A stretch of 64,000 nucleotides of DNA from an uncultured SAR86 cluster bacterium (GTDB lineage Bacteria > Pseudomonadota > Gammaproteobacteria > Magnimaribacterales > D2472): assembly GCA_902518715.1 (NCBI GenBank), contig CABYHU010000003.1:54985-118984 (forward strand). The letters run 5' to 3'. Made by a program: the position numbers and the translations under genes. The notes under the pieces are model-generated. The model had not been told where the DNA came from, searched no databases, and worked only from the letters and a program-made list of their open reading frames with translations. Positions 1-64,000 of this stretch are shown here, one piece after another (the first letter of the stretch is position 1; every line of letters starts with the position of its first letter).

Positions 1-234
1 GTCTAAGCCTCTTAATTCAAGTTCGCTAACTAATCTTGATTCAATTGCCTCAAGAACAATTGGATTGACTTCAGGAGATAAATTCTCGCTGTTAGTTTCT
101 ACATAAAAGTCTTCATAACTAAGAAGTGTAAAACCATTCACAGAATCAACTTTTAGATAAAAAGATTGATTAGAGACGCATCCGGTTATGAAAATTAAAG
201 TTGCTATCGTAAGGAAATTTTTAAAATTATTCAT
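1..234 (-). CDS. Putative lipoprotein, 3' end cut by window edge (first 78 aa present)
   Basis: ATG at 234..232. I read the frame codon by codon and it stays open to position 1. Translation MNNFKNFLTIATLIFITGCVSNQ... has a signal peptide and lipobox (ITG-C). Absent from the ORF track because it runs off the edge. Confidence 0.5.
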   Translation of the reverse strand, partial: MNNFKNFLTIATLIFITGCVSNQSFYLKVDSVNGFTLLSYEDFYVETNSENLSPEVNPIVLEAIESRLVSELELRGLD

Positions 235-289
235 AATACTAATATGCAGTTCATATTTAGAAAATTCAAGTTATTGAAATAAAAAAAGA

Positions 290-2894
<2,605 letters not shown>

Positions 2895-3458
2895 TTAACT
2901 GGACTCTTCATCATTTAAAAGATAACGAGATGCTCGCATTTTTAGATCTTTTATACTTTCTGCTGAAAGTGGTTGCCTGTCTGAATCGCAAATATTTGCA
3001 TATATCTTTTCACAGAATTTAGTAGCAAACCTTAAAAGATCCTCAACACTGTCAGTTGCGTTTTCCTGTGCAGCCAGATCAGTCGCTAAAAGTAATGCTT
3101 GAGTTTGAGTATCTTCATTAAGCGTGCCTGGTTTTAAGGCATTTGCCACTCTAAATTTCTCAATATCATTGTTATAAATAGAAAAGAAGTCATCATTCTT
3201 TTGAAATCCATAATTAATTAAAAAATCATTTAATTGACTCATATCAAAGAAGTTACCATCAATACTAAATAAATATAGAATAACTAAATCTTGCTTTGCG
3301 AAAGCTTCACTTTTATAGCTAAAGTCCTTTAAATTTGCCTGCTTTGCTTTCAAAAGCATTTTGTTCGAATTAGATACTTTTCTAAAATAAAGAAATGCTC
3401 CAAGTATGGCTAAGAAAAAACCTAAACCTATTAAGTAAATCTCAGTATTTGAAAGCAT
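2895..3458 (-). CDS. zipA: Cell division protein ZipA, minimal form
   Basis: 187 aa: N-terminal TM helix, short basic stretch, then a segment resembling the ZipA FtsZ-binding domain (FRVANALKPGTL vs E. coli FSLANMVKPGSF). Sits between smc and ligA with 0-nt spacers on both sides. Confidence 0.7.
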   Translation of the reverse strand: MLSNTEIYLIGLGFFLAILGAFLYFRKVSNSNKMLLKAKQANLKDFSYKSEAFAKQDLVILYLFSIDGNFFDMSQLNDFLINYGFQKNDDFFSIYNNDIEKFRVANALKPGTLNEDTQTQALLLATDLAAQENATDSVEDLLRFATKFCEKIYANICDSDRQPLSAESIKDLKMRASRYLLNDEESS

Positions 3459-5642
3459 TTATTGGGCTGCGAACTCAACTGCTTGATTAACATCAACAGA
3501 CACGACTCTGGAAACACCAGCTTCTTGCATTGTAACTCCCATTAGGTGGTCACTTTTTTCCATTGATACCTTGTTATGGGTTATAAAGATAAACTGAATT
3601 TTCTTTGACATTTCTTCAACCATATTGATAAATCTTGAAGTGTTTAGATCATCAAGCGGCGCATCAACTTCATCGAGTAGGCAAAAAGGTGCAGGATTTA
3701 ATTCAAACAAAGCAAAGACTAAAGCTAAAGCAGTCATAGCCTTTTCTCCACCAGATAACTGAGAAAGAGTCGAATTCTTTTTACCTGGTGGGCGAGCCAT
3801 AAGCTTAACACCAGCATTTAGGTAGCTATTATCAGTAAGAGATAACTCTGCATTACCTCCTCCAAACATTATTGGGAAGATAGATTTCAATCTTTTATTT
3901 ACTGCATCAAAACTCTCAATAAATTTTTCTTTAGTCTCTCTATCGATTTGTGAAATGGCCTTGTTCAACTTCTCCAGTGCTTCTTCTAAGTCTTCATTTT
4001 GCTTATCCAACTCATCTTTTCTTTTTCTCTCCTCAGCAATTTCATCTGGAGCTGCTAAATTGATGGCACCCAATCTGATAATTTTAGATCTAATGGTCTC
4101 AAGTTCCGATTGAAGTTCTTCTATCGATAAATCTTGATAGTTGGCTCTGTTAATATCATTAATATCAATTCCCGATTCAGATATTCTTTTCGATGAATTT
4201 TCAAGATGAACACTATGAGAACTTATTTCAATTTTTGTATTAGTTATTTTTTCCTGAATTGCTTTAAGGTCCAATAAGGAAACACTTTTTTCATTTTCCA
4301 ATCTTCTTATTTCTGCATCTACTTCTTGTTGATCTTTTCTAATAGAATTTAACTTAGCTTCTGCTGAGGCGCTTGTCTCTATAAGCTCTTGAAGTTTTGT
4401 AGATATTTCTTTTGAGCTTTGCGTTGTTTTCTTGAGTTCTGTCTCTAGGTTTTCTTGCTGATTTAGATATTCATCGCTAATTTCTTTAGACTGCTTAAGA
4501 ACAATATTGAATATGCTGAGCAATATATCTTTAAGTTGTTCTGCCTTGTTTTTGATTTCAGGAATAGAGATTTTAGAAATAATTTCATCTATTAAGTGAA
4601 GAGCCTTTTCTTTGGGAGATAAGTTTTCAAAGTCTGAAGCTTTTTCAAGAGCATCTTCATAAGCCGCTTTTACTCTCTCAAGTTCTCTCGTCGTATTATC
4701 TTTGGTTGTTCTAATATTTTGAAGATTCTGTTCAAACCTCGCTATTTCTGACCCAACCTCATAAAACTTTTTCTGCGCATCTTCATATTTAGAAAGAACT
4801 GATTCATGCTCTGTTTTGTATTGATCAAGCTTAGCTTGCTTTACTGAAACTTCTGACTCTTTTACAGACTCGTCCTTTTGAAGCGCTGCGAGATTATTAT
4901 TCAAAAGATCTCTTTTGTCTCTGGCATCAAGAGAAAACAGGATAGCAACATTCAACTCTTTTTCTTTTTCTTGATTTTTAAAATCTTTGTATCTATCAGC
5001 AGCTTTAGCCTGGCTTTCTAATCTTCTTATCAATCTTCCAATCTCATCCCTGATGTCATTGACTCTTGATAAGTTTTCCTTTGTCTTTTTTATTCTGCTT
5101 TCTGTTTCCTTTCTTCTCTCTCTATATTTTGAAACCCCTGCAGCCTCTTCAATGTGTGTTCTTAACTCTTCAGGCTTTGCACTTACCAAAGAGGAAACCA
5201 TTCCTTGCTCGATAATTGCATAACTGCTTGGGCCAAGTCCTGTTCCAAGAAAAATATCCTGAACATCTTTCCTTCTACACTTAGTGTTATTGATGTAATA
5301 ACTTGATTGACTATCTCTAGTCATGACTCTTTTTACGGATATCTCATTGAAAGCTGCATACTCGCCTCCTACTTTTCCACTTGAGTTATCAAATAAAAGT
5401 TCAATACTACACTGCCCAGATGGCTTTCTTTGCTCAGATCCATTAAAAATGACATCTGACATTGAGTCGCCTCTAAGATTTTTTGCTGAGAGTTCACCAA
5501 GCACCCATCTAACAGCATCAATAATATTAGACTTTCCACATCCATTTGGACCTACAACAGCTACCATATTTGTTGGGAAAGATATCCTCGTGGGATCCAC
5601 GAAACTTTTGAAACCAGCCAATTTAATGTGCTTAAGCTGCAT
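3459..5642 (-). CDS. smc: SMC-family chromosome partition ATPase, unusually short (about 727 aa)
   Basis: N-terminal head LKHIKLAGFKSF...VVGPNGCGKSNIIDAVRWVLGE (Walker A). C-terminal LSGGEKAMTALALVFALF...LLDEVDAPLDD (signature and Walker B). The track start at 5645 is TTG; the ATG at 5642 matches the canonical MxLKxIKL N-terminus. Confidence 0.85.
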   Translation of the reverse strand: MQLKHIKLAGFKSFVDPTRISFPTNMVAVVGPNGCGKSNIIDAVRWVLGELSAKNLRGDSMSDVIFNGSEQRKPSGQCSIELLFDNSSGKVGGEYAAFNEISVKRVMTRDSQSSYYINNTKCRRKDVQDIFLGTGLGPSSYAIIEQGMVSSLVSAKPEELRTHIEEAAGVSKYRERRKETESRIKKTKENLSRVNDIRDEIGRLIRRLESQAKAADRYKDFKNQEKEKELNVAILFSLDARDKRDLLNNNLAALQKDESVKESEVSVKQAKLDQYKTEHESVLSKYEDAQKKFYEVGSEIARFEQNLQNIRTTKDNTTRELERVKAAYEDALEKASDFENLSPKEKALHLIDEIISKISIPEIKNKAEQLKDILLSIFNIVLKQSKEISDEYLNQQENLETELKKTTQSSKEISTKLQELIETSASAEAKLNSIRKDQQEVDAEIRRLENEKSVSLLDLKAIQEKITNTKIEISSHSVHLENSSKRISESGIDINDINRANYQDLSIEELQSELETIRSKIIRLGAINLAAPDEIAEERKRKDELDKQNEDLEEALEKLNKAISQIDRETKEKFIESFDAVNKRLKSIFPIMFGGGNAELSLTDNSYLNAGVKLMARPPGKKNSTLSQLSGGEKAMTALALVFALFELNPAPFCLLDEVDAPLDDLNTSRFINMVEEMSKKIQFIFITHNKVSMEKSDHLMGVTMQEAGVSRVVSVDVNQAVEFAAQ

Positions 5643-5677
5643 CAAAAAATATCAATAAATTAAATACTTATTTTACC

Positions 5678-6457
5678 TTATTTAAGGGCTATTAACCATT
5701 GATTTGAAGGGATTTTATAGGTCACATTCACATCATTTTTGGACAATTTAAATAGTCTTTTTGCCTCAAAAATATCATCATTCTCACAAATTACTTTTGA
5801 GATAATTCGAAGGGTAGATTCATTCATAAATGCAGAAGATATATCAAATCCTGGTATTGGAGAATTAGCATTTGTAATCTTGTGAACAACCTCACTGGAG
5901 TTATTTTGTGAGATTGCTAAAGGAATAAGAGGTCCATCATTGATAAAAATCTTAAAGACAGAGTTTTCAATAGCGCATTTGGGTAGATCAGAAATATCTA
6001 ATGTGATTGACGCAGAAGCAAATTGAGGAAATTTTTTATCTCTTAAAAGTGAAAAAAGAAAATAATAGGAGGTCTCGTTACCAGATTGCATAAAATCTTC
6101 TTCAGCATATCTAAGAGTAAGTTCTGCAGCATCTAAATTATTTTCTTGAATGGACTTTCTTATAATCTCTTCAAACCACAAAACTAGCTCATCCTCAGGA
6201 GCATAGTTTCTTATTTTTTTTAAATCTGATGTTTTTAAAGCCTTGCCCGAAATTATCTTAGAATTCACTTCGCTAAAAAGAATTATCTCCTTTGATGAGC
6301 CAATTACAGAGTATTTACTCAAAAAAAGGAAAGAGGGAATAAAAATAATTAATAAGCCAAAGAAAAGAACAAGTGATCTCCCCCTATTCCCAATATTAAA
6401 AATATATAAAAAGAATGGTGCAGCAATTAAAAAAGAAATTATTAAACTTAATATCAT
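5678..6457 (-). CDS. Membrane protein, possible CcmI (CycH)-like cytochrome c maturation accessory protein
   Basis: 259 aa with two N-terminal TM helices followed by a soluble domain. ATGA overlap with ccmH, in the position CcmI takes in ccm operons. I cannot verify TPR repeats by eye. Confidence 0.4.
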   Translation of the reverse strand: MILSLIISFLIAAPFFLYIFNIGNRGRSLVLFFGLLIIFIPSFLFLSKYSVIGSSKEIILFSEVNSKIISGKALKTSDLKKIRNYAPEDELVLWFEEIIRKSIQENNLDAAELTLRYAEEDFMQSGNETSYYFLFSLLRDKKFPQFASASITLDISDLPKCAIENSVFKIFINDGPLIPLAISQNNSSEVVHKITNANSPIPGFDISSAFMNESTLRIISKVICENDDIFEAKRLFKLSKNDVNVTYKIPSNQWLIALK

Positions 6458-6822
6458 CTTCTTCTTATTAGTAGGACACTAAAAGCTATAAGGATCATAA
6501 AGATAGCAGGACTTAACCATAAAAATAAATTCTCTGAAAAGTCCGGCTCATACAATGAATCTTTTCCATATCGTTGAACAACATAATCTTTAATTTCTTG
6601 ATCAGAGCGGCCCTCTTGAATGAGCTCATAAATCTTTCTCTTAAGGTCTTCAGATATTGGTGCATTGCTGCTTGATAATGAGCCACTCGTGCATTTTGGG
6701 CATCTAATCTCATTTATAATTTGGTAGTATCTAGCCTCATCTTCATCAGAATTAAAAATGAACAGAGATTCTCCAGCTGTATATACTGAAAAAATCATGG
6801 AGATAGCAATGAGCCTAATCAT
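6454..6822 (-). CDS. ccmH: Cytochrome c-type biogenesis protein CcmH
   Basis: 122 aa with IRCPKCTSGSLSSSNAP (CcmH LRCxxC...SNAP motif) and a C-terminal TM helix. Confidence 0.85.
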   Translation of the reverse strand: MIRLIAISMIFSVYTAGESLFIFNSDEDEARYYQIINEIRCPKCTSGSLSSSNAPISEDLKRKIYELIQEGRSDQEIKDYVVQRYGKDSLYEPDFSENLFLWLSPAIFMILIAFSVLLIRRR

Positions 6823-7336
6823 TATTAATTTGATTTATTTTTGATAAAAATTTTGAGCTCCAGACCTTCTGATTTACTTCACCGATATGATGTGAAATTA
6901 TCCTACCTTTGTGAACTAAAAATGTTTCTGGAGCTCCTGTTACGCCTAAATCAAGTGCAAGCTCTCCATAATAGTCATATAGAGAAAAAATATATGGATC
7001 TCCGAGCTTATTTAACCAGTCAGTAGCATTGTTCTTTTCATCCTTATAATTTAGTCCAATGATAGGAATTGTTTTTGACATCTCTTCTAAGAATGGATGC
7101 TCAACTCTGCAAGTTATGCACCAACTTGCCCAAACATTAAGCACAAAAAGATCCTCTAAATCCTCATTTGTAATCTTTTTTTCTAAATGAAGAGTCCTAA
7201 GATTAAATTCAGGTAATGGAGTGTTGAGATCTGCTTGAGACTGGCTGTCGTTATCATTTCTTATTAAAGATGTAAAAAGAATAACGGCTGATAAAAATAT
7301 AATTACTATTAAGGTTCTTAAAGTTGACTCAAACAT
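6815..7336 (-). CDS. ccmG: Thiol:disulfide interchange protein CcmG/DsbE
   Basis: 173 aa with an N-terminal anchor, the thioredoxin motif WASWCITCRVEHP, and GVTGAPETFL. Confidence 0.9.
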   Translation of the reverse strand: MFESTLRTLIVIIFLSAVILFTSLIRNDNDSQSQADLNTPLPEFNLRTLHLEKKITNEDLEDLFVLNVWASWCITCRVEHPFLEEMSKTIPIIGLNYKDEKNNATDWLNKLGDPYIFSLYDYYGELALDLGVTGAPETFLVHKGRIISHHIGEVNQKVWSSKFLSKINQINND

Positions 7337-9221
7337 AAGTTCTTCTTCTAATTACTAAAACTGCGCCTAAGCTCATTATTATTGCAGAAATCCAAATCAA
7401 TCTAACAAAATAGTTTTCTTGCATATTAACTATCCATTTACCATTAGATTGCTGTTCACCAATTGTTATATATATATCTTTTATGGGCTTTATGGATATA
7501 TCTGATTCAGTTGTAATTTCACCTCTGACAAAATATTTTCTTTTTTCTGGATAAAGCTCAAAAGTGTCATCTCCGTTTGAAAAAATAAAGTCTGCAGAAA
7601 GGGATTCAAAGTTAGAACTTTTTTGTAATGAAATCTTATCAAACTTAATTGTATTCTCATTAAATCTAACTTCATCTCCGACACTCATACTAAATGTTCT
7701 TTCACTGCTGAGAGCAGCATTTAATGAAATAGAAATGATCAATAGTGCAAAACCTATATGTGCTATTGCACTCCCTTGATTAAAGTATTTCTTAGAAATA
7801 ACAGAATCAATAATCAATACTATGTATCTTATAAGAATTAAGTTACCAAAAAAAATACCTCCTATTAGCCACCACTCATAACTATTCAGAAAATATATGA
7901 TCGCAATCAAAGACAATATCGTTAAAGCAAAAATTACTGTTGAAGATTTTAGGATTCCTATTAAAGATATATCACGAGACCATATTGAATATGTTGAAAA
8001 AACTAAGAATAAAGAGGTTATAAAAGTAAGTGGTGCAAATACTTTATTGTAAAAAGGACTTCCTACTGAAACTCTAGAATCTAAAAACGCTTCCAATATT
8101 AATGGATAGGATATGCCTAAGAAAATAATAAATACTGCAGTAATGAAAAAGATATTGTTTGCACCAATAAAAAATTCCTTGGAAAAGTCTTTTACCTTAT
8201 TAACAGAAAAGATTTTTGATAAATTTTTAACAAAAAGCATTATCGGGCCAGTAATTAAGAATGCAGACATTCCAAGCAAGTACAAACCTCTTGTTGGGTC
8301 ATTTGCAAATGAGTGAACACTATCAATTATCCCAGATCTTACAATGAAAGCTCCAAATAAGCTCAGCGTAAATGCAAGAATTGATAAAAATATTGTCCAT
8401 GCTATTAGATTCTTTGATCTAGAAGAAACGTAAACTGTATGGAGAAGCGCTGTCCCTGCCAACCAAGGCATCAGAGCAACATTTTCTACCGGATCCCAAA
8501 ACCAATAGCCACCCCAGCCTAGTTCGTAATAAGCCCACCAACTTCCAAGGGCTATTCCAATAGTAAGAAATATCCACGATGATAAAATAAAACTCTTGAT
8601 TTCTGCAATTGGAAACTTTTCAAACCTACCACTTATTAGAAAAGCTGTAACAAATGCAAAAGGAATAACAAAACCAATATAACCAAAATAAAGCATTGGT
8701 GGGTGAATTGCTAAAGCTGGATCCTGCAATATAGGATTAATATCAGCTCCATCGGTAACTCCAAAAGGCAAGATTCTTTCAAATGGACTAGAAATGAATA
8801 ATAAAAAAAGAAGGAAGCATGCTACCACTAATGAAATTATCCCTATTGTTTGAGGATAAAAAGTCGTTGTTGTACGATTTCTAAATATTAAGAAAAATAG
8901 GCCCCATAAAGAAATTATTAAAACCCAAAGAAATAGTGAACCTTCATGTGCACTCCATATTGAAGTAACTTTATAAAAGATTGGAAGATTTGAGTTTGAG
9001 TGACTCGCTATGTAAGCCATAGAGAAATCGTCGATTATTGCTAAATAAACAAATAATAAAAATGAAGTAATTAATGTTAATGATCCCAATACAAAAACCT
9101 TAGGAACAAAAATACTTACGCTGTTAGTATTTGAGGAATAGGACAAAAAAGCTAAAACAAAGCAGGCCAAAAATACAATTGATGAGGAAAAAGCTAAGAA
9201 GTGACTTATTTCACCTATCAT
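7329..9221 (-). CDS. ccmF: Cytochrome c heme lyase subunit CcmF
   Basis: 630 aa polytopic membrane protein with the WWD motif WGGYWFWDPVEN. Confidence 0.95.
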   Translation of the reverse strand: MIGEISHFLAFSSSIVFLACFVLAFLSYSSNTNSVSIFVPKVFVLGSLTLITSFLLFVYLAIIDDFSMAYIASHSNSNLPIFYKVTSIWSAHEGSLFLWVLIISLWGLFFLIFRNRTTTTFYPQTIGIISLVVACFLLFLLFISSPFERILPFGVTDGADINPILQDPALAIHPPMLYFGYIGFVIPFAFVTAFLISGRFEKFPIAEIKSFILSSWIFLTIGIALGSWWAYYELGWGGYWFWDPVENVALMPWLAGTALLHTVYVSSRSKNLIAWTIFLSILAFTLSLFGAFIVRSGIIDSVHSFANDPTRGLYLLGMSAFLITGPIMLFVKNLSKIFSVNKVKDFSKEFFIGANNIFFITAVFIIFLGISYPLILEAFLDSRVSVGSPFYNKVFAPLTFITSLFLVFSTYSIWSRDISLIGILKSSTVIFALTILSLIAIIYFLNSYEWWLIGGIFFGNLILIRYIVLIIDSVISKKYFNQGSAIAHIGFALLIISISLNAALSSERTFSMSVGDEVRFNENTIKFDKISLQKSSNFESLSADFIFSNGDDTFELYPEKRKYFVRGEITTESDISIKPIKDIYITIGEQQSNGKWIVNMQENYFVRLIWISAIIMSLGAVLVIRRRTYV

Positions 9222-9223
9222 AA

Positions 9224-9637
9224 TTAGTTCAATTCAAGGTTTGGTGGCATATAGTTCTCATCATGCTTGGCAAAAACTTCATCTGCATAAAAAACTCCAT
9301 CAATGTATTTGCCAAGGACAACAATACCTTTTCCTTCTTGAAATAAATCTGGTAATAAACCTTCATAAATAACTTTAATAGAGTCCTCAAAATCAGTAAC
9401 CTCGAATTTTACTTTGTTTTCATTAATGAAAAAGCTATCTTTTTTTACCATACCACCAAGCTTAACTCTTGTATTTGATGATAAAACAACATTTTCATTA
9501 CTTTGCTTAAGTTCGCTAGGTGTTAAAAAATAATCTAGGTTTGAATTGAGCGCATACAAAATTAAACCAATGCCTAAACAAGAGCTAGCTATAATTAGAA
9601 GAACTCCGAAAAGTCTTTTTTTTCTATCCTTCTTCAT
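9224..9637 (-). CDS. ccmE: Heme chaperone CcmE
   Basis: 137 aa with an N-terminal anchor and the heme-binding His context FAKHDENYMPP. Confidence 0.95.
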   Translation of the reverse strand: MKKDRKKRLFGVLLIIASSCLGIGLILYALNSNLDYFLTPSELKQSNENVVLSSNTRVKLGGMVKKDSFFINENKVKFEVTDFEDSIKVIYEGLLPDLFQEGKGIVVLGKYIDGVFYADEVFAKHDENYMPPNLELN

Positions 9638-9782
9638 ATATTTCTTTCCTGGCTTGTCGTATTTTTCTATTTAGAAGAATGATCGTAGATCCTAGGATTG
9701 TAAAAAGTACAGTTATAACAATCCACACATAAACTCCATGATCACCCATGCTAAGAATATTTATTAAACTATCTTGATTCAT
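9624..9782 (-). CDS. ccmD: Heme exporter protein CcmD (52 aa, not in ORF track)
   Basis: Hand translation of the minus strand gives MNQDSLINILSMGDHGVYVWIVITVLFTILGSTIILLNRKIRQARKEIYEEG*. It has the CcmD-like MG..G.YVW motif and a single TM helix. Lies between ccmC (2-nt gap) and ccmE (14-nt overlap). Confidence 0.75.
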   Translation of the reverse strand: MNQDSLINILSMGDHGVYVWIVITVLFTILGSTIILLNRKIRQARKEIYEEG

Positions 9783-9784
9783 TT

Positions 9785-10513
9785 TCAAATATTTTTTACC
9801 CAGCTTTTATATTTTTCCCTTCTTAGGATTTCATTCTGTGAAGAAAGAATAACTAACCCAAAAATTAGACCAATAAAAGTAACTATGGAAAACATTAATG
9901 GATATAACATTACTGGATCAATTGCAGGCTTGCTCGTCAATGTTATGGATGCAGATTGATGAAGTGTTGACCACCAATCTACTGATTTCTTTATTATTGG
10001 TATATTAACTACTCCTATTAAAACGAGCACTGAGAAAAACTTGTCAGCCTTATCTTTATTTTCAAAAGATGCGTGCAAAGAGATCAAACCAAGATACATT
10101 ATGAATAAAATTAATGTAGAGGTTATTCTGGCATCCCACTGCCACCAGGTTCCCCAGGTTGGTATGCCCCAAATAGAACCAGAAAATAGCGCAAAGAATG
10201 TTACGATTGCTCCAATTGGGGCGATTGATTTCGAGACATATGCAGCTAATTTGAGTTTCCAAATTAGAAAAACAGCTGAAGTAATTGCCATTACAACAAA
10301 AAGAATCTGTGCCATAAATGATGCTGGCACGTGCATATAGATTATTCTGTAAGAATCGCCTTGGACTGCATCAGGAGGCGTAAAAAAAAGTCCCCATACT
10401 AAAGCGCCAATATAAAGTAAAAAAAAGAATGCCAAAACTGGCTTACAAAACTTGTTAGCAACAGCAAAGTAACTCTTTGGAGAGGCAAATTGATGAAAAA
10501 ATTTTTTAATCAC
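9785..10513 (-). CDS. ccmC: Heme exporter protein CcmC
   Basis: 242 aa with the WWD motif WGTWWQWDARITS. GTG start, and the N-terminus aligns with E. coli CcmC from residue 1. Confidence 0.95.
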   Translation of the reverse strand: MIKKFFHQFASPKSYFAVANKFCKPVLAFFFLLYIGALVWGLFFTPPDAVQGDSYRIIYMHVPASFMAQILFVVMAITSAVFLIWKLKLAAYVSKSIAPIGAIVTFFALFSGSIWGIPTWGTWWQWDARITSTLILFIMYLGLISLHASFENKDKADKFFSVLVLIGVVNIPIIKKSVDWWSTLHQSASITLTSKPAIDPVMLYPLMFSIVTFIGLIFGLVILSSQNEILRREKYKSWVKNI

Positions 10514-10538
10514 AGAAATAATATATGGGTTTTTTTTG

Positions 10539-11189
10539 CTATTCCAAATGCGTTCTCAGTATAAATGAAATAATAAATGGTATAAAACTTGCTACGAGAA
10601 TCATGACACCTACTAAAAGGCTCAAATGACCAACCAAGCTTAAACCCAACAAGGCTGAGGTTGTCATTTTGCCAAGCACAATCAGCACAGGAATTAAAAA
10701 TGGGATTGTTATTAAAAGACCAAGAATAGAGCCTTTTTTAAGGCTAAGGGCATTCCCGAGAGAAAAGAAATTAATAAAAATTAAATTTGAAATAATTAAA
10801 CATAGAAAAGCAATTGAACTTATCTGTATTGAGATATCCAAAGATAAAATAAATAGAAAAGCAACAAAAGCAAGAGGAATGCCAATCAGTACCCAGTGGA
10901 CAAGGATCTTATAAAAAACAATTTCAATGAGTTGATTGTTAACTGCATATTGCTCAAGAGTACCATCTTCAAAATCATCCGAGAAAATTAATTCAGTTCC
11001 CAGCATGGTAACCAAAAGTGTAGAAATCCAAATAAAAGATAGATAAATTTGAGGCGGATTATCACTATTTATATCCAACGTTAATGGAAAAGAAATTATT
11101 ATCAAAAGGAAAACTAACACAGGTCCAATCCAAGCCCTCCTCCTCTTAAAGAGCTTATACATCTCTATATAAAGATTATCTCTATTCAT
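10539..11189 (-). CDS. ccmB: Heme exporter permease CcmB
   Basis: 216 aa, six-TM-like hydrophobic profile, between ccmA and ccmC. Confidence 0.85.
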   Translation of the reverse strand: MNRDNLYIEMYKLFKRRRAWIGPVLVFLLIIISFPLTLDINSDNPPQIYLSFIWISTLLVTMLGTELIFSDDFEDGTLEQYAVNNQLIEIVFYKILVHWVLIGIPLAFVAFLFILSLDISIQISSIAFLCLIISNLIFINFFSLGNALSLKKGSILGLLITIPFLIPVLIVLGKMTTSALLGLSLVGHLSLLVGVMILVASFIPFIISFILRTHLE

Positions 11190-11751
11190 TTATTTTAATT
11201 TCTCTATAGTCATCTTTAAAGTCTATATGTGAAGTAAAAATAATAGTTTTATTTTTCTTTACTTCTGCTTCCATAAAGTTCTTTAGAAACTCTTTACTGT
11301 TTTGATCAAGGCCAACAAAAGGTTCATCCAGTATCAAAATATTTTCATTAGAATTTAAGACTCTTACTAAAGATAGTTTTTTTTGTTGTCCAAAAGATAA
11401 CGTGCCAACAGAGTTGTCAATATGCCTTCTCAGCTTAAATTTTTCTAATAAATCAAGATTAAAAGAATCCAACTTCAATCCTTGAATCATAAGATTCTCT
11501 CTAATTGATAAATAATTTTTTAAATTATTTTTATGTCCCAGAAAGCAAACTTTGTCTTCATTGTGATTAATTAGCTCCCCTTTGGTTTGTTTTGTTAAAC
11601 CTATGATTATTTTTAACAAGGTTGTCTTTCCGGATCCATTATCTCCAGAAATTTTTACCAGTTCTCCAAAGTCAATTACAAAACTAATATTATTAAGGAT
11701 ATTCCTATCATTAATTTTATAAGAAATATTTTTTGCTTCGATAAGTTTCAT
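11182..11751 (-). CDS. ccmA: Cytochrome c biogenesis ABC ATPase CcmA
   Basis: Walker A GDNGSGKTT, signature LSFGQQKKLSL, Walker B ILILDEP. The track start at 11766 is TTG. The ATG at 11751 lies 1 nt after the upstream stop and is preferred. Confidence 0.9.
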   Translation of the reverse strand: MKLIEAKNISYKINDRNILNNISFVIDFGELVKISGDNGSGKTTLLKIIIGLTKQTKGELINHNEDKVCFLGHKNNLKNYLSIRENLMIQGLKLDSFNLDLLEKFKLRRHIDNSVGTLSFGQQKKLSLVRVLNSNENILILDEPFVGLDQNSKEFLKNFMEAEVKKNKTIIFTSHIDFKDDYREIKINE

Positions 11752-11752
11752 A

Positions 11753-12262
11753 TCATGAAAGTCCAATTTTTTTTGATCTAATTATAAGTGGCGGTAAAGG
11801 TTTTTGGGGATCAATTCTTGAATATAAGCGCTTTCCAATCTCATCAAATGGTGATTTCATTACTTTTCCAATGCCCCCAATGGAAAAGTATAGATCTCTA
11901 GAGAAAAATATCCCTTGCTCTAAAGTTGGTATTTGGTTCATGGATAAAATAATTCCTTTTAGTTTACTAAATATCTTATTTTTATTATTAAGCTTGAACC
12001 ATCCCCATGATAATTGATTTATTAATGCCATCTTTTTTAGCGATTCTCTTGAAGACTTATTTGGGCTCGTTCCAGGTGGTAATAGGACGACTAAATTTGA
12101 TGAGGAATCTGCAATTACTTTATCTATTAATTCAACTAGCTCAGTCTCCGCATCAAAACCAATACTTGTTATATTTTCAAATGAAAACGGCTTAAAAAAC
12201 TTCAATTTCTCAAGGCGTTTGTTAGATCCTATATAAATATAATTTACTAATATCTTACTCAA
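11753..12262 (-). CDS. Hypothetical protein with weak resemblance to the C-terminal part of family-2 glycosyltransferases
   Basis: 169-aa ORF that fills the metY-ccmA gap exactly. The only upstream start is a TTG in a TTGA overlap with the metY stop; the first ATG is at residue 78. QGIFFSRDLYFSIGGIG resembles the GDQ.iF.rr..F..iGGF region of GT2-like proteins. I recall this motif from memory and did not align it. Confidence 0.4.
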   Translation of the reverse strand: MSKILVNYIYIGSNKRLEKLKFFKPFSFENITSIGFDAETELVELIDKVIADSSSNLVVLLPPGTSPNKSSRESLKKMALINQLSWGWFKLNNKNKIFSKLKGIILSMNQIPTLEQGIFFSRDLYFSIGGIGKVMKSPFDEIGKRLYSRIDPQKPLPPLIIRSKKIGLS

Positions 12263-13557
12263 ACAGATACTTTATCAAGTGCTTGTGAAAGATCATCTTT
12301 AATATCATCCAAATGCTCTAATCCTATTGATAGCCTTACATATCCAGGAGTAACTCCAGCACTTAATAACTCTTCCTCATTTAGCTGACTATGAGTTGTA
12401 CTCGCAGGATGGATGGCTAGACTTCTTGAATCTCCAATATTTGCAACATGGTAAAACATCTCGAGAGAATTGATAAATTGCTTTCCAGCTTCAATACCAC
12501 CTTTTATCTCAAATCCCATCAATCCACCACAACCACCGCTCAGGTATTTGTCAGCTCTTTCCTTAGCAAGATCAGAAGCAACAGATGGATGAGAAACTCT
12601 CTCCACCTTTGGATGACTCTTTAAGAATTTTGCAATCTCATCAGCATTTCTTGAGTGCTCTCTAATTCTTAATGCGAGGGTTTCAAGTCCTTGAATGAAC
12701 ATAAATGCATTAAATGGACTCATTGCTGCTCCCATATCTCTTAGAATCGTAGTTCTTGCTTTAAGAATATAAGCAATTGGCCCAAGAGGTTTAACAGCCT
12801 CTGTCCAAACAGCGCCACCATATGAAGGATCTGGATTATTAAGAGCAGGCTGTCTTTCTGGATGAGCTTCCCAGTCAAAATTACCGCTATCTACGATAAT
12901 TCCCCCAATAGATGTTCCATGTCCACCAATGTATTTTGTGGTTGAATGCATTGAAATGGCTGCTCCATGATCAAATGGCTTACAAATTACTGGTGCTGCT
13001 GTATTGTCAACAATAAGCGGGATACCAAGAGGCTTTCCCAAAGCTGCAACTTCTGCAATTGGAAAAACTTCAAAACTTGGGTTAGGTAGCACCTCCCCAT
13101 AATAAGCTCTAGTATTTTCATCGGTAGCTTTTAAGAAATTTTCTGGATCTGTTGGATCAACAAACCTTACCTCAATCCCCATATCAGAAAAAACATTTTT
13201 AAATAAATTGAATGTGCCTCCATACAAATGAGCAGATGCAACTATATTGTCACCATTAGATGCAAGATTCTGTATTGCAACTGTAGATGCCGCTTGACCT
13301 GAAGCAACAGCTAAAGCACCAACACCTCCCTCCAAGGCAGCAATTCTATCTTCAAGAACTGCAACAGTTGGATTCATTATTCGTGAATAAATATTACCAA
13401 GTTCTGATAAAGCAAATAAATTAGCTGCATGATCACAATCATCGAATTGGTAACTAGTCGTTTGGTGAATAGGGACTGCTACAGAGTTTGTATTTTCATC
13501 TTTTCTCCAGCCAGCATGAAGACCAATGGTTTCTGGATTAGTATAATTTTTTGACAT
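12259..13557 (-). CDS. metY: O-acetylhomoserine (thiol)-lyase / sulfhydrylase, PLP-dependent
   Basis: 432 aa Cys/Met-metabolism PLP enzyme with Lys context HSTTKYIGGHG and GNIGDSRSLAIHPASTTH. Confidence 0.9.
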   Translation of the reverse strand: MSKNYTNPETIGLHAGWRKDENTNSVAVPIHQTTSYQFDDCDHAANLFALSELGNIYSRIMNPTVAVLEDRIAALEGGVGALAVASGQAASTVAIQNLASNGDNIVASAHLYGGTFNLFKNVFSDMGIEVRFVDPTDPENFLKATDENTRAYYGEVLPNPSFEVFPIAEVAALGKPLGIPLIVDNTAAPVICKPFDHGAAISMHSTTKYIGGHGTSIGGIIVDSGNFDWEAHPERQPALNNPDPSYGGAVWTEAVKPLGPIAYILKARTTILRDMGAAMSPFNAFMFIQGLETLALRIREHSRNADEIAKFLKSHPKVERVSHPSVASDLAKERADKYLSGGCGGLMGFEIKGGIEAGKQFINSLEMFYHVANIGDSRSLAIHPASTTHSQLNEEELLSAGVTPGYVRLSIGLEHLDDIKDDLSQALDKVSV

Positions 13558-13707
13558 TTAATGTCTCCCTAAAGTTGAATATGTGTAGATTTTACTTCAT
13601 TTGAAAAGCATTTAATATTACAAATCTTAAAATAGAAGAAAATATATTAAAATTTTTTAAATCTTCAAATGATGGAGTATGATAGCAATTAAAAATAAAG
13701 GTTAATC

Positions 13708-14112
13708 ATGGCAAGAAAATATGTAAATTTTAGAGTTGGGGGTTCCCCATATAAAGAAACAGATGCTTATACCGTTTGGACAAATGATCTCCTTGGTAAA
13801 GTGATAGCAAGTAAAACTATTATTCAACCAGGTCAGTCAACAGAGGGTCATAAGCTTATAGATTCTGATGTTGTCTACGTCGTTGTGAATGGTCGCGGAA
13901 GAATGGAAGTTGTTGAATATATGAATTCTGAGGAAGGTCACGGCGGTGATCCATCTTATGGTGTCGAGCATCAAGATTCATATGATTTAGTTGCTGGAGA
14001 TGTAATTCTTGTTCAGTCAGGAGATTACGTTAAAGTATCAAATAAATCAGAGTATGATCAATTGGCTTATTTAAGAATCTTCGATCGTGAAGGTTGGCGT
14101 GATAAAAAATAA
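13708..14112 (+). CDS. Cupin-fold protein
   Basis: 134 aa. Cupin motif spacing is preserved: G-QSTEG-H-K-L-IDS-D-VVYVVV-N-G and G-DVILV-Q-S-G-DY-V-KVS-N. Confidence 0.6.
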   Translation: MARKYVNFRVGGSPYKETDAYTVWTNDLLGKVIASKTIIQPGQSTEGHKLIDSDVVYVVVNGRGRMEVVEYMNSEEGHGGDPSYGVEHQDSYDLVAGDVILVQSGDYVKVSNKSEYDQLAYLRIFDREGWRDKK

Positions 14113-14917
14113 GAAAAATCTATTCTTTCTCAGCGTTGTTTTTCTTTTTAATATTGATACATACGCTGATAAAAATTTAGAATCACTGATGTCTGTTCTT
14201 TACTCTCAGACATCTGGTGAGATTAAAGCTACTTTTGTTCAAACGTATAACACCGCGACTCAACTTCTGGATAAAGCTATTAATACTCGAGATTGGGATG
14301 CAGTTATTGAATCTAAGGGTAAGTTGAATAGATCGCCCGCAATAATCTTAGATGTTGATGAAACTGTTTTAGACAATACTCCATTCAATGCAAGATCTAT
14401 CATGAATCATACCAACTATCCTGAGGGATGGGATGTATGGATATATGAAGAAAAAGCAACTTTGATTCCTGGGGTTAAAGATTTCTTGCTGAGCGCTCAA
14501 AAAAAAGGTGTAAAAATCTTTTATGTTACTAATCGAAGAACTGTTTATGAAGAAGCTACAAAAAATAATATTAAAAAACTTGGGCTGCCATTTGATGATG
14601 ATGTTGATGTGCTCCTAACTCGGGGTGAAAATGGTTGGGGTTCAAGTAAAGCCTCAAGAAGATCATATGTTTCTGAAAATCACAGAGTGATAATGATGTT
14701 TGGTGATAACCTTAATGATTTCTTTGATCTTCCAGACAAAGCTGATTATGTTTCTAGAAAAGAGTCTGTTCTTGAATATGAGAACATGTGGGGTAAGAAG
14801 TGGTTTATGCTAGCCAACCCTGTCTATGGCCATTGGGAACAATCTATATATGGATTTGAAATACTTGATGAAGAGTCAAGAACAAAAGCAAAATTAGAAA
14901 ATATTAGAGTTAATTGA
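14087..14917 (+). CDS. Class C acid phosphatase / 5'-nucleotidase e(P4)-family (HAD), secreted
   Basis: Motifs LDVDETVLDN, FYVTNRR and FGDNLNDF, plus a signal-like N-terminus. The start is uncertain: GTG at 14087 or GTG at 14099. Confidence 0.8.
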   Translation: MKVGVIKNKKNLFFLSVVFLFNIDTYADKNLESLMSVLYSQTSGEIKATFVQTYNTATQLLDKAINTRDWDAVIESKGKLNRSPAIILDVDETVLDNTPFNARSIMNHTNYPEGWDVWIYEEKATLIPGVKDFLLSAQKKGVKIFYVTNRRTVYEEATKNNIKKLGLPFDDDVDVLLTRGENGWGSSKASRRSYVSENHRVIMMFGDNLNDFFDLPDKADYVSRKESVLEYENMWGKKWFMLANPVYGHWEQSIYGFEILDEESRTKAKLENIRVN

Positions 14918-15899
14918 TCTTTATTTCTGCCACGATAGGCAGATGGTCTGAAATACCCTTACCTGTTAAGATGCCAAAATTTCTTGGTTTACCATCTTTG
15001 GTATCAACATTTATTTCATTTTGTAAGACATATGAGGTTTTTAAACTCATCTTTTTGTTTTTTGGAAAAACAATTGCATCTAAAAAACTCCAGGTACCAT
15101 CCTGGCTGTAGAAGAAAGTACCTTTACATTTTTTACATCCATCAAGATGCGACACATACCAATCATTATTAAGTTGGGAATAAATACCCAGATCTTTTTC
15201 CTCTTGAGATGTGATATTAAAATCTCCTAAAGCAATCCACTTGTCATCATGAGAATTCACAATCGCATAAAGGTTATTTAATGCATCAATTCTTGAATTA
15301 GCACTGTTGTATGGAGCGGGAAAATGGACTACATAAACTCTTATGATTTCATTATCCAGACCTAGTTTCACCTCAAAAATTGGTCTCGAGCTTGTTACCT
15401 CAACAGAATCTGAGAATCTAATCTTAAAATTTCTGGCGCCATAAATTGGATGCTTTGAAATAATGGCATTATCAATTCCTCTATAGTCTTCGCCTTCGAT
15501 TAGAGCAAAATCTGTATATCCAAGAGCTTCTATTTTACTAAAGAGCATTCGAAGGACATTTAAGTTTTCAATTTCTTGAATTGCGATAATATCTGGTTGA
15601 GATTCCCCCATAGAAATTAATAGATCTGAAATATTGGAAATCTTTTTTTGTACTACCTCCTCACTCCAATCTAAGAATAAGCATTCATTTCTCCACTTAG
15701 AGTTATTAACTTGAAGGCATCCCATAATATGATCATCATTGTTTTTAAGTGCAATAGGTAAATAAGCTTTATCATCTTTTCCAACGTCATCCTGAGCATC
15801 AAATAAATTATTTAGATTGTAGGACATAATGGAAATCTGCTCAGCTGAAATAAAATATGAAAAAGATAAAGCTAGTAATAAAAAAAACCTAAAAATCAT
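14910..15899 (-). CDS. Endonuclease/exonuclease/phosphatase (EEP) family protein, secreted
   Basis: 329 aa with a signal peptide. MSYNLNNLF, IIAIQEIE, LGDFN and SDHLP are typical EEP catalytic motifs. Confidence 0.8.
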   Translation of the reverse strand: MIFRFFLLLALSFSYFISAEQISIMSYNLNNLFDAQDDVGKDDKAYLPIALKNNDDHIMGCLQVNNSKWRNECLFLDWSEEVVQKKISNISDLLISMGESQPDIIAIQEIENLNVLRMLFSKIEALGYTDFALIEGEDYRGIDNAIISKHPIYGARNFKIRFSDSVEVTSSRPIFEVKLGLDNEIIRVYVVHFPAPYNSANSRIDALNNLYAIVNSHDDKWIALGDFNITSQEEKDLGIYSQLNNDWYVSHLDGCKKCKGTFFYSQDGTWSFLDAIVFPKNKKMSLKTSYVLQNEINVDTKDGKPRNFGILTGKGISDHLPIVAEIKIN

Positions 15900-15900
15900 T

Positions 15901-16668
15901 TTAAATAATACCTGGAATGACTGCCTTTCTTCCTTGAGGATAGTCCTCTATATTTTCATTACACCACTTATGATTAGAAATTCCTCTTGGTATGAGATTT
16001 GCAGATGTCCATATAAAGAAAGCTAATCCGGATGGACTTAAACTAGATATGGTCCATCCAAGCCACTCTAACATCTCTCCAAAGTAGTTTGGAGCAGATA
16101 TCTTTTCATACAGGAATCCCCTTGGAATATGATATCCAGGTCCTTTAGCTTTTCTCAAATTAATAAGCATATAGTCAGATCTAACATTTATATAGAATCC
16201 AGCTACAAAGATTAATATTCCTAAAATAAATGGAAAACTTATAAGCCAACTGTTTTCATAATTTGCAATAAAAAGAATCCAAGTACACTGAAAAAGGACA
16301 TTAAAAATGTTAAAAACAAATGCTAAAAAAGCCACAAAAACAGGCATCTTTTTACCATCCATTTCAGCAAAGAAAGGCCAAATTAAGGTCCTATGGAAAT
16401 AATGAAAAATATAAATTAATACAAAAATTAAAGAAACAAGGGTTAGATTTTCCATAAAAAATATACAGATACCTCCTATAAGGAATACTGAAGGTGACTC
16501 CATAATTATCCAACCCCATCTTGCATCCATTGAGGGTCCCCAATTAGTGCTTGCATGTCGGCCATATGGAGCAGTTACGAAAAAAAGATAGCAAAAAGTG
16601 ATTACTGCTATGGAAATCCAAATACCTAAAAGCAGATAAAAGTTACTAGTAAATAAATCAAATACCAT
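15901..16668 (-). CDS. Steroid 5-alpha-reductase-like (3-oxo-5-alpha-steroid 4-dehydrogenase family) membrane protein
   Basis: 255 aa polytopic protein with the C-terminal family motif GFLYEKISAPNYFGEMLEWLGW. Confidence 0.75.
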   Translation of the reverse strand: MVFDLFTSNFYLLLGIWISIAVITFCYLFFVTAPYGRHASTNWGPSMDARWGWIIMESPSVFLIGGICIFFMENLTLVSLIFVLIYIFHYFHRTLIWPFFAEMDGKKMPVFVAFLAFVFNIFNVLFQCTWILFIANYENSWLISFPFILGILIFVAGFYINVRSDYMLINLRKAKGPGYHIPRGFLYEKISAPNYFGEMLEWLGWTISSLSPSGLAFFIWTSANLIPRGISNHKWCNENIEDYPQGRKAVIPGII

Positions 16669-16889
16669 TACAATTCCTCTGGAACTGGATCATATCCACA
16701 CTCTCCTCCTGGTCTGCACTTTAAAATTCTTTTAAAACCTAAAATGATCCCACTGAAAGCGCCAAATCTCTTTATAGCTTCTATAGTGTAAGCCGAACAT
16801 GTTGGGTGGAACCTACAATTGCTTCCAAGCATTGGCGAAAAAAACTTTTGATAAATCTTGATTAATGCAATAAAAAACTTGCCAATCAT
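16668..16889 (-). CDS. yidD: Membrane protein insertion efficiency factor YidD
   Basis: [34 protein letters not shown]. The track start at 16907 is TTG. The ATG at 16889 lies 1 nt after the thrS stop and is preferred. Confidence 0.9.
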
Positions 16890-16890
16890 T

Positions 16891-18825
16891 TTATTTATTT
16901 GGTGCAAGAGATTCTTGTACTACTGAAGTAGTAAAATCATCAAGGGATAATATAGATGTATCATCACTGCCAAGCCTTCTTATTGAAACAGTTCTTTCTG
17001 AAACCTCTTTTTTTCCAACAGCGATAATTATCGGTACTTTCGAGACGCTATGTTCTCTGACTTTATAGCTAATTTTCTCATTTCTTAAATCTGAATTACA
17101 TCGAATATTTTTACTGCTAAGTTTTTCTGATATTTCTTTTACATAATCATCAGCCTCATCTGTAATTGAACAAACAGTTACTTGAGTAGGAGCAAGCCAT
17201 AAGGGAAGATTCCCACTATAGTTCTCAATTAAAATACCTATAAATCTCTCAAAAGACCCCAGAATCGCTCTATGAAACATAACTGGATTATATTTATTCC
17301 CATCCTCTGCAACGTATTGAGCATCTAGGCGATCTGCTAGATTGAAATCTAACTGAAGAGTTCCACATTGCCACTTTCTTCCAATGGCATCTGTTAGTAC
17401 AAAATCTAATTTTGGACCATAAAATGCTCCATCTCCTTCATCTATCCTATATTCCAATCCAAGTTTTTCGATTGCATTTTTTAGAGACAATTCAGCTTTG
17501 TCCCAAATCTCATCAGATCCAACTCTTTGTTCTGGGCGTGTTGATAGCTTAATTTCAAATTCATTAAACCCAAGGTCAGTATAGACCTTCGATAATAAAT
17601 CTATAAAAATAGCTGTTTCCGACTCGATTTGATCTTCTGTAAGAAAAATATGCCCATCATCTTGTGTGAATCCCCTAACTCTCATTAGTCCATGCATGGT
17701 CCCCGATGCTTCATATCGATGACATGAACCAAATTCACATAACCTAAATGGTAGTTCTTTATATGATCTTATGCCTTGGTTATAAACTTGAACATGTCCG
17801 GGGCAATTCATGGGTTTCAAAGCATTTACTCTTTTCTCATTTGCATGCTCCTCATCGATCTCAGTGATAAACATGTTTTCTCTATACTTATCCCAATGTC
17901 CTGATTTTTCCCAAAGCTTCCTATCTATCACTGATGGAGTATTAATTTCTTTATAATCAGCTTTCTTCTGCATATCTGACATATAAGATTTTAAAGTTGA
18001 GTAAATAGTCCAACCTTTTGGATGCCAAAAAACCATACCTGGAGCTTCATCTTGGAAATGGAAAAGATCCATATCTTTTCCAATCTTTCTATGGTCTCTT
18101 TTTTCAGCTTCCTCAATAGATTTTAGATGCTCTTGAAGCTCTTTTTCATTTCTCCATGCTGTTCCATAAATTCTTGTAAGCATTTCATTTGAGGAATCTC
18201 CCTTCCAGTATGCTCCAGAGACTTTAGTAAGTTTAAATGCCCCAATAAAAGAGAGATTTGGTAAATGAGGTCCTCTGCATAAATCAATAAAATCTTCATC
18301 AGCATTTGTATAAATCTGAAAATTATCAGTTTGATCTGCATCATCTATAATTTCTACCTTGAGAGACTCTCCTTTCTGTTTAAACATTTTTTTTGCATCT
18401 TTTTCGGAGTGAAGTGATTTAACAATATTAGACTTATTTTCTAATATCCTTTTCATTTCATTTTCTATTTTTGGAAGATCTTCAACCGATATAGGTGTTT
18501 TAGTAGAAACATCATAGTAAAAGCCGTTTTCAATTGTAGGCCCTATAGCCAATCTAGAATCCGAATATAAATTCTTTATGGCTTTTGCTAGAACCTGGGC
18601 TGTCAATGTATGTCTCATTATCTCTAATCCCTCGTCAGATTGGATAGTAATGATAGAGACAGAAGAGTTATCAGGAAGTTCGTCTAGGAGGTCTCTCTGC
18701 TCACCATTCACGACAACTGCAACAGCACTTTTAGCAAGTCCAGCGCCTATTGATTTAGCAAGATCTAGGCCATTTGAGCCCTTTTCAAGTTCCTTTACTG
18801 ATCCATCCGGTAAATTAATTTCCAT
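16891..18825 (-). CDS. thrS: Threonine--tRNA ligase
   Basis: 644 aa with TGS, editing, class II core ([26 protein letters not shown]) and anticodon-binding domains. Confidence 0.97.
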
Positions 18826-18860
18826 ACAAATATCTAATTTTTTACACCATTTTAATAGTA

Positions 18861-19808
18861 TTATTCAATTAATCCATCAATATCGTATTTTGATAAAAAA
18901 TTCCAAACAGTCGTAGACGCTTGAAGATCATGATTATTAAGATTCGGCCAGTTGTGACCCATATTAGTCATCAAATATAGTTCTACATTAGTTTGATTGT
19001 CACAACCTGAATATACATCATGAATTCCTCCACCATTATTTCCAGAGATTTCAGATGTATCAGACTCTAGTGAGCAGTTATTAATGTTAACCCAATAATT
19101 CATAACCTCTTCAATGGGCTTGCTAAATCCGTTCCCATCATAATTTACAACGGAGTCTTGCAAACCATGAATTTGCGCCACTGAAGTTGGGTGAGTTGGA
19201 TTACAGCCATCTAAGGTTTCACTGGTCATAGATCCCGTCACTGATACAACTGCTGCAATCCTTGAGCTCAAATCACATGCAAGCTTATAACTCATATAAC
19301 CACCATTAGACATCCCAGTTGAGTATATTCTCTTAGAATTTATTGAATATTCATTATTTAAAAAGTTTATAACTGCATTTATGAAACCAACATCATCTGT
19401 TGTGCTGCTCGTTGTCCAACCACCTACATTCCAATGCGTCTGACCAGTGGCTGGTAAACGAGTTCCTTGAGGGTATATAACTATGAGTCCTGCATCATCA
19501 GCAATAGATTGAAATCCACTATAGTTCATAATCCACAACCCTCTGCTTGTATAGCCATGCAAAACAAAGAGCACTGGCGCATTGCTCTGATATCCACTTC
19601 CCTCATATACATAAAACTGTCGCACAATATTATCGTGAACAATTGTGCAATTTAGTGTTGAGCCGTTTCCATTATTTGATTGATAAGCTGAGCAAGATTG
19701 TCCAGCACTATTATCTTGTCCGGGATCAATTTCTATATCGGTACTTGATGATCCTCCTCCGCATGCTGAAATGATAAAAAGAACTCCAAGAAAGCATATT
19801 GGTCTCAT
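18861..19808 (-). CDS. Lipoprotein esterase, PHB-depolymerase/LpqC (CE1-like) family
   Basis: 315 aa with lipobox IISAC followed by GGGSSS. Motifs VLFVLHGYT, nucleophile elbow GMSNGG, IHGLQDS and MGHNWP. Confidence 0.75.
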   Translation of the reverse strand: MRPICFLGVLFIISACGGGSSSTDIEIDPGQDNSAGQSCSAYQSNNGNGSTLNCTIVHDNIVRQFYVYEGSGYQSNAPVLFVLHGYTSRGLWIMNYSGFQSIADDAGLIVIYPQGTRLPATGQTHWNVGGWTTSSTTDDVGFINAVINFLNNEYSINSKRIYSTGMSNGGYMSYKLACDLSSRIAAVVSVTGSMTSETLDGCNPTHPTSVAQIHGLQDSVVNYDGNGFSKPIEEVMNYWVNINNCSLESDTSEISGNNGGGIHDVYSGCDNQTNVELYLMTNMGHNWPNLNNHDLQASTTVWNFLSKYDIDGLIE

Positions 19809-19814
19809 AAATAT

Positions 19815-21086
19815 CTAGTTTATCAGTCCATTAATATCATACAAAGATAAGAATTCCCAGATGAATGTAGCTCCATCTATATCTGCACCCCCACCCTTAT
19901 CAGAATCTGATGCAGGCCAACTGTGGCCAAAATTTTCTAAATACGTAAAATTTATGCTAACTCCATCTTGGCAACTTGTTGCAATTTCTGAATACCAAGA
20001 ATATCCATCTCCATTTGAATCTTCACCATCAACAATAATATTTTCAGAACACGAGTTGAAAGAACTCCAATAATTACTTACAAGCTGAAGAGGGGTTACA
20101 TAATCGCCGCCCTGAACCGGGATCCATGAATCATCAAGTCCGTGCACATGAATAACTGGCATAGGTCTTTGGGGATCACAAGAATCATAATCTTCTGGGG
20201 ATAGAGATCCTGATACTGGAGCAACTGCAGCAACTTTATTGCTCAGAAAACATGCCATTGTATAAGCCATAAATGCACCATTAGAAAATCCTGATACATA
20301 TACGCGGCTGGGATCAATAGCTAATTCTTCAATAGAATAATCAATTAATTTCTCAATAAAAGAGACATCACAAACTTCAATGTTTGAACAATCTCCGCCT
20401 GCATACCAACCAGTATCCCCCTTTCCTTCAGCAACTGTTCCTTGGGGAAATATAAGGACAAAGTTATTTTCATCATTTATTTGCGTAAATCCAGTATATT
20501 CCATATTTGCATCTGCGTAATCTGCACCACCATGAAGACTAATTAGAAGTGGATAACTCTGATCTAAAGAGTGACTTTCTGGAAAAACTACGTAAAATTC
20601 TCTTTCCAAGTTTCCCGAATCTATTGTGCAATATGAGGTAGATTCTGATTGATCACTGCATACAGCAGGTGAATTATTACTACCATCATCACTTTCATCA
20701 TTTGTAATATTCACTACAAAATCATAGTTGCTTGAATATAAGCTACCATCGAATGCTCGAATTACTAATTCATATGAGTTATCAAGATTTGTATCAGATG
20801 GATTTTCATAATCAGGCGAAGACAAAAATAATACTTGTCCTGAATTATTAATGGTGAAAGAGCTTTGATCTGAGCCTCCAGTAATTTGAAAAGTAATACC
20901 ATCGCCATCAGGATCAGAGGCTTCCAAAACAAATGCCAAATTTTGATTTTCCAGAACACTGAATGTAAATGTGTTATTTGTTATTGTTGGTGGACCATTT
21001 TGGGTAACTTCGATACTACCTCCACCACCTCCTCCTCCACAAGCGGAAAGAAGGAATAAAAATAAAAAAAGATAAATTTTATTCAT
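19815..21086 (-). CDS. Lipoprotein: cadherin-like domain plus PHB-depolymerase/LpqC-family esterase
   Basis: Lipobox LLSAC plus a Gly7 linker. Cadherin-like repeat (FSVLENQ...ASDPDGDGITF...SPDYENP...YELVIRAFDG). Esterase motifs LLISLHGG, GFSNGA, VHGLDDS and FGHSWP. The ATG at 21086, 1 nt after the upstream stop, is preferred over the track start at 21110. Confidence 0.75.
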   Translation of the reverse strand: MNKIYLFLFLFLLSACGGGGGGGSIEVTQNGPPTITNNTFTFSVLENQNLAFVLEASDPDGDGITFQITGGSDQSSFTINNSGQVLFLSSPDYENPSDTNLDNSYELVIRAFDGSLYSSNYDFVVNITNDESDDGSNNSPAVCSDQSESTSYCTIDSGNLEREFYVVFPESHSLDQSYPLLISLHGGADYADANMEYTGFTQINDENNFVLIFPQGTVAEGKGDTGWYAGGDCSNIEVCDVSFIEKLIDYSIEELAIDPSRVYVSGFSNGAFMAYTMACFLSNKVAAVAPVSGSLSPEDYDSCDPQRPMPVIHVHGLDDSWIPVQGGDYVTPLQLVSNYWSSFNSCSENIIVDGEDSNGDGYSWYSEIATSCQDGVSINFTYLENFGHSWPASDSDKGGGADIDGATFIWEFLSLYDINGLIN

Positions 21087-21087
21087 A

Positions 21088-22932
21088 TTATTTAATAGGT
21101 AAGTAAACAACCGTATTTGTAGAAAGTATCATAATAAAAACGAGACAGGTTACAAGAGGACCTAAGTAAACTCTGCCGGTCATTCTAAAGAAAATTCTAT
21201 TAAAGTAAGGCAAAATAAACATCATTGGAACAATTCCAAAAAGTAAATTTACGCTTAACCAGTTAGTTGTCCAAAAAACTGTTCCAGTGTTGAAATAGAC
21301 TGAGTATTGAATAATTATTATAAGCATTAATCCTGCTGAATTTGCGAAACCTGCTATCAACATAGACAGCCATTCGGGTTGGTCTTTAAATCTCATGGCA
21401 CCGTTTACTCTGAGTGAGTTTGAAAAAAAGAATATAAGAAAAAGTGGCAGATACATTAATAATACTGCAAGCATTTCTGGCTGGAATATTCTTACCCCCA
21501 TAAACCAAAATCTATAATCAACATGAAAAAGGGCATAGTTTAAAAAAAGGAAAGAATAAAAAGTTGAAAATATAATTAATGCTAAAACGCAGGTTTTAAA
21601 GAAATCTATTTTATTAATCCAAAGTCCCCAAGATTTTGTTTCTACTCCGTTTCTCTTACCAAAAAACTTATATGAAAGAGAGAAAATGATGATTCCTATT
21701 AATCCATTGAATGCTGCCCATAACATTACTGAGTTATTCATTCTTTGAGGGAAAAACCAAGTCAATTTCCTACTAGCAGCATCTGCAAATAAGATTTTTG
21801 CAATCTCAACCATTGGTATGAAAGTTACACAAGCAATTAAAGCGCTTATAAAGAAGATTGACCAAAAAATTATTTTTCCTTTCTTGTTTGGGGCATTTAA
21901 GGGGGCTGGGACATCCTTTTTGATGGATGAAAAAAACCTTAGCCCTAAAAATAATCTTGCAATTGGAATGAGCATAATTAATGCTAAAACCATATTTATG
22001 AGAGTAAATATTTCTTTCCAGTGCCAAATTTGATTGTATGAATTAATTGGATTTGGCGCACCAAATACCTTCTCAAAATAATCCAGTTGATTTGAGGTTG
22101 CTTCAAAGTTGTAAGGTTGGAACGGATGTAAAACAGGTTCATTAAAGATCACTCTTAAAGAATTCTTTTCTTTTGAACCATAATATTTACCTAATTCAAC
22201 TTTCTTTATTTGTTCTGCTTTAGAAAGAACACCATTAACAGTTCTAAGAGACTCAGGAGCAATCATCATATTTGCAGAGTCCCAAGCAGTGAGCTCATTT
22301 CTGAAAGCTCCCTCGTCATATAAAGCATAACTAACTCCCATATTAGATTTTGAGTCTCTTAAAATATTATTTCTTAAGGTGAGCACATAACCGGAAACAT
22401 AAACGGAATCTAGTTTGCTTTTTGTATTATTTTGTATGGCTTGTTTACCAAAAAAATCAGCGCCTCGTATCGCTGCATTTCCTCCCATTGAATGACCTGT
22501 TGCACCAATCTTATCAATATCTACAAAATTAAAAGCGCCATCATACACATGCTCAACTAAGGCAAACATTCCATAGCCTTGAGTAGTTGCAGCTCTTGTA
22601 CTAAGGGATGAAGAAGATAAACCTTGTGCATAAGGATCTATTAGGGCAACAACATATCCTCTTCTAGAAAGCTCAATTGCTATATTTGACAAAGCCTCCT
22701 TAGATCTTTGAAAGCCTGGAATAATGGCTATGAATGGAGCCTTTGATTCCGATTTAGCAGACTTTGGTCTAAACAGGTCATAGACAATATATTGGCCCTT
22801 GTCTGTATCAAGCCTTAAGCTCTTTACCTCAACATAACCAAAGCTTGTAAGTATCAAGGAAGCAAGAAAGCTAAAGAATAAGATTGATGAAGCTAAGCCA
22901 ATTAATAATTTATTTGTTTTAATAAAATTCAT
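21088..22932 (-). CDS. Alpha/beta-hydrolase domain fused to a C-terminal polytopic (about 8 TM) membrane domain
   Basis: 614 aa: N-terminal anchor, then a hydrolase core (FIAIIPGF..., nucleophile elbow GHSMGG). About eight hydrophobic helices follow from about aa 300, counted by eye. Confidence 0.7.
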   Translation of the reverse strand: MNFIKTNKLLIGLASSILFFSFLASLILTSFGYVEVKSLRLDTDKGQYIVYDLFRPKSAKSESKAPFIAIIPGFQRSKEALSNIAIELSRRGYVVALIDPYAQGLSSSSLSTRAATTQGYGMFALVEHVYDGAFNFVDIDKIGATGHSMGGNAAIRGADFFGKQAIQNNTKSKLDSVYVSGYVLTLRNNILRDSKSNMGVSYALYDEGAFRNELTAWDSANMMIAPESLRTVNGVLSKAEQIKKVELGKYYGSKEKNSLRVIFNEPVLHPFQPYNFEATSNQLDYFEKVFGAPNPINSYNQIWHWKEIFTLINMVLALIMLIPIARLFLGLRFFSSIKKDVPAPLNAPNKKGKIIFWSIFFISALIACVTFIPMVEIAKILFADAASRKLTWFFPQRMNNSVMLWAAFNGLIGIIIFSLSYKFFGKRNGVETKSWGLWINKIDFFKTCVLALIIFSTFYSFLFLNYALFHVDYRFWFMGVRIFQPEMLAVLLMYLPLFLIFFFSNSLRVNGAMRFKDQPEWLSMLIAGFANSAGLMLIIIIQYSVYFNTGTVFWTTNWLSVNLLFGIVPMMFILPYFNRIFFRMTGRVYLGPLVTCLVFIMILSTNTVVYLPIK

Positions 22933-23028
22933 GAGTTATAAATTTTTATAAGTATTTTAAAGTTTTTTTATTCTTGAATTAATAAATTCTCACTGATAGT
23001 CTAGATTTTTAACATTTTTGGAGAAAAT

Positions 23029-23394
23029 ATGGAATCGTTAATAGTTATGTCACTTGTTTTGGCAATTTTACAAATATGGATTATTCCGATGGTTTTAAAT
23101 ATGAAAAATATGAATTGGCTTCTTTCAAATAGGGAAGAATCTGATGCACCATCAGAAATGCTTGCAAGAGCAAGAAGGGCTTCAGCAAATCTTCAAGAAA
23201 GTTTGCCAGCTTTTTTAGCACTGGCTCTTTTATCTATGATTGTAGGTGTAGATGTAACCTCTGCTGCATGTTGGTGGTTAATATTTAGAGTTGCTCATGG
23301 AGCTATATATATTATGGGGATAACATATTTAAGAACTCTTGCTTGGTTTGGATCTATAGGGTCATTAATTGCAATGGCTTGCGCTCTAGTTTAG
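23029..23394 (+). CDS. MAPEG-family membrane protein
   Basis: 121 aa, 3-4 TM helices, with RARRASANLQESLPAFLALALL resembling the MAPEG R..RA..N..E..P.F motif. A GGAG Shine-Dalgarno (SD) sequence sits upstream. Confidence 0.55.
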   Translation: MESLIVMSLVLAILQIWIIPMVLNMKNMNWLLSNREESDAPSEMLARARRASANLQESLPAFLALALLSMIVGVDVTSAACWWLIFRVAHGAIYIMGITYLRTLAWFGSIGSLIAMACALV

Positions 23395-23406
23395 AAATTC
23401 TTCAAT

Positions 23407-23441
23407 AAAAAAAGCCGGCCTATAAAAGCCGGCTTTTTTTT
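23407..23441. terminator. Bidirectional rho-independent terminator
   Basis: aaaaaaAGCCGGCctataaaaGCCGGCTtttttttt: a GC-rich stem flanked by an A-run and a T-run, between convergent genes ending at 23394 (+) and 23447 (-). Confidence 0.85.
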
Positions 23442-23446
23442 AATTA

Positions 23447-23941
23447 TCAGTCTTCGAAATCAGCTTGAACAGTCTGATGAGTGCCTCCATAAGCAGCTGA
23501 AGAGAAATGAGATGTTTTAACAACCCAATTTTTACCTTCTTTAACCCATACACCAGTAACTCTGGTTCGATAAGGCTTCATTCCACCTTTTCCATCTGCA
23601 ACCACTCCTTCAGCATAATATCTTACGTAAACAGTTGTATCATTGAGCTGATGTGCTTCAGACGCATGAACTTGAATGACTCCAGTACCACCAGCACTTT
23701 GTCTTTCCCAGTCTGAAGCTGTTTGAGTAGCCATTGGTTTGTGAAAACTTCCATCTGAATTAGTATTTAACATTCCAGATGAGCTGCTCATAGCAACAAC
23801 TTTGTCCCAATCAGATGTATTTCTTGCATCCCAATAAGCTTCAATATTTTTTAAAACTGTTTTTTCAGCATCTGTATGAGCATCAGCAAAAACAACAACT
23901 GAAAAAATTAAAGCTGCACTTAAAAATATATTTCTAAACAT
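23447..23941 (-). CDS. Secreted NTF2-fold (SnoaL/DUF4440-like) protein
   Basis: 164 aa with a signal peptide. LKNIEAYWDARNTSDWDKV ... RVTGVWVKEGKNWVVKTSHFS is typical of NTF2-like proteins. Strong SD (GGAGGAAATA-ATG). Confidence 0.6.
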   Translation of the reverse strand: MFRNIFLSAALIFSVVVFADAHTDAEKTVLKNIEAYWDARNTSDWDKVVAMSSSSGMLNTNSDGSFHKPMATQTASDWERQSAGGTGVIQVHASEAHQLNDTTVYVRYYAEGVVADGKGGMKPYRTRVTGVWVKEGKNWVVKTSHFSSAAYGGTHQTVQADFED

Positions 23942-23954
23942 ATTTCCTCCTTTT

Positions 23955-24263
23955 TTATTTAGTCATATTAAATCTTTCTTCGCCAATACCAGCTGACATC
24001 CAAATCTCGTTTGAAACTTGATTTGATAAATCAGCTAAATCAAAAAAGGCTTTCATAGTCTCGGCTGAAGGATCAGCATCGCTACCCCATACACCCTTCT
24101 CTGCATCGACTATAATTCCAATTAAGTTTGGATTCACCCAGAAAAACTTTGCATCATTTACACCTTCAACATTTTTTGCAGCCTTGCAAACTGCAAGAGC
24201 AGCATGACCGAAAGCGTCTCTATCAGCATCACTTCTCATTTCATATTTTCCTATATGCAACAT
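23955..24263 (-). CDS. Hypothetical small protein (102 aa, no signal peptide)
   Basis: ORF with a GGAG SD 6-7 nt upstream, packed between two secreted-protein genes. Family not recognised; the alpha+beta pattern is guessed. Confidence 0.5.
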   Translation of the reverse strand: MLHIGKYEMRSDADRDAFGHAALAVCKAAKNVEGVNDAKFFWVNPNLIGIIVDAEKGVWGSDADPSAETMKAFFDLADLSNQVSNEIWMSAGIGEERFNMTK

Positions 24264-24291
24264 AATTTATCTCCAAAAAAAACACATATTA

Positions 24292-24726
24292 TTAAAGCAT
24301 ACACCATCTTCTTTCAGCAACAACCTCAGTATTCTTGTTGTACATGGCAACAAAGGCATTGTATTTTTTGTCAGCAAGTTTTCTATCTTCTTCAGATAAA
24401 GCTTCTATGCTTTCTCTCCATTCACTCCATGAGTTAACACTATCCCAAACAACCATTGTTGAAACACGATGAAGTTTTTCTTCTGTCCCATCGTCATTTC
24501 TTAAATATTGGAGTGCTGGATAAACCTTTACATTTGCGCCCTGCTCGTCGTAAAAGTTTTGATGCATCTTGCTAGCTTTCATCATTCCTTCAACACTGCC
24601 GCCAGAAACAATTTTAGAAACGTAATAATTAACAACTTTTCCATCACAATCTGAAAAATCTGTTGAAATACGATGATCGTCTGCAAATGAAAAAATTGAA
24701 AAAGTTAATAATAAAAAATATCTCAT
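24292..24726 (-). CDS. Secreted hypothetical protein, single Cys-bracketed ABM-like module
   Basis: 144 aa with a signal peptide and strong SD (GGAGG). The mature part starts ..SDCDGKVV, contains STMVVWDSVNSWSEWRES and ends RRWCML. Confidence 0.55.
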   Translation of the reverse strand: MRYFLLLTFSIFSFADDHRISTDFSDCDGKVVNYYVSKIVSGGSVEGMMKASKMHQNFYDEQGANVKVYPALQYLRNDDGTEEKLHRVSTMVVWDSVNSWSEWRESIEALSEEDRKLADKKYNAFVAMYNKNTEVVAERRWCML

Positions 24727-24789
24727 AATAAAATCCTCCGATTAGATATTACTATAAGTTTGTAACGGTGAAGAAAAAATTATGTGAAA

Positions 24790-26160
24790 TTAGTTTTTAG
24801 ATTTCCAAGTGGTTCCATCTTCATTATCAATTAGCTCAATACCCTTTTCCAACAATGAATCTCTTATTGCATCAGCGCCGGTAAAATCTTTATTTTCTTT
24901 AAGAGTTTTCCTCTCATTAATAAGCTTTTCTATTTCCGCCAATTCAGAATCACTAATTTCAATTTGCATATTCCACTCAGACGGTTTTTTATCAAATATA
25001 CCTAAGATACTGCCTGCAAATAATAAAGATTGTTTGATAGTTCCAGGGCTAGAAGAATTTTTATTTTTTAAAATCTCGTTAATAGAAGTTAATACTTTAG
25101 GTATATCAAGATCATTAGAAAAATTTTCCATGAGACTTTGATCAATTTTACCTTCTGGATCATCGTCACAGTTATCAAGAAAATCATAAACTTTATCTAA
25201 CAATACTTTGGACTGTTTTATCACATTTTCATTCCAATCAAGTGATTTTCGATAATGAGAAGATAGCAATGCAAGTCTTATTGTTTCTCCATCATGCTCT
25301 TTTAAAAGGTCATTCAAAAGAATAATATTATTAAGAGATTTTGACATTTTTTCGCCATCTATAGTGACAAAACCATTATGTATCCAATACTTAGCATAAT
25401 CTTCGGGATTATCAGAATTAACGCTTGCACAAGACTGAGCAATTTCATTTTCATGATGAGGAAAGAGTAAGTCTTGCCCACCACCATGAATATCGAAAGG
25501 TATTTTTAGATTTACTTCAGACATCACACAACATTCTGTATGCCATCCCGGTCTTCCAATTCCCCATGGAGAATCCCATCCAGGCTGACTTTTGCTTGAT
25601 GGTTTCCACAAAACAAAGTCCTGTTGATTTTTTTTGATATCAGAAACTTGTACCCTGCTTCCAGCAAGCTGTTGATCAATTTCTCTGTTTGATAATTTTC
25701 CATATCCTTCATGTGAGGGAACATGAAAAAATACATGTCCATCTTTTTCATAAGCTTTATCTTTCTGGATTAATTTATCAATAAAATTAACCATATCCTC
25801 AACATACTCTGTCGCCTTTGGCTGAATATCCGGATGAAGGACATTCAAATTAGACATATCTGCATTATAAATATCCGTATATTTTTTTGTCAGTTCGTTT
25901 ATAGGAATATTAGATTCATTTGCGGCTTCTATTATCTTGTCATCGATATCAGTAATGTTTGATACATATGTAACTTTTGGATATTTATTTCTTAATAGCC
26001 TTACAAACGAATCAAAAACTACCGCCATCCTTGCGTTACCAATGTGTGCATAGTTATAAACTGTAGGTCCACAAGCATAAATGCGGACATGATTTTGATC
26101 TATTGGCTCAAACTTTTTCTTTTTGTTAGATAAAGAATCATATAAATAGATTTCGCTCAT
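24790..26160 (-). CDS. cysS: Cysteine--tRNA ligase
   Basis: 456 aa with HIGH motif AHIGNAR and KMSKS motif GEKMSKSLNN. Confidence 0.97.
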   Translation of the reverse strand: MSEIYLYDSLSNKKKKFEPIDQNHVRIYACGPTVYNYAHIGNARMAVVFDSFVRLLRNKYPKVTYVSNITDIDDKIIEAANESNIPINELTKKYTDIYNADMSNLNVLHPDIQPKATEYVEDMVNFIDKLIQKDKAYEKDGHVFFHVPSHEGYGKLSNREIDQQLAGSRVQVSDIKKNQQDFVLWKPSSKSQPGWDSPWGIGRPGWHTECCVMSEVNLKIPFDIHGGGQDLLFPHHENEIAQSCASVNSDNPEDYAKYWIHNGFVTIDGEKMSKSLNNIILLNDLLKEHDGETIRLALLSSHYRKSLDWNENVIKQSKVLLDKVYDFLDNCDDDPEGKIDQSLMENFSNDLDIPKVLTSINEILKNKNSSSPGTIKQSLLFAGSILGIFDKKPSEWNMQIEISDSELAEIEKLINERKTLKENKDFTGADAIRDSLLEKGIELIDNEDGTTWKSKN

Positions 26161-26168
26161 GACTATTA

Positions 26169-26780
26169 CTATAACTCAATGACACCTAGTTGATTTAACT
26201 TTTCAATCAGATGCTCCATCGCTAATCCCATGACTGTACTTTCAAGGCCATTAATGCTGGTAAAAAGATCTTTTCCGTTAGACTCAAAATGGTAACAACC
26301 ACATGCACTGTAAGGTTTATCTAAATTCAAATAATCCTCAATTTCTTGAGGTGATAGTTTCTTCATTTCCAACTCAGTTACATCATAATTTGACCAAATC
26401 TCTTTTCCTTCGTGAAATATAGAAATACCATTATTTTGGAAATGTTTTTTTCCAGACAAGGATGAAAGATGATTCACAGCATCCTCATGATCAATAGGTT
26501 TATCAAAAATCTCATCACCGATCGTGCACATATTATCTGATCCAATAACGAATGCTTCTAAATTATCCATACTTACTGTGCGCGCTTTTTCGGAGGCTAA
26601 TCTTGATACCTGCTCTCTAAATGATCTCCCATGAAGTTCCTTTTTAAGTAAATCTTCATCTACATTGGAATTTATAACTTGGAACTCTAGGCCAACTCCT
26701 TCAAGTAATTCTCTACGAATTCTTGAACCGCTAGCAAGAATTAATTTTTTTTTAGTTTCGGAAACTTTAGGTAGCACCAA
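26169..26780 (-). CDS. maf: Maf-like nucleoside triphosphate pyrophosphatase
   Basis: KKLILASGSRIRRELLEGVGL... Maf family. The start is TTG at 26780 or GTG at 26777; there is no ATG before the conserved N-terminus. Confidence 0.88.
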   Translation of the reverse strand: MVLPKVSETKKKLILASGSRIRRELLEGVGLEFQVINSNVDEDLLKKELHGRSFREQVSRLASEKARTVSMDNLEAFVIGSDNMCTIGDEIFDKPIDHEDAVNHLSSLSGKKHFQNNGISIFHEGKEIWSNYDVTELEMKKLSPQEIEDYLNLDKPYSACGCYHFESNGKDLFTSINGLESTVMGLAMEHLIEKLNQLGVIEL

Positions 26781-26789
26781 AGTTAGCTA

Positions 26790-27374
26790 TTATGAACTAG
26801 TTGTAATTAAGTTCATAAATTCAGCACGTGTGTCTGGATTCTCTCTGAAGGCTCCAAGCATAGTTGATGTTATTGTTGAACTTTCTGGTTTATGAACTCC
26901 TCTTGTTGTCATACATTGATGTTTTGCATTCATGACAACCGCAACACCTTTTGGTTCAAGCACTTCATTGATTACGTTTGCTATTTGAGCAGTCATTACT
27001 TCTTGGGTTTGAAGTCTCTTACCAAAAATATCAACAACTCTGGCAAGTTTACTAATGCCAACAATTCTTTTGTTTGGTAAATAACCAACATGTGCCTTTC
27101 CGAGGATGGGAACGATGTGATGTTCACAATGAGATTCAACACGAATATCCTTCACTATTACCATTTCATCGTAACCTTCAACTTCTTCGAACACTTTTGA
27201 AAGAACTTCTTTTGGATCCATTTCATACCCTGCAAAGAATTGCTCATAAGCCCTAACGACTCTCTTAGGAGTCTCTACCAAGCCCTCTCTATCAGGGTTG
27301 TCGCCTGTCCAAGCAAGCATAGTTCTTACCGCAGCTTCGGCTTCTTCTCGAGTTGGTTTTTTGTTGTCTGTCAT
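26790..27374 (-). CDS. folE: GTP cyclohydrolase I
   Basis: 194 aa with [20 protein letters not shown] and QERLT-like QTQEVMT motifs. Confidence 0.95.
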
Positions 27375-27445
27375 ATTTGATCTCCTTTGATCTTCAATGA
27401 GGGAATTATATTAATGATATTTAGCACCAAAATAAAGGAAAATCC

Positions 27446-28150
27446 TTAATCTAATAGGTTTTTTTTATTTTGAAATGTAAGCTGTTGTTCTTTTTTAAAA
27501 GCTCTATTTAAATCTACTGGTTCGTTAGAATTGAGAATCTTTTTAAGAACTTTAATCGAATCTCTCTCCATTGAGACTATTTTTGCAGCTATTTCGTGCG
27601 CCCTTTTCATCATGCTTTCTTTATCTTCATGAATTGAGCTTATGCCACCATATGAAAGAATCTCCTCAACTCCAACTCTTTCACCAGTGAAAACCATTTC
27701 CCTTACTCTTTGTTTTGGAATTATTCTTCCTAAGTGCGCACTTCCAACCAGCACATCAAAATTTATTCCTGGCATCTGAAAATAACTATCTTTTGTTGCT
27801 AAAACTATATCTGAAGAAGATGGAATAAAAAAACCAGCGCCAATAACAAATCCATCGCAGCAGCAAATTATGGGAACGTCTGAATTATAGATTGCATTTG
27901 AGAGCTTCCAGAGATAATCATTAATTATCTCAAGTTTTTCTTTATCAAGGCCATGCTCCTTTCTGTCTGCTCCTGCTGAAAAACCTTTACCTTCATTTTC
28001 AATTATTATCACAGAGATTTGATTATCAAAAGAAACCTTTTCGATGAGATCATTCATTTCTATTAAGTCACTAGATGAAAATGCATTTACTGGTGGAGAT
28101 GAAATTGTCACCACCATTGTTTTATTTTTAGTTGAGCTTTTTATTGCCAT
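27446..28150 (-). CDS. Enoyl-CoA hydratase/isomerase (crotonase) family protein
   Basis: 234 aa with GKGFSAGADRKE and CCCDGFVIGAGF, the crotonase oxyanion-hole regions. Confidence 0.8.
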   Translation of the reverse strand: MAIKSSTKNKTMVVTISSPPVNAFSSSDLIEMNDLIEKVSFDNQISVIIIENEGKGFSAGADRKEHGLDKEKLEIINDYLWKLSNAIYNSDVPIICCCDGFVIGAGFFIPSSSDIVLATKDSYFQMPGINFDVLVGSAHLGRIIPKQRVREMVFTGERVGVEEILSYGGISSIHEDKESMMKRAHEIAAKIVSMERDSIKVLKKILNSNEPVDLNRAFKKEQQLTFQNKKNLLD

Positions 28151-28196
28151 TTTTATTCGCTTAAAACTGTTATTATTAACAGAAACTATTGTAGCA

Positions 28197-28844
28197 ATGT
28201 CTAATATAAAAGCATTAATAAATCCTGTTACTCCATTTCAACAAAATGCACCCATTGTGTTTTGTGAAGAAACTAAAAAATGCGCTTTTGTTGATCCAGG
28301 TGGAGATTTAGAGGTATTGCTAGCTAGTGCTGCAAATAATGACCTAATTCCAGAGAAAATATTACTTACTCATGGGCATATAGACCATGCTGCTGGCGCT
28401 ACTGAGCTAGCTAATACACTTAACTTGGAGATAATTGGTCCTCACATTGATGATAAGTTTCTCTTGGATGAATTAGAAGCTCAAGGTTCTATGCTTGGAT
28501 TACCTGCTCAAAATTGCTCACCAGACCTATGGTTAAATGATGGAGAAACCGTATCAGTTGGTAATGCAATATTAAAAGTATTTCTTACTCCAGGTCATAC
28601 TCCAGGACATATTATTTTTTTTCATGAGCCCTCTAAGTTAGCTATTGTGGGTGATGTTCTTTTTGCCGGATCAATTGGAAGAACAGATTTACCTGGCGGA
28701 GACTACGCGCAATTGATTGAATCAATTAAGACAAAACTATGGCCCCTTGGTGAAGATATAGCTTTTGTCCCTGGCCACGGACCACCCTCAAATTTTAAAG
28801 TTGAACGATCAACTAATCCTTTTGTTTCTGATAATAATTTATAG
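28197..28844 (+). CDS. MBL-fold metallo-hydrolase (glyoxalase II-like)
   Basis: LLTHGHIDHAAG, TPGHTPGH and GRTDLPGG. The ATG at 28197 is preferred. The track start at 28044 would add 51 aa that overlap the opposite-strand crotonase gene. Confidence 0.85.
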   Translation: MSNIKALINPVTPFQQNAPIVFCEETKKCAFVDPGGDLEVLLASAANNDLIPEKILLTHGHIDHAAGATELANTLNLEIIGPHIDDKFLLDELEAQGSMLGLPAQNCSPDLWLNDGETVSVGNAILKVFLTPGHTPGHIIFFHEPSKLAIVGDVLFAGSIGRTDLPGGDYAQLIESIKTKLWPLGEDIAFVPGHGPPSNFKVERSTNPFVSDNNL

Positions 28845-29543
28845 ATTTATACGAAAACCTATCTCAAAAGTTGTTGAGTCGTATAGAGAGTTTGTGCTTG
28901 CACCGATAGTAAAGGCAGTATATTTACCTCTGTTGTAGATTGCCTCAAAACCAAATCTTCTGTTTTGATCATCCGAAATCTCATAAATTGTTGGACAATC
29001 TAGCTCCAAACATACAATGTCATCATTGATAATTGGTTCTGCTTCTGATGCGACATCAAGGAAAATTCTTCCTTCCCAATCATTACTGTCACCAAAATGA
29101 ATGCCTGACACAAAATGTGCCTCATATGCATTTTCATCAAAATTGAAGTCATCGTTTTCTACTGACCAACTTTTTACCCCAAACTCTCCGTAGAGCTCAA
29201 ATAAATTTTTAATTTCTAAGTTGACTCCGCGTGCTGAAATATTACTCAATATGTCGGCTATTCCGGCATGAGCTCCAATTCTAAAAGAATCAGTAGTTTT
29301 GTCGACTATTTCTTTCTCAAAGTCTATCCCGTCGCCTCTTCTTTCAAACTTAAGATATAAAGGTCCAGGCAGGTTAAATGAAGTGTTTATTGCTAAGCCA
29401 CTATCTGCATTATTTGCTCCAATATAGCTTATTCCTAGATAGGTATATCTAAAATCAAATTCCTCTCTATCGAGTCGACCTTTTTCTTCTGAAAAAATTG
29501 GTATAGCTAAAAAGAATAGAAAGAGATAACTTAAAAATTTCAT
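28839..29543 (-). CDS. Putative outer-membrane beta-barrel protein
   Basis: Signal peptide MKFLSYLFLFFLAIPIFS followed by about 10 amphipathic beta-strand-like segments (YTYLGISYIGAN ... TFEIGFRINL). The track start at 29561 is TTG; the ATG at 29543 is preferred. Confidence 0.5.
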   Translation of the reverse strand: MKFLSYLFLFFLAIPIFSEEKGRLDREEFDFRYTYLGISYIGANNADSGLAINTSFNLPGPLYLKFERRGDGIDFEKEIVDKTTDSFRIGAHAGIADILSNISARGVNLEIKNLFELYGEFGVKSWSVENDDFNFDENAYEAHFVSGIHFGDSNDWEGRIFLDVASEAEPIINDDIVCLELDCPTIYEISDDQNRRFGFEAIYNRGKYTAFTIGASTNSLYDSTTFEIGFRINL

Positions 29544-29547
29544 GTTT

Positions 29548-30891
29548 TTAGTTGTTATCAATAAGTTTAAAGTAATTTTTTGAAGCCTGCATTACTTTTG
29601 GTGCCAACCATAATGCAGAAATCAGAGTTGGAATAGCCATCATAGCAAATGCACCATCAGCTATATTAATAGCAATATCAATTGGGACTATCGAATAAAT
29701 GAAAATACTTAAAATGTATAGATAAATATAGAATTTCATGCCAAATTTTCCAAATAGAAATCTTGAGCAAGATGCTCCGTAATACGAGTAAGTAAAGATT
29801 GTGCTCAAGCCAAAGCAAATTACGCATACGAAAAGAATTAAGCCGCCAAAGTTTCCTAACAAAATACTAAAAGCTTCTGCTGTTAATGTAACGCCTTGGG
29901 AAGATGATGTTTCCCAGACTCCTGAAACTAGAATCATTAAAGCAGTAGCTGTACATATAATTAATGTATCAAAAATTGGTCCTGTCATAGCTACTAGACC
30001 TTGTTTAACTGGATCTGAAACTCTAGCAACTCCATGAACCAAAGACTCAGTTCCCATACCTGCTTCATTTGAAAAAGCTCCTCTTCTAACGCCATAAATT
30101 AACACCCCAAAAAAGGTACCACCTGCAATAGCAGTTCCATTAAATGCATCGACAAAAATTAATTTAAAGGCGGGTAAAACTAGGTTTAAATTTAGCATGA
30201 GCGCTACAATCATTGCTCCAAAATAAATTGACCCCATTAGAGGCACAAGAAATGTTGCAACTTCAGCTATTCTTTTTAAACCACCAATTACCACTATTCC
30301 AGTAATACCTGCGAGGACTAAACCTCCCAAAATATTAAAATTTTCAATTTCTGAAAAAGCAAGGTCTCCGGTGATTTGAATAAGTTGATTGCTCTGAAAA
30401 GCTGGTAAGCAGCCTATCATTCCTGCCAAAGCAAAAAAATATGCAAGGGGTAACATTCTTTTTGGAAGCCCATTCTTTATTACATACATAGGGCCGCCAA
30501 AGATTTCTCCTTCTTTAGTCTTTTCTCGATACATCACTGACAAAGTACAGGTAAAAAATTTTGTTGCTATACCTATAATTGCCGTCACCCACATCCAAAA
30601 AATTGAGCCAGGTCCTGCTAATGAAATTGCAAGTGCAACACCAGCAATATTACCCAACCCAATTGTCCCCGACAGTGATGTGGTAAGTGCTTGAAAGGGA
30701 CTTACTTCGCCCTCTTCATCGCTCTTTTCCTTGGAAAAAAGAATCCTAAAAGCGTGCAGAAGATATTTAAAAATCTCAAATCTTGAATAAATTAAAAAAA
30801 ATATCCCAGATCCAATTAATAGAAATATTAACCATGGGCCCCATGCAGCTGAAGCAAATTGCTCAGCATAGAAGTTTGGAGATTTGTCCAT
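29548..30891 (-). CDS. Sodium:alanine/glycine symporter (AGCS) family transporter
   Basis: 447 aa polytopic protein with SLSGTIGLGNIAGVALAI and RGAFSNEAGMGT, typical AGCS motifs. Confidence 0.9.
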   Translation of the reverse strand: MDKSPNFYAEQFASAAWGPWLIFLLIGSGIFFLIYSRFEIFKYLLHAFRILFSKEKSDEEGEVSPFQALTTSLSGTIGLGNIAGVALAISLAGPGSIFWMWVTAIIGIATKFFTCTLSVMYREKTKEGEIFGGPMYVIKNGLPKRMLPLAYFFALAGMIGCLPAFQSNQLIQITGDLAFSEIENFNILGGLVLAGITGIVVIGGLKRIAEVATFLVPLMGSIYFGAMIVALMLNLNLVLPAFKLIFVDAFNGTAIAGGTFFGVLIYGVRRGAFSNEAGMGTESLVHGVARVSDPVKQGLVAMTGPIFDTLIICTATALMILVSGVWETSSSQGVTLTAEAFSILLGNFGGLILFVCVICFGLSTIFTYSYYGASCSRFLFGKFGMKFYIYLYILSIFIYSIVPIDIAINIADGAFAMMAIPTLISALWLAPKVMQASKNYFKLIDNN

Positions 30892-30921
30892 TTAAGTTAG
30901 TCCTAAATTACTGACAGCATC

Positions 30922-31212
30922 TTATTCATAGCCTTCAACTACTGCATACATTCTTTCGGCTCCACCCTCAAGCAAAGTTAATGCCTCTTTATACTCTGAA
31001 CTGCTGTAAGCAGACAATGCAGTTTCATAGGAATCAAATTCAACAACTACATTTCTAGAGAAATCGATTCCCTCTTTGGTTTCATGTTGACCGCCTCTAA
31101 CAAGAAATTTACCCCCAAATTTCTCTATTGCTATTTCAGCTTGTTTACCATACCTTGAGAGCTTCTCATCATCGAGAATATTTGCTTTAGCTACCCAATA
31201 ACCTTTTGGCAT
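30922..31212 (-). CDS. DUF1330 domain protein
   Basis: 96 aa. MPKGYWVAKANILDDEKLSRY...FGGKFLVRGG matches my memory of DUF1330. Confidence 0.75.
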   Translation of the reverse strand: MPKGYWVAKANILDDEKLSRYGKQAEIAIEKFGGKFLVRGGQHETKEGIDFSRNVVVEFDSYETALSAYSSSEYKEALTLLEGGAERMYAVVEGYE

Positions 31213-31215
31213 TCT

Positions 31216-31890
31216 TTATTTAACTATCAAAGGTTTAATAATTTTTACATCATCAGCAATATATGCATTTTTTGTTTTTTCATAATGGGGATGTCCCAAG
31301 GTAGCTAGATCGATAGCCTTTTCCATAACTCTAGCCTCAAAATCAGACTCATCAACTAGCTCATCTATTATTCCTGCATCAACTGCTTTAGGAAATGGAT
31401 ATGGATCTGCATGAAGCAGAATAGAATATGCATGTTTTTTAGAAATTCTACTTGCGGCAATCTGCATAATGCTGGTTGGGATATCCATATTATTTCTGAC
31501 CTCGTTAGCTTGAGTTACAAAATCTCCTTTCAAGCCTATTCTATAATCACATCCACATGCTACAAAAAGACCCATTGCTATAGTATGCCCAGACAAAGCA
31601 GCAATAACCGGCCTTGGAAAAGTAAAAATGTCATACATAAACCTCATCCCGAGATCGCTCATTTTTGAGATTTTTTCCATATCTCCTGATGCAAAAGTTT
31701 TTAAATCAAAGCCAGCAGAAAAAATTCCTTCTTTACCCTTTATCACTAGAGAGCCACTATCTTTAGGAACATCATTTAGGCAATTATTAATCGCTTCAAG
31801 CATTTCTATAGAAAAGACATTTACCTTTCCATCATCTAAGCTTAATACTGATACATCATCGATTTTTTCAAGAGTTGCATAATCTGTCAT
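31216..31890 (-). CDS. Enoyl-CoA hydratase/isomerase (crotonase) family protein
   Basis: 224 aa with FSAGFDLKTF and SGHTIAMGLF. Confidence 0.8.
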   Translation of the reverse strand: MTDYATLEKIDDVSVLSLDDGKVNVFSIEMLEAINNCLNDVPKDSGSLVIKGKEGIFSAGFDLKTFASGDMEKISKMSDLGMRFMYDIFTFPRPVIAALSGHTIAMGLFVACGCDYRIGLKGDFVTQANEVRNNMDIPTSIMQIAASRISKKHAYSILLHADPYPFPKAVDAGIIDELVDESDFEARVMEKAIDLATLGHPHYEKTKNAYIADDVKIIKPLIVK

Positions 31891-31893
31891 TTT

Positions 31894-32037
31894 TTACTCC
31901 TTAGCATTGGTTTTGCATCTTTTACTACAAAATCTGATCTCATCCCAAGATCTTTCCCATTTTTTTCTCCATGTAAAAGGCCTATTACATGTTACACAAA
32001 TTTTTTGAGGAAGATTGGATTTTTTTATTCTTTTCAA
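31894..32037 (-). CDS. DUF2256 zinc-ribbon mini-protein (47 aa, not in ORF track)
   Basis: Hand translation gives (TTG)KRIKKSNLPQKICVTCNRPFTWRKKWERSWDEIRFCSKRCKTNAKE*. This matches the DUF2256 pattern C..C.RPF.WRKKW...W..v.yCS..C. The TTG start overlaps the TGA of the upstream photolyase-related gene (TTGA), with an AAGGA SD about 10 nt upstream. Confidence 0.7.
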   Translation of the reverse strand: MKRIKKSNLPQKICVTCNRPFTWRKKWERSWDEIRFCSKRCKTNAKE

Positions 32038-33521
32038 AGAGTTTTTTCCTTAATAAAAATATCAGCCGCCTTAAAAATTCTTAATTTCCTATCCTTATCA
32101 AGTTTATCAAGAGCTCTTATCATTAGAGAAAGACGTGGATTTGAAGCAAAGAATTCTCTATTGTCTTCAATAAATTTCCAATATAGGCCATCAACAATTT
32201 CACACCAATCTCCCTTTTTGAAATTTGACATCCTTAATATATAACTTGATCCACAAATATATGGCTTGGTAGCAAATATTCCTCCATCAGCAAATGTTCC
32301 CATACCAAAAACATTTGGAACCATTACCCACTCAGACGAATCAACAAACATTTCCATAAACCATTTATAAATCTCTGATGGATGGATTCTTGACATATTC
32401 ATTATGCTAGCTAAAACCATAAGTCTATTTATGTGATGGGTGTACCCAAACTCTAGTGCGCCTTTTATGGCATCATCTAGTGGCTCTATACCTGTTTCTC
32501 CTGTATACCAAGCATCAGATAGTTTTCTTTGATGGTTCCAATAATTAGCATCTATCATTTTTTCAGAGAAGTTTTGATAAATGCCTCTTATAAATTCTCG
32601 CCACCCGATTATTTGTCTAATAAATCCTTCTAGGCTGTTCAGAGGTATATCATTTTCCTTAGCATAATTTCTTGCCTCAGTTATAACTTGCTGTGGAGTA
32701 ATAATCCCAAGGTTCATTGAGCTACTTAACGCAGAATGAAGTTGAAAATGCTCCCCCATAAAAATAGCATCTTCGTATGGTCCAAAATCTTTAAAACGCT
32801 CATCAAAAAAAACATTAAGCCAATCTAAAGCTTGTTCAGAGGTATAAGGGAAAATATTATTTATCATCCCTGGATGATCTTTAAATTCAGTATTTATAAA
32901 ATTAGAAATTTCTTCAGAATCATCTCGTTTTTTGATATTTGGAAGTTCTGGAATTATGTAACCTTTAGGAAGCTTTTTTCTATTCTCATCATCAAAGCTC
33001 CATTTACCACCCAAAGGCTTTCCATCTTCTAAAAGAAGATCCATCTCTTTTCTAGCTTTCTTGTAATAGTTAGCTTGTAATATAAAAGTTTTATCCCCTA
33101 TATATTCTTTAAATGATTCCCTTGTATCAATGAACATGGGTGTTTTAAGAATTTCGTGAGTAATCTCAAGTTCATTAACTAACAGAAGTATCTCTTTTTC
33201 AAAAGGTTTATCTTCAATTTCAAAAAACTTAATTTTAGTAAACTGATTTTTCTTGATTTCCTCAGCTAATTTTTCAATAAAAGGATCATTGAATCTGTTA
33301 TTGAAATCATAATAGATGTTTCTTATGTTTGATTTCTCTAGAGAGTCTCTAAATGACCTCATTGCATTAAAAAATAAAGCAATTTTTGATTTATGATGTT
33401 TTTCATATGTGCATAATCCAGAATCCTCGCACATGAAAACAGTTTCAGTATCTTCTATTTTTTGTATTTCTAAAGGGAAAAGCTGATTTCCTAGAATTAA
33501 TCTTAAAGTTTTATCTGTCAT
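32034..33521 (-). CDS. Cryptochrome/photolyase-family protein (deoxyribodipyrimidine photolyase-related, COG3046-like)
   Basis: 495 aa with QIIGWREFIRGIY, GYTHHINRLMVLASIM and VDSSEWVMVPNVFGMGTFADGG...KPYICGSSYILRMSNF. DUF2256 lies immediately downstream, a known pairing. Confidence 0.85.
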   Translation of the reverse strand: MTDKTLRLILGNQLFPLEIQKIEDTETVFMCEDSGLCTYEKHHKSKIALFFNAMRSFRDSLEKSNIRNIYYDFNNRFNDPFIEKLAEEIKKNQFTKIKFFEIEDKPFEKEILLLVNELEITHEILKTPMFIDTRESFKEYIGDKTFILQANYYKKARKEMDLLLEDGKPLGGKWSFDDENRKKLPKGYIIPELPNIKKRDDSEEISNFINTEFKDHPGMINNIFPYTSEQALDWLNVFFDERFKDFGPYEDAIFMGEHFQLHSALSSSMNLGIITPQQVITEARNYAKENDIPLNSLEGFIRQIIGWREFIRGIYQNFSEKMIDANYWNHQRKLSDAWYTGETGIEPLDDAIKGALEFGYTHHINRLMVLASIMNMSRIHPSEIYKWFMEMFVDSSEWVMVPNVFGMGTFADGGIFATKPYICGSSYILRMSNFKKGDWCEIVDGLYWKFIEDNREFFASNPRLSLMIRALDKLDKDRKLRIFKAADIFIKEKTL

Positions 33522-33560
33522 AACCCCTTATTACTTAATGATTTAATTTGTAAATTCAAC

Positions 33561-33582
33561 AAAAAAGGCCGCTAAGCGGCCT
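33561..33582 (-). terminator. Rho-independent terminator of lipoprotein gene 33603..34364
   Basis: On the minus strand, GGCCGCttaGCGGCC is followed by TTTTTT. Confidence 0.8.
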
Positions 33583-33602
33583 TTAAAATAGACAGAGTCT
33601 AT

Positions 33603-34364
33603 TTAACTTGCTGCAGCATTCTTAAATTCTGCACTACTCCAAAGCTCTGGATCATCACATTCAGTATGTGAGTCAAAGATTGCTTGCATTTCTGCACCAT
33701 TTTCATACCAATTCATATTTCCACTTTCCATTGTTTCAAATGTTTGATGAAAATTAAGCCAGTAGAAATCATTAGGATCACTGGTGTCTTGAGGAAGATA
33801 GACCCCGTAAGTATATGGATCATCTGTGTCATATTCTTCTAGCCACTCATCGAAAAGAGCAATATCAGCCATTAGCTCAGATTTAGAAGCACCGTTCACA
33901 AATCTGCATGCCTGTGATTGAGTTGCAAAAGATTTCCAATCAAGTCCACTTTGTGGATCTCCCAGATGAAACTCATGATCAAATACTTGGGTATTATCAC
34001 AGTCCAAAACATTATTTGAAGATTGATCCCATTCCTGAGCATCCTCTCTTGAAAGCCATGACTCCCATGCAGAATCTGCAGCTTCTTTTGAGGTCCATTG
34101 AAGCTCCCACCAACCGTTTTGCTGTCCGCTAGCTGGTGCATAGCCTCCGGCCCAAACCATCTGATCATAAACAGCAACTAATTCATTCCAGTCAGCAACA
34201 AACTTCCTCATATTTTCATCTGAGTAGTCAGGGCCGGCTGTACAAGGAATCATTTGGTTAAAGAAAACAGTTTGTGGAGCATCTGCATCTTCCATTGTAT
34301 TGGAACAACTGACAACGAAAATTAATGCAAAAAAAGTTAACAAGCTTTTTGTAGTTAAATTCAT
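33603..34364 (-). CDS. Acidic, Trp-rich lipoprotein with two Cys-bracketed ABM-like modules (paralogue A)
   Basis: 253 aa with lipobox FVVSC and a GGAG SD. Module 1: PCTAGPDYSDENM...GWWELQWTSKEAADSAWESW...LDCD. Module 2: ACRFVNGASKSEL...DFYWLNFHQTFETM...ECDD. Confidence 0.7.
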   Translation of the reverse strand: MNLTTKSLLTFFALIFVVSCSNTMEDADAPQTVFFNQMIPCTAGPDYSDENMRKFVADWNELVAVYDQMVWAGGYAPASGQQNGWWELQWTSKEAADSAWESWLSREDAQEWDQSSNNVLDCDNTQVFDHEFHLGDPQSGLDWKSFATQSQACRFVNGASKSELMADIALFDEWLEEYDTDDPYTYGVYLPQDTSDPNDFYWLNFHQTFETMESGNMNWYENGAEMQAIFDSHTECDDPELWSSAEFKNAAAS

Positions 34365-34401
34365 AAATTCTCCGAAAAAAATTAATAAGAATTTATATTA
34401 C

Positions 34402-34430
34402 AAAAAAAAGCCACCAAAAGGTGGCTTTTT
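34402..34430 (-). terminator. Rho-independent terminator of lipoprotein gene 34450..35295
   Basis: On the minus strand, AGCCACCttttGGTGGCT is followed by TTTTTTTT. Confidence 0.85.
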
Positions 34431-34449
34431 AAGATAAAAGTTTGATTTT

Positions 34450-35295
34450 TTAATAGCTTGAAAAATCTGGCATGAAATCTTTTTGCTCACTATTGTAGAA
34501 AGTCCAGCCATGATAAATATCTATAACATCCTCTCTACAGGTGGCAAATTCACTAAACTGTGGAAAGAGAGTTGATCTCATATTAGTTTCAAAGACTTCG
34601 TTTACCTTAACCATTGATGCTTCGCTATTTGTAAAGCTTGCCCATAGAAAATCTATTCCTTCCTCTGTATGTGAGCCATCTTCATTTAGTTGAGCATAGT
34701 AGTTACCATAATGAAAAGATGTCCCATCAAAGCCATCAGTATTCTCATAAACTCCTGCGGTATACTTAGGCAAGAATGCAACTGCATCCGATTTAGAGAA
34801 GCCTTCGTTATAAAAACAATGATAAAACTCACTGTAAAAATATCCACTCTCTGGAAGAGCTCCAAAATGATCTGCTTCAACTGGAAAAATTGCATCTAAG
34901 GCATTTCTACCCTCTGCATCACAAGATAAAACACTCTCATATTTCTCAGTCCATGCTGCTGCTTCAGTGTTAGAGGCCCATTGAGACCATGCTGCATTTG
35001 CAGAATCTTGAGAGGACCAATTAAGCTCCCACCAACCGGTATTTCCAAATGCATTTGATTCCGAAGCTGGAGCATATCCCCATGCACCTTTTAAATCATC
35101 TGCAATAAGCAAGCTGCGCCATTCACTTATCATTTCTTGCATATTCTCGACAGAGTAGTCTGGGCCAGCTTGGCATGGCATAAATTCAACAAAAATTGAT
35201 TCTCCGTTAAACGCTTCTGATTGATTTGAGGCTTGCTCATTTGAACAGCTCACAAAAAGAAACGAAACGAAAGATATAAGTAATAATTTTTTCAT
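34450..35295 (-). CDS. Acidic, Trp-rich lipoprotein with two Cys-bracketed ABM-like modules (paralogue B)
   Basis: Lipobox LFVSC. Module 1: PCQAGPDYSVENM...GWWELNWSSQDSANAAWSQW...LSCD. Module 2: HCFYNEGFSKSDA...IDFLWASFTNSEASM...ATCRED. The track start at 35307 is TTG. The ATG at 35295 has a GGAG SD 6 nt upstream. Confidence 0.7.
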   Translation of the reverse strand: MKKLLLISFVSFLFVSCSNEQASNQSEAFNGESIFVEFMPCQAGPDYSVENMQEMISEWRSLLIADDLKGAWGYAPASESNAFGNTGWWELNWSSQDSANAAWSQWASNTEAAAWTEKYESVLSCDAEGRNALDAIFPVEADHFGALPESGYFYSEFYHCFYNEGFSKSDAVAFLPKYTAGVYENTDGFDGTSFHYGNYYAQLNEDGSHTEEGIDFLWASFTNSEASMVKVNEVFETNMRSTLFPQFSEFATCREDVIDIYHGWTFYNSEQKDFMPDFSSY

Positions 35296-35338
35296 AACAT
35301 TCTCCAAAAGATTATATTAACTGATTTTTTGGGCACTA

Positions 35339-35704
35339 CTAAGATTCAACATGAAAAAGCTTGGTATAAATTTTCCATTCATCATCTTTCTTTAAAAAGG
35401 ATAAACAATCTACAAAAATCATCCCTAGGTATGCTTCTCTAACTTTTACAGCTGCAGTATTTCCATAAACTTCACATGAGAGTATTTCTAGCATCTTTTC
35501 ATCATTATTTTCCATCGGTGATGGTTGTTGCGATGCTACAAAACCTGCAAAATCATCGACACTCATTTCATGAAACCCATCTGGGAGATACCCTGTTATG
35601 GAAGCATTTGGATTAAAAGAAGCTTTAATTTTTTCAGGATCTGACTCATAACATCCATCAAAATATAACTGAATACAGTCCTTTATCATTTCATTATCAT
35701 TCAT
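35339..35704 (-). CDS. NTF2-fold protein (putative lumazine-binding/SnoaL-like family)
   Basis: 121 aa from the ATG at 35704, which has a GGAG SD. IQLYFDGCYESDPEKIKASFNPNASITG ... AAVKVREAYLGMIFVDCLSFLKKDDEWKIYTKLF. The upstream 30 aa in the track overlap the tRNA and are spurious. Confidence 0.65.
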   Translation of the reverse strand: MNDNEMIKDCIQLYFDGCYESDPEKIKASFNPNASITGYLPDGFHEMSVDDFAGFVASQQPSPMENNDEKMLEILSCEVYGNTAAVKVREAYLGMIFVDCLSFLKKDDEWKIYTKLFHVES

Positions 35705-35718
35705 ATTTTTCTCCAAAA

Positions 35719-35808
35719 TGGCGGAGAGTGAGGGATTCGAACCCTCGATACAGTTACCCGTATACCTCCTTAGCAGGGAGGCGCTTTCGACCACTCAGCC
35801 AACTCTCC
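35719..35808 (-). tRNA. tRNA-Ser (anticodon GCU), CCA encoded
   Basis: Folded by hand: acceptor GGAGAGT/ACTCTCC, anticodon stem CCTCC/GGAGG with loop CT-GCT-AA, long variable arm, T arm GAGGG-TTCGAAT-CCCTC, discriminator G, CCA. Confidence 0.9.
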
Positions 35809-35817
35809 GAGTTTTTT

Positions 35818-35823
35818 ATTATA
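35818..35823 (-). promoter_or_regulatory. Candidate -10 box (TATAAT) for tRNA-Ser
   Basis: A perfect TATAAT on the minus strand, 9 nt upstream of the mature tRNA 5' end. The -35 is weak. Confidence 0.35.
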
Positions 35824-35850
35824 CAGACAATTTAATAATGCTTAACGATT

Positions 35851-37185
35851 CTAATTATCGAATTCTAGCCTATGACCAAAATTCAAGGACTCAGAAAATT
35901 GCCCTTCTTTATAAGCAATATTTCCGTTGAGGATGGTTGCATGAATTGATGAACGCATTGTTCTATTTTCTAAAGGTGACCACCCACATTTGTGTAGGAT
36001 ATTTTCTTTATTTACATTATAAGTTTGATCCAAATCCACACATGTTATATCTGCAAAGTATCCTTCCCTTAGGAATCCTCTATCTATGATATTGAATCTC
36101 TTTGCAACGTTATGACTGGACTTTTCAACGATCATTTCTAAAGAGAAAATATCATCAAAATAAAACTCGAGTAGCATCTGAAGAGAGTGCTGAACCAAAG
36201 GAATACCTGCAGGAATATTTGGATATTTTTGGCTTTTTTCTTCAAAAGTATGAGGAGCGTGGTCGGTAGCGAAAATATCAATTTTATTTGCTTTAACGGC
36301 TTCAATAATTCCAAGTCTGTCTTCCTCTGTCTTAATTGAGGGATTGCAAACAATAAAATTACCAAGCTCTTCATAATCTTTGTCGCTAAAAGTTAGATGA
36401 TGAACACAGCCCTCAGCAGTAATATGCTTGTTCTCAATCGGATCAGTTGTAAATAATTCCATCTCCCTTGCTGTAGAAAGGTGAAGAACATGCAAATTAG
36501 AGCCAAATCTTTTTGCTAGCCCAACAGCTAATGAGCTGGACAAATAGCAACATTCCTCATCTCTTATAACTGCATGATGAGCAGCTTCAAGCTTGTCGCC
36601 ATATTTTTCTTTGTATAGCCTCTCATTTTCCACTAATCTTTTAGGATCTTCACAGTGAGTAACAATATTTGTAGGACAATGTTCAAAAATCTTCTCAAGT
36701 GATTCATATTTATCAACCAGTAAATCACCAGTGGATGCTCCCATAAATACTTTGAGGCCACATGAGGTTTTTGGGTCATGTTTTTTTATCTCTTCAATGT
36801 TGTCATTTGTTGCACCTAAATAAAATGAGTAATTGCCAACAGATCTTGTTGAAGCCATCTCAAACTTTTTCTCTAAATTCTCAATAGTAGAGGTATTAGG
36901 ATTTACATTAGGCATCTCAAAATAACTTGTTACACCCCCAGCAAGAGCGGCCTTTGATTCAGTGGCAATCTCACCTTTGTGGGTAAGGCCTGGTTCTCTA
37001 AAATGAACTTGATCATCAATAAGACCAGGAATTACAAGCTTTCCTGATAAATCTAGTTCGTCGGAAGATTCTGAATCAATCGAAGCAGCAATTTTTTCAA
37101 TTCTTTGATTTTTAATTGCAATATCTACCTGTGATTCAACATTTTCATTGATAACATTGCAGTTTTTAAGGACTAAGTCATACAT
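35851..37185 (-). CDS. pyrC: Dihydroorotase (long, allantoinase/DHOase class I type)
   Basis: 444 aa cyclic amidohydrolase with PGLIDDQVHFREPGLTHKGEIATESKAALAGGVTS and ATDHAPH. Confidence 0.88.
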   Translation of the reverse strand: MYDLVLKNCNVINENVESQVDIAIKNQRIEKIAASIDSESSDELDLSGKLVIPGLIDDQVHFREPGLTHKGEIATESKAALAGGVTSYFEMPNVNPNTSTIENLEKKFEMASTRSVGNYSFYLGATNDNIEEIKKHDPKTSCGLKVFMGASTGDLLVDKYESLEKIFEHCPTNIVTHCEDPKRLVENERLYKEKYGDKLEAAHHAVIRDEECCYLSSSLAVGLAKRFGSNLHVLHLSTAREMELFTTDPIENKHITAEGCVHHLTFSDKDYEELGNFIVCNPSIKTEEDRLGIIEAVKANKIDIFATDHAPHTFEEKSQKYPNIPAGIPLVQHSLQMLLEFYFDDIFSLEMIVEKSSHNVAKRFNIIDRGFLREGYFADITCVDLDQTYNVNKENILHKCGWSPLENRTMRSSIHATILNGNIAYKEGQFSESLNFGHRLEFDN

Positions 37186-38399
37186 TATTTGTCTAGCTCA
37201 AATACATCATGTAAGACTTTTACGGCTTTTTCAAGATCATCTTTTTCGATAACCAATGTCAACTTAATTTCGGAAGTGCTAATCATGCCAATATTTATTT
37301 CGTTTTCAGATAATACCTGGAAAGCTTTTGCTGCGACTCCAGCATGAGACCTAATTCCAACACCAACAATAGAAACTTTAGCAATTTCATCGTCAATTAT
37401 TACTTCTTTATAGTTTATGGATTTTTGAATATTGTTAATTGCTTCATCCAACAAACTTTTTTCCTCGGTTGCTATGGTAAAAGTAAAATCCGTCTTGCCT
37501 TCAATTCCAACATTCTGAACTATAACGTCAACTTTCATGTCTAATTCACTAAGCGGACCAAGTATCTTTGATGCTATACCTGGAGTATCTTCAACCGCAG
37601 TAAAAGTTACTTTTGTTTGGTCTGTTTGGAAGGCTATTCCTGAAATTTCTGCATTTTCCATAGTATCATTCTCTAAAGTTATCATAGTACCAGTACCTGA
37701 TGAAAAGCTCGATAAAACTCTCACAGGAACCTTAAATTTATTTGCGAATTCTACAGCTCTTATCTGAATGACTTTAGCTCCTTGACCTGCAAGCTCAAGC
37801 ATGCCTTCCATTGTAATTGCATCAAGTTTTTTTGCATTGGGAACAATTCTTGGGTCTGTAGTGTAAATACCATCAACATCCGTATAAATATCACAACGAT
37901 GAGCTTTAAGAGAAGCAGCAATTGCAACAGCAGTAGTATCAGATCCACCTCTACCTAAGGTAGTAACTTCTCCAGTTTCAGTTATTCCTTGGAAACCGGT
38001 AATAATTGGAATTGAGCCATCTGCAAGAATCTCTTCCATTTTTGCTTTATCTATATCTAAAATCTTTGCCTTTGAAAAGTTAGATGTAGTTTTAAGTGAA
38101 ACTTGAGCAGCTGAATAAGATTTTGCCTTCAAGCCAAGAGAATTAAGGGCCATTGCTAAGAGAGATGCACTTACTTTCTCGCCAGTTGATATCAAGGCAT
38201 CGAATTCTCTTTTGTTCGTATTATCTCCAAATAATTTTGAGAGTTCTATAAGTCGATCAGTCTCTCCTGCCATTGCTGATACAACAACTACAACAGTGTT
38301 CATCTCTGCCTCATTTTTTATAATTTCAGCGACTGCAGCTATTCGCTCTCCCGAACCAACAGATGTGCCTCCAAATTTTTGAACTATAACTTGTTGCAT
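37185..38399 (-). CDS. lysC: Aspartate kinase
   Basis: 404 aa with VQKFGGTSVG, GRGGSDTTA and two C-terminal ACT domains. Confidence 0.95.
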   Translation of the reverse strand: MQQVIVQKFGGTSVGSGERIAAVAEIIKNEAEMNTVVVVVSAMAGETDRLIELSKLFGDNTNKREFDALISTGEKVSASLLAMALNSLGLKAKSYSAAQVSLKTTSNFSKAKILDIDKAKMEEILADGSIPIITGFQGITETGEVTTLGRGGSDTTAVAIAASLKAHRCDIYTDVDGIYTTDPRIVPNAKKLDAITMEGMLELAGQGAKVIQIRAVEFANKFKVPVRVLSSFSSGTGTMITLENDTMENAEISGIAFQTDQTKVTFTAVEDTPGIASKILGPLSELDMKVDVIVQNVGIEGKTDFTFTIATEEKSLLDEAINNIQKSINYKEVIIDDEIAKVSIVGVGIRSHAGVAAKAFQVLSENEINIGMISTSEIKLTLVIEKDDLEKAVKVLHDVFELDK

Positions 38400-38408
38400 A
38401 AGAAAAAT

Positions 38409-40979
38409 TTATGCGAGCGATTGTACGATATTAGGGATATCAGAAACAAATTTTTCTCTATCAGAAGGCTTGCCTGCACCTTGAGCAAATTCTACTCTTC
38501 CACCACCTTTACCTTCAATAGGTGACGTTAGAGCATTAATGAGATCTTTTGCTGAAATTCTTGATTGAAGGTCTTTTGATACGGAACAAAGAATAGTTAA
38601 TGTTTCGTTTTTAGAGCTTAAAAGAATAAAGATAGAGTTATTTGCATTTTTTGTTTTTTCATCAAGTAGTGGTCTTAATTCTTTGATATCCTCTGATTCT
38701 GCCTCTTCAATTACTAATTTAAAGTTATCAATATCATGTGTATTAGAGGATTTAATTGTGGCTGCTTTGGCGGTTTTGCCACCTTTCTTTAAGCTTTTAT
38801 TTTCCTTTAAAAGCTTGCTCACTTTATCTTCAATTTCTTCAGCAGGAGCATTTAATAGTTTTTGGAGTTGAATAGTTTGATTTTTAAGATTTGATAAATA
38901 TTCTTGAGCTCTAGGACCAGATAATGCCTCAATTCTTCTGATACCAGAGGCTACACTGCTTTGACTTGTTATTATAAAAATACCAAGATCCCCTGTTCTT
39001 GAGATATGTGTTCCACCACAAAGCTCAAGAGAAAAATCATCTTCACCAATTGATAAGACTCTTACCTGATCTTCATACTTTTCGCCAAATAAGGACTCTG
39101 CACCTGAATTCTTAGCATCTTCTAAATCCATTATTTTGGTGCTTACAGCTGAATTCTTTAGTATTTCTTGATTTACTAAATCTTCAATTTTGGATATCTC
39201 TTTGTCTGATAATGATTCATCGTGGGAGAAATCAAATCTAAGTTTATGCTCATCAACAAGGGAACCCTTTTGCTTGACATGATCTCCAAGCACCCTTTTT
39301 AGTGCAGCATGGACTAAATGGGTAGCAGAATGATGAGCTTCAGTTTTTTCTCTTTTTTCTATATTCACATTAACTTCAATTTTATCATCAATTTTTAAGC
39401 TTCCTTTGTCTAACTTTATAAGGTGCATAAAAACTTTTCCAGATTTTTTACAATCTAAAATGCTGCCCTCGGCATTTTTAGATTTAAACCAACCTCTATC
39501 ACCAACCTGCCCACCTGACTCTGCATAAATTGCAGTCTGGTTAAGTGCTATAAAGTACTCTTGTGGCTCACTAGCAAGCTCAACTTTTTCATTTTTATTC
39601 CAAATTGCTATTACATTTGAGTCTGAAGACATATGTTCATAACCAATAAAATCTGTTTCCTTCAAATCTTCTGCAGTAGGAATCTTTGATACAAACGAAC
39701 TTGATGCCTTTGACATTTGTTGCTGAGATTCCATATTCTTCTTAAATCCTTTTTCATCAATATCAATGCCCTTTTCTCTCGCAATATCAGCCGTTAGATC
39801 AAATGGAAAACCAAAAGTATCGTGAAGCTTAAAGGCCAAATCTCCTGAAATAATTTCTTTATTCCCTTCAGCAAGAGTAGAGTCCAAAATCTGAATACCT
39901 TTATCGAGGGTTTGTAAAAACTGAGTCTCTTCATTTTTGATGAGTTTTTTAATTCTTTCTTCGTCATTTTTTAGTTGTGGATAGGCATTACCCATTGCGT
40001 TAACGAAAGTTTTAACTAGCTTATACATAAAAGGCTTATCTGCTCCTATTTTGTAGCCATGTCTAATAGCTCTTCGCAAGATTCTTCTGAGAACATAGCC
40101 TCTTCCTTCATTAGATGGAAAAACATCATCTGAAATTAAGAAGCATGAAGATCTAAGATGGTCAGCAATTACTTTGTGGGAGACATCTCCAGCACTTCCA
40201 AGCACTTTCTGAGATTCTTCAATTAAGTTTGAAAAGATATCAGTTTCATAGTTTGACCCTACTCCCTGCATTACTGCAGCAATTCTTTCTAGTCCCATTC
40301 CAGTATCAACTGATGGTTTTGGTAAATCATGCAGCACGCCATCTGTATCTCGGTTGAATTGCATAAAGACTAAGTTCCATATCTCTACAAATCTATCGCC
40401 CTCATCTCCATCTTCACCTGGCGGTGTTCCTTCATATTTATCTCCGTGATCAAAAAAGATTTCTGAGCAAGGACCACAAGGTCCAGTATCAGCCATCGAC
40501 CAAAAATTATCTTTATCTCCGAGCTTCGCAATTCTATCCGGATCAATGCCAATCTTATTTATCCAAATTTCTTTTGCCTCGTCATCATCTTTATAAACTG
40601 TAATCCATAATCTATCCTTATCTAGTTTGAGAACATCAGTTAAAAACTCCCATGCAAAAACTATAGCCTCTTCTTTAAAATAGTCGCCAAAGCTAAAGTT
40701 CCCAAGCATTTCAAAAAAAGTATGGTGGCGAAGCGTATAGCCTACATTTTCAAGATCATTATGCTTACCTCCAGCACGAATACATTTTTGGGAAGTGGTG
40801 GCTCTGGAAAATTTAAGTTTTTCTTGGCCTAAAAAGACATCTTTAAACTGAACCATGCCTGCATTAGTGAAAAGCAAAGTGTCATCATTGTTGGGTACGA
40901 GAGAACTTGAAGAAACAATATTATGATCCTTTGTTTTAAAGAATTCTAGAAATGCTTCTCTTATCTCATTGGTATTCAT
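38409..40979 (-). CDS. alaS: Alanine--tRNA ligase
   Basis: 856 aa with FTNAGMVQFK, editing-domain HHSATHL...CGGTH, and a C-terminal DHHA1 with GGG. Confidence 0.97.
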   Translation of the reverse strand: MNTNEIREAFLEFFKTKDHNIVSSSSLVPNNDDTLLFTNAGMVQFKDVFLGQEKLKFSRATTSQKCIRAGGKHNDLENVGYTLRHHTFFEMLGNFSFGDYFKEEAIVFAWEFLTDVLKLDKDRLWITVYKDDDEAKEIWINKIGIDPDRIAKLGDKDNFWSMADTGPCGPCSEIFFDHGDKYEGTPPGEDGDEGDRFVEIWNLVFMQFNRDTDGVLHDLPKPSVDTGMGLERIAAVMQGVGSNYETDIFSNLIEESQKVLGSAGDVSHKVIADHLRSSCFLISDDVFPSNEGRGYVLRRILRRAIRHGYKIGADKPFMYKLVKTFVNAMGNAYPQLKNDEERIKKLIKNEETQFLQTLDKGIQILDSTLAEGNKEIISGDLAFKLHDTFGFPFDLTADIAREKGIDIDEKGFKKNMESQQQMSKASSSFVSKIPTAEDLKETDFIGYEHMSSDSNVIAIWNKNEKVELASEPQEYFIALNQTAIYAESGGQVGDRGWFKSKNAEGSILDCKKSGKVFMHLIKLDKGSLKIDDKIEVNVNIEKREKTEAHHSATHLVHAALKRVLGDHVKQKGSLVDEHKLRFDFSHDESLSDKEISKIEDLVNQEILKNSAVSTKIMDLEDAKNSGAESLFGEKYEDQVRVLSIGEDDFSLELCGGTHISRTGDLGIFIITSQSSVASGIRRIEALSGPRAQEYLSNLKNQTIQLQKLLNAPAEEIEDKVSKLLKENKSLKKGGKTAKAATIKSSNTHDIDNFKLVIEEAESEDIKELRPLLDEKTKNANNSIFILLSSKNETLTILCSVSKDLQSRISAKDLINALTSPIEGKGGGRVEFAQGAGKPSDREKFVSDIPNIVQSLA

Positions 40980-41767
40980 TTTTTTTCGTATCTGCCACCT
41001 GTAAGTGCATTACTAAAAATATTAATTAAAAATGAAAAATATGTCATAAGAAAGACTAATACCTTGTATCTTTTACTTGGGATAGAAAGACGCTTGCCAG
41101 CAAACATTGCATCAAGGCCTTCTCTAGCTACTCTCTCAGCAGTTAATTTCATAAATGCTGGAACTTTGTCCATTTGCTCCTGAGTGCCTGATGCAGAATG
41201 GAATTCAGTAACTGTATAACCTGGGCAAACTGAAGTTGAAGAAATGCCCTTACGTTTGTAATTTATATTTATAGAATCACTAAATCTATTCATAAATGTT
41301 TTAATTGGTCCATAAAGTGTCTGGATTGCCGATGGTGGAGCAAAAGATGCTACCGAAGAGACAATCATAACTTTTCCACCGCCCCTTGCTAGAAGATCGG
41401 GTACAAACTTCTTTGTTAGAGCAATTACAGATATTGCTAACACTCTGAGACTTTTTTCTTCATCTTCCATAGGAACTTCATGAAATGGTTTTGGCAACCC
41501 ATAACCTGCATTATTAATAAGAATTTCTACGTCATAATTATTATTCTTACAAAATTCATGAATTTGATCTGGTGCATCAACTTCAGCTAAATCAGCTGTA
41601 ATGTAATCAACATTCACTTGATACCTACTTCTAATTTCTGAGGCTAGTTCTTGTAATCTATTTTCTCTTCTAGCAGTCAATATAATATCGTGACCTCTTT
41701 CAGCAAGCTGTATTGCTATTTCTTTTCCAATTCCCGCTGAAGCGCCTGTAACTATTGCATATGACAT
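40976..41767 (-). CDS. Short-chain dehydrogenase/reductase (SDR)
   Basis: 263 aa with TGASAGIGKE, NNAG and Y..IK (YGPIK). Confidence 0.85.
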   Translation of the reverse strand: MSYAIVTGASAGIGKEIAIQLAERGHDIILTARRENRLQELASEIRSRYQVNVDYITADLAEVDAPDQIHEFCKNNNYDVEILINNAGYGLPKPFHEVPMEDEEKSLRVLAISVIALTKKFVPDLLARGGGKVMIVSSVASFAPPSAIQTLYGPIKTFMNRFSDSININYKRKGISSTSVCPGYTVTEFHSASGTQEQMDKVPAFMKLTAERVAREGLDAMFAGKRLSIPSKRYKVLVFLMTYFSFLINIFSNALTGGRYEKK

Positions 41768-42283
41768 TTAAAAATCTCCTTTTTTATATCTTTTATAATT
41801 TTCAACATAAAATTTCGAGTTTAAAGTTGGTAGTTGTTGCTCTTCCTCCGATAACTCTCTTTTTACCTTAGCTGGAATACCCATAACCATTGATCCATCA
41901 GGGATTACAGCATTCTCAGTAATTAAAGCTTTGGCTCCAATTATGCAGTTTTTACCTATTTTCGCACCATTTAGAATGACTGAATTGATACCAATAAGCG
42001 AGCCATCACCTATTTCACATCCATGAAGCATAGCCATATGCCCAACGGTAACATTATTACCAATGGTACATTTGAAGCCAGGATCTGTATGAATAATAGA
42101 ACCTTCTTGAATATTTGACCCTTTCCCTATAGAAATAGGCTCATTATCTCCTCTAACTACGCAATTAAACCAAATACTTGCATCTGTATCTAAAAAAACA
42201 TCACCAATGACGGTAGCGTTATTGGCAATCCAGAAATTTTCGTCCCGCATTTTAGGTTTTTTTCCATCTAATTCGTAAATCAT
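41768..42283 (-). CDS. Gamma-carbonic-anhydrase-like / hexapeptide-repeat (YrdA/PaaY family) protein
   Basis: 171 aa left-handed beta-helix repeat protein with VRGD....IG..SNIQ(E/D)G...H. Confidence 0.85.
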
Positions 42284-42855
42284 CGCTTCCAGTCCAATTT
42301 TATTCCTGCATCAAAATAATCATTAACAAAAATTGCTGTGATCATTGCAGTAAGTCCCCAAATCTTAAATCCATTATAACTCCATGATGGTGATTTGAAC
42401 TTAATTCCATCTCTTTCTAATTCTTGCCAAATAATATTTTCTTCATCAAGTAAATATGAAATAGGGACATCAAATATTTCATCTATTTCATAATTGGATT
42501 TAAAGGTTTGATTAGTTTCTAAAAATCCAACAACTGGATGAACTTCTACTTTATGTCTCGAGATAAAATAATCCATTTTTCCTAGAATCTCTAAATTTGT
42601 AGATTGGAGATTAATTTCTTCTTCACATTCCCTGAGAGCAGTCTGAAAAATATCTTGATCAATCTGTTCCATCATTCCACCAGGAAAACTGACTTCACCT
42701 GCATGAGTTTTCATTTTCGATGATCTCAACGTAAATTTAATAGAAAAATTTTTGTCACCAATTTTTGATATTAAAATCATAACGCCAGCTTTTCTGTTTC
42801 CAGTAGTCGCATCATAATTAATATTACTTAATTTATCTTTTATTGAAGAAATCAT
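42280..42855 (-). CDS. NUDIX hydrolase, CoA pyrophosphatase-like (NudL type)
   Basis: 191 aa. [21 protein letters not shown]...[11 protein letters not shown] has the Nudix box with the upstream CoA-ase-like motif. Confidence 0.75.
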
Positions 42856-42898
42856 TTAAGATAGTTTAACTTTTTTTAGAAAAAATATTGGTTAAGTT

Positions 42899-43435
42899 GT
42901 GAAGTATTGTTCAAATTGTGGAAGCTCAAATTTAGAATTTAAAATCCCTGAAGATGATAATCGAAAGCGATATTGTTGCAATGATTGCGATACAATTTTT
43001 TATACAAATCCAAATCTAGTAGTGGGCACATTATCAACATTTGATAACAAAATATTAATTGCTAAAAGAAGTATTCATCCGCGTAAAGATAAGTGGACAT
43101 TGCCGGCAGGTTTTCTTGAAAATGCAGAAACGATGCAAGCTGGTGCATTAAGAGAAACATTAGAAGAAACTCAAGCTAATGCTGAAATAATTAAGCCATA
43201 TACTGTCATAAGTCTACCGCATATCAGTCAGATACACGTCTTTTATCTAGCTAAACTTCTTTCAGATTCCTTTGGACCAACCAATGAAAGTAGTGAAGTA
43301 AAGCTGGTTGAAATATCAGAAATTCCATGGGATGAATTAGCTTTCCCTACAGTTTCAATGACTCTAAAATATTTCGTTGAGGATTCTAAAAAAGACAATT
43401 TTGAATTTCGTGAAGAAGAAATTTTACTGAGCTAA
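42899..43435 (+). CDS. NUDIX hydrolase with N-terminal zinc ribbon
   Basis: 178 aa, GTG start. CSNCGS...CCNDCDT followed by the Nudix box GFLENAETMQAGALRETLEET. Confidence 0.8.
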   Translation: MKYCSNCGSSNLEFKIPEDDNRKRYCCNDCDTIFYTNPNLVVGTLSTFDNKILIAKRSIHPRKDKWTLPAGFLENAETMQAGALRETLEETQANAEIIKPYTVISLPHISQIHVFYLAKLLSDSFGPTNESSEVKLVEISEIPWDELAFPTVSMTLKYFVEDSKKDNFEFREEEILLS

Positions 43436-46400
43436 CTCACAAACTTTTTAGCATTAATAAAGATCTGCATCCAAGGAGAAAATTCTCCCCAAGATAATGG
43501 TTTCCATGAAAATTGATGGGAGCGAAAAACTCTTTCGGGGTGAGGCATCATGACTGTTATGTTTCCATTATCATTTGTAATTCCTGTAATTCCTGAAGGT
43601 GATTTATTTGGGTTCAATGGATATTGTTCTGTTTGATATCCTGACGAATCTACGAAAGTCATACAAATCTTTTCTGAATCAAAAAGTTTATTTATATCGT
43701 CTTCATTTTCAAAACATGCTCTACCCTCTCCATGCGAAACAATAATTGGTAGCGACCAGTCTTCCATATCATTTAACAGCACAGATTTTGATTTTAGGAT
43801 TTTTACCTGACTCAGTCTTGCTTCAAATTGATCAGAATGATTCTTTTGGAAACTTGGCCAAGAATCTGTTCCGGGAATTATTTCTTTTATGGAGGAAAGC
43901 ATTTGGCATCCATTACAAACACCAAGTGTAAATTTTTGCTCGTCCTCAAAAAATTTTAAAAACTTTTCTTGAATGCTTTCACTAAAATTGATTGTGCTAG
44001 ACCAACCCTTTCCTGCTCCTAAAACATCTCCATATGAAAATCCACCACAAACAGCGAGACCATTAAATTCACTTAAATCTTTTTTCTGCTCTAACAAATC
44101 CTGCATGTGAATATCATGTGCTTCAAAACCTGCTTTTATGAATGCAGCTGCCATTTCATTTTGTCCATTCACACCTTGCTCTCTTAAAATTGCAACTTTT
44201 GGTTTATTTTTTAGGAAATTGAGTATTTTCAGACCTTTTTTAGGTTGCTTAAAGGAGTCATTTGCAAATAATCCAGTATTTGAGGTCTTTGAAATAAGAT
44301 CAAACTCCGATTTTGCATCATCTTTATTATCACGAATAGATTTAATACGATATGAGACCTGAGACCAAGCCTGCTCAAGCTCTGCAATGTCTCGTGAGAA
44401 CAATTTATCCTTATTTTTATCAAGAATATCAAAGTTACTTCCGCCGATTTTTCCTAAATACTGGAATATGAGGTTTTGAGAATGAGCTGATTGCTTTAAC
44501 TCTTTTAATTTAGATTCATTTATTTGGATAACTACTCCAATCTCTTCAGAAAATAAGAATTGCTCCGGAGAAACCTGAAAATTGTTATCAAGCGATATTG
44601 AACATCCTATTTTATTTGTAAAGCAAAGTTCAGATAAGGTGGCAAGGATTCCTCCATCAGAAATATCATGAAGCGCATGAATATTTTTCTTATTTACTCC
44701 TTCCTGAATAAAATTAAATAAATTTAACAGTTCTTCGGATGAAATATCTGGTGTATCAGTAAATGATGTTTTAAAAATATCTTGATAAATTGATCCATTC
44801 AATCTAAAAAAATTATTTGGTTTTACTAAAACCAAGCATGGATCTTCTAAGTTTTTATACTCTGTAGTTATTGATGTTCTTACATCTTTGACAGGTGCCA
44901 TAGCTGAAATGATTCCTGTCATTGGACTTTTAACGGTGAAGTTTGATTGGTCTTTTTCCCAAGTTGTTCTCATGGACAAAGAATCTTTACCAACAGGAAT
45001 TGCTATCCCAAGATCAATACAAAAGTTTGATAATGCTTCCACTCCTTTTCTAAGATTTAAATCTTCAATATTTTCTCCACATGCCGCCATCCAGTTAGCT
45101 GATGCTCTGATAGAAGAAATAGATTCAATTGGAACTGACATCATATTGGTTACAGCTTCGGCTACTGCCATTCGCATTGAGGCAGCTGGATCATGAATAG
45201 ATAAAGCCGGTCTCTCTCCAATACTTATGACTTCTCCGCAAACATCATCAAAAGATCTCAAGGACATAGCATAGTTTGATGTAGGCACTTGCCACTTTCC
45301 AACAAATTGATCTCTTGCAACCATTCCTCCTACCGATCTATCACCGATGGTAATTAAAAATGATTTTGAACCAACCGTAGGATGACTAAGAACATTTTCA
45401 GCACTTTTCTCAATATGTTTTTTAACAGACTCTTTTGCTTTTGGATCAAGCTGTGAAATATCTAAATCATTATCTGCATCTATTGCTATCTTTTGTCCAA
45501 CATTAAAAACATTTTTTTCTTGTTGAACGACTTTCTTTTCTAGTGGCAGTTCACCAAATAGCATAGATAAAGGTACATCTACTGGATAATTATTAGCACT
45601 TTCATCAAAAAGTTTTACATATTTTTCAGTTGTTGTTTTTCCTACAACTGCAAAAAGACAACGCTCTCTCTCACAAATTTCTGTAAATAGTTCTTCATTG
45701 TCAGAATGAATGCTTAAAACATATCTTTCCTGCGATTCGTTTGACCAAATTTCCATCGGTGACATTGAGAGATCTGCGCATGGAATATCTTTAAGATTTA
45801 TACGAACTCCCAGCTCACTATCTTTAGCTAGTTCTGGTATTGCATTTGAAAGGCCGCCTGCACCAACATCATGTATAAACTCTATGATGCTGGGATTTTT
45901 ATTGTTACAAATATTAATTACTTCTTGGCATCGTCTTTCCATTTCTGCATTATCTCTTTGTACTGAAGCAAAATCTAAATCCTCATCACTTTGTCCTGAT
46001 GACATTGATGATGCAGCACCGCCCCCGAGACCAATAAGCATTGATGGACCGCCTAAAACAATTACTAAATAGTCCTCACTAATTCGTTTTTTAAAATTAT
46101 TCCTATCAATAATCTCTCCGATTCCACCAGCCAACATAATTGGTTTGTGATAACCATATGCTATGGAATCTTTGAAAGAAGTTTCAAAACTTCTGAAGTA
46201 ACCTAAGATTGATGGACGACCAAATTCATTATTAAATGCGGCACCTCCAAGAGGTGCATCAATCATTATTTCAAGCGGCGAAGCGATCCTTTCTGGTTTA
46301 TTTTCATCATCTTCCCAAGAGCGAATAAAGTCAGGGAGTCTCAAGTTAGAAACATTAAACCCAACTAAGCCAACCTTTGGCTTTGCTCCCATTCCAGTTG

Positions 46401-47340
46401 CACCCTCATCTCTGATTTCTCCACCTGATCCTGTGGATGCTCCTGGAAATGGTGAGATTGCGGTTGGGTGATTATGGGTTTCTACCTTTATAGTTGAATT
46501 AATCTTTTCTTGAATTAACTCATAAGTTTGATCATCATTTACTGAAAGCCTTTTAGTGTTTACTCCTTCAATGATGGCTGCATTATCTTTGTAAGCAGAA
46601 ATTATATTTTTTGGCGATTCTTTACTGGTCTTTTTAATTAGCTGAAATAAAGAATCTTCTTTTTCTTCGCCGTCCACTTGCCAATTGGTGTTAAAGATTT
46701 TATGCCTGCAATGTTCTGAGTTTGCTTGTGAGAACATCATGAGTTCAGCATCAGTAGGATTTCTATTAATCGAATTATAAAAATCTAAGAGATAATCTAT
46801 TTCATCATTTGAAATTGCAAAACCATATTTTGTGTTTGCATCCTCAAGAGCTTTTTTCCCACCAGAAATAATATCAATCTCACCAAGACCTCTTTTATCT
46901 AGCTCAAAGAAAAACTCTGCTAGCTCTTCAGTTGTTGAGTAAATGGATTGAGTCATGCGATCAAAGACCGAGGAAAGGTCAAGGTTTGAATTAGGTTCTA
47001 AGTTAGAAATCTTAAAGCCATAAAACCTCTCAATTCTGGATATTCCAACAATCCCAACATTTTTAAAAATATCTTCAGTTTTTGAAGACCAGGGACTAAT
47101 GGTTGATCTTCTAGGTCCTACAAAAAAGTCAAATTCTTCTGCTAGCTCCTCGCAGCCAAGAATTCTTTTACATCTATCAAGCTCATTACAAGAGTCCTCT
47201 GCACTAACTATGAAAACCTCTATACATTCAATAGTCGCTTCAGAGTTATTTGAAAAATTGAATTCGTCAGTAAGCTTGGCGGCAGTTGCCGAAGAAAAGG
47301 CATTTCCCCCTGAGAAGATATTAATTTTTAAATTTGGCAC
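43432..47340 (-). CDS. purL: Phosphoribosylformylglycinamidine synthase (large single-chain type)
   Basis: 1302 aa with ETHNHPTAISPFPGASTGSGGEIRD and a C-terminal glutaminase (GVCNGCQM, MMPHPER). GTG start. Confidence 0.97.
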   Translation of the reverse strand: MPNLKINIFSGGNAFSSATAAKLTDEFNFSNNSEATIECIEVFIVSAEDSCNELDRCKRILGCEELAEEFDFFVGPRRSTISPWSSKTEDIFKNVGIVGISRIERFYGFKISNLEPNSNLDLSSVFDRMTQSIYSTTEELAEFFFELDKRGLGEIDIISGGKKALEDANTKYGFAISNDEIDYLLDFYNSINRNPTDAELMMFSQANSEHCRHKIFNTNWQVDGEEKEDSLFQLIKKTSKESPKNIISAYKDNAAIIEGVNTKRLSVNDDQTYELIQEKINSTIKVETHNHPTAISPFPGASTGSGGEIRDEGATGMGAKPKVGLVGFNVSNLRLPDFIRSWEDDENKPERIASPLEIMIDAPLGGAAFNNEFGRPSILGYFRSFETSFKDSIAYGYHKPIMLAGGIGEIIDRNNFKKRISEDYLVIVLGGPSMLIGLGGGAASSMSSGQSDEDLDFASVQRDNAEMERRCQEVINICNNKNPSIIEFIHDVGAGGLSNAIPELAKDSELGVRINLKDIPCADLSMSPMEIWSNESQERYVLSIHSDNEELFTEICERERCLFAVVGKTTTEKYVKLFDESANNYPVDVPLSMLFGELPLEKKVVQQEKNVFNVGQKIAIDADNDLDISQLDPKAKESVKKHIEKSAENVLSHPTVGSKSFLITIGDRSVGGMVARDQFVGKWQVPTSNYAMSLRSFDDVCGEVISIGERPALSIHDPAASMRMAVAEAVTNMMSVPIESISSIRASANWMAACGENIEDLNLRKGVEALSNFCIDLGIAIPVGKDSLSMRTTWEKDQSNFTVKSPMTGIISAMAPVKDVRTSITTEYKNLEDPCLVLVKPNNFFRLNGSIYQDIFKTSFTDTPDISSEELLNLFNFIQEGVNKKNIHALHDISDGGILATLSELCFTNKIGCSISLDNNFQVSPEQFLFSEEIGVVIQINESKLKELKQSAHSQNLIFQYLGKIGGSNFDILDKNKDKLFSRDIAELEQAWSQVSYRIKSIRDNKDDAKSEFDLISKTSNTGLFANDSFKQPKKGLKILNFLKNKPKVAILREQGVNGQNEMAAAFIKAGFEAHDIHMQDLLEQKKDLSEFNGLAVCGGFSYGDVLGAGKGWSSTINFSESIQEKFLKFFEDEQKFTLGVCNGCQMLSSIKEIIPGTDSWPSFQKNHSDQFEARLSQVKILKSKSVLLNDMEDWSLPIIVSHGEGRACFENEDDINKLFDSEKICMTFVDSSGYQTEQYPLNPNKSPSGITGITNDNGNITVMMPHPERVFRSHQFSWKPLSWGEFSPWMQIFINAKKFVS

Positions 47341-47404
47341 TTATTAAAGATTTAAAAACCTTAAGACAATTATAGGATAAAAACTTTGCTCAAACAGTAG
47401 CAAT

Positions 47405-49414
47405 CTAGACTTCTATTAACTTTCTTTTAAGTTCTTTAATTTTATCTCTGCAATAAGCAGCTTTTTCAAACTCAGTTTGATTTGCATACTTATACATCTG
47501 CTCTTCAAGCTTATTAATTGATTTTGAGATTTCATCAGGATTTGACTCTTTGATTCTAAATTTCAAGTCTTTTGAATAATCTTGTGGTCTGTTCTTAGAG
47601 GCTCTCTTATTGACTCTTGCGCCTTCCATAATATCTTTTACTTCTTTCTTAATCGACTGAGGTTTAATATTATTTTTTTCATTGAACTCTAGCTGGATAT
47701 CTCGCCTTCTTGAAGTTTCAGCTAAGGCTCGCTCCATTGATCCAGTTTTTTTATCTGCATATAGGATTGCTTTTCCTCTTAAGTTTCTGGCTGCTCTTCC
47801 TATCGTTTGAATAAGGGTTGTTTCGGACCTTAAAAAACCTTCTTTATCTGCATCAAGAATTGCTACAAGGCTTACCTCAGGAATATCTAGCCCTTCTCTC
47901 AATAAATTAATACCCACTAAAACATCGAACTTACCAAGTCTAAGGTCTCGAATAATTTCTACCCTTTCAACAGTATCAATATCTGAATGCATGTATCTTG
48001 TTTTAATATCATTCTCATTTAGATAATCGGTAAGATCCTCTGCCATTCTTTTAGTCAAAGTTGTTATGAGCACTCTCTCCTTAAGCATTGCTCTCTCATT
48101 GCATTCACCAATCACATCATCAACCTGAGATGTAGCTGGTCTGATTTCAACTTCTGGATCAGTTAAACCAGTTGGTCTAACAAGAAGCTCTACCAAGTTA
48201 TCATTTCTTTCTGACTCATACTTATTTGGTGTAGCAGAGACATAAATTCTTTGTGATGCAAGTAACTCCCACTCTTCAAATCTTAAAGGCCTATTATCTA
48301 CAGCAGATGGAAGCCTGAAACCATACTCAACTAAGGTTTCTTTTCTTGATCTATCACCCTTATACATGGCGCCTATTTGCGGAACTGTAACGTGAGACTC
48401 ATCAATGAAAACTAAAGCATTTTTTGGAACATAATCGAATAAGCAAGGCGGCGGTTCTCCTGACTCTCTGCCTGAAAGATATCGAGAGTAATTCTCAATT
48501 CCCTGACAATAGCCAAGCTCTCGCATCATTTCTAAATCATATTGCGTTCTCTCTTGAAGTCTTTGCGCTTCTACTAACTTATTATTTTCCTTCAAAAAGG
48601 CTAGCCTATCTTTGAGTTCCTCTTCAATTTCAGGAATGCATGCATTGATTTTTTCTCTGGGAGTTACATAGTGGGTTTTTGGAAAGATAGTAGCTCTTGG
48701 TGTTTCTGAAATAATCTCGCCTGTTAGTGAGTCGATCCATAGGAGACTTTCAATTTCATCTCCAAACATCTGAATGCGCAATGCTTCTCTCTCTGAGTCA
48801 GCTGGATATACATCTATAGTGTCCCCTCTGACTCTAAAAGTTGATCTTCTAAAATCAAGATCATTTCTGGTGTATTGCATAACAGATAGCTTCTTTAAAA
48901 GTTGCCTTTGATCAACTTCATCACCTCTGTCTAAATGCATGACCATCTCTAAATAAGACTCAGGTGCTCCCAATCCATAAATGGATGAAACTGTTGCAAC
49001 AACAATTGCATCTTTTCTCTCTATCAATGCTTTTGTCGCAGATAATCGCATTTGCTCAATATGCTCATTAATTGATGCATCTTTAGCAATATAAGTATCT
49101 GAGGCTGGGACATAAGCCTCAGGCTGATAATAATCATAGTAAGAAACAAAATACTCAACAGAATTATTTGGAAAAAAATCCCTAAATTCACCATAGAGTT
49201 GAGCGGCAAGAGTTTTGTTATGTGCCATGATTATTGCTGGACGCTGAGTCTCTTCAATAACTTTTGCCATAGTGTATGTTTTACCAGAACCCGTTACACC
49301 CAAAAGAACTTGATGGAGCAAACCGTTATCTATACCTGATACCAGACTTTTAATTGCCTCAGGTTGGGTTCCTGCTGGATCAAAACTACTTACTACTTCA
49401 AGTTTTTTCGTCAT
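47405..49414 (-). CDS. uvrB: Excinuclease ABC subunit B
   Basis: 669 aa with [12 protein letters not shown], helicase motifs and a C-terminal UVR domain. Confidence 0.97.
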
Positions 49415-49444
49415 TTATTTCTTACTTATTAAATAAAAATTAAT

Positions 49445-49450
49445 TATAAT
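49445..49450 (+). promoter_or_regulatory. Candidate -10 box (TATAAT) for tRNA-Asn
   Basis: A perfect TATAAT 11 nt upstream of the mature tRNA 5' end. The -35 is poor. Confidence 0.35.
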
Positions 49451-49461
49451 GCTTTTCACGC

Positions 49462-49536
49462 TCCCCTGTAGCTCAGCGGTAGAGCAGTTGACTGTTAATC
49501 AATTGGTCGTGTGTTCGATCCACACCGGGGGAGCCA
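49462..49536 (+). tRNA. tRNA-Asn (anticodon GUU), CCA encoded
   Basis: Folded by hand: acceptor TCCCCTG/CGGGGGA, D arm GCTC-AGCGGTA-GAGC, anticodon stem GTTGA/TCAAT with loop CT-GTT-AA, T arm GTGTG-TTCGATC-CACAC, G, CCA. Confidence 0.9.
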
Positions 49537-49557
49537 TAGTTGATTTATACTGCTACC

Positions 49558-50064
49558 ATGAAAAAAATTTTCTCACTTTTACTACTTATTATATCTATGA
49601 GCACTTTTTCTGATATTTCAAATAATCCTTCCAGTTGGTATATCGTTACCGATCAAGTTATGGGGGGAAAGTCAGAGTTAGAAGCCGGTTTTGATGATGG
49701 TGTATTCAATCTAAAAGGATATGTAACCACTGTTAATAATGGTGGTTTCGTAAGGTTAGCCCACAGACCAGACAGCGTAGATAAAGAGGTTAAAGGTATT
49801 CGCTTTATGGCAAAAGGAAATAACGAAACCTATGAGGTTCATGTAACGATGCAAGGATTAAGAATGCCGCCATGGGCATATCATAGCTCAACATTTGATG
49901 TGACTTCTGAGTGGCAAATGTTTGAAATCAATTTCTCAGACTTCGAAAAAAAATCTGGCATGTCCCCGAGACTAAATCCTAGCAATATTAGAGATATTAG
50001 TTTTGCTGGGTACGGAAGAGACTTTGATGTCGATTTAAAAGTCAAAGAGATCTCTTTCTATTAA
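49558..50064 (+). CDS. CIA30 (complex I intermediate-associated protein 30)-domain protein, secreted
   Basis: A signal peptide is followed by SWYIVTDQVMGGKSE...GGFVRL, a CIA30-like motif. The ATG at 49558 is preferred; the track TTG at 49540 abuts the tRNA. Confidence 0.7.
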   Translation: MKKIFSLLLLIISMSTFSDISNNPSSWYIVTDQVMGGKSELEAGFDDGVFNLKGYVTTVNNGGFVRLAHRPDSVDKEVKGIRFMAKGNNETYEVHVTMQGLRMPPWAYHSSTFDVTSEWQMFEINFSDFEKKSGMSPRLNPSNIRDISFAGYGRDFDVDLKVKEISFY

Positions 50065-50068
50065 AATT

Positions 50069-50485
50069 TTAAGAGTTTTCTACAAAAAATTTTTTTAAGA
50101 GCTTAAATATATTTTCTCTGGTTCTTCGGAATTCTTTTTCTAGCTGTTGATCTGAATAACTATCGTTATCTGGGTCTTCATTTGCCCAATGAATTTTTTT
50201 TGCTTTGTTGTTAAGAGTTGGGCAGAATTCCTCAGCACACAAGGTAATTATGAAATCAACATCATTCATAAACTTCTTATCAAGATCTTCTAAACTCTTA
50301 GATTCATGATTTGAAATATCAATTCCTATTTCTTTCATGGTACTAATTGCATTTTTATGCACTGAGCCGCTTGGTTGAGACCCTGCGCTTTGTATGTTGT
50401 ATTCAGAACCCATCATCGACTTTGCGAGACCTTCAGCAATCTGGCTTCGAGCTGAGTTTCCAACACAAAGAAATAAGATATTCAT
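50069..50485 (-). CDS. arsC: Arsenate reductase, LMW-PTPase (thioredoxin-coupled) type
   Basis: 138 aa with the P-loop LFLCVGNSARSQIAEG and downstream Cys pair CAEEFCP. Confidence 0.85.
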   Translation of the reverse strand: MNILFLCVGNSARSQIAEGLAKSMMGSEYNIQSAGSQPSGSVHKNAISTMKEIGIDISNHESKSLEDLDKKFMNDVDFIITLCAEEFCPTLNNKAKKIHWANEDPDNDSYSDQQLEKEFRRTRENIFKLLKKFFVENS

Positions 50486-50522
50486 AGTTAAATTTGGGCA
50501 GGATTAGCCTGCCCAATGAGAG

Positions 50523-50954
50523 TTATTTGAAGTTTACTTTTCTTAAAACAACAAGGTCTACGATTTCTCTCATATCACCATAGCCGCCAGCTATTTCTCT
50601 TTGATCATCTTCAGAAATCTTTTTTCTCCATGCCTCAACAAACTCCTCATATTTTTCTTTATCAGGTCCCATTGCAGCAAGATTTTCATAAGTTATTGTT
50701 AAGAAAACATTTGGATCAGTACCAGCAGTATCTGCAGTATAAACAGCACAACTAACAATATGTCCCAGCTCCTTCTGAATTTCACAAGAATCAACCCAAG
50801 TTCTTTTGATTCCCATTAGGTAATCATCAAGCATGTTTGCTTTTACCTTAACTACAGTCATTTCTGTAACTTGCTCAGCGGGCTCATAATCTACCCAGAT
50901 CTCAGCAAAGCTAAAGAAAGGAACAAGTAGTGATAAAAATAGAATTTTTTTCAT
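50523..50954 (-). CDS. Secreted hypothetical protein (143 aa)
   Basis: Signal peptide and strong SD (GGAGGAAATT-ATG). Family not recognised. Confidence 0.5.
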   Translation of the reverse strand: MKKILFLSLLVPFFSFAEIWVDYEPAEQVTEMTVVKVKANMLDDYLMGIKRTWVDSCEIQKELGHIVSCAVYTADTAGTDPNVFLTITYENLAAMGPDKEKYEEFVEAWRKKISEDDQREIAGGYGDMREIVDLVVLRKVNFK

Positions 50955-51040
50955 AATTTCCTCCTAAATTTCTAAGTAACTACGATACCACTAGATTCAA
51001 AGAAATTAAAAAAGTATTTTGTTACTATTAATGAGTAGAA

Positions 51041-52144
51041 ATGAAAATATCAAAAGAAAAACTGCTAAATAAAACTACCTCTCATGAACCTGAATTTTTA
51101 GAAGCACTAAATCTTTTAGTAGATGATATTAATGCAAATAAAGAAATAAATATGTTTGGCATTATTGCTTTTATGCATCAATTGCATAATCGCATGAATG
51201 TTAGAGAAAAGATTTATAAGTTTGCTGCAAATAAAGATATGCCTGACCCAGCAGCACCCATTATCGTAACAGGCCTTCCTCGATCAGGAACCACTTTTCT
51301 CTTTGATATTCTGTGTAATGATGTAGATCATAGAAGTCCACTTTATTGGGAAATAACAAGACCCCTTCCATGGTTAGAAAAAGGAAGCTGGCGGGAGTCG
51401 CTGAGGATTTTTGCAACTGATGTTGAGCTCCGTTTTGCTAGGCTTGTAGTACCCATGCTCGATACAATGCACAAGTTGCGAGCTCTATCTCCTGAAGAGT
51501 GTGAGCAATTTAATACGGTGACGGCAAAGAGTGTCGTCTATATTTATATGTCTCATCTTCCAAACTATAAAAAGTTTCTAATGGAAACTGATTTTACAAA
51601 TGTGTTTGAGTGGCATAAAAAGTTTTTCCAAATCTTAGAACTCTCAGGTAGGCCTAAAAACTGGCTATTTAAAGACCCATCGCATATTGAACACATTCCT
51701 GAAATTCTTAAGGTTTATCCAAAGGCAAGATTCGTTCATATATTTAGAGATCCCATAAAATCAATTACCTCAACTTGCAGTCTTACTGAAAAACTTTGGA
51801 ATGGACTGTGTAACCAAATTGATAGAGAGCTTATTGGGAAACAAACGATTGAGTTTTGGGAAAATGCAATATTAAAAAATAAAGAAGGAAGGACTTTGCT
51901 TGATTCAACAACAAACCTTGATATCGAGTATGCTGATTTCATTAAAGATCCAATTGAGACAGTGGAGAATATTTATGATTTTATTGATAAGCCCTTCGAG
52001 GAAAGCATAAAAATCAAAATGGAATTTTATATAAAGAATCATAAGAAACATAAACATGGAAAGCACAATTATGAGCTTAAAGATTATGGTTTGACTGAGG
52101 AAATTATAGAAGATCGCATTGCCTCTAAATGGCAAATAAACTAG
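51041..52144 (+). CDS. Sulfotransferase-family protein
   Basis: 367 aa with the PAPS 5'-PSB loop [10 protein letters not shown] and a 3'-PB-like [10 protein letters not shown]. Confidence 0.75.
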
Positions 52145-52172
52145 TATTAATAAACGTTTAAATCTAAAAGGT

Positions 52173-52694
52173 ATGAGTATGACAAAAACAGTTATTGCAG
52201 TGGTTATTTCAACTTCCCTTGGTGACATTACTCTAGAGCTTGATAAAGAAAAGGCTCCGGGTACAGTTGAAAATTTTATAAATCTTGTTGAGTCTGGATA
52301 CTACGATGAAACTATCTTTCATAGAGTAATTGATGGTTTTATGGTTCAAGGAGGAGGCTTAACAGCTGATATGAGAACTAAGCCTTCTGGCACCCAACCA
52401 ATCCAAAATGAAGCTAATAATGGCTTACCAAATGACAGAGGAACTATTGCCATGGCAAGAACTGGTGATCCTCATTCAGCTACAAGTCAGTTTTTTATCA
52501 ACCATAAAGATAATAGTTTCCTAAATCATTCATCAGAAACTATGCGTGGCTGGGGATATGCAGTATTTGGGAAGGTAACAGATGGAATGGATGTTGTTGA
52601 TTCAATTGCTGTGGTTGATACCGGCAACTTTCAACAGTATGCAGATGTTCCAGTTGAGCCAATTATGATTCAATCGATATCTGTTATGGAATGA
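52173..52694 (+). CDS. ppiB: Peptidyl-prolyl cis-trans isomerase (cyclophilin type)
   Basis: 173 aa with [21 protein letters not shown] and SQFFIN. Confidence 0.93.
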
Positions 52695-53419
52695 ATCCAA
52701 TATATTTCATTTCAGACCTACATCTAAGTTCAGTTGAGTCACCTACTACTAAATCATTCTTTGATTTTTTAGATAACAAAATATCCGTTCCTACCAGTCT
52801 TTATATACTAGGTGATTTATTTGAGGTTTGGATTGGAGATGATGATGATAGTGAGCTTGCAGCAGTTATTCAGTCTAAGCTGAGTGATTTTGCTAGCAAA
52901 GGGAATAAGCTGTTTTTTATTGCTGGTAATAGAGATTTTCTGCTGGATAAAAGCTTTGCGGCCTCGGCCGATATCGAAATCCTTGAAGACCCCTATACAA
53001 TAACCTTTAACGAAATGAAAATTATCATCAGTCATGGTGATTTTTTGTGCACTCATGACTCAGAATATATGAACTTTAGAAAACAAGTCCGATCTCAGGC
53101 TTGGAAGGATGACTTTCTCAGCAAACCCCTAGAGGAAAGAAAAAAAATTGCAGATGATATGAGGGATGCCAGTAAATCTGCTAGCAAAAATAAATCCTCT
53201 GAAATAACTGACGTAAATTTAAATGATGTAGATTCATTTCTTCAAAAAGAAAGGCCAAATCTTTTTATTCATGGCCATACTCATCGGCCTGATCTTCATG
53301 ACTTAGAGTATGGAGATTATTCAACTCAGCGAATTGTTTTGGGAGATTGGGATACTTTCGGATGGTGCTTAAAACTTGATGTCAATGGTCCTGATTTATT
53401 TAAATTCAAGATTGAATAA
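52691..53419 (+). CDS. lpxH: UDP-2,3-diacylglucosamine diphosphatase
   Basis: 242 aa with [25 protein letters not shown] and HGHTHRP. ATGA overlap with ppiB. Confidence 0.92.
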
Positions 53420-53423
53420 AGCA

Positions 53424-53452
53424 TTGAAACCTCTTTAAAAGTACTGTATATT
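53424..53452 (+). promoter_or_regulatory. Candidate sigma70 promoter of umuDC
   Basis: -35 TTGAAA (53424-53429), 17-bp spacer, -10 TATATT (53447-53452). The -10 lies inside the LexA box. Confidence 0.5.
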
Positions 53453-53461
53453 TATACAGTA
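53442..53461 (+). promoter_or_regulatory. LexA operator (SOS box)
   Basis: TACTGTATATTTATACAGTA matches the gammaproteobacterial consensus TACTGTATATATATACAGTA (CTGT-N8-ACAG). It ends 20 nt upstream of the umuD ATG. Confidence 0.88.
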
Positions 53462-53480
53462 CTTTTAGCACTCCTATTTT

Positions 53481-53912
53481 ATGAAAATTAATTACATCGG
53501 TACGGTGATTGCAGATAATTTATCTGAACTAATGCTGCCATATTTCCAAGATATGGTGCATGCCGGATTCCCTAGTCCTGCAAGTGATTTCATAGAATCA
53601 CCTATAGACCTAAATAAATATTTAATAAAGAATAATGCTGCTACCTTTCTTGTAAGAGTAAGTGGAAAATCTATGATAGGTGCAGGTATTAATGATGGTG
53701 CAACCCTCATAATAGACAGAAGTATTAAGCCCTCTCATAACAGCATCATAGTGGCAGCAGTTGATGGTGAGTTTGTTTGTAGAAGACTTAAAACTAAGCC
53801 TAAATTATGCCTAGTTGCTGAAAATAAAGGCTATAAACCAATCTATATAAATAGCCAAATAGACTTTGAAGTAACTGGGCTAGTAACTTCAGTCATTAAT
53901 CAATTTACATGA
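53481..53912 (+). CDS. umuD: Translesion DNA polymerase V accessory subunit UmuD (S24 peptidase)
   Basis: 143 aa, LexA-like, with GFPSPA and a Ser/Lys dyad context ([22 protein letters not shown] ... CRRLK). Confidence 0.9.
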
Positions 53913-55168
53913 GTATAGCCCTAGTAGATTGTGATAGCTTTTATGCTTCATGTGAAAGAGTGTTTCGTCCTGATCTTAAAAATAGACCTATCGTTGTCCT
54001 CTCTAATAATGATGGCTGCGTAATTGCAAGGAGCTCAGAGGCAAAAGCTATGGGTGTAAAGATGGGAGTTCCTTGGTTTAAGATCAAAGATAGGTATATC
54101 AGAAAAGGCGGTATTGTTTTCTCATCTAATTTTGCTTTCTATGGAGATATGTCCAGGAGAGTTATGAATATTTTAAATTCCATTTCTCCAAAAACAGAAG
54201 TCTATAGCATTGATGAAGCATTTTTAGATTTCTCAGGTACCGAAAAAAATATAGGCTGTTTCGACTTTGGCTTACATCTAAAAAATACCGTAGGAAGATG
54301 GACAGGAATACCTGTACGAATAGGTATAGGGCCTACTAAGACACTAGCTAAGATTGCTAGCTACCAAATAAAGAAAAGAGATATTCAATCAAGAGTTTTA
54401 GTGCTGGATAGTCAGAGAGATATAAGTGAAGCCCTTAAAAGTACTCCAGTTGGTGAGATATGGGGAGTTGGCAGAAGATTAAATAGAAAACTATCAATGG
54501 CAGGTATTAGAAACGCTCTGCAATTATCATATGCCCCACCTCAGGATATAAGAAAAAGGTTTAGTATTGTTTTAGAACGTACAGTTAGGGAGCTTAATGG
54601 TGAGAAATGTTTAGATATTGAAGATGTTTCTCCAACTAAAAAACAAATTGTGGTCAGTAGAAGTTTTGCAAAAAAGATTACCAATTTAGAAGTCCTAAAT
54701 ACTGTTGTTAATGATTATGTGGTGAGAGCAGCTGAAAAATTAAGATCCGAAAAACAGAAAAGTTCAAGAATATCAGTATTTATTCGAACTAGTCCTTTTG
54801 ATACTAATGAAAGTTACAGGGCTATAAAGAGCTATTCATTCACTTATCCAACAGATGATTCAAGAGACTTTTTGTATGCCGTAAGAAAGATTCTATCCAA
54901 AATCTATAGACCTAATTATAGATATTCAAAAGCTGGGATTATGCTAAGTTCATTTTCAGATATTGGTTATGTACAAAACTCTTTATTTAGTGAAAGCCAT
55001 ACTTACAAGATGGACTCAAAATTGATGCAAGTGATTGATGAGTTAAATCTAAATCAGAAACAGATCTATATTGCTTCACAAAATATAGGAAGGTTTAAGC
55101 CCATACAGAGAAATATGATATCTCCGAGATACACTACTAGATGGAGTGATCTACCTATGGTTAAGTAG
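53909..55168 (+). CDS. umuC: Translesion DNA polymerase V catalytic subunit UmuC (Y-family)
   Basis: 419 aa with [30 protein letters not shown] and [13 protein letters not shown] overlap with umuD. Confidence 0.93.
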
Positions 55169-55610
55169 CCCGATTAAAGAATTTATAATAATGAGCTTCT
55201 GATAGTTGAAGCATTTCTTGATTAATTAAATCCCGAAGCTCTATAAGTGAAAGATCAGAAAATGCTGGCAATATTTCAATCCCAAAATCATTTACATTTA
55301 AATCTTTATTACTGGAAGCTCGAAGTAAGTCAAAAATCCAAGTAATAGGCTCAAGAGAGCTATTGAAGTTAATAGAAAATTCATTCATCTTACTTTCGAA
55401 GAGCTCGCTATCAGAAATAGTAAATTTTTCTTCAAGAATAGTCGTCTTAAACTGCTCGAGCCTAGAATTAACAACCGCCCTCTCATCAGTCGAGAACTTA
55501 CCCCAATTAGTAATTTCATGTGAAAACCTTTTGCAGCCCTTACAAACATCATCACCAAAGGTTGTAGAACATATGCCGATGCAGGGTGTTGATGAACGAT
55601 TCTTACGCAT
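55161..55610 (-). CDS. DUF1289 (YdhL-like Cys-rich) protein with long C-terminal extension
   Basis: 149 aa. The N-terminal [29 protein letters not shown] matches the DUF1289 pattern. The remaining approx 100 aa are unassigned. Confidence 0.7.
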
Positions 55611-55686
55611 GGATTTAATAATACAATAATATTTAATTTTTGTAATTTGGTTGGAAAGTTTAACCTAAGAGAAGTAAAATAGGCGC

Positions 55687-58263
55687 GTGTTAGAGGACTA
55701 TAAAAAGCATTGCAAAGAAAGAGAGGAGATGGGTATACCCCCTCTTCCCTTAGATGCTGAACAAACTGCCGCGGTCATTAATCTATTAAAAAAAGAACAT
55801 GATGAGAATGATCTTTTGCTTCACCTGCTGAAAGAGAGAGTTCCTGCAGGAGTAGATGATGCAGCATATGTTAAGGCAGGTTTTTTGTCAGATTTAACAA
55901 AAGGAAAGACAGAAAGTCCTTATATTACAAAAGAAGATGCGGTAGCAATCTTGGGAACTATGCTTGGCGGTTATAACATACAACCCTTGATTGACTGTCT
56001 TGAAATTGATGGATTAGCCGATGACGCCGCAAGTGCATTAAGTAATACACTTCTAATTTTTGATGCGTTTAATGATATCTATGAACTGTCAAAAACTAAT
56101 GAACACGCAAAAACAGTTATCGATTCATGGGCAAATGCAGAGTGGTTCACAAGCAAAGAAGAAATACCGGAAAGCATCAAACTTACGGTTTTTAAGGTGC
56201 CTGGTGAGATAAATACCGATGATCTTTCTCCTGCTCCGGATGCATGGTCAAGGCCAGATATTCCTCTTCACGCGCTTGCAATGTTAAAAATGCCAAGGGA
56301 TGGCATAAATGATCCTCTAGGGACTATTGAAGAATTAAAGCAAAAGGGAAACCCGGTTGTTTTTGTAGGTGACGTTGTTGGAACTGGCTCATCAAGAAAA
56401 TCTGCAACTAATTCAGTTTTATGGCACATGGGAGATGAGATTCCTGCAATTCCAAATAAAAAAGAAGGTGGTTTTTGTTTTGGAGGAAAAATTGCACCTA
56501 TTTTTTATAATACTCTGGAGGATTCTGGAGCTTTTCCAGTTGAATGTGATGTCTCAAAATTAGAAATGGGACAAGAAATCATATTTGAACCGTTCAAAGG
56601 TCAAATCACTGATGCCAAAACTAATGAGCTCCTTTGTGAATTTAAATTAAAGACTGAAGTACTTCTTGATGAGGTAAGAGCAAATGGAAGAATTCCTCTA
56701 ATCATTGGAAGACAGTTAACAGATAAAACCAGAGAAGTTTTAGGATTAGAACCTACTGATATTTTTAGAAGACCAAATCAAAATGATACTTCTAAAAAAG
56801 GATACACTTTGGCTCAAAAAATGGTTGGTAAAGCATGTGGAGTTGAGGGAGTAAGACCTGGGGACTACTGTGAACCAAGAATGAGTACAGTTGGATCTCA
56901 AGATACAACGGGACCAATGACCAGAGATGAATTGAAAGAGCTTGCATGTCTTGGATTCTCAGCAGATTTAGTAATGCAATCTTTTTGTCATACTGCTGCA
57001 TATCCAAAACCAGTTGATATCGATACTCAACACTCTCTTCCAGAATTTATTAAAACTAGAGGTGGAGTTTCTCTAAAACCTGGAGATGGAATTATTCACT
57101 CTTGGCTTAATAGAATGTTAATACCTGATACCGTAGGTACAGGTGGTGATAGTCATACAAGGTTTCCAATTGGTATAAGTTTCCCAGCAGGCTCAGGACT
57201 AGTAGCGTTTGCAGCAACACTTGGTGTTATGCCTTTAGATATGCCTGAATCAGTTTTGGTTAGGTTTAAGGGTGAGATGCAGCCCGGTATTACTCTTAGA
57301 GATTTAGTTAATGCGATTCCTTATGCTGCAATTCAGCAAGGTCATCTCACAGTTGCTAAGGAAGGCAAAAAAAATATTTTTTCAGGAAGATGCTTAGAAG
57401 TTGAAGGTCTTCCTCATTTAAAAGTAGAACAGGCCTTTGAAATCTCTGACGCTTCTGCAGAGAGATCTGCATCTGGATGCACTATTAGATTGGATAAAGA
57501 ACCAATCATTGAGTACCTTAATTCAAATATAGTCATGTTGAGATGGATGATTACAAACGGATATGGTGATCCTAAAACACTTGAAAGAAGAGCCAGTGCA
57601 ATGGAAGAATGGATAAAAGATCCTAAACTGCTTGAACCGGACAAGGATGCTGAATATGCAGCCATAATTGAAATTGATTTAAATGAAATTAAAGAGCCTC
57701 TTTTGGCATGTCCAAATGATCCAGATGATATTAAACCACTTTCAGAAGTCCAAAATACGAAAATTGATGAAGTCTTTCTTGGGTCATGCATGACAAATAT
57801 TGGACATTTTAGGGCTGCAGGTCATCTTCTTAAAAAACATAATGGAACTAAAGCAAGATTCTGGGTTGTGCCACCTACTAAAATGGATGAACAACAGCTT
57901 ATGGAGGAAGGTATTTATAATATCTTTGGAGTTTCAGGAGCAAGAACTGAGATGCCAGGTTGCTCTCTTTGCATGGGTAACCAAGCAAGAGTTCTAGCAA
58001 ACTCAACTGTTGTTTCAACATCAACGAGAAACTATCCGAACAGACTTGGTGATGGTGCGGATGTTTTTCTTGCTTCTGCGGAACTCTCTTCAGTAGCTGC
58101 CGTTCTTGGAAGATTACCAACTCCCAAAGAATATCTTGAATTCATGGATGAGATTAATCCACTCTCAGAAGAGATATATAGATACTTAAACTTCGATCAA
58201 CTTCCTGAGTTTCTAAATGATGCAAAAAAAGCGGAAATTTCCGCTGTAAATATAGTTTCTTAA
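55687..58263 (+). CDS. acnB: Aconitate hydratase B (bifunctional aconitase / 2-methylisocitrate dehydratase)
   Basis: 858 aa. A GTG start gives [26 protein letters not shown], which aligns with E. coli AcnB MLEEYRKH... Fe-S ligand Cys contexts are present ([16 protein letters not shown]). Confidence 0.97.
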
Positions 58264-58266
58264 GAA

Positions 58267-59745
58267 TTAATTTTTTGTTTTTGACATTTTGACAATGTCG
58301 CTTCTCTCTTCTTCAAGGTTTTCAAGATATCCATCATCTATCTCTGTAGGATAATCGCCAGTGAAAATCGAAGTCTCAAACTCTTTAATTTCCGGATTCC
58401 CTTCTTGAACAGAACTAATAAGATCGTTAAGAGTTTGATAAATCAATTCATCTGCTCCAATTATCTCAGCAATTTCTGATTCTGACTTATTATGAGCAAC
58501 TAATTCTTTTGTAGCAGCCATATCAATACCATATAGATTTTGAAACTTAACAGGAGGAGCTGCAGATGCGAATAAAACTTTTTTTGCTCCTGCTTCTCTA
58601 ACCATTTCAATAATTTGTTTGCTTGTTGTCCCCCTAACAATTGAATCATCAACAAGTAAAACGTTTTTATCTTTAAACTCTAGATCAAGAATATTTAGTT
58701 TTCTTCTAACCGACTTTTTCCTTTCTTCTTGAAGAGGCATGATAAATGTTCTACCAATATATCTGTTTTTTACAAACCCTTGCCTGTAAGGTTTATTTAA
58801 TTCTGCAGCAAGTTGTAAGGCGGCAGTTGTTGAGCTATCAGGAATAGGTATTACTACATCAATTTCATCAACTAAATTTAGACTTCTTATTCTTTCTGCC
58901 AGCTTAAGACCCATTCTCATTCTAGATTTATAAACTGATATCTCATCGATTGTTGAATCGGGTCTTGCGAGATAAACGTACTCAAATATGCATGGCCTTT
59001 TTTGCGAAGAAGTTGAGCATTGCTGAGTGAAGATTTTCCCTGCATTATCAATAAATACAGCCTCACCAGGCTCAACATCTCTTAAAAATTTAAAACCTGT
59101 TGATGAAAAAAGTGCGGTTTCAGAAGATACAACATATTCATTTCTGTCTTTTCCTTTTCTGATTCCAATTGATAAAGGCCTTATTCCAAGAGGATCTCTA
59201 AATGCTAGAATTCCATATCCTGTAATCAAGGCTACAACTGCATACGCACCATTAATTCTCAAGTGTGTCTTCTCAACAGCTGAAAAGAAATCTTTTGGTT
59301 TTGGAAATACAGCTTCCTGTTTGGAAAGCTCTAATGCAAAAATGTTAAGTAAAACTTCTGAATCAGAATCTGTATTTATATGACGTCTCTCAGCATGAAA
59401 TAGTTCAGCAGCTAATTTTTTTGAGTTAGTTAAATTCCCATTATGAGCTAGACTTATACCATAAGGTGTATTCACATACATAGGTTGAGCAAATTCCTTA
59501 CCTATTCCGCCTGCTGTTGGATATCGAACATGTCCTATACCAAGATTGCCTTGGAGATTATTCATATGGTTTTGCTGAAAGACATCCCTCACGTAGCCCT
59601 TTGATTTTCGACTATTAAGTTTACCGCTAGGTTCACAAACAACCATTCCGGCTGCATCTTGCCCCCTATGCTGGAGCATCAATAGAGATTCATAAATCTC
59701 TTCAGCTACATTTTTTTCTGCAGAAATCCCTATAATTCCGCACAT
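58267..59745 (-). CDS. purF: Amidophosphoribosyltransferase
   Basis: 492 aa with N-terminal MCGIIGI (Ntn Cys) and PRTase motif VLLVDDSIVRGTTS. Confidence 0.97.
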   Translation of the reverse strand: MCGIIGISAEKNVAEEIYESLLMLQHRGQDAAGMVVCEPSGKLNSRKSKGYVRDVFQQNHMNNLQGNLGIGHVRYPTAGGIGKEFAQPMYVNTPYGISLAHNGNLTNSKKLAAELFHAERRHINTDSDSEVLLNIFALELSKQEAVFPKPKDFFSAVEKTHLRINGAYAVVALITGYGILAFRDPLGIRPLSIGIRKGKDRNEYVVSSETALFSSTGFKFLRDVEPGEAVFIDNAGKIFTQQCSTSSQKRPCIFEYVYLARPDSTIDEISVYKSRMRMGLKLAERIRSLNLVDEIDVVIPIPDSSTTAALQLAAELNKPYRQGFVKNRYIGRTFIMPLQEERKKSVRRKLNILDLEFKDKNVLLVDDSIVRGTTSKQIIEMVREAGAKKVLFASAAPPVKFQNLYGIDMAATKELVAHNKSESEIAEIIGADELIYQTLNDLISSVQEGNPEIKEFETSIFTGDYPTEIDDGYLENLEEERSDIVKMSKTKN

Positions 59746-59748
59746 TAT

Positions 59749-60270
59749 TTATTCCCCGTCTTTAACTATATCCTCAATATCTGATTCCGCTAAAAGTTCT
59801 TTAATGTAAGTCTCTAAAACTGGCAAAAATTCCTCGAAAAATGGTGAAATCTTTGAAGAAGTAAAGATTTCAGATTCTTTCAAACTCGAGGGTAATAAAA
59901 AGTAAATTGCCAAAATTACAATTAAGCCCCTACCTATTCCAAATAATACACCCATAAATTTATCAAAGCCAGACATTCCTGACCATTTAACTATTCTTGA
60001 AATCAAATTGATCAAAAATCCGCCAATTATGATAGAAATTATAAATATAAGAACGGACGCAATAATTTTTGAAGCCTCTTCATTTCCAATAATCTCAGAA
60101 ATTTTTGGTGTCACATATCCCTCTAAGCCTACTGCTGCAAAGAAAGCAAAAACCCACAATAATAATGATAAAAACTCTTTTGTAAAACCTCTAAATAATG
60201 AAATGATTCCTGAGGAGCCAATAACAAACAATATGACTAGATCTGTGACATTAAGACCTAGGGTTTCCAT
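59749..60270 (-). CDS. cvpA: CvpA-family membrane protein
   Basis: 173 aa, 4 TM helices, with RGFTKEFLSL near the N-terminus, in the conserved position upstream of purF. Confidence 0.85.
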   Translation of the reverse strand: METLGLNVTDLVILFVIGSSGIISLFRGFTKEFLSLLLWVFAFFAAVGLEGYVTPKISEIIGNEEASKIIASVLIFIISIIIGGFLINLISRIVKWSGMSGFDKFMGVLFGIGRGLIVILAIYFLLPSSLKESEIFTSSKISPFFEEFLPVLETYIKELLAESDIEDIVKDGE

Positions 60271-60641
60271 AAAACAACTTCTCCTGAATTAGTTTCTGAA
60301 ATCTCATAAATAAAATCTATATTCTTATCAATATCCTCTTTTGTTCTAAAAGGGCCGACATAAACAGCAGTTAAAGCATTATTGTTTGGCAAGGCTTCAG
60401 TATAAGCTGGAAAATAATTATTAATATTCTTTTTTAATGCATTTGCATTTTCTACATTTTCAAAAACATTTACTCTGACTACATACATCTCAAAATCATC
60501 TTTAGTCAAACTTCTTGCATTTGGCGCTAACTGGTAACTAATTGAATCTTGGTATTTAGGTTGAGGTGACAATACAAATATAAAAATTATTAATCCCATT
60601 AGAATTACAAATATTAAGCCAACAAATTTTTCTAAATTCAT
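60258..60641 (-). CDS. SPOR-domain protein (DedD-like position)
   Basis: 127 aa with an N-terminal TM helix and a C-terminal SPOR-like YVVRVNVFENVENANALKKNI...LTAVYVGPFRTKEDIDKNI. Confidence 0.55.
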   Translation of the reverse strand: MNLEKFVGLIFVILMGLIIFIFVLSPQPKYQDSISYQLAPNARSLTKDDFEMYVVRVNVFENVENANALKKNINNYFPAYTEALPNNNALTAVYVGPFRTKEDIDKNIDFIYEISETNSGEVVLWKP

Positions 60642-61489
60642 TTTGATATTTTATCCAAAATTCCAATTATTTTACTTCTTATTTCTGATCTATGAACAAT
60701 CATATCTATTGCTCCATGCTCAAGTAAAAATTCAGATTTTTGGAAGTCTTCAGGCAGTTCAACTCTTACCGTTTGCTCAATTACTCTTCTTCCTGCAAAA
60801 CCAACAAAAGCCTTTGGCTCTGCTATGTTGATATCGCCTAACATTGCTAAGCTTGCTGATACTCCTCCAAATATTGGATCAACCATTACAGAAATATAAG
60901 GCAACTTATTTGATTTTAATTTCTGTATTGCAGCAGATGTTTTTGCCATTTGCATAAGAGAAACCATTGATTCCTGCATTCTTGCTCCACCACTTGTCGA
61001 AAAACAAATAAATGGCGTATTAGTCTCTATTGCCTGCTGAATACCTTGAACAAATTTCTCTCCAACCACGCTTCCCATCGAGCCACCCATGAACTTAAAT
61101 TCAAATGCTGCAGCAGTTACCAAGCGTCCATCAAGTTTGCCAAATCCAACCAATAAAGCTTCACTTTCTCCAGTATTCTTTTTTGCTTCTTTAATTCTTG
61201 CAGGATATGCCTTAACGTCTTTGAAACCAAGAGGATCATTTGTTTCAACATTTGATGCAATTTCAGTGAAATTGCCATTATCAAAAAAAATATTAAACCT
61301 AGTTCTGGCACCGATCCTTAAGTGGTGATCACATTTTGGACACACATATAAGGTTTTTTGTAACTCAGGTTTATAAAGTGCTGATTCGCATGAAGGACAT
61401 GATGTCCAAACACCATCAGGAATCTTACTTTTTTTTGATTTGGAAGAACTCTTTCCTATTGACGGAATTAATCTTGTAAGCCAATTCAT
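60638..61489 (-). CDS. accD: Acetyl-CoA carboxylase carboxyltransferase beta subunit
   Basis: 283 aa with zinc ribbon CPSCESALYKPEL...CPKCDHH and FMGGSMG. Confidence 0.95.
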   Translation of the reverse strand: MNWLTRLIPSIGKSSSKSKKSKIPDGVWTSCPSCESALYKPELQKTLYVCPKCDHHLRIGARTRFNIFFDNGNFTEIASNVETNDPLGFKDVKAYPARIKEAKKNTGESEALLVGFGKLDGRLVTAAAFEFKFMGGSMGSVVGEKFVQGIQQAIETNTPFICFSTSGGARMQESMVSLMQMAKTSAAIQKLKSNKLPYISVMVDPIFGGVSASLAMLGDINIAEPKAFVGFAGRRVIEQTVRVELPEDFQKSEFLLEHGAIDMIVHRSEIRSKIIGILDKISK

Positions 61490-62274
61490 TATCTAATTGC
61501 ATCTTTCATATTACTAATATAATCACTTACTTCATGAAAGTCTTTATTTTCTGAATTTTTATAAATAAGCTCAACTATTGAAGATCCGATCACAATTCCA
61601 TCAGAAAAAGATGAGAGAAGCTTAGCGTCGTTGCTGTTCTTGATACCAAAACCTGCCATCACCGGAATAGATGAGATAGATTTTATATGTTTAATATTTT
61701 TTTCAATTTCATTTCCATCAAGATTTGATGATCCTGTAACTCCTCTCAAGGTCACATAATAAATAAAGCCTGTACTATTTTTTACAATTTCCTTAACTCT
61801 ATCTTTTGAAGTAGTTGGCGATACAAGTGAGATAACATCTAAATCTTGATTATCAATACCGTAGTCTTCAAGAGACAGCTCACCTGGAATATCAACCACC
61901 AAAACCCCATCAACACCCAGATCATGAGATCTATTAATCAAATCTTTATACATCAAGAAATTATTGATATACCCCATTAAAATAATTGGCGTATTAGAAT
62001 CTTTTTCTCTGAATTTGCCTACAAGATCAACAATTTTTTGCAGATTGGTCTGATTTTCTAAGCTTCTATCATGAGCTTGTTGTATTGTTGGGCCTTCAGC
62101 TATTGGATCAGTAAAGGGAACGCCAATTTCTAAGATATCTACCCCCGAATCAACACTTAAATGCATCAATTCAAGAGAAGTTTCTAGATCAGGATCTCCT
62201 GCAACTATATAACCAACAAAAGCTTTTTGATTATCTTGCGAAAGCTCTTTTAACTTCTTTTCAATCCTTTTCAA
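61489..62274 (-). CDS. trpA: Tryptophan synthase alpha chain
   Basis: 261 aa with [18 protein letters not shown]. The TTG start in a TTGA overlap with the trpB stop aligns with E. coli TrpA from residue 1. Confidence 0.93.
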
Positions 62275-63467
62275 AGCTTGATACCCTCTATTTCAACCAC
62301 GCTATTTAAGTCTTTGTCGCCTCTTCCTGATACGTTGATAACGATATGCTGATCTTCATTCATTTTTGGCATAAGCTCATCTAAGTAAGCAAATGCATGA
62401 GCTGTTTCTAGTGCAGGCAATATTCCTTCCATTTTATTTACCATATGAAAAGCTTTCATAACCTCATCATCTGAAACTGCAACATACTTAGCTCTTTTTA
62501 TATCTTTTAGCCATGAATGCTCAGGTCCTACACCTGGATAATCTAAGCCTGCTGAAATAGAAGCCGTTCCTTTTACTTGTCCACTTTCATCTTGCATCAA
62601 ATAACTTTTTGCACCATGAAGCACTCCAGGAGTACCGTCATTTAATGGAGCTGCATGTTCACCTGTTTCAATACCTTTGCCTGCTGCCTCGACGCCAATG
62701 AGTTCTACATTATCCATTTTAATAAAAGGATAAAAAATACCCATTGCATTTGATCCACCTCCAACACAGGCAATTATTGAATCTGGCATTCTTCCAAATG
62801 ATTCTTGTGATTGTTCAATTAACTCATATCCTACGACTGCATTGAAATCTCTTACAATCATCGGATAAGGATGAGGTCCTGTAACACTGCCTATGATGTA
62901 GTATGTATCTTCAATATTAGTAACCCAGTCTCTTAAAGCCTCATTGAGTGCATCCTTAAGAGTTGCTGAACCAGAATTTACTTCATGGACTTTAGCACCT
63001 AAAAGCTTCATTCTATATACATTAAGTGATTGTCTCCGTACATCCTCAGATCCCATGTATATATGACAATCTAATCCAAGCCTTGCCGCAACTGTAGCAG
63101 TTGCAACTCCATGTTGACCTGCGCCAGTTTCCGCAATAATTCTTTTTTTCCCCATATATTTAGCTAAAAGGATTTGTCCAACTGTATTATTTATTTTGTG
63201 AGCACCCGTATGATTTAGATCTTCTCTTTTTAACCAAATAGAAGCAGTGCTGTAATGCTCTGTAAGCCTTTTTGCAAAGTATAATGGAGATGGTCTGCCT
63301 ACAAATTCTGCAAGATCTTTGTGAAACTCCGCATTAAAATCATTGTTATCTTTTAGAGTTTTATAAGTTTGCTCTAGTTCATTGAGAGCATACATAAGAG
63401 TTTCTGGAACAAACTTGCCACCATATTCACCGAAGAATCCATCTTTATCTGGTAAGTTATCTTTCAT
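62271..63467 (-). CDS. trpB: Tryptophan synthase beta chain
   Basis: 398 aa with [11 protein letters not shown] (PLP Lys) and GGGSNAMG. Confidence 0.97.
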
Positions 63468-64000
63468 TTCTCTATTAAGCTTAGTATTTTCGTAATTTTC
63501 GAGTGGTCTTTAAAGCCAGGAGCTGATTCTACCCCAGAATTAAAATCTAGACACCATGGATTTAACTTTAAGGCATTTTCTAAATTTTCAATAGATAACC
63601 CTCCTGAAAGAATTATCTTTTTATCAAGGAATAAATCTGTATTAAGTATTTCCCAATCAAAGCTGCTTCCAGTTCCTCCATAAATACCTTCTTTAAAGGT
63701 GTCACACAAAATTGCTTGTGCATTTTTGAAGTGTTTAATGTCTTCGAGAGACTTAGAATCTTTTATCCTTAATGCTTTCCAAAATTCGCAATCAAATAAT
63801 TTACAAAAATCTTCTGACTCATCGCCGTGAAATTGAATGATTGGATTTTCAAAGTAACTTAATGAAGAGTTAACAAATGATTTTTCAGGATTAACAAATA
63901 CGCAAACAGGCCTAGTTTTTTGAAAATCTATATTTTTTATCTCATTTATAAATGCATGAGTAACATTTCTAGGACTATTTTCATGAAAAATAAAACCAAC
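63464..64000 (-). CDS. trpF: Phosphoribosylanthranilate isomerase, 5' end beyond window edge
   Basis: I read the frame triplet by triplet from 63710 to 64000 and found no stop. Translation from the edge is [13 protein letters not shown]...VCVFVNPE...IQFHGDES...[12 protein letters not shown], typical TrpF. The track's 81-aa version starts at an internal TTG only because no upstream start codon lies inside the window. Confidence 0.85.

Follow-up and report, generated by a model that had tools for sequence, protein, structure and literature searches.

The window, a stretch of 64,000 nucleotides from an uncultured SAR86 cluster bacterium, contains two adjacent minus-strand genes, here called A and B (Table 1). 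An earlier note on this DNA, made from the letters alone, had reported these open reading frames of 253 and 281 amino acids, and both were present with all the peptides that it quoted. Gene B has an alternative TTG start four codons 5' of the ATG, which gives a product of 285 amino acids. Each gene indeed has its own Shine–Dalgarno sequence and strong terminator, as the note stated: the distance from GGAG to ATG is 5 nt in both A and B, and no hairpin plus T-run site in 60 kb is stronger than the two terminators; terminator-like sites overall occur over this length at chance frequency. A and B are probably made from separate, efficiently terminated messages. A gene for a Lumazine_bd_2 protein lies 43 nt from B with no terminator between them and may be co-transcribed with it; this gene was found directly upstream on the same strand at 17 loci, in two different flanking contexts. 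A DPRP photolyase/cryptochrome gene is located downstream of A and B.

Table 1. Features of the A/B locus, with positions in the window.
Feature	Position	Strand	Description	Basis
Gene A	33603..34364	minus	253-aa lipoprotein precursor, A-type subfamily	ORF call
Gene B	34450..35295	minus	281-aa lipoprotein precursor, B-type subfamily	ORF and translation
A signal peptide and lipobox	34305..34364	minus	MNLTTKSLLTFFALIFVVSC, Cys20	Direct reading; conserved Cys column
B signal peptide and lipobox	35245..35295	minus	MKKLLLISFVSFLFVSC, Cys17	Direct reading
A N-module, residues 31-135	33960..34274	minus	Ferredoxin-like unit, Cys41...Cys122	DSSP of model
A C-module, residues 143-250	33615..33938	minus	Second ferredoxin-like unit, Cys153...Cys236	DSSP; hhalign
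B N-module, residues 30-138	34882..35208	minus	Cys41...Cys125	N-half HMM
B C-module, residues 140-272	34480..34878	minus	Cys160...Cys253	C-half HMM
Shine–Dalgarno GGAG of A	34370..34373	minus	Upstream ...TTTCGGAGAATTT, then ATG directly	
Shine–Dalgarno GGAG of B	35302..35305	minus	Upstream ...CTTTTGGAGAATGTT, then ATG directly	
Intrinsic terminator after A	33564..33584	minus	9-bp stem, 6 GC pairs, T6 tail; -17.6 kcal/mol, z -4.3	
Intrinsic terminator after B	34405..34430	minus	11-bp stem, T8 tail; -17.6 kcal/mol, z -5.9	
Lumazine_bd_2 (NTF2-like) gene	35339..35704	minus	Without signal peptide	Pfam PF12893, E 1.4e-25

The lipoboxes that had been claimed, FVVSC in A and LFVSC in B, can be read directly and follow K-containing n-regions and hydrophobic h-regions. 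What was required of a lipoprotein N-terminus was a positively charged n-region, a hydrophobic stretch (h-region) and, no later than residue ~25, the lipobox [LVI][ASTVI][GAS]C; all of these are present in A (MNLTTKSLLTFFALIFVVS-C20) and B (MKKLLLISFVSFLFVS-C17). The lipobox Cys is retained in 90-95% of the relatives (95% of alignment A1 and 90% of A2). The family gives weak matches to LPAM_1 and to lipoprotein N-terminus models, and residues 1-25 of B match such models of NCBIfam, also weakly. It is thus strongly supported by sequence that A and B are made with a type-II (lipobox) signal peptide. At +2, 36 of 42 close relatives have Ser and none has Asp. Because of this Ser, the mature proteins are predicted to be held at the outer membrane by a lipid anchor and to face the periplasm, or perhaps the outside of the cell, under the sorting rule of E. 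coli, which may not be that of SAR86.

BLASTP aligned A with B at 34% identity (E 3e-30), and the N-terminal halves, which the earlier note had called homologous, are 43% identical against 24-25% for the C-terminal halves. A recent tandem duplication was rejected given the 34% identity and the occurrence of both subfamilies apart in other genomes; the tandem arrangement of A and B is present in only 3 of 7 close relatives. The product of A is 100% identical to its counterpart in SAR86 SAG AG-390-J09, and B, which matches the family HMM with an E-value of 6.5e-116, has orthologues of 46-55% identity in many SAR86 genomes. The family comprises ~340 representative clusters and occurs mainly in the marine gammaproteobacterial groups SAR86 and SAR92/Porticoccaceae, with two to four or more copies per streamlined genome, and the cultured SAR92 strain HTCC2207 encodes a homologue (Q1YQN4, GB2207_06733). 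No family was matched when A, B and 49 diverse relatives were scanned against Pfam and NCBIfam, in line with the view that the proteins belong to an unassigned family, and the public names of relatives are all "hypothetical" or "lipoprotein". Sequence searches of the PDB with A alone and with the A1, A2 and single-module profiles gave nothing significant; the best match of the single-module profile was to YjcS (1q8b), which at E 0.71 is not significant and is in register with alpha1-beta2-beta3. No functional information was found in the literature on SAR86 lipoproteins, 2pgc, accession numbers or Lumazine_bd_2. There is strong support that A and B diverged long ago as paralogues within a single unclassified protein family.

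Within each protein the second half was suggested to repeat the first, and profile comparison of the halves bears this out. With the 49-sequence alignment, hhalign aligned 97 columns with both Cys in register (probability 99.0%, E 7.1e-18), against P values of at least 0.04 for 20 column-shuffled controls; the narrow alignment gave an E-value of only 0.0036. The C-half HMM also matches the N halves, in register, and it matches both halves of distant secreted relatives. In B the N-half HMM matches residues 32-138 (E 7.5e-49) and the C-half HMM residues 140-272 (E 8.9e-47). These results strongly support that each protein consists of two homologous ferredoxin-like modules of ~100 residues that arose by internal duplication. 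The two halves of each protein have since diverged to 15-19% identity, and the N-module, which in A carries the Trp cluster W85/86/90/100/103/112 and Glu87, is better conserved than the C-module. The ORF at 24292..24726, suggested as a single-module relative, was rejected as a demonstrated one, since the family HMMs (E at least 0.19) and hhalign (probability at most 10%) gave insignificant results; it is kept as a possibility, and its low-confidence AF2 model (pLDDT 61.5) has a ferredoxin-like topology with weak Foldseek matches. ATCUN-like D-x-H N-termini of secreted relatives (7 observed and 2.4 expected in a crude count, from 3 clusters only) were set aside as too weak.

Four Cys other than that of the lipobox bracket the halves (C41/C122 and C153/C236 in A) and are invariant in the 42 close relatives. 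The full set of four occurs in 256 of the 284 distinct full-length relatives, and in 16 others C41 and C122 are the only ones missing. In the 49-sequence set C41 and C122 are both present in 35 members and both absent in 14, and neither ever occurs alone. This joint presence and absence supports the proposed closure by disulfides; the co-loss may go back to one evolutionary event in a single clade. Cys153 and Cys236 are near-invariant and persist where Cys41 and Cys122 are lost. We infer a disulfide clamp in each module, with C41-C122 and C153-C236 as the pairs in A, between the end of beta1 and the start of beta4.

The AF2 model of A (pLDDT 85.7, pTM 0.79; pLDDT above 90 over most of residues 31-250) shows two ferredoxin-like b-a-b-b-a-a-b(-b) modules. 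DSSP of the model gave E32-43 H49-63 E69-77 E83-90 H93-105 H107-115 E120-122 E128-134 for the N-module and E145-155 H161-178 E184-191 E200-206 H209-222 H224-231 E234-236 E240-249 for the C-module. The 'W-x-S-x-EA' segment, which the note had likened to the beta3/alpha2 signature of ABM domains, corresponds in the model to beta3 and the start of alpha2. Foldseek against the PDB, a check that the note had proposed, retrieved fused dimeric alpha+beta-barrel (DABB) proteins with a probability of 1.00 and superposition of the whole chain over 217-240 columns (3f44, 2pgc, 3mcs, 5f9p, 9kdp and HemQ/Cld/DyP), at a sequence identity of 7-11% to all structural matches. The model, on which the fold assignment rests as a single AlphaFold prediction, strongly supports that the two modules come together within one chain as a 'dimeric' alpha+beta barrel. 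The claim of an ABM-like or DABB pseudo-dimer therefore stands at the level of the superfamily fold, but not as membership of the ABM family, as the Pfam model PF03992 matched neither A nor B at E <= 10 and none of the 49 members at E <= 1. The fold is well known and the sequence family is new.

Among the top Foldseek matches are ABM-type monooxygenases, some putative and some proven (3f44, 3mcs, the anthrone-oxidase-like 5f9p and PenE, 9kdp), so A and B might be ABM-type enzymes that need no cofactor (oxygenase, isomerase or cyclase) and act on a periplasmic substrate instead of passively binding a ligand. Glu87 is invariant and looks buried, an Asp is conserved before beta3, and NTF2/SnoaL-like genes recur nearby (Lumazine_bd_2, SnoaL_2 and SnoaL_3), a pairing typical of small-molecule tailoring enzymes. 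However, besides the failure of the ABM model and the low identity to the structural matches, no recognised catalytic constellation is conserved, and the NTF2-like neighbours of A and B have no signal peptides and would therefore sit in another compartment. It seems unlikely that A and B are enzymes of this type.

Both proteins are very acidic and rich in Trp. No protein in the window is more acidic than A, which has a net charge of -36; that of B is -31. Trp makes up 5.1% of A and 3.6% of B compared with a window mean of 1.3%. The strong negative charge is kept across the family (median -30.5), and the strong Shine–Dalgarno sites and terminators suggest high expression. This could imply that A and B are abundant acidic envelope proteins without a specific organic ligand, which bind or buffer cations (Ca2+, Mg2+, trace metals) or serve the outer membrane structurally or under stress; some DABB families are indeed 'stress-responsive' proteins without a known ligand. 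We regard this as improbable, since exported proteins of marine bacteria often have acidic surfaces, conservation is strongest at buried aromatic positions of one module and not in acidic clusters, and multiple divergent paralogues fit specificity better than bulk buffering.

Neighbouring genes, which the note had proposed to survey, gave little: at 80 loci they are mainly housekeeping synteny, with amidohydrolase, aspartate kinase, DDAH, ornithine aminotransferase and alanine dehydrogenase as conserved neighbours. An operon-based prediction of function was rejected for this reason, and no transporter partner, ligand or catalytic motif was identified. A PF00144 esterase/beta-lactamase-family gene adjoins three distant branches of the family and none of the members at the 80 SAR86-type loci, and this association is a lead only.

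Taken as a whole, we favour the explanation that A and B represent an unclassified lipobox family with a duplicated, disulfide-clamped barrel and a small-molecule role in the envelope, and we think it probably correct. The mechanism on its own, in which these envelope proteins hold or process a small molecule, is proposed tentatively. The molecule, small and either hydrophobic or aromatic, would be held or processed in the pocket between sheet and helices that is typical of the DABB fold. The functional site shared by the paralogues would lie in the conserved Trp-rich N-module (W86, W90, W100, W103, W112 and Glu87); its conserved Trp residues might be there just for packing of the core. The C-module, which has diverged further, would complete the barrel and perhaps determine the specificity of each paralogue, and several paralogues per streamlined genome would cover several ligands. 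A bolder version, to which we give little credence, is that the family consists of unrecognised outer-membrane-anchored capture proteins specific to oligotrophic marine Gammaproteobacteria (SAR86, SAR92). The Trp-lined DABB pocket of each paralogue would bind an aromatic or hydrophobic compound in short supply, either a nutrient or a cofactor, and the compound would be handed to the many TonB-dependent transporters of the cell. The ligand could be a flavin, lumazine or pterin-type compound, as hinted by the conserved Lumazine_bd_2 partner and the downstream photolyase/cryptochrome gene; alternatively, exported PF00144 esterases could release it by hydrolysis. If true, the cells would scavenge nutrients with a fold for which no such use had been known.

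Few heterotrophic lineages of the surface ocean are as abundant as SAR86, whose genomes are very small. A family that is kept there in multiple copies, directed to the envelope and equipped with strong translation and termination signals is probably important to the way of life of these bacteria, and the envelope is where SAR86 cells meet dissolved organic matter. The present analysis gives the family a predicted fold, a duplication history and, with Q1YQN4, an experimental handle. If it binds a specific nutrient, it would represent a new type of envelope binding protein.

The closest known systems include the tandem ABM proteins, namely the putative monooxygenase of Lactobacillus acidophilus (3f44), FN1347 (3mcs), the anthrone oxidase-like 5f9p and PenE (9kdp), which likewise have two ferredoxin-like b-a-b-b-a-b units in one chain (best E 7.8e-8, probability 1.00, 220-240 columns, 7-10% identity). 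A and B are far more acidic and Trp-rich than these proteins and do not match their Pfam model. To our knowledge, the tandem ABM proteins are cytoplasmic, without signal peptide, lipobox or conserved disulfides. The highest TM match was 2pgc (206 aa; 0.61 query-normalised and 0.72 target-normalised, rmsd ~4 A), a structural-genomics protein of a novel Global Ocean Sampling family (PMC2557142). Like A and B it is a marine-metagenome protein with a duplicated DABB fold, and the likeness is at the level of the fold only, as 2pgc was absent from PDB profile searches with A1, A2 and the A4 module profile (E <= 10).

The CDE superfamily (chlorite dismutase, coproheme decarboxylase HemQ/ChdC and DyP/EfeB) also has two ferredoxin-like domains per chain, and some of its members are periplasmic. 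Many Foldseek matches were to Cld, HemQ, DyP and the Cld-like haem-binding protein 1vdh (E 1e-6 to 1e-5), and A and B are exported, as are Cld and EfeB. They could therefore bind haem or tetrapyrroles and resemble chlorite dismutase, HemQ, DyP/EfeB or IsdG in function, which might help the cell to obtain haem or iron from an ocean poor in iron. The features sought were the proximal His haem ligand, the distal Arg/Asp and, in DyP, the GXXDG motif. What speaks against haem-type functions is the lack of a conserved His, both in the invariant columns and in those with at least 60% conservation; the His of A (130, 133, 206, 233) and of B (143, 159, 195, 209, 262) do not coincide. The distal Arg/Asp is likewise not conserved, the modules are smaller than those of CDE proteins, export is by a Sec/lipobox signal and not by Tat, and the TM scores to these families (0.44-0.53) are below those to the tandem ABM proteins and 2pgc. 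Moreover, the examined loci carry no linked gene for haem uptake or for a TonB receptor. A haem-binding role thus appears very improbable. IsdG/MhuD-type haem oxygenases have an Asn-Trp-His catalytic triad in the ABM fold, and with no conserved His the family lacks this triad. Lastly, the module topology is shared with single-domain ABM/Dabb proteins such as B. subtilis YjcS (1q8b), SnoaB, At3g17210 and olivetolic acid cyclase. In these proteins two identical chains of ~100 aa associate to make the barrel, whereas in A and B the halves are fused, diverged and predicted to be clamped by disulfides.

The two adjacent minus-strand genes A and B are intact ORFs separated by 85 nt (see the table), and all peptide strings quoted for them in the earlier note were found in the translations. 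Both N-termini carry a lipobox (FVVS-C20 in A, LFVS-C17 in B) behind a short basic n-region and a hydrophobic stretch (h-region). In both genes the ATG is preceded at 5 nt by GGAG, which agrees with the separate SD assigned to each. Terminator-like sites occur at chance frequency in 60 kb of the window and the strongest two are those after A and B, so the remark that strong terminators are rare here was correct. Among 42 close relatives, the residue that follows the lipobox Cys (+2) is Ser in 36 and Asp in none. In E. coli this residue governs outer-membrane sorting, and by that rule the family lipoproteins are predicted to be sorted to the outer membrane.

Coordinates of genes, terminators and predicted modules (window positions for genes and terminators unless a locus is named; residues of A for modules, AF2 model)
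Feature	Position	Strand	Remarks
Gene B	34450..35295	minus	281 aa counted from ATG
Terminator after B	34405..34430	minus	hairpin + T-run, -17.6 kcal/mol, z -5.9 vs shuffles
Gene A	33603..34364	minus	253 aa
Terminator after A	33564..33584	minus	hairpin + T-run, -17.6 kcal/mol, z -4.3 vs shuffles
Lumazine_bd_2 gene	35339..35704	minus	43 nt to B, no terminator between
DPRP-type photolyase/cryptochrome	32034..33521		next gene downstream in window lineage
SnoaL_3/DUF4440 protein	23447..23941	minus	secreted
PF00144 neighbour, L083	8100..9290		
PF00144 neighbour, L087	5459..6814		
PF00144 neighbour, L091	297..1577		
Module 1 of A	E32-43, H49-63, E69-77, E83-90, H93-105, H107-115, E120-122, E128-134		
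Module 2 of A	E145-155, H161-178, E184-191, E200-206, H209-222, H224-231, E234-236, E240-249		

With a net charge of -36 and a pI of about 4.05, A ranks first in acidity among the proteins that the window encodes; B has a net charge of -31 and the family median is -30.5. An acidic envelope protein with a cation-binding or structural role seems improbable. A 423-aa ORF elsewhere (19818..21086, minus strand) shows nearly A-like acidity (net charge -52, pI about 4.05). The Trp content is 5.1% in A and 3.6% in B, compared with 1.3% on average in the window, and the GC content of the window is 34.6%.

The proposal that each protein contains a duplicated module was confirmed. Half-versus-half profile comparison of close relatives alone was weak (E 0.0036, probability 9%). 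With an alignment of 49 sequences spanning the family, residues 30-135 versus 136-253 gave an hhalign probability of 99.0% and E 7.1e-18 over 97 columns, in which the two Cys of one half align with those of the other; the real pair scored 97.3, whereas the range for 20 column-shuffled controls was 7.6-14.3 (P >= 0.04). The C-half HMM matches the N halves in register, and also both halves of a distant branch with signal peptides that are not lipoproteins (P0168, P0177, P0209, P0213), where the duplication is likewise present (half-versus-half E 3.5e-18). At the level of sequence profiles, it is confirmed that the family proteins arose with an internal duplication.

Apart from the lipobox, A contains exactly four Cys (41, 122, 153 and 236) and B has four at aligned positions; all are invariant among the 42 close relatives. 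In the 49-sequence set, C153 and C236 are invariant, while C41 and C122 occur together in 35 sequences, are both missing from 14 and never occur singly. In 284 distinct full-length relatives, all four Cys occur in 256, and exactly C41 and C122 are missing from 16, a co-loss that may be a single evolutionary event; single discrepancies in the other 12 may be alignment or assembly errors. This joint pattern assigns the disulfide pairs as C41-C122 and C153-C236 and fits the suggested closure of each module, with the bonds themselves predicted. In the model of A, C41 ends beta1 and C122 begins the short beta4 strand. A ferredoxin-like sheet has strand order 4-1-3-2, in which beta4 and beta1 are adjacent and antiparallel, so a C41-C122 bond is geometrically plausible.

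For A, an AlphaFold2 model from an input of 42 sequences reaches a mean pLDDT of 85.7 and pTM 0.79, with disorder confined to residues 1-29 (signal peptide and linker). Both modules show the ferredoxin-like topology b-a-b-b-a(-a)-b in the same order. Foldseek returned 116 PDB matches at E <= 1e-3, led by fused proteins of the dimeric alpha+beta barrel (DABB) superfamily: the tandem ABM protein 3f44 (E 7.8e-8), the marine-metagenome protein 2pgc (TM 0.61 query-normalised, 0.72 target-normalised), 3mcs, anthrone-oxidase-like 5f9p and PenE 9kdp. Sequence identity to the structural matches is 7-11%, and sequence and profile searches of the PDB gave no significant match. The best single-module profile match there was B. 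subtilis YjcS (1q8b; E 0.71, register alpha1-beta2-beta3), an ABM-family protein. A Pfam scan of A, B and diverse members gave no match to the ABM family. The fold proposed earlier is supported by the model at superfamily level, but membership of the ABM family is not. As a reading of the function, a cofactor-less ABM-type enzyme is unlikely.

W86, W90, W100, W103, W112 and Glu87, which are invariant, fall within beta3 and alpha2 of the N-module. No conserved His was found in the close relatives or the 49-sequence alignment, which disfavours haem chemistry of the Cld/DyP/HemQ or IsdG type; the Cld/HemQ/DyP group, also among the leading Foldseek matches, reaches TM 0.44-0.53 against the model, and a haem binder is very improbable.

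A and B share 34% identity (E 3e-30). Their N halves are homologous, as the earlier note had stated (43% identity), and their C halves are 24-25% identical. SAR86 holds at least three subfamilies: A-type, B-type and a further one with about 35% identity to each of them. The tandem occurs only in L003, L005 and L006, while four close relatives have A alone in the same position. This patchy occurrence and the 34% identity rule out a recent tandem duplication; the pair consists of old paralogues brought together. In several genomes, members are found at more than one locus; in the SAR86 genome AG-461-E16, for instance, the far more distant paralogue P0112 shares a contig with L007. Immediately upstream of P0112 (L093 2051..4933), two more proteins with lipoboxes are encoded (381 and 334 aa; ...LISSCGGGGG and ...FIYSCGGGSG), which form a small lipoprotein gene cluster with it. 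Clusters of two or three family members (L041 2733..5126, L051 5555..8991, L083 5067..7891) mix lipoprotein and plain signal-peptide versions, in genomes that include a Gammaproteobacteria MAG and a SAR86 MAG.

Gene A is 100% identical to CACEAR010000002.1 of the SAR86 single-cell genome AG-390-J09 (L003). A motif scan covering one genome for each bacterial or archaeal species detected 100 loci that encode members, almost all of them in SAR86 or SAR92/Porticoccaceae, including the cultured strain HTCC2207; as it detects only loci with WWELxW, the scan sets no limit and the wider family may range beyond these taxa. Word-indexed searches gave 22 and 42 clusters at 90% identity, and 339 clusters at E <= 1e-3 came from an exhaustive search of 1.84 billion representatives by profile. 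Public names are all "hypothetical protein", "lipoprotein" or "putative lipoprotein", and a literature search for family accessions, including UniProt Q1YQN4 (HTCC2207) and J5KGH6 (SAR86A), found no mention.

ORF clustering across 80 loci showed mostly conserved SAR86 synteny with housekeeping genes. A Lumazine_bd_2 gene, encoding a cytoplasmic NTF2-like protein without signal peptide, is the immediate upstream neighbour, in the same orientation, at 17 loci (e.g. L064, L069, L075) with gaps of about 20-97 nt, and could be co-transcribed with B. Its constant position in two different contexts (amidohydrolase...DPRP in 7 loci, SnoaL_2/c23...alanine dehydrogenase in 10) suggests a conserved two-gene unit. 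A PF00144 beta-lactamase/esterase-family gene adjoins each of the very divergent members P0110, P0104 and P0098; two of these three PF00144 neighbours are lipoproteins by their lipoboxes, 27% identical to each other (E 2e-34), and no such gene was found in the 80 SAR86-type loci. Neither linkage defines a function.

The window encodes other small secreted proteins. ORF 24292..24726, suggested earlier for comparison, is not significantly related to the family (family HMMs E >= 0.19, hhalign probability <= 10%). It is a secreted protein of 144 aa bracketed by Cys27 and Cys142, and short hhalign alignments share the beta1-alpha1 register with the family. Its low-confidence model (pLDDT 61.5, b-a-b-b-a-a-b) weakly matches ABM, SnoaB, Dabb and olivetolic acid cyclase (E >= 5.7e-3), and it may be another secreted DABB-like protein. 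It is one of three small genes in a row (23447..24726, minus strand), with the SnoaL_3/DUF4440 protein and a 102-aa protein (23955..24263, minus) without match in a Pfam search; the three genes may form another cluster, a second one, for small alpha+beta proteins that are exported. The minus-strand gene 50523..50954 encodes a 143-aa protein with a signal peptide (MKKILFLSLLVPFFSFA); among window proteins outside the family, it scores best with the family HMMs (E 0.13-0.16). Over 145 aa it shares 22% identity with cluster c23, which is ABM-like, secreted and adjacent to B-type genes in 10 other SAR86 loci. It may be a further secreted DABB-like protein. A predicted mature N-terminus D-[D/N/H/A]-H, in which His is the third residue, like that of the ATCUN Cu(II)/Ni(II)-binding motif, occurs in the secreted non-lipoprotein relatives P0168, P0177, P0209, P0213, L083 5067..5810 and L019 4871..5662, and also in the secreted proteins 24292..24726 and 23447..23941 of the window. 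A crude count over 80 loci gave 7 such starts versus 2.4 expected, in 3 clusters only.

Overall, the earlier observation was confirmed and its interpretation supported. A family of exported lipoproteins in which duplication gave a single-chain DABB pseudo-dimer, with a predicted disulfide clamp per module, is well supported. As to function, we only tentatively propose that these are proteins of the envelope which bind or process a small molecule, either hydrophobic or aromatic. This molecule would be held in the sheet-helix pocket typical of the fold; the Trp-rich conserved N-module would form the common site, and the divergent C-module would serve as barrel partner and possibly as specificity element. 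Among the structural matches, 2pgc represents one of the novel protein families from Global Ocean Sampling whose structures came from structural genomics, and its function is not known (PMC2557142). In the literature and databases searched, no description was found of the sequence family, its lipid anchor, the predicted disulfide in each module or the extreme acidity; the fold and the fused-dimer architecture are already known.
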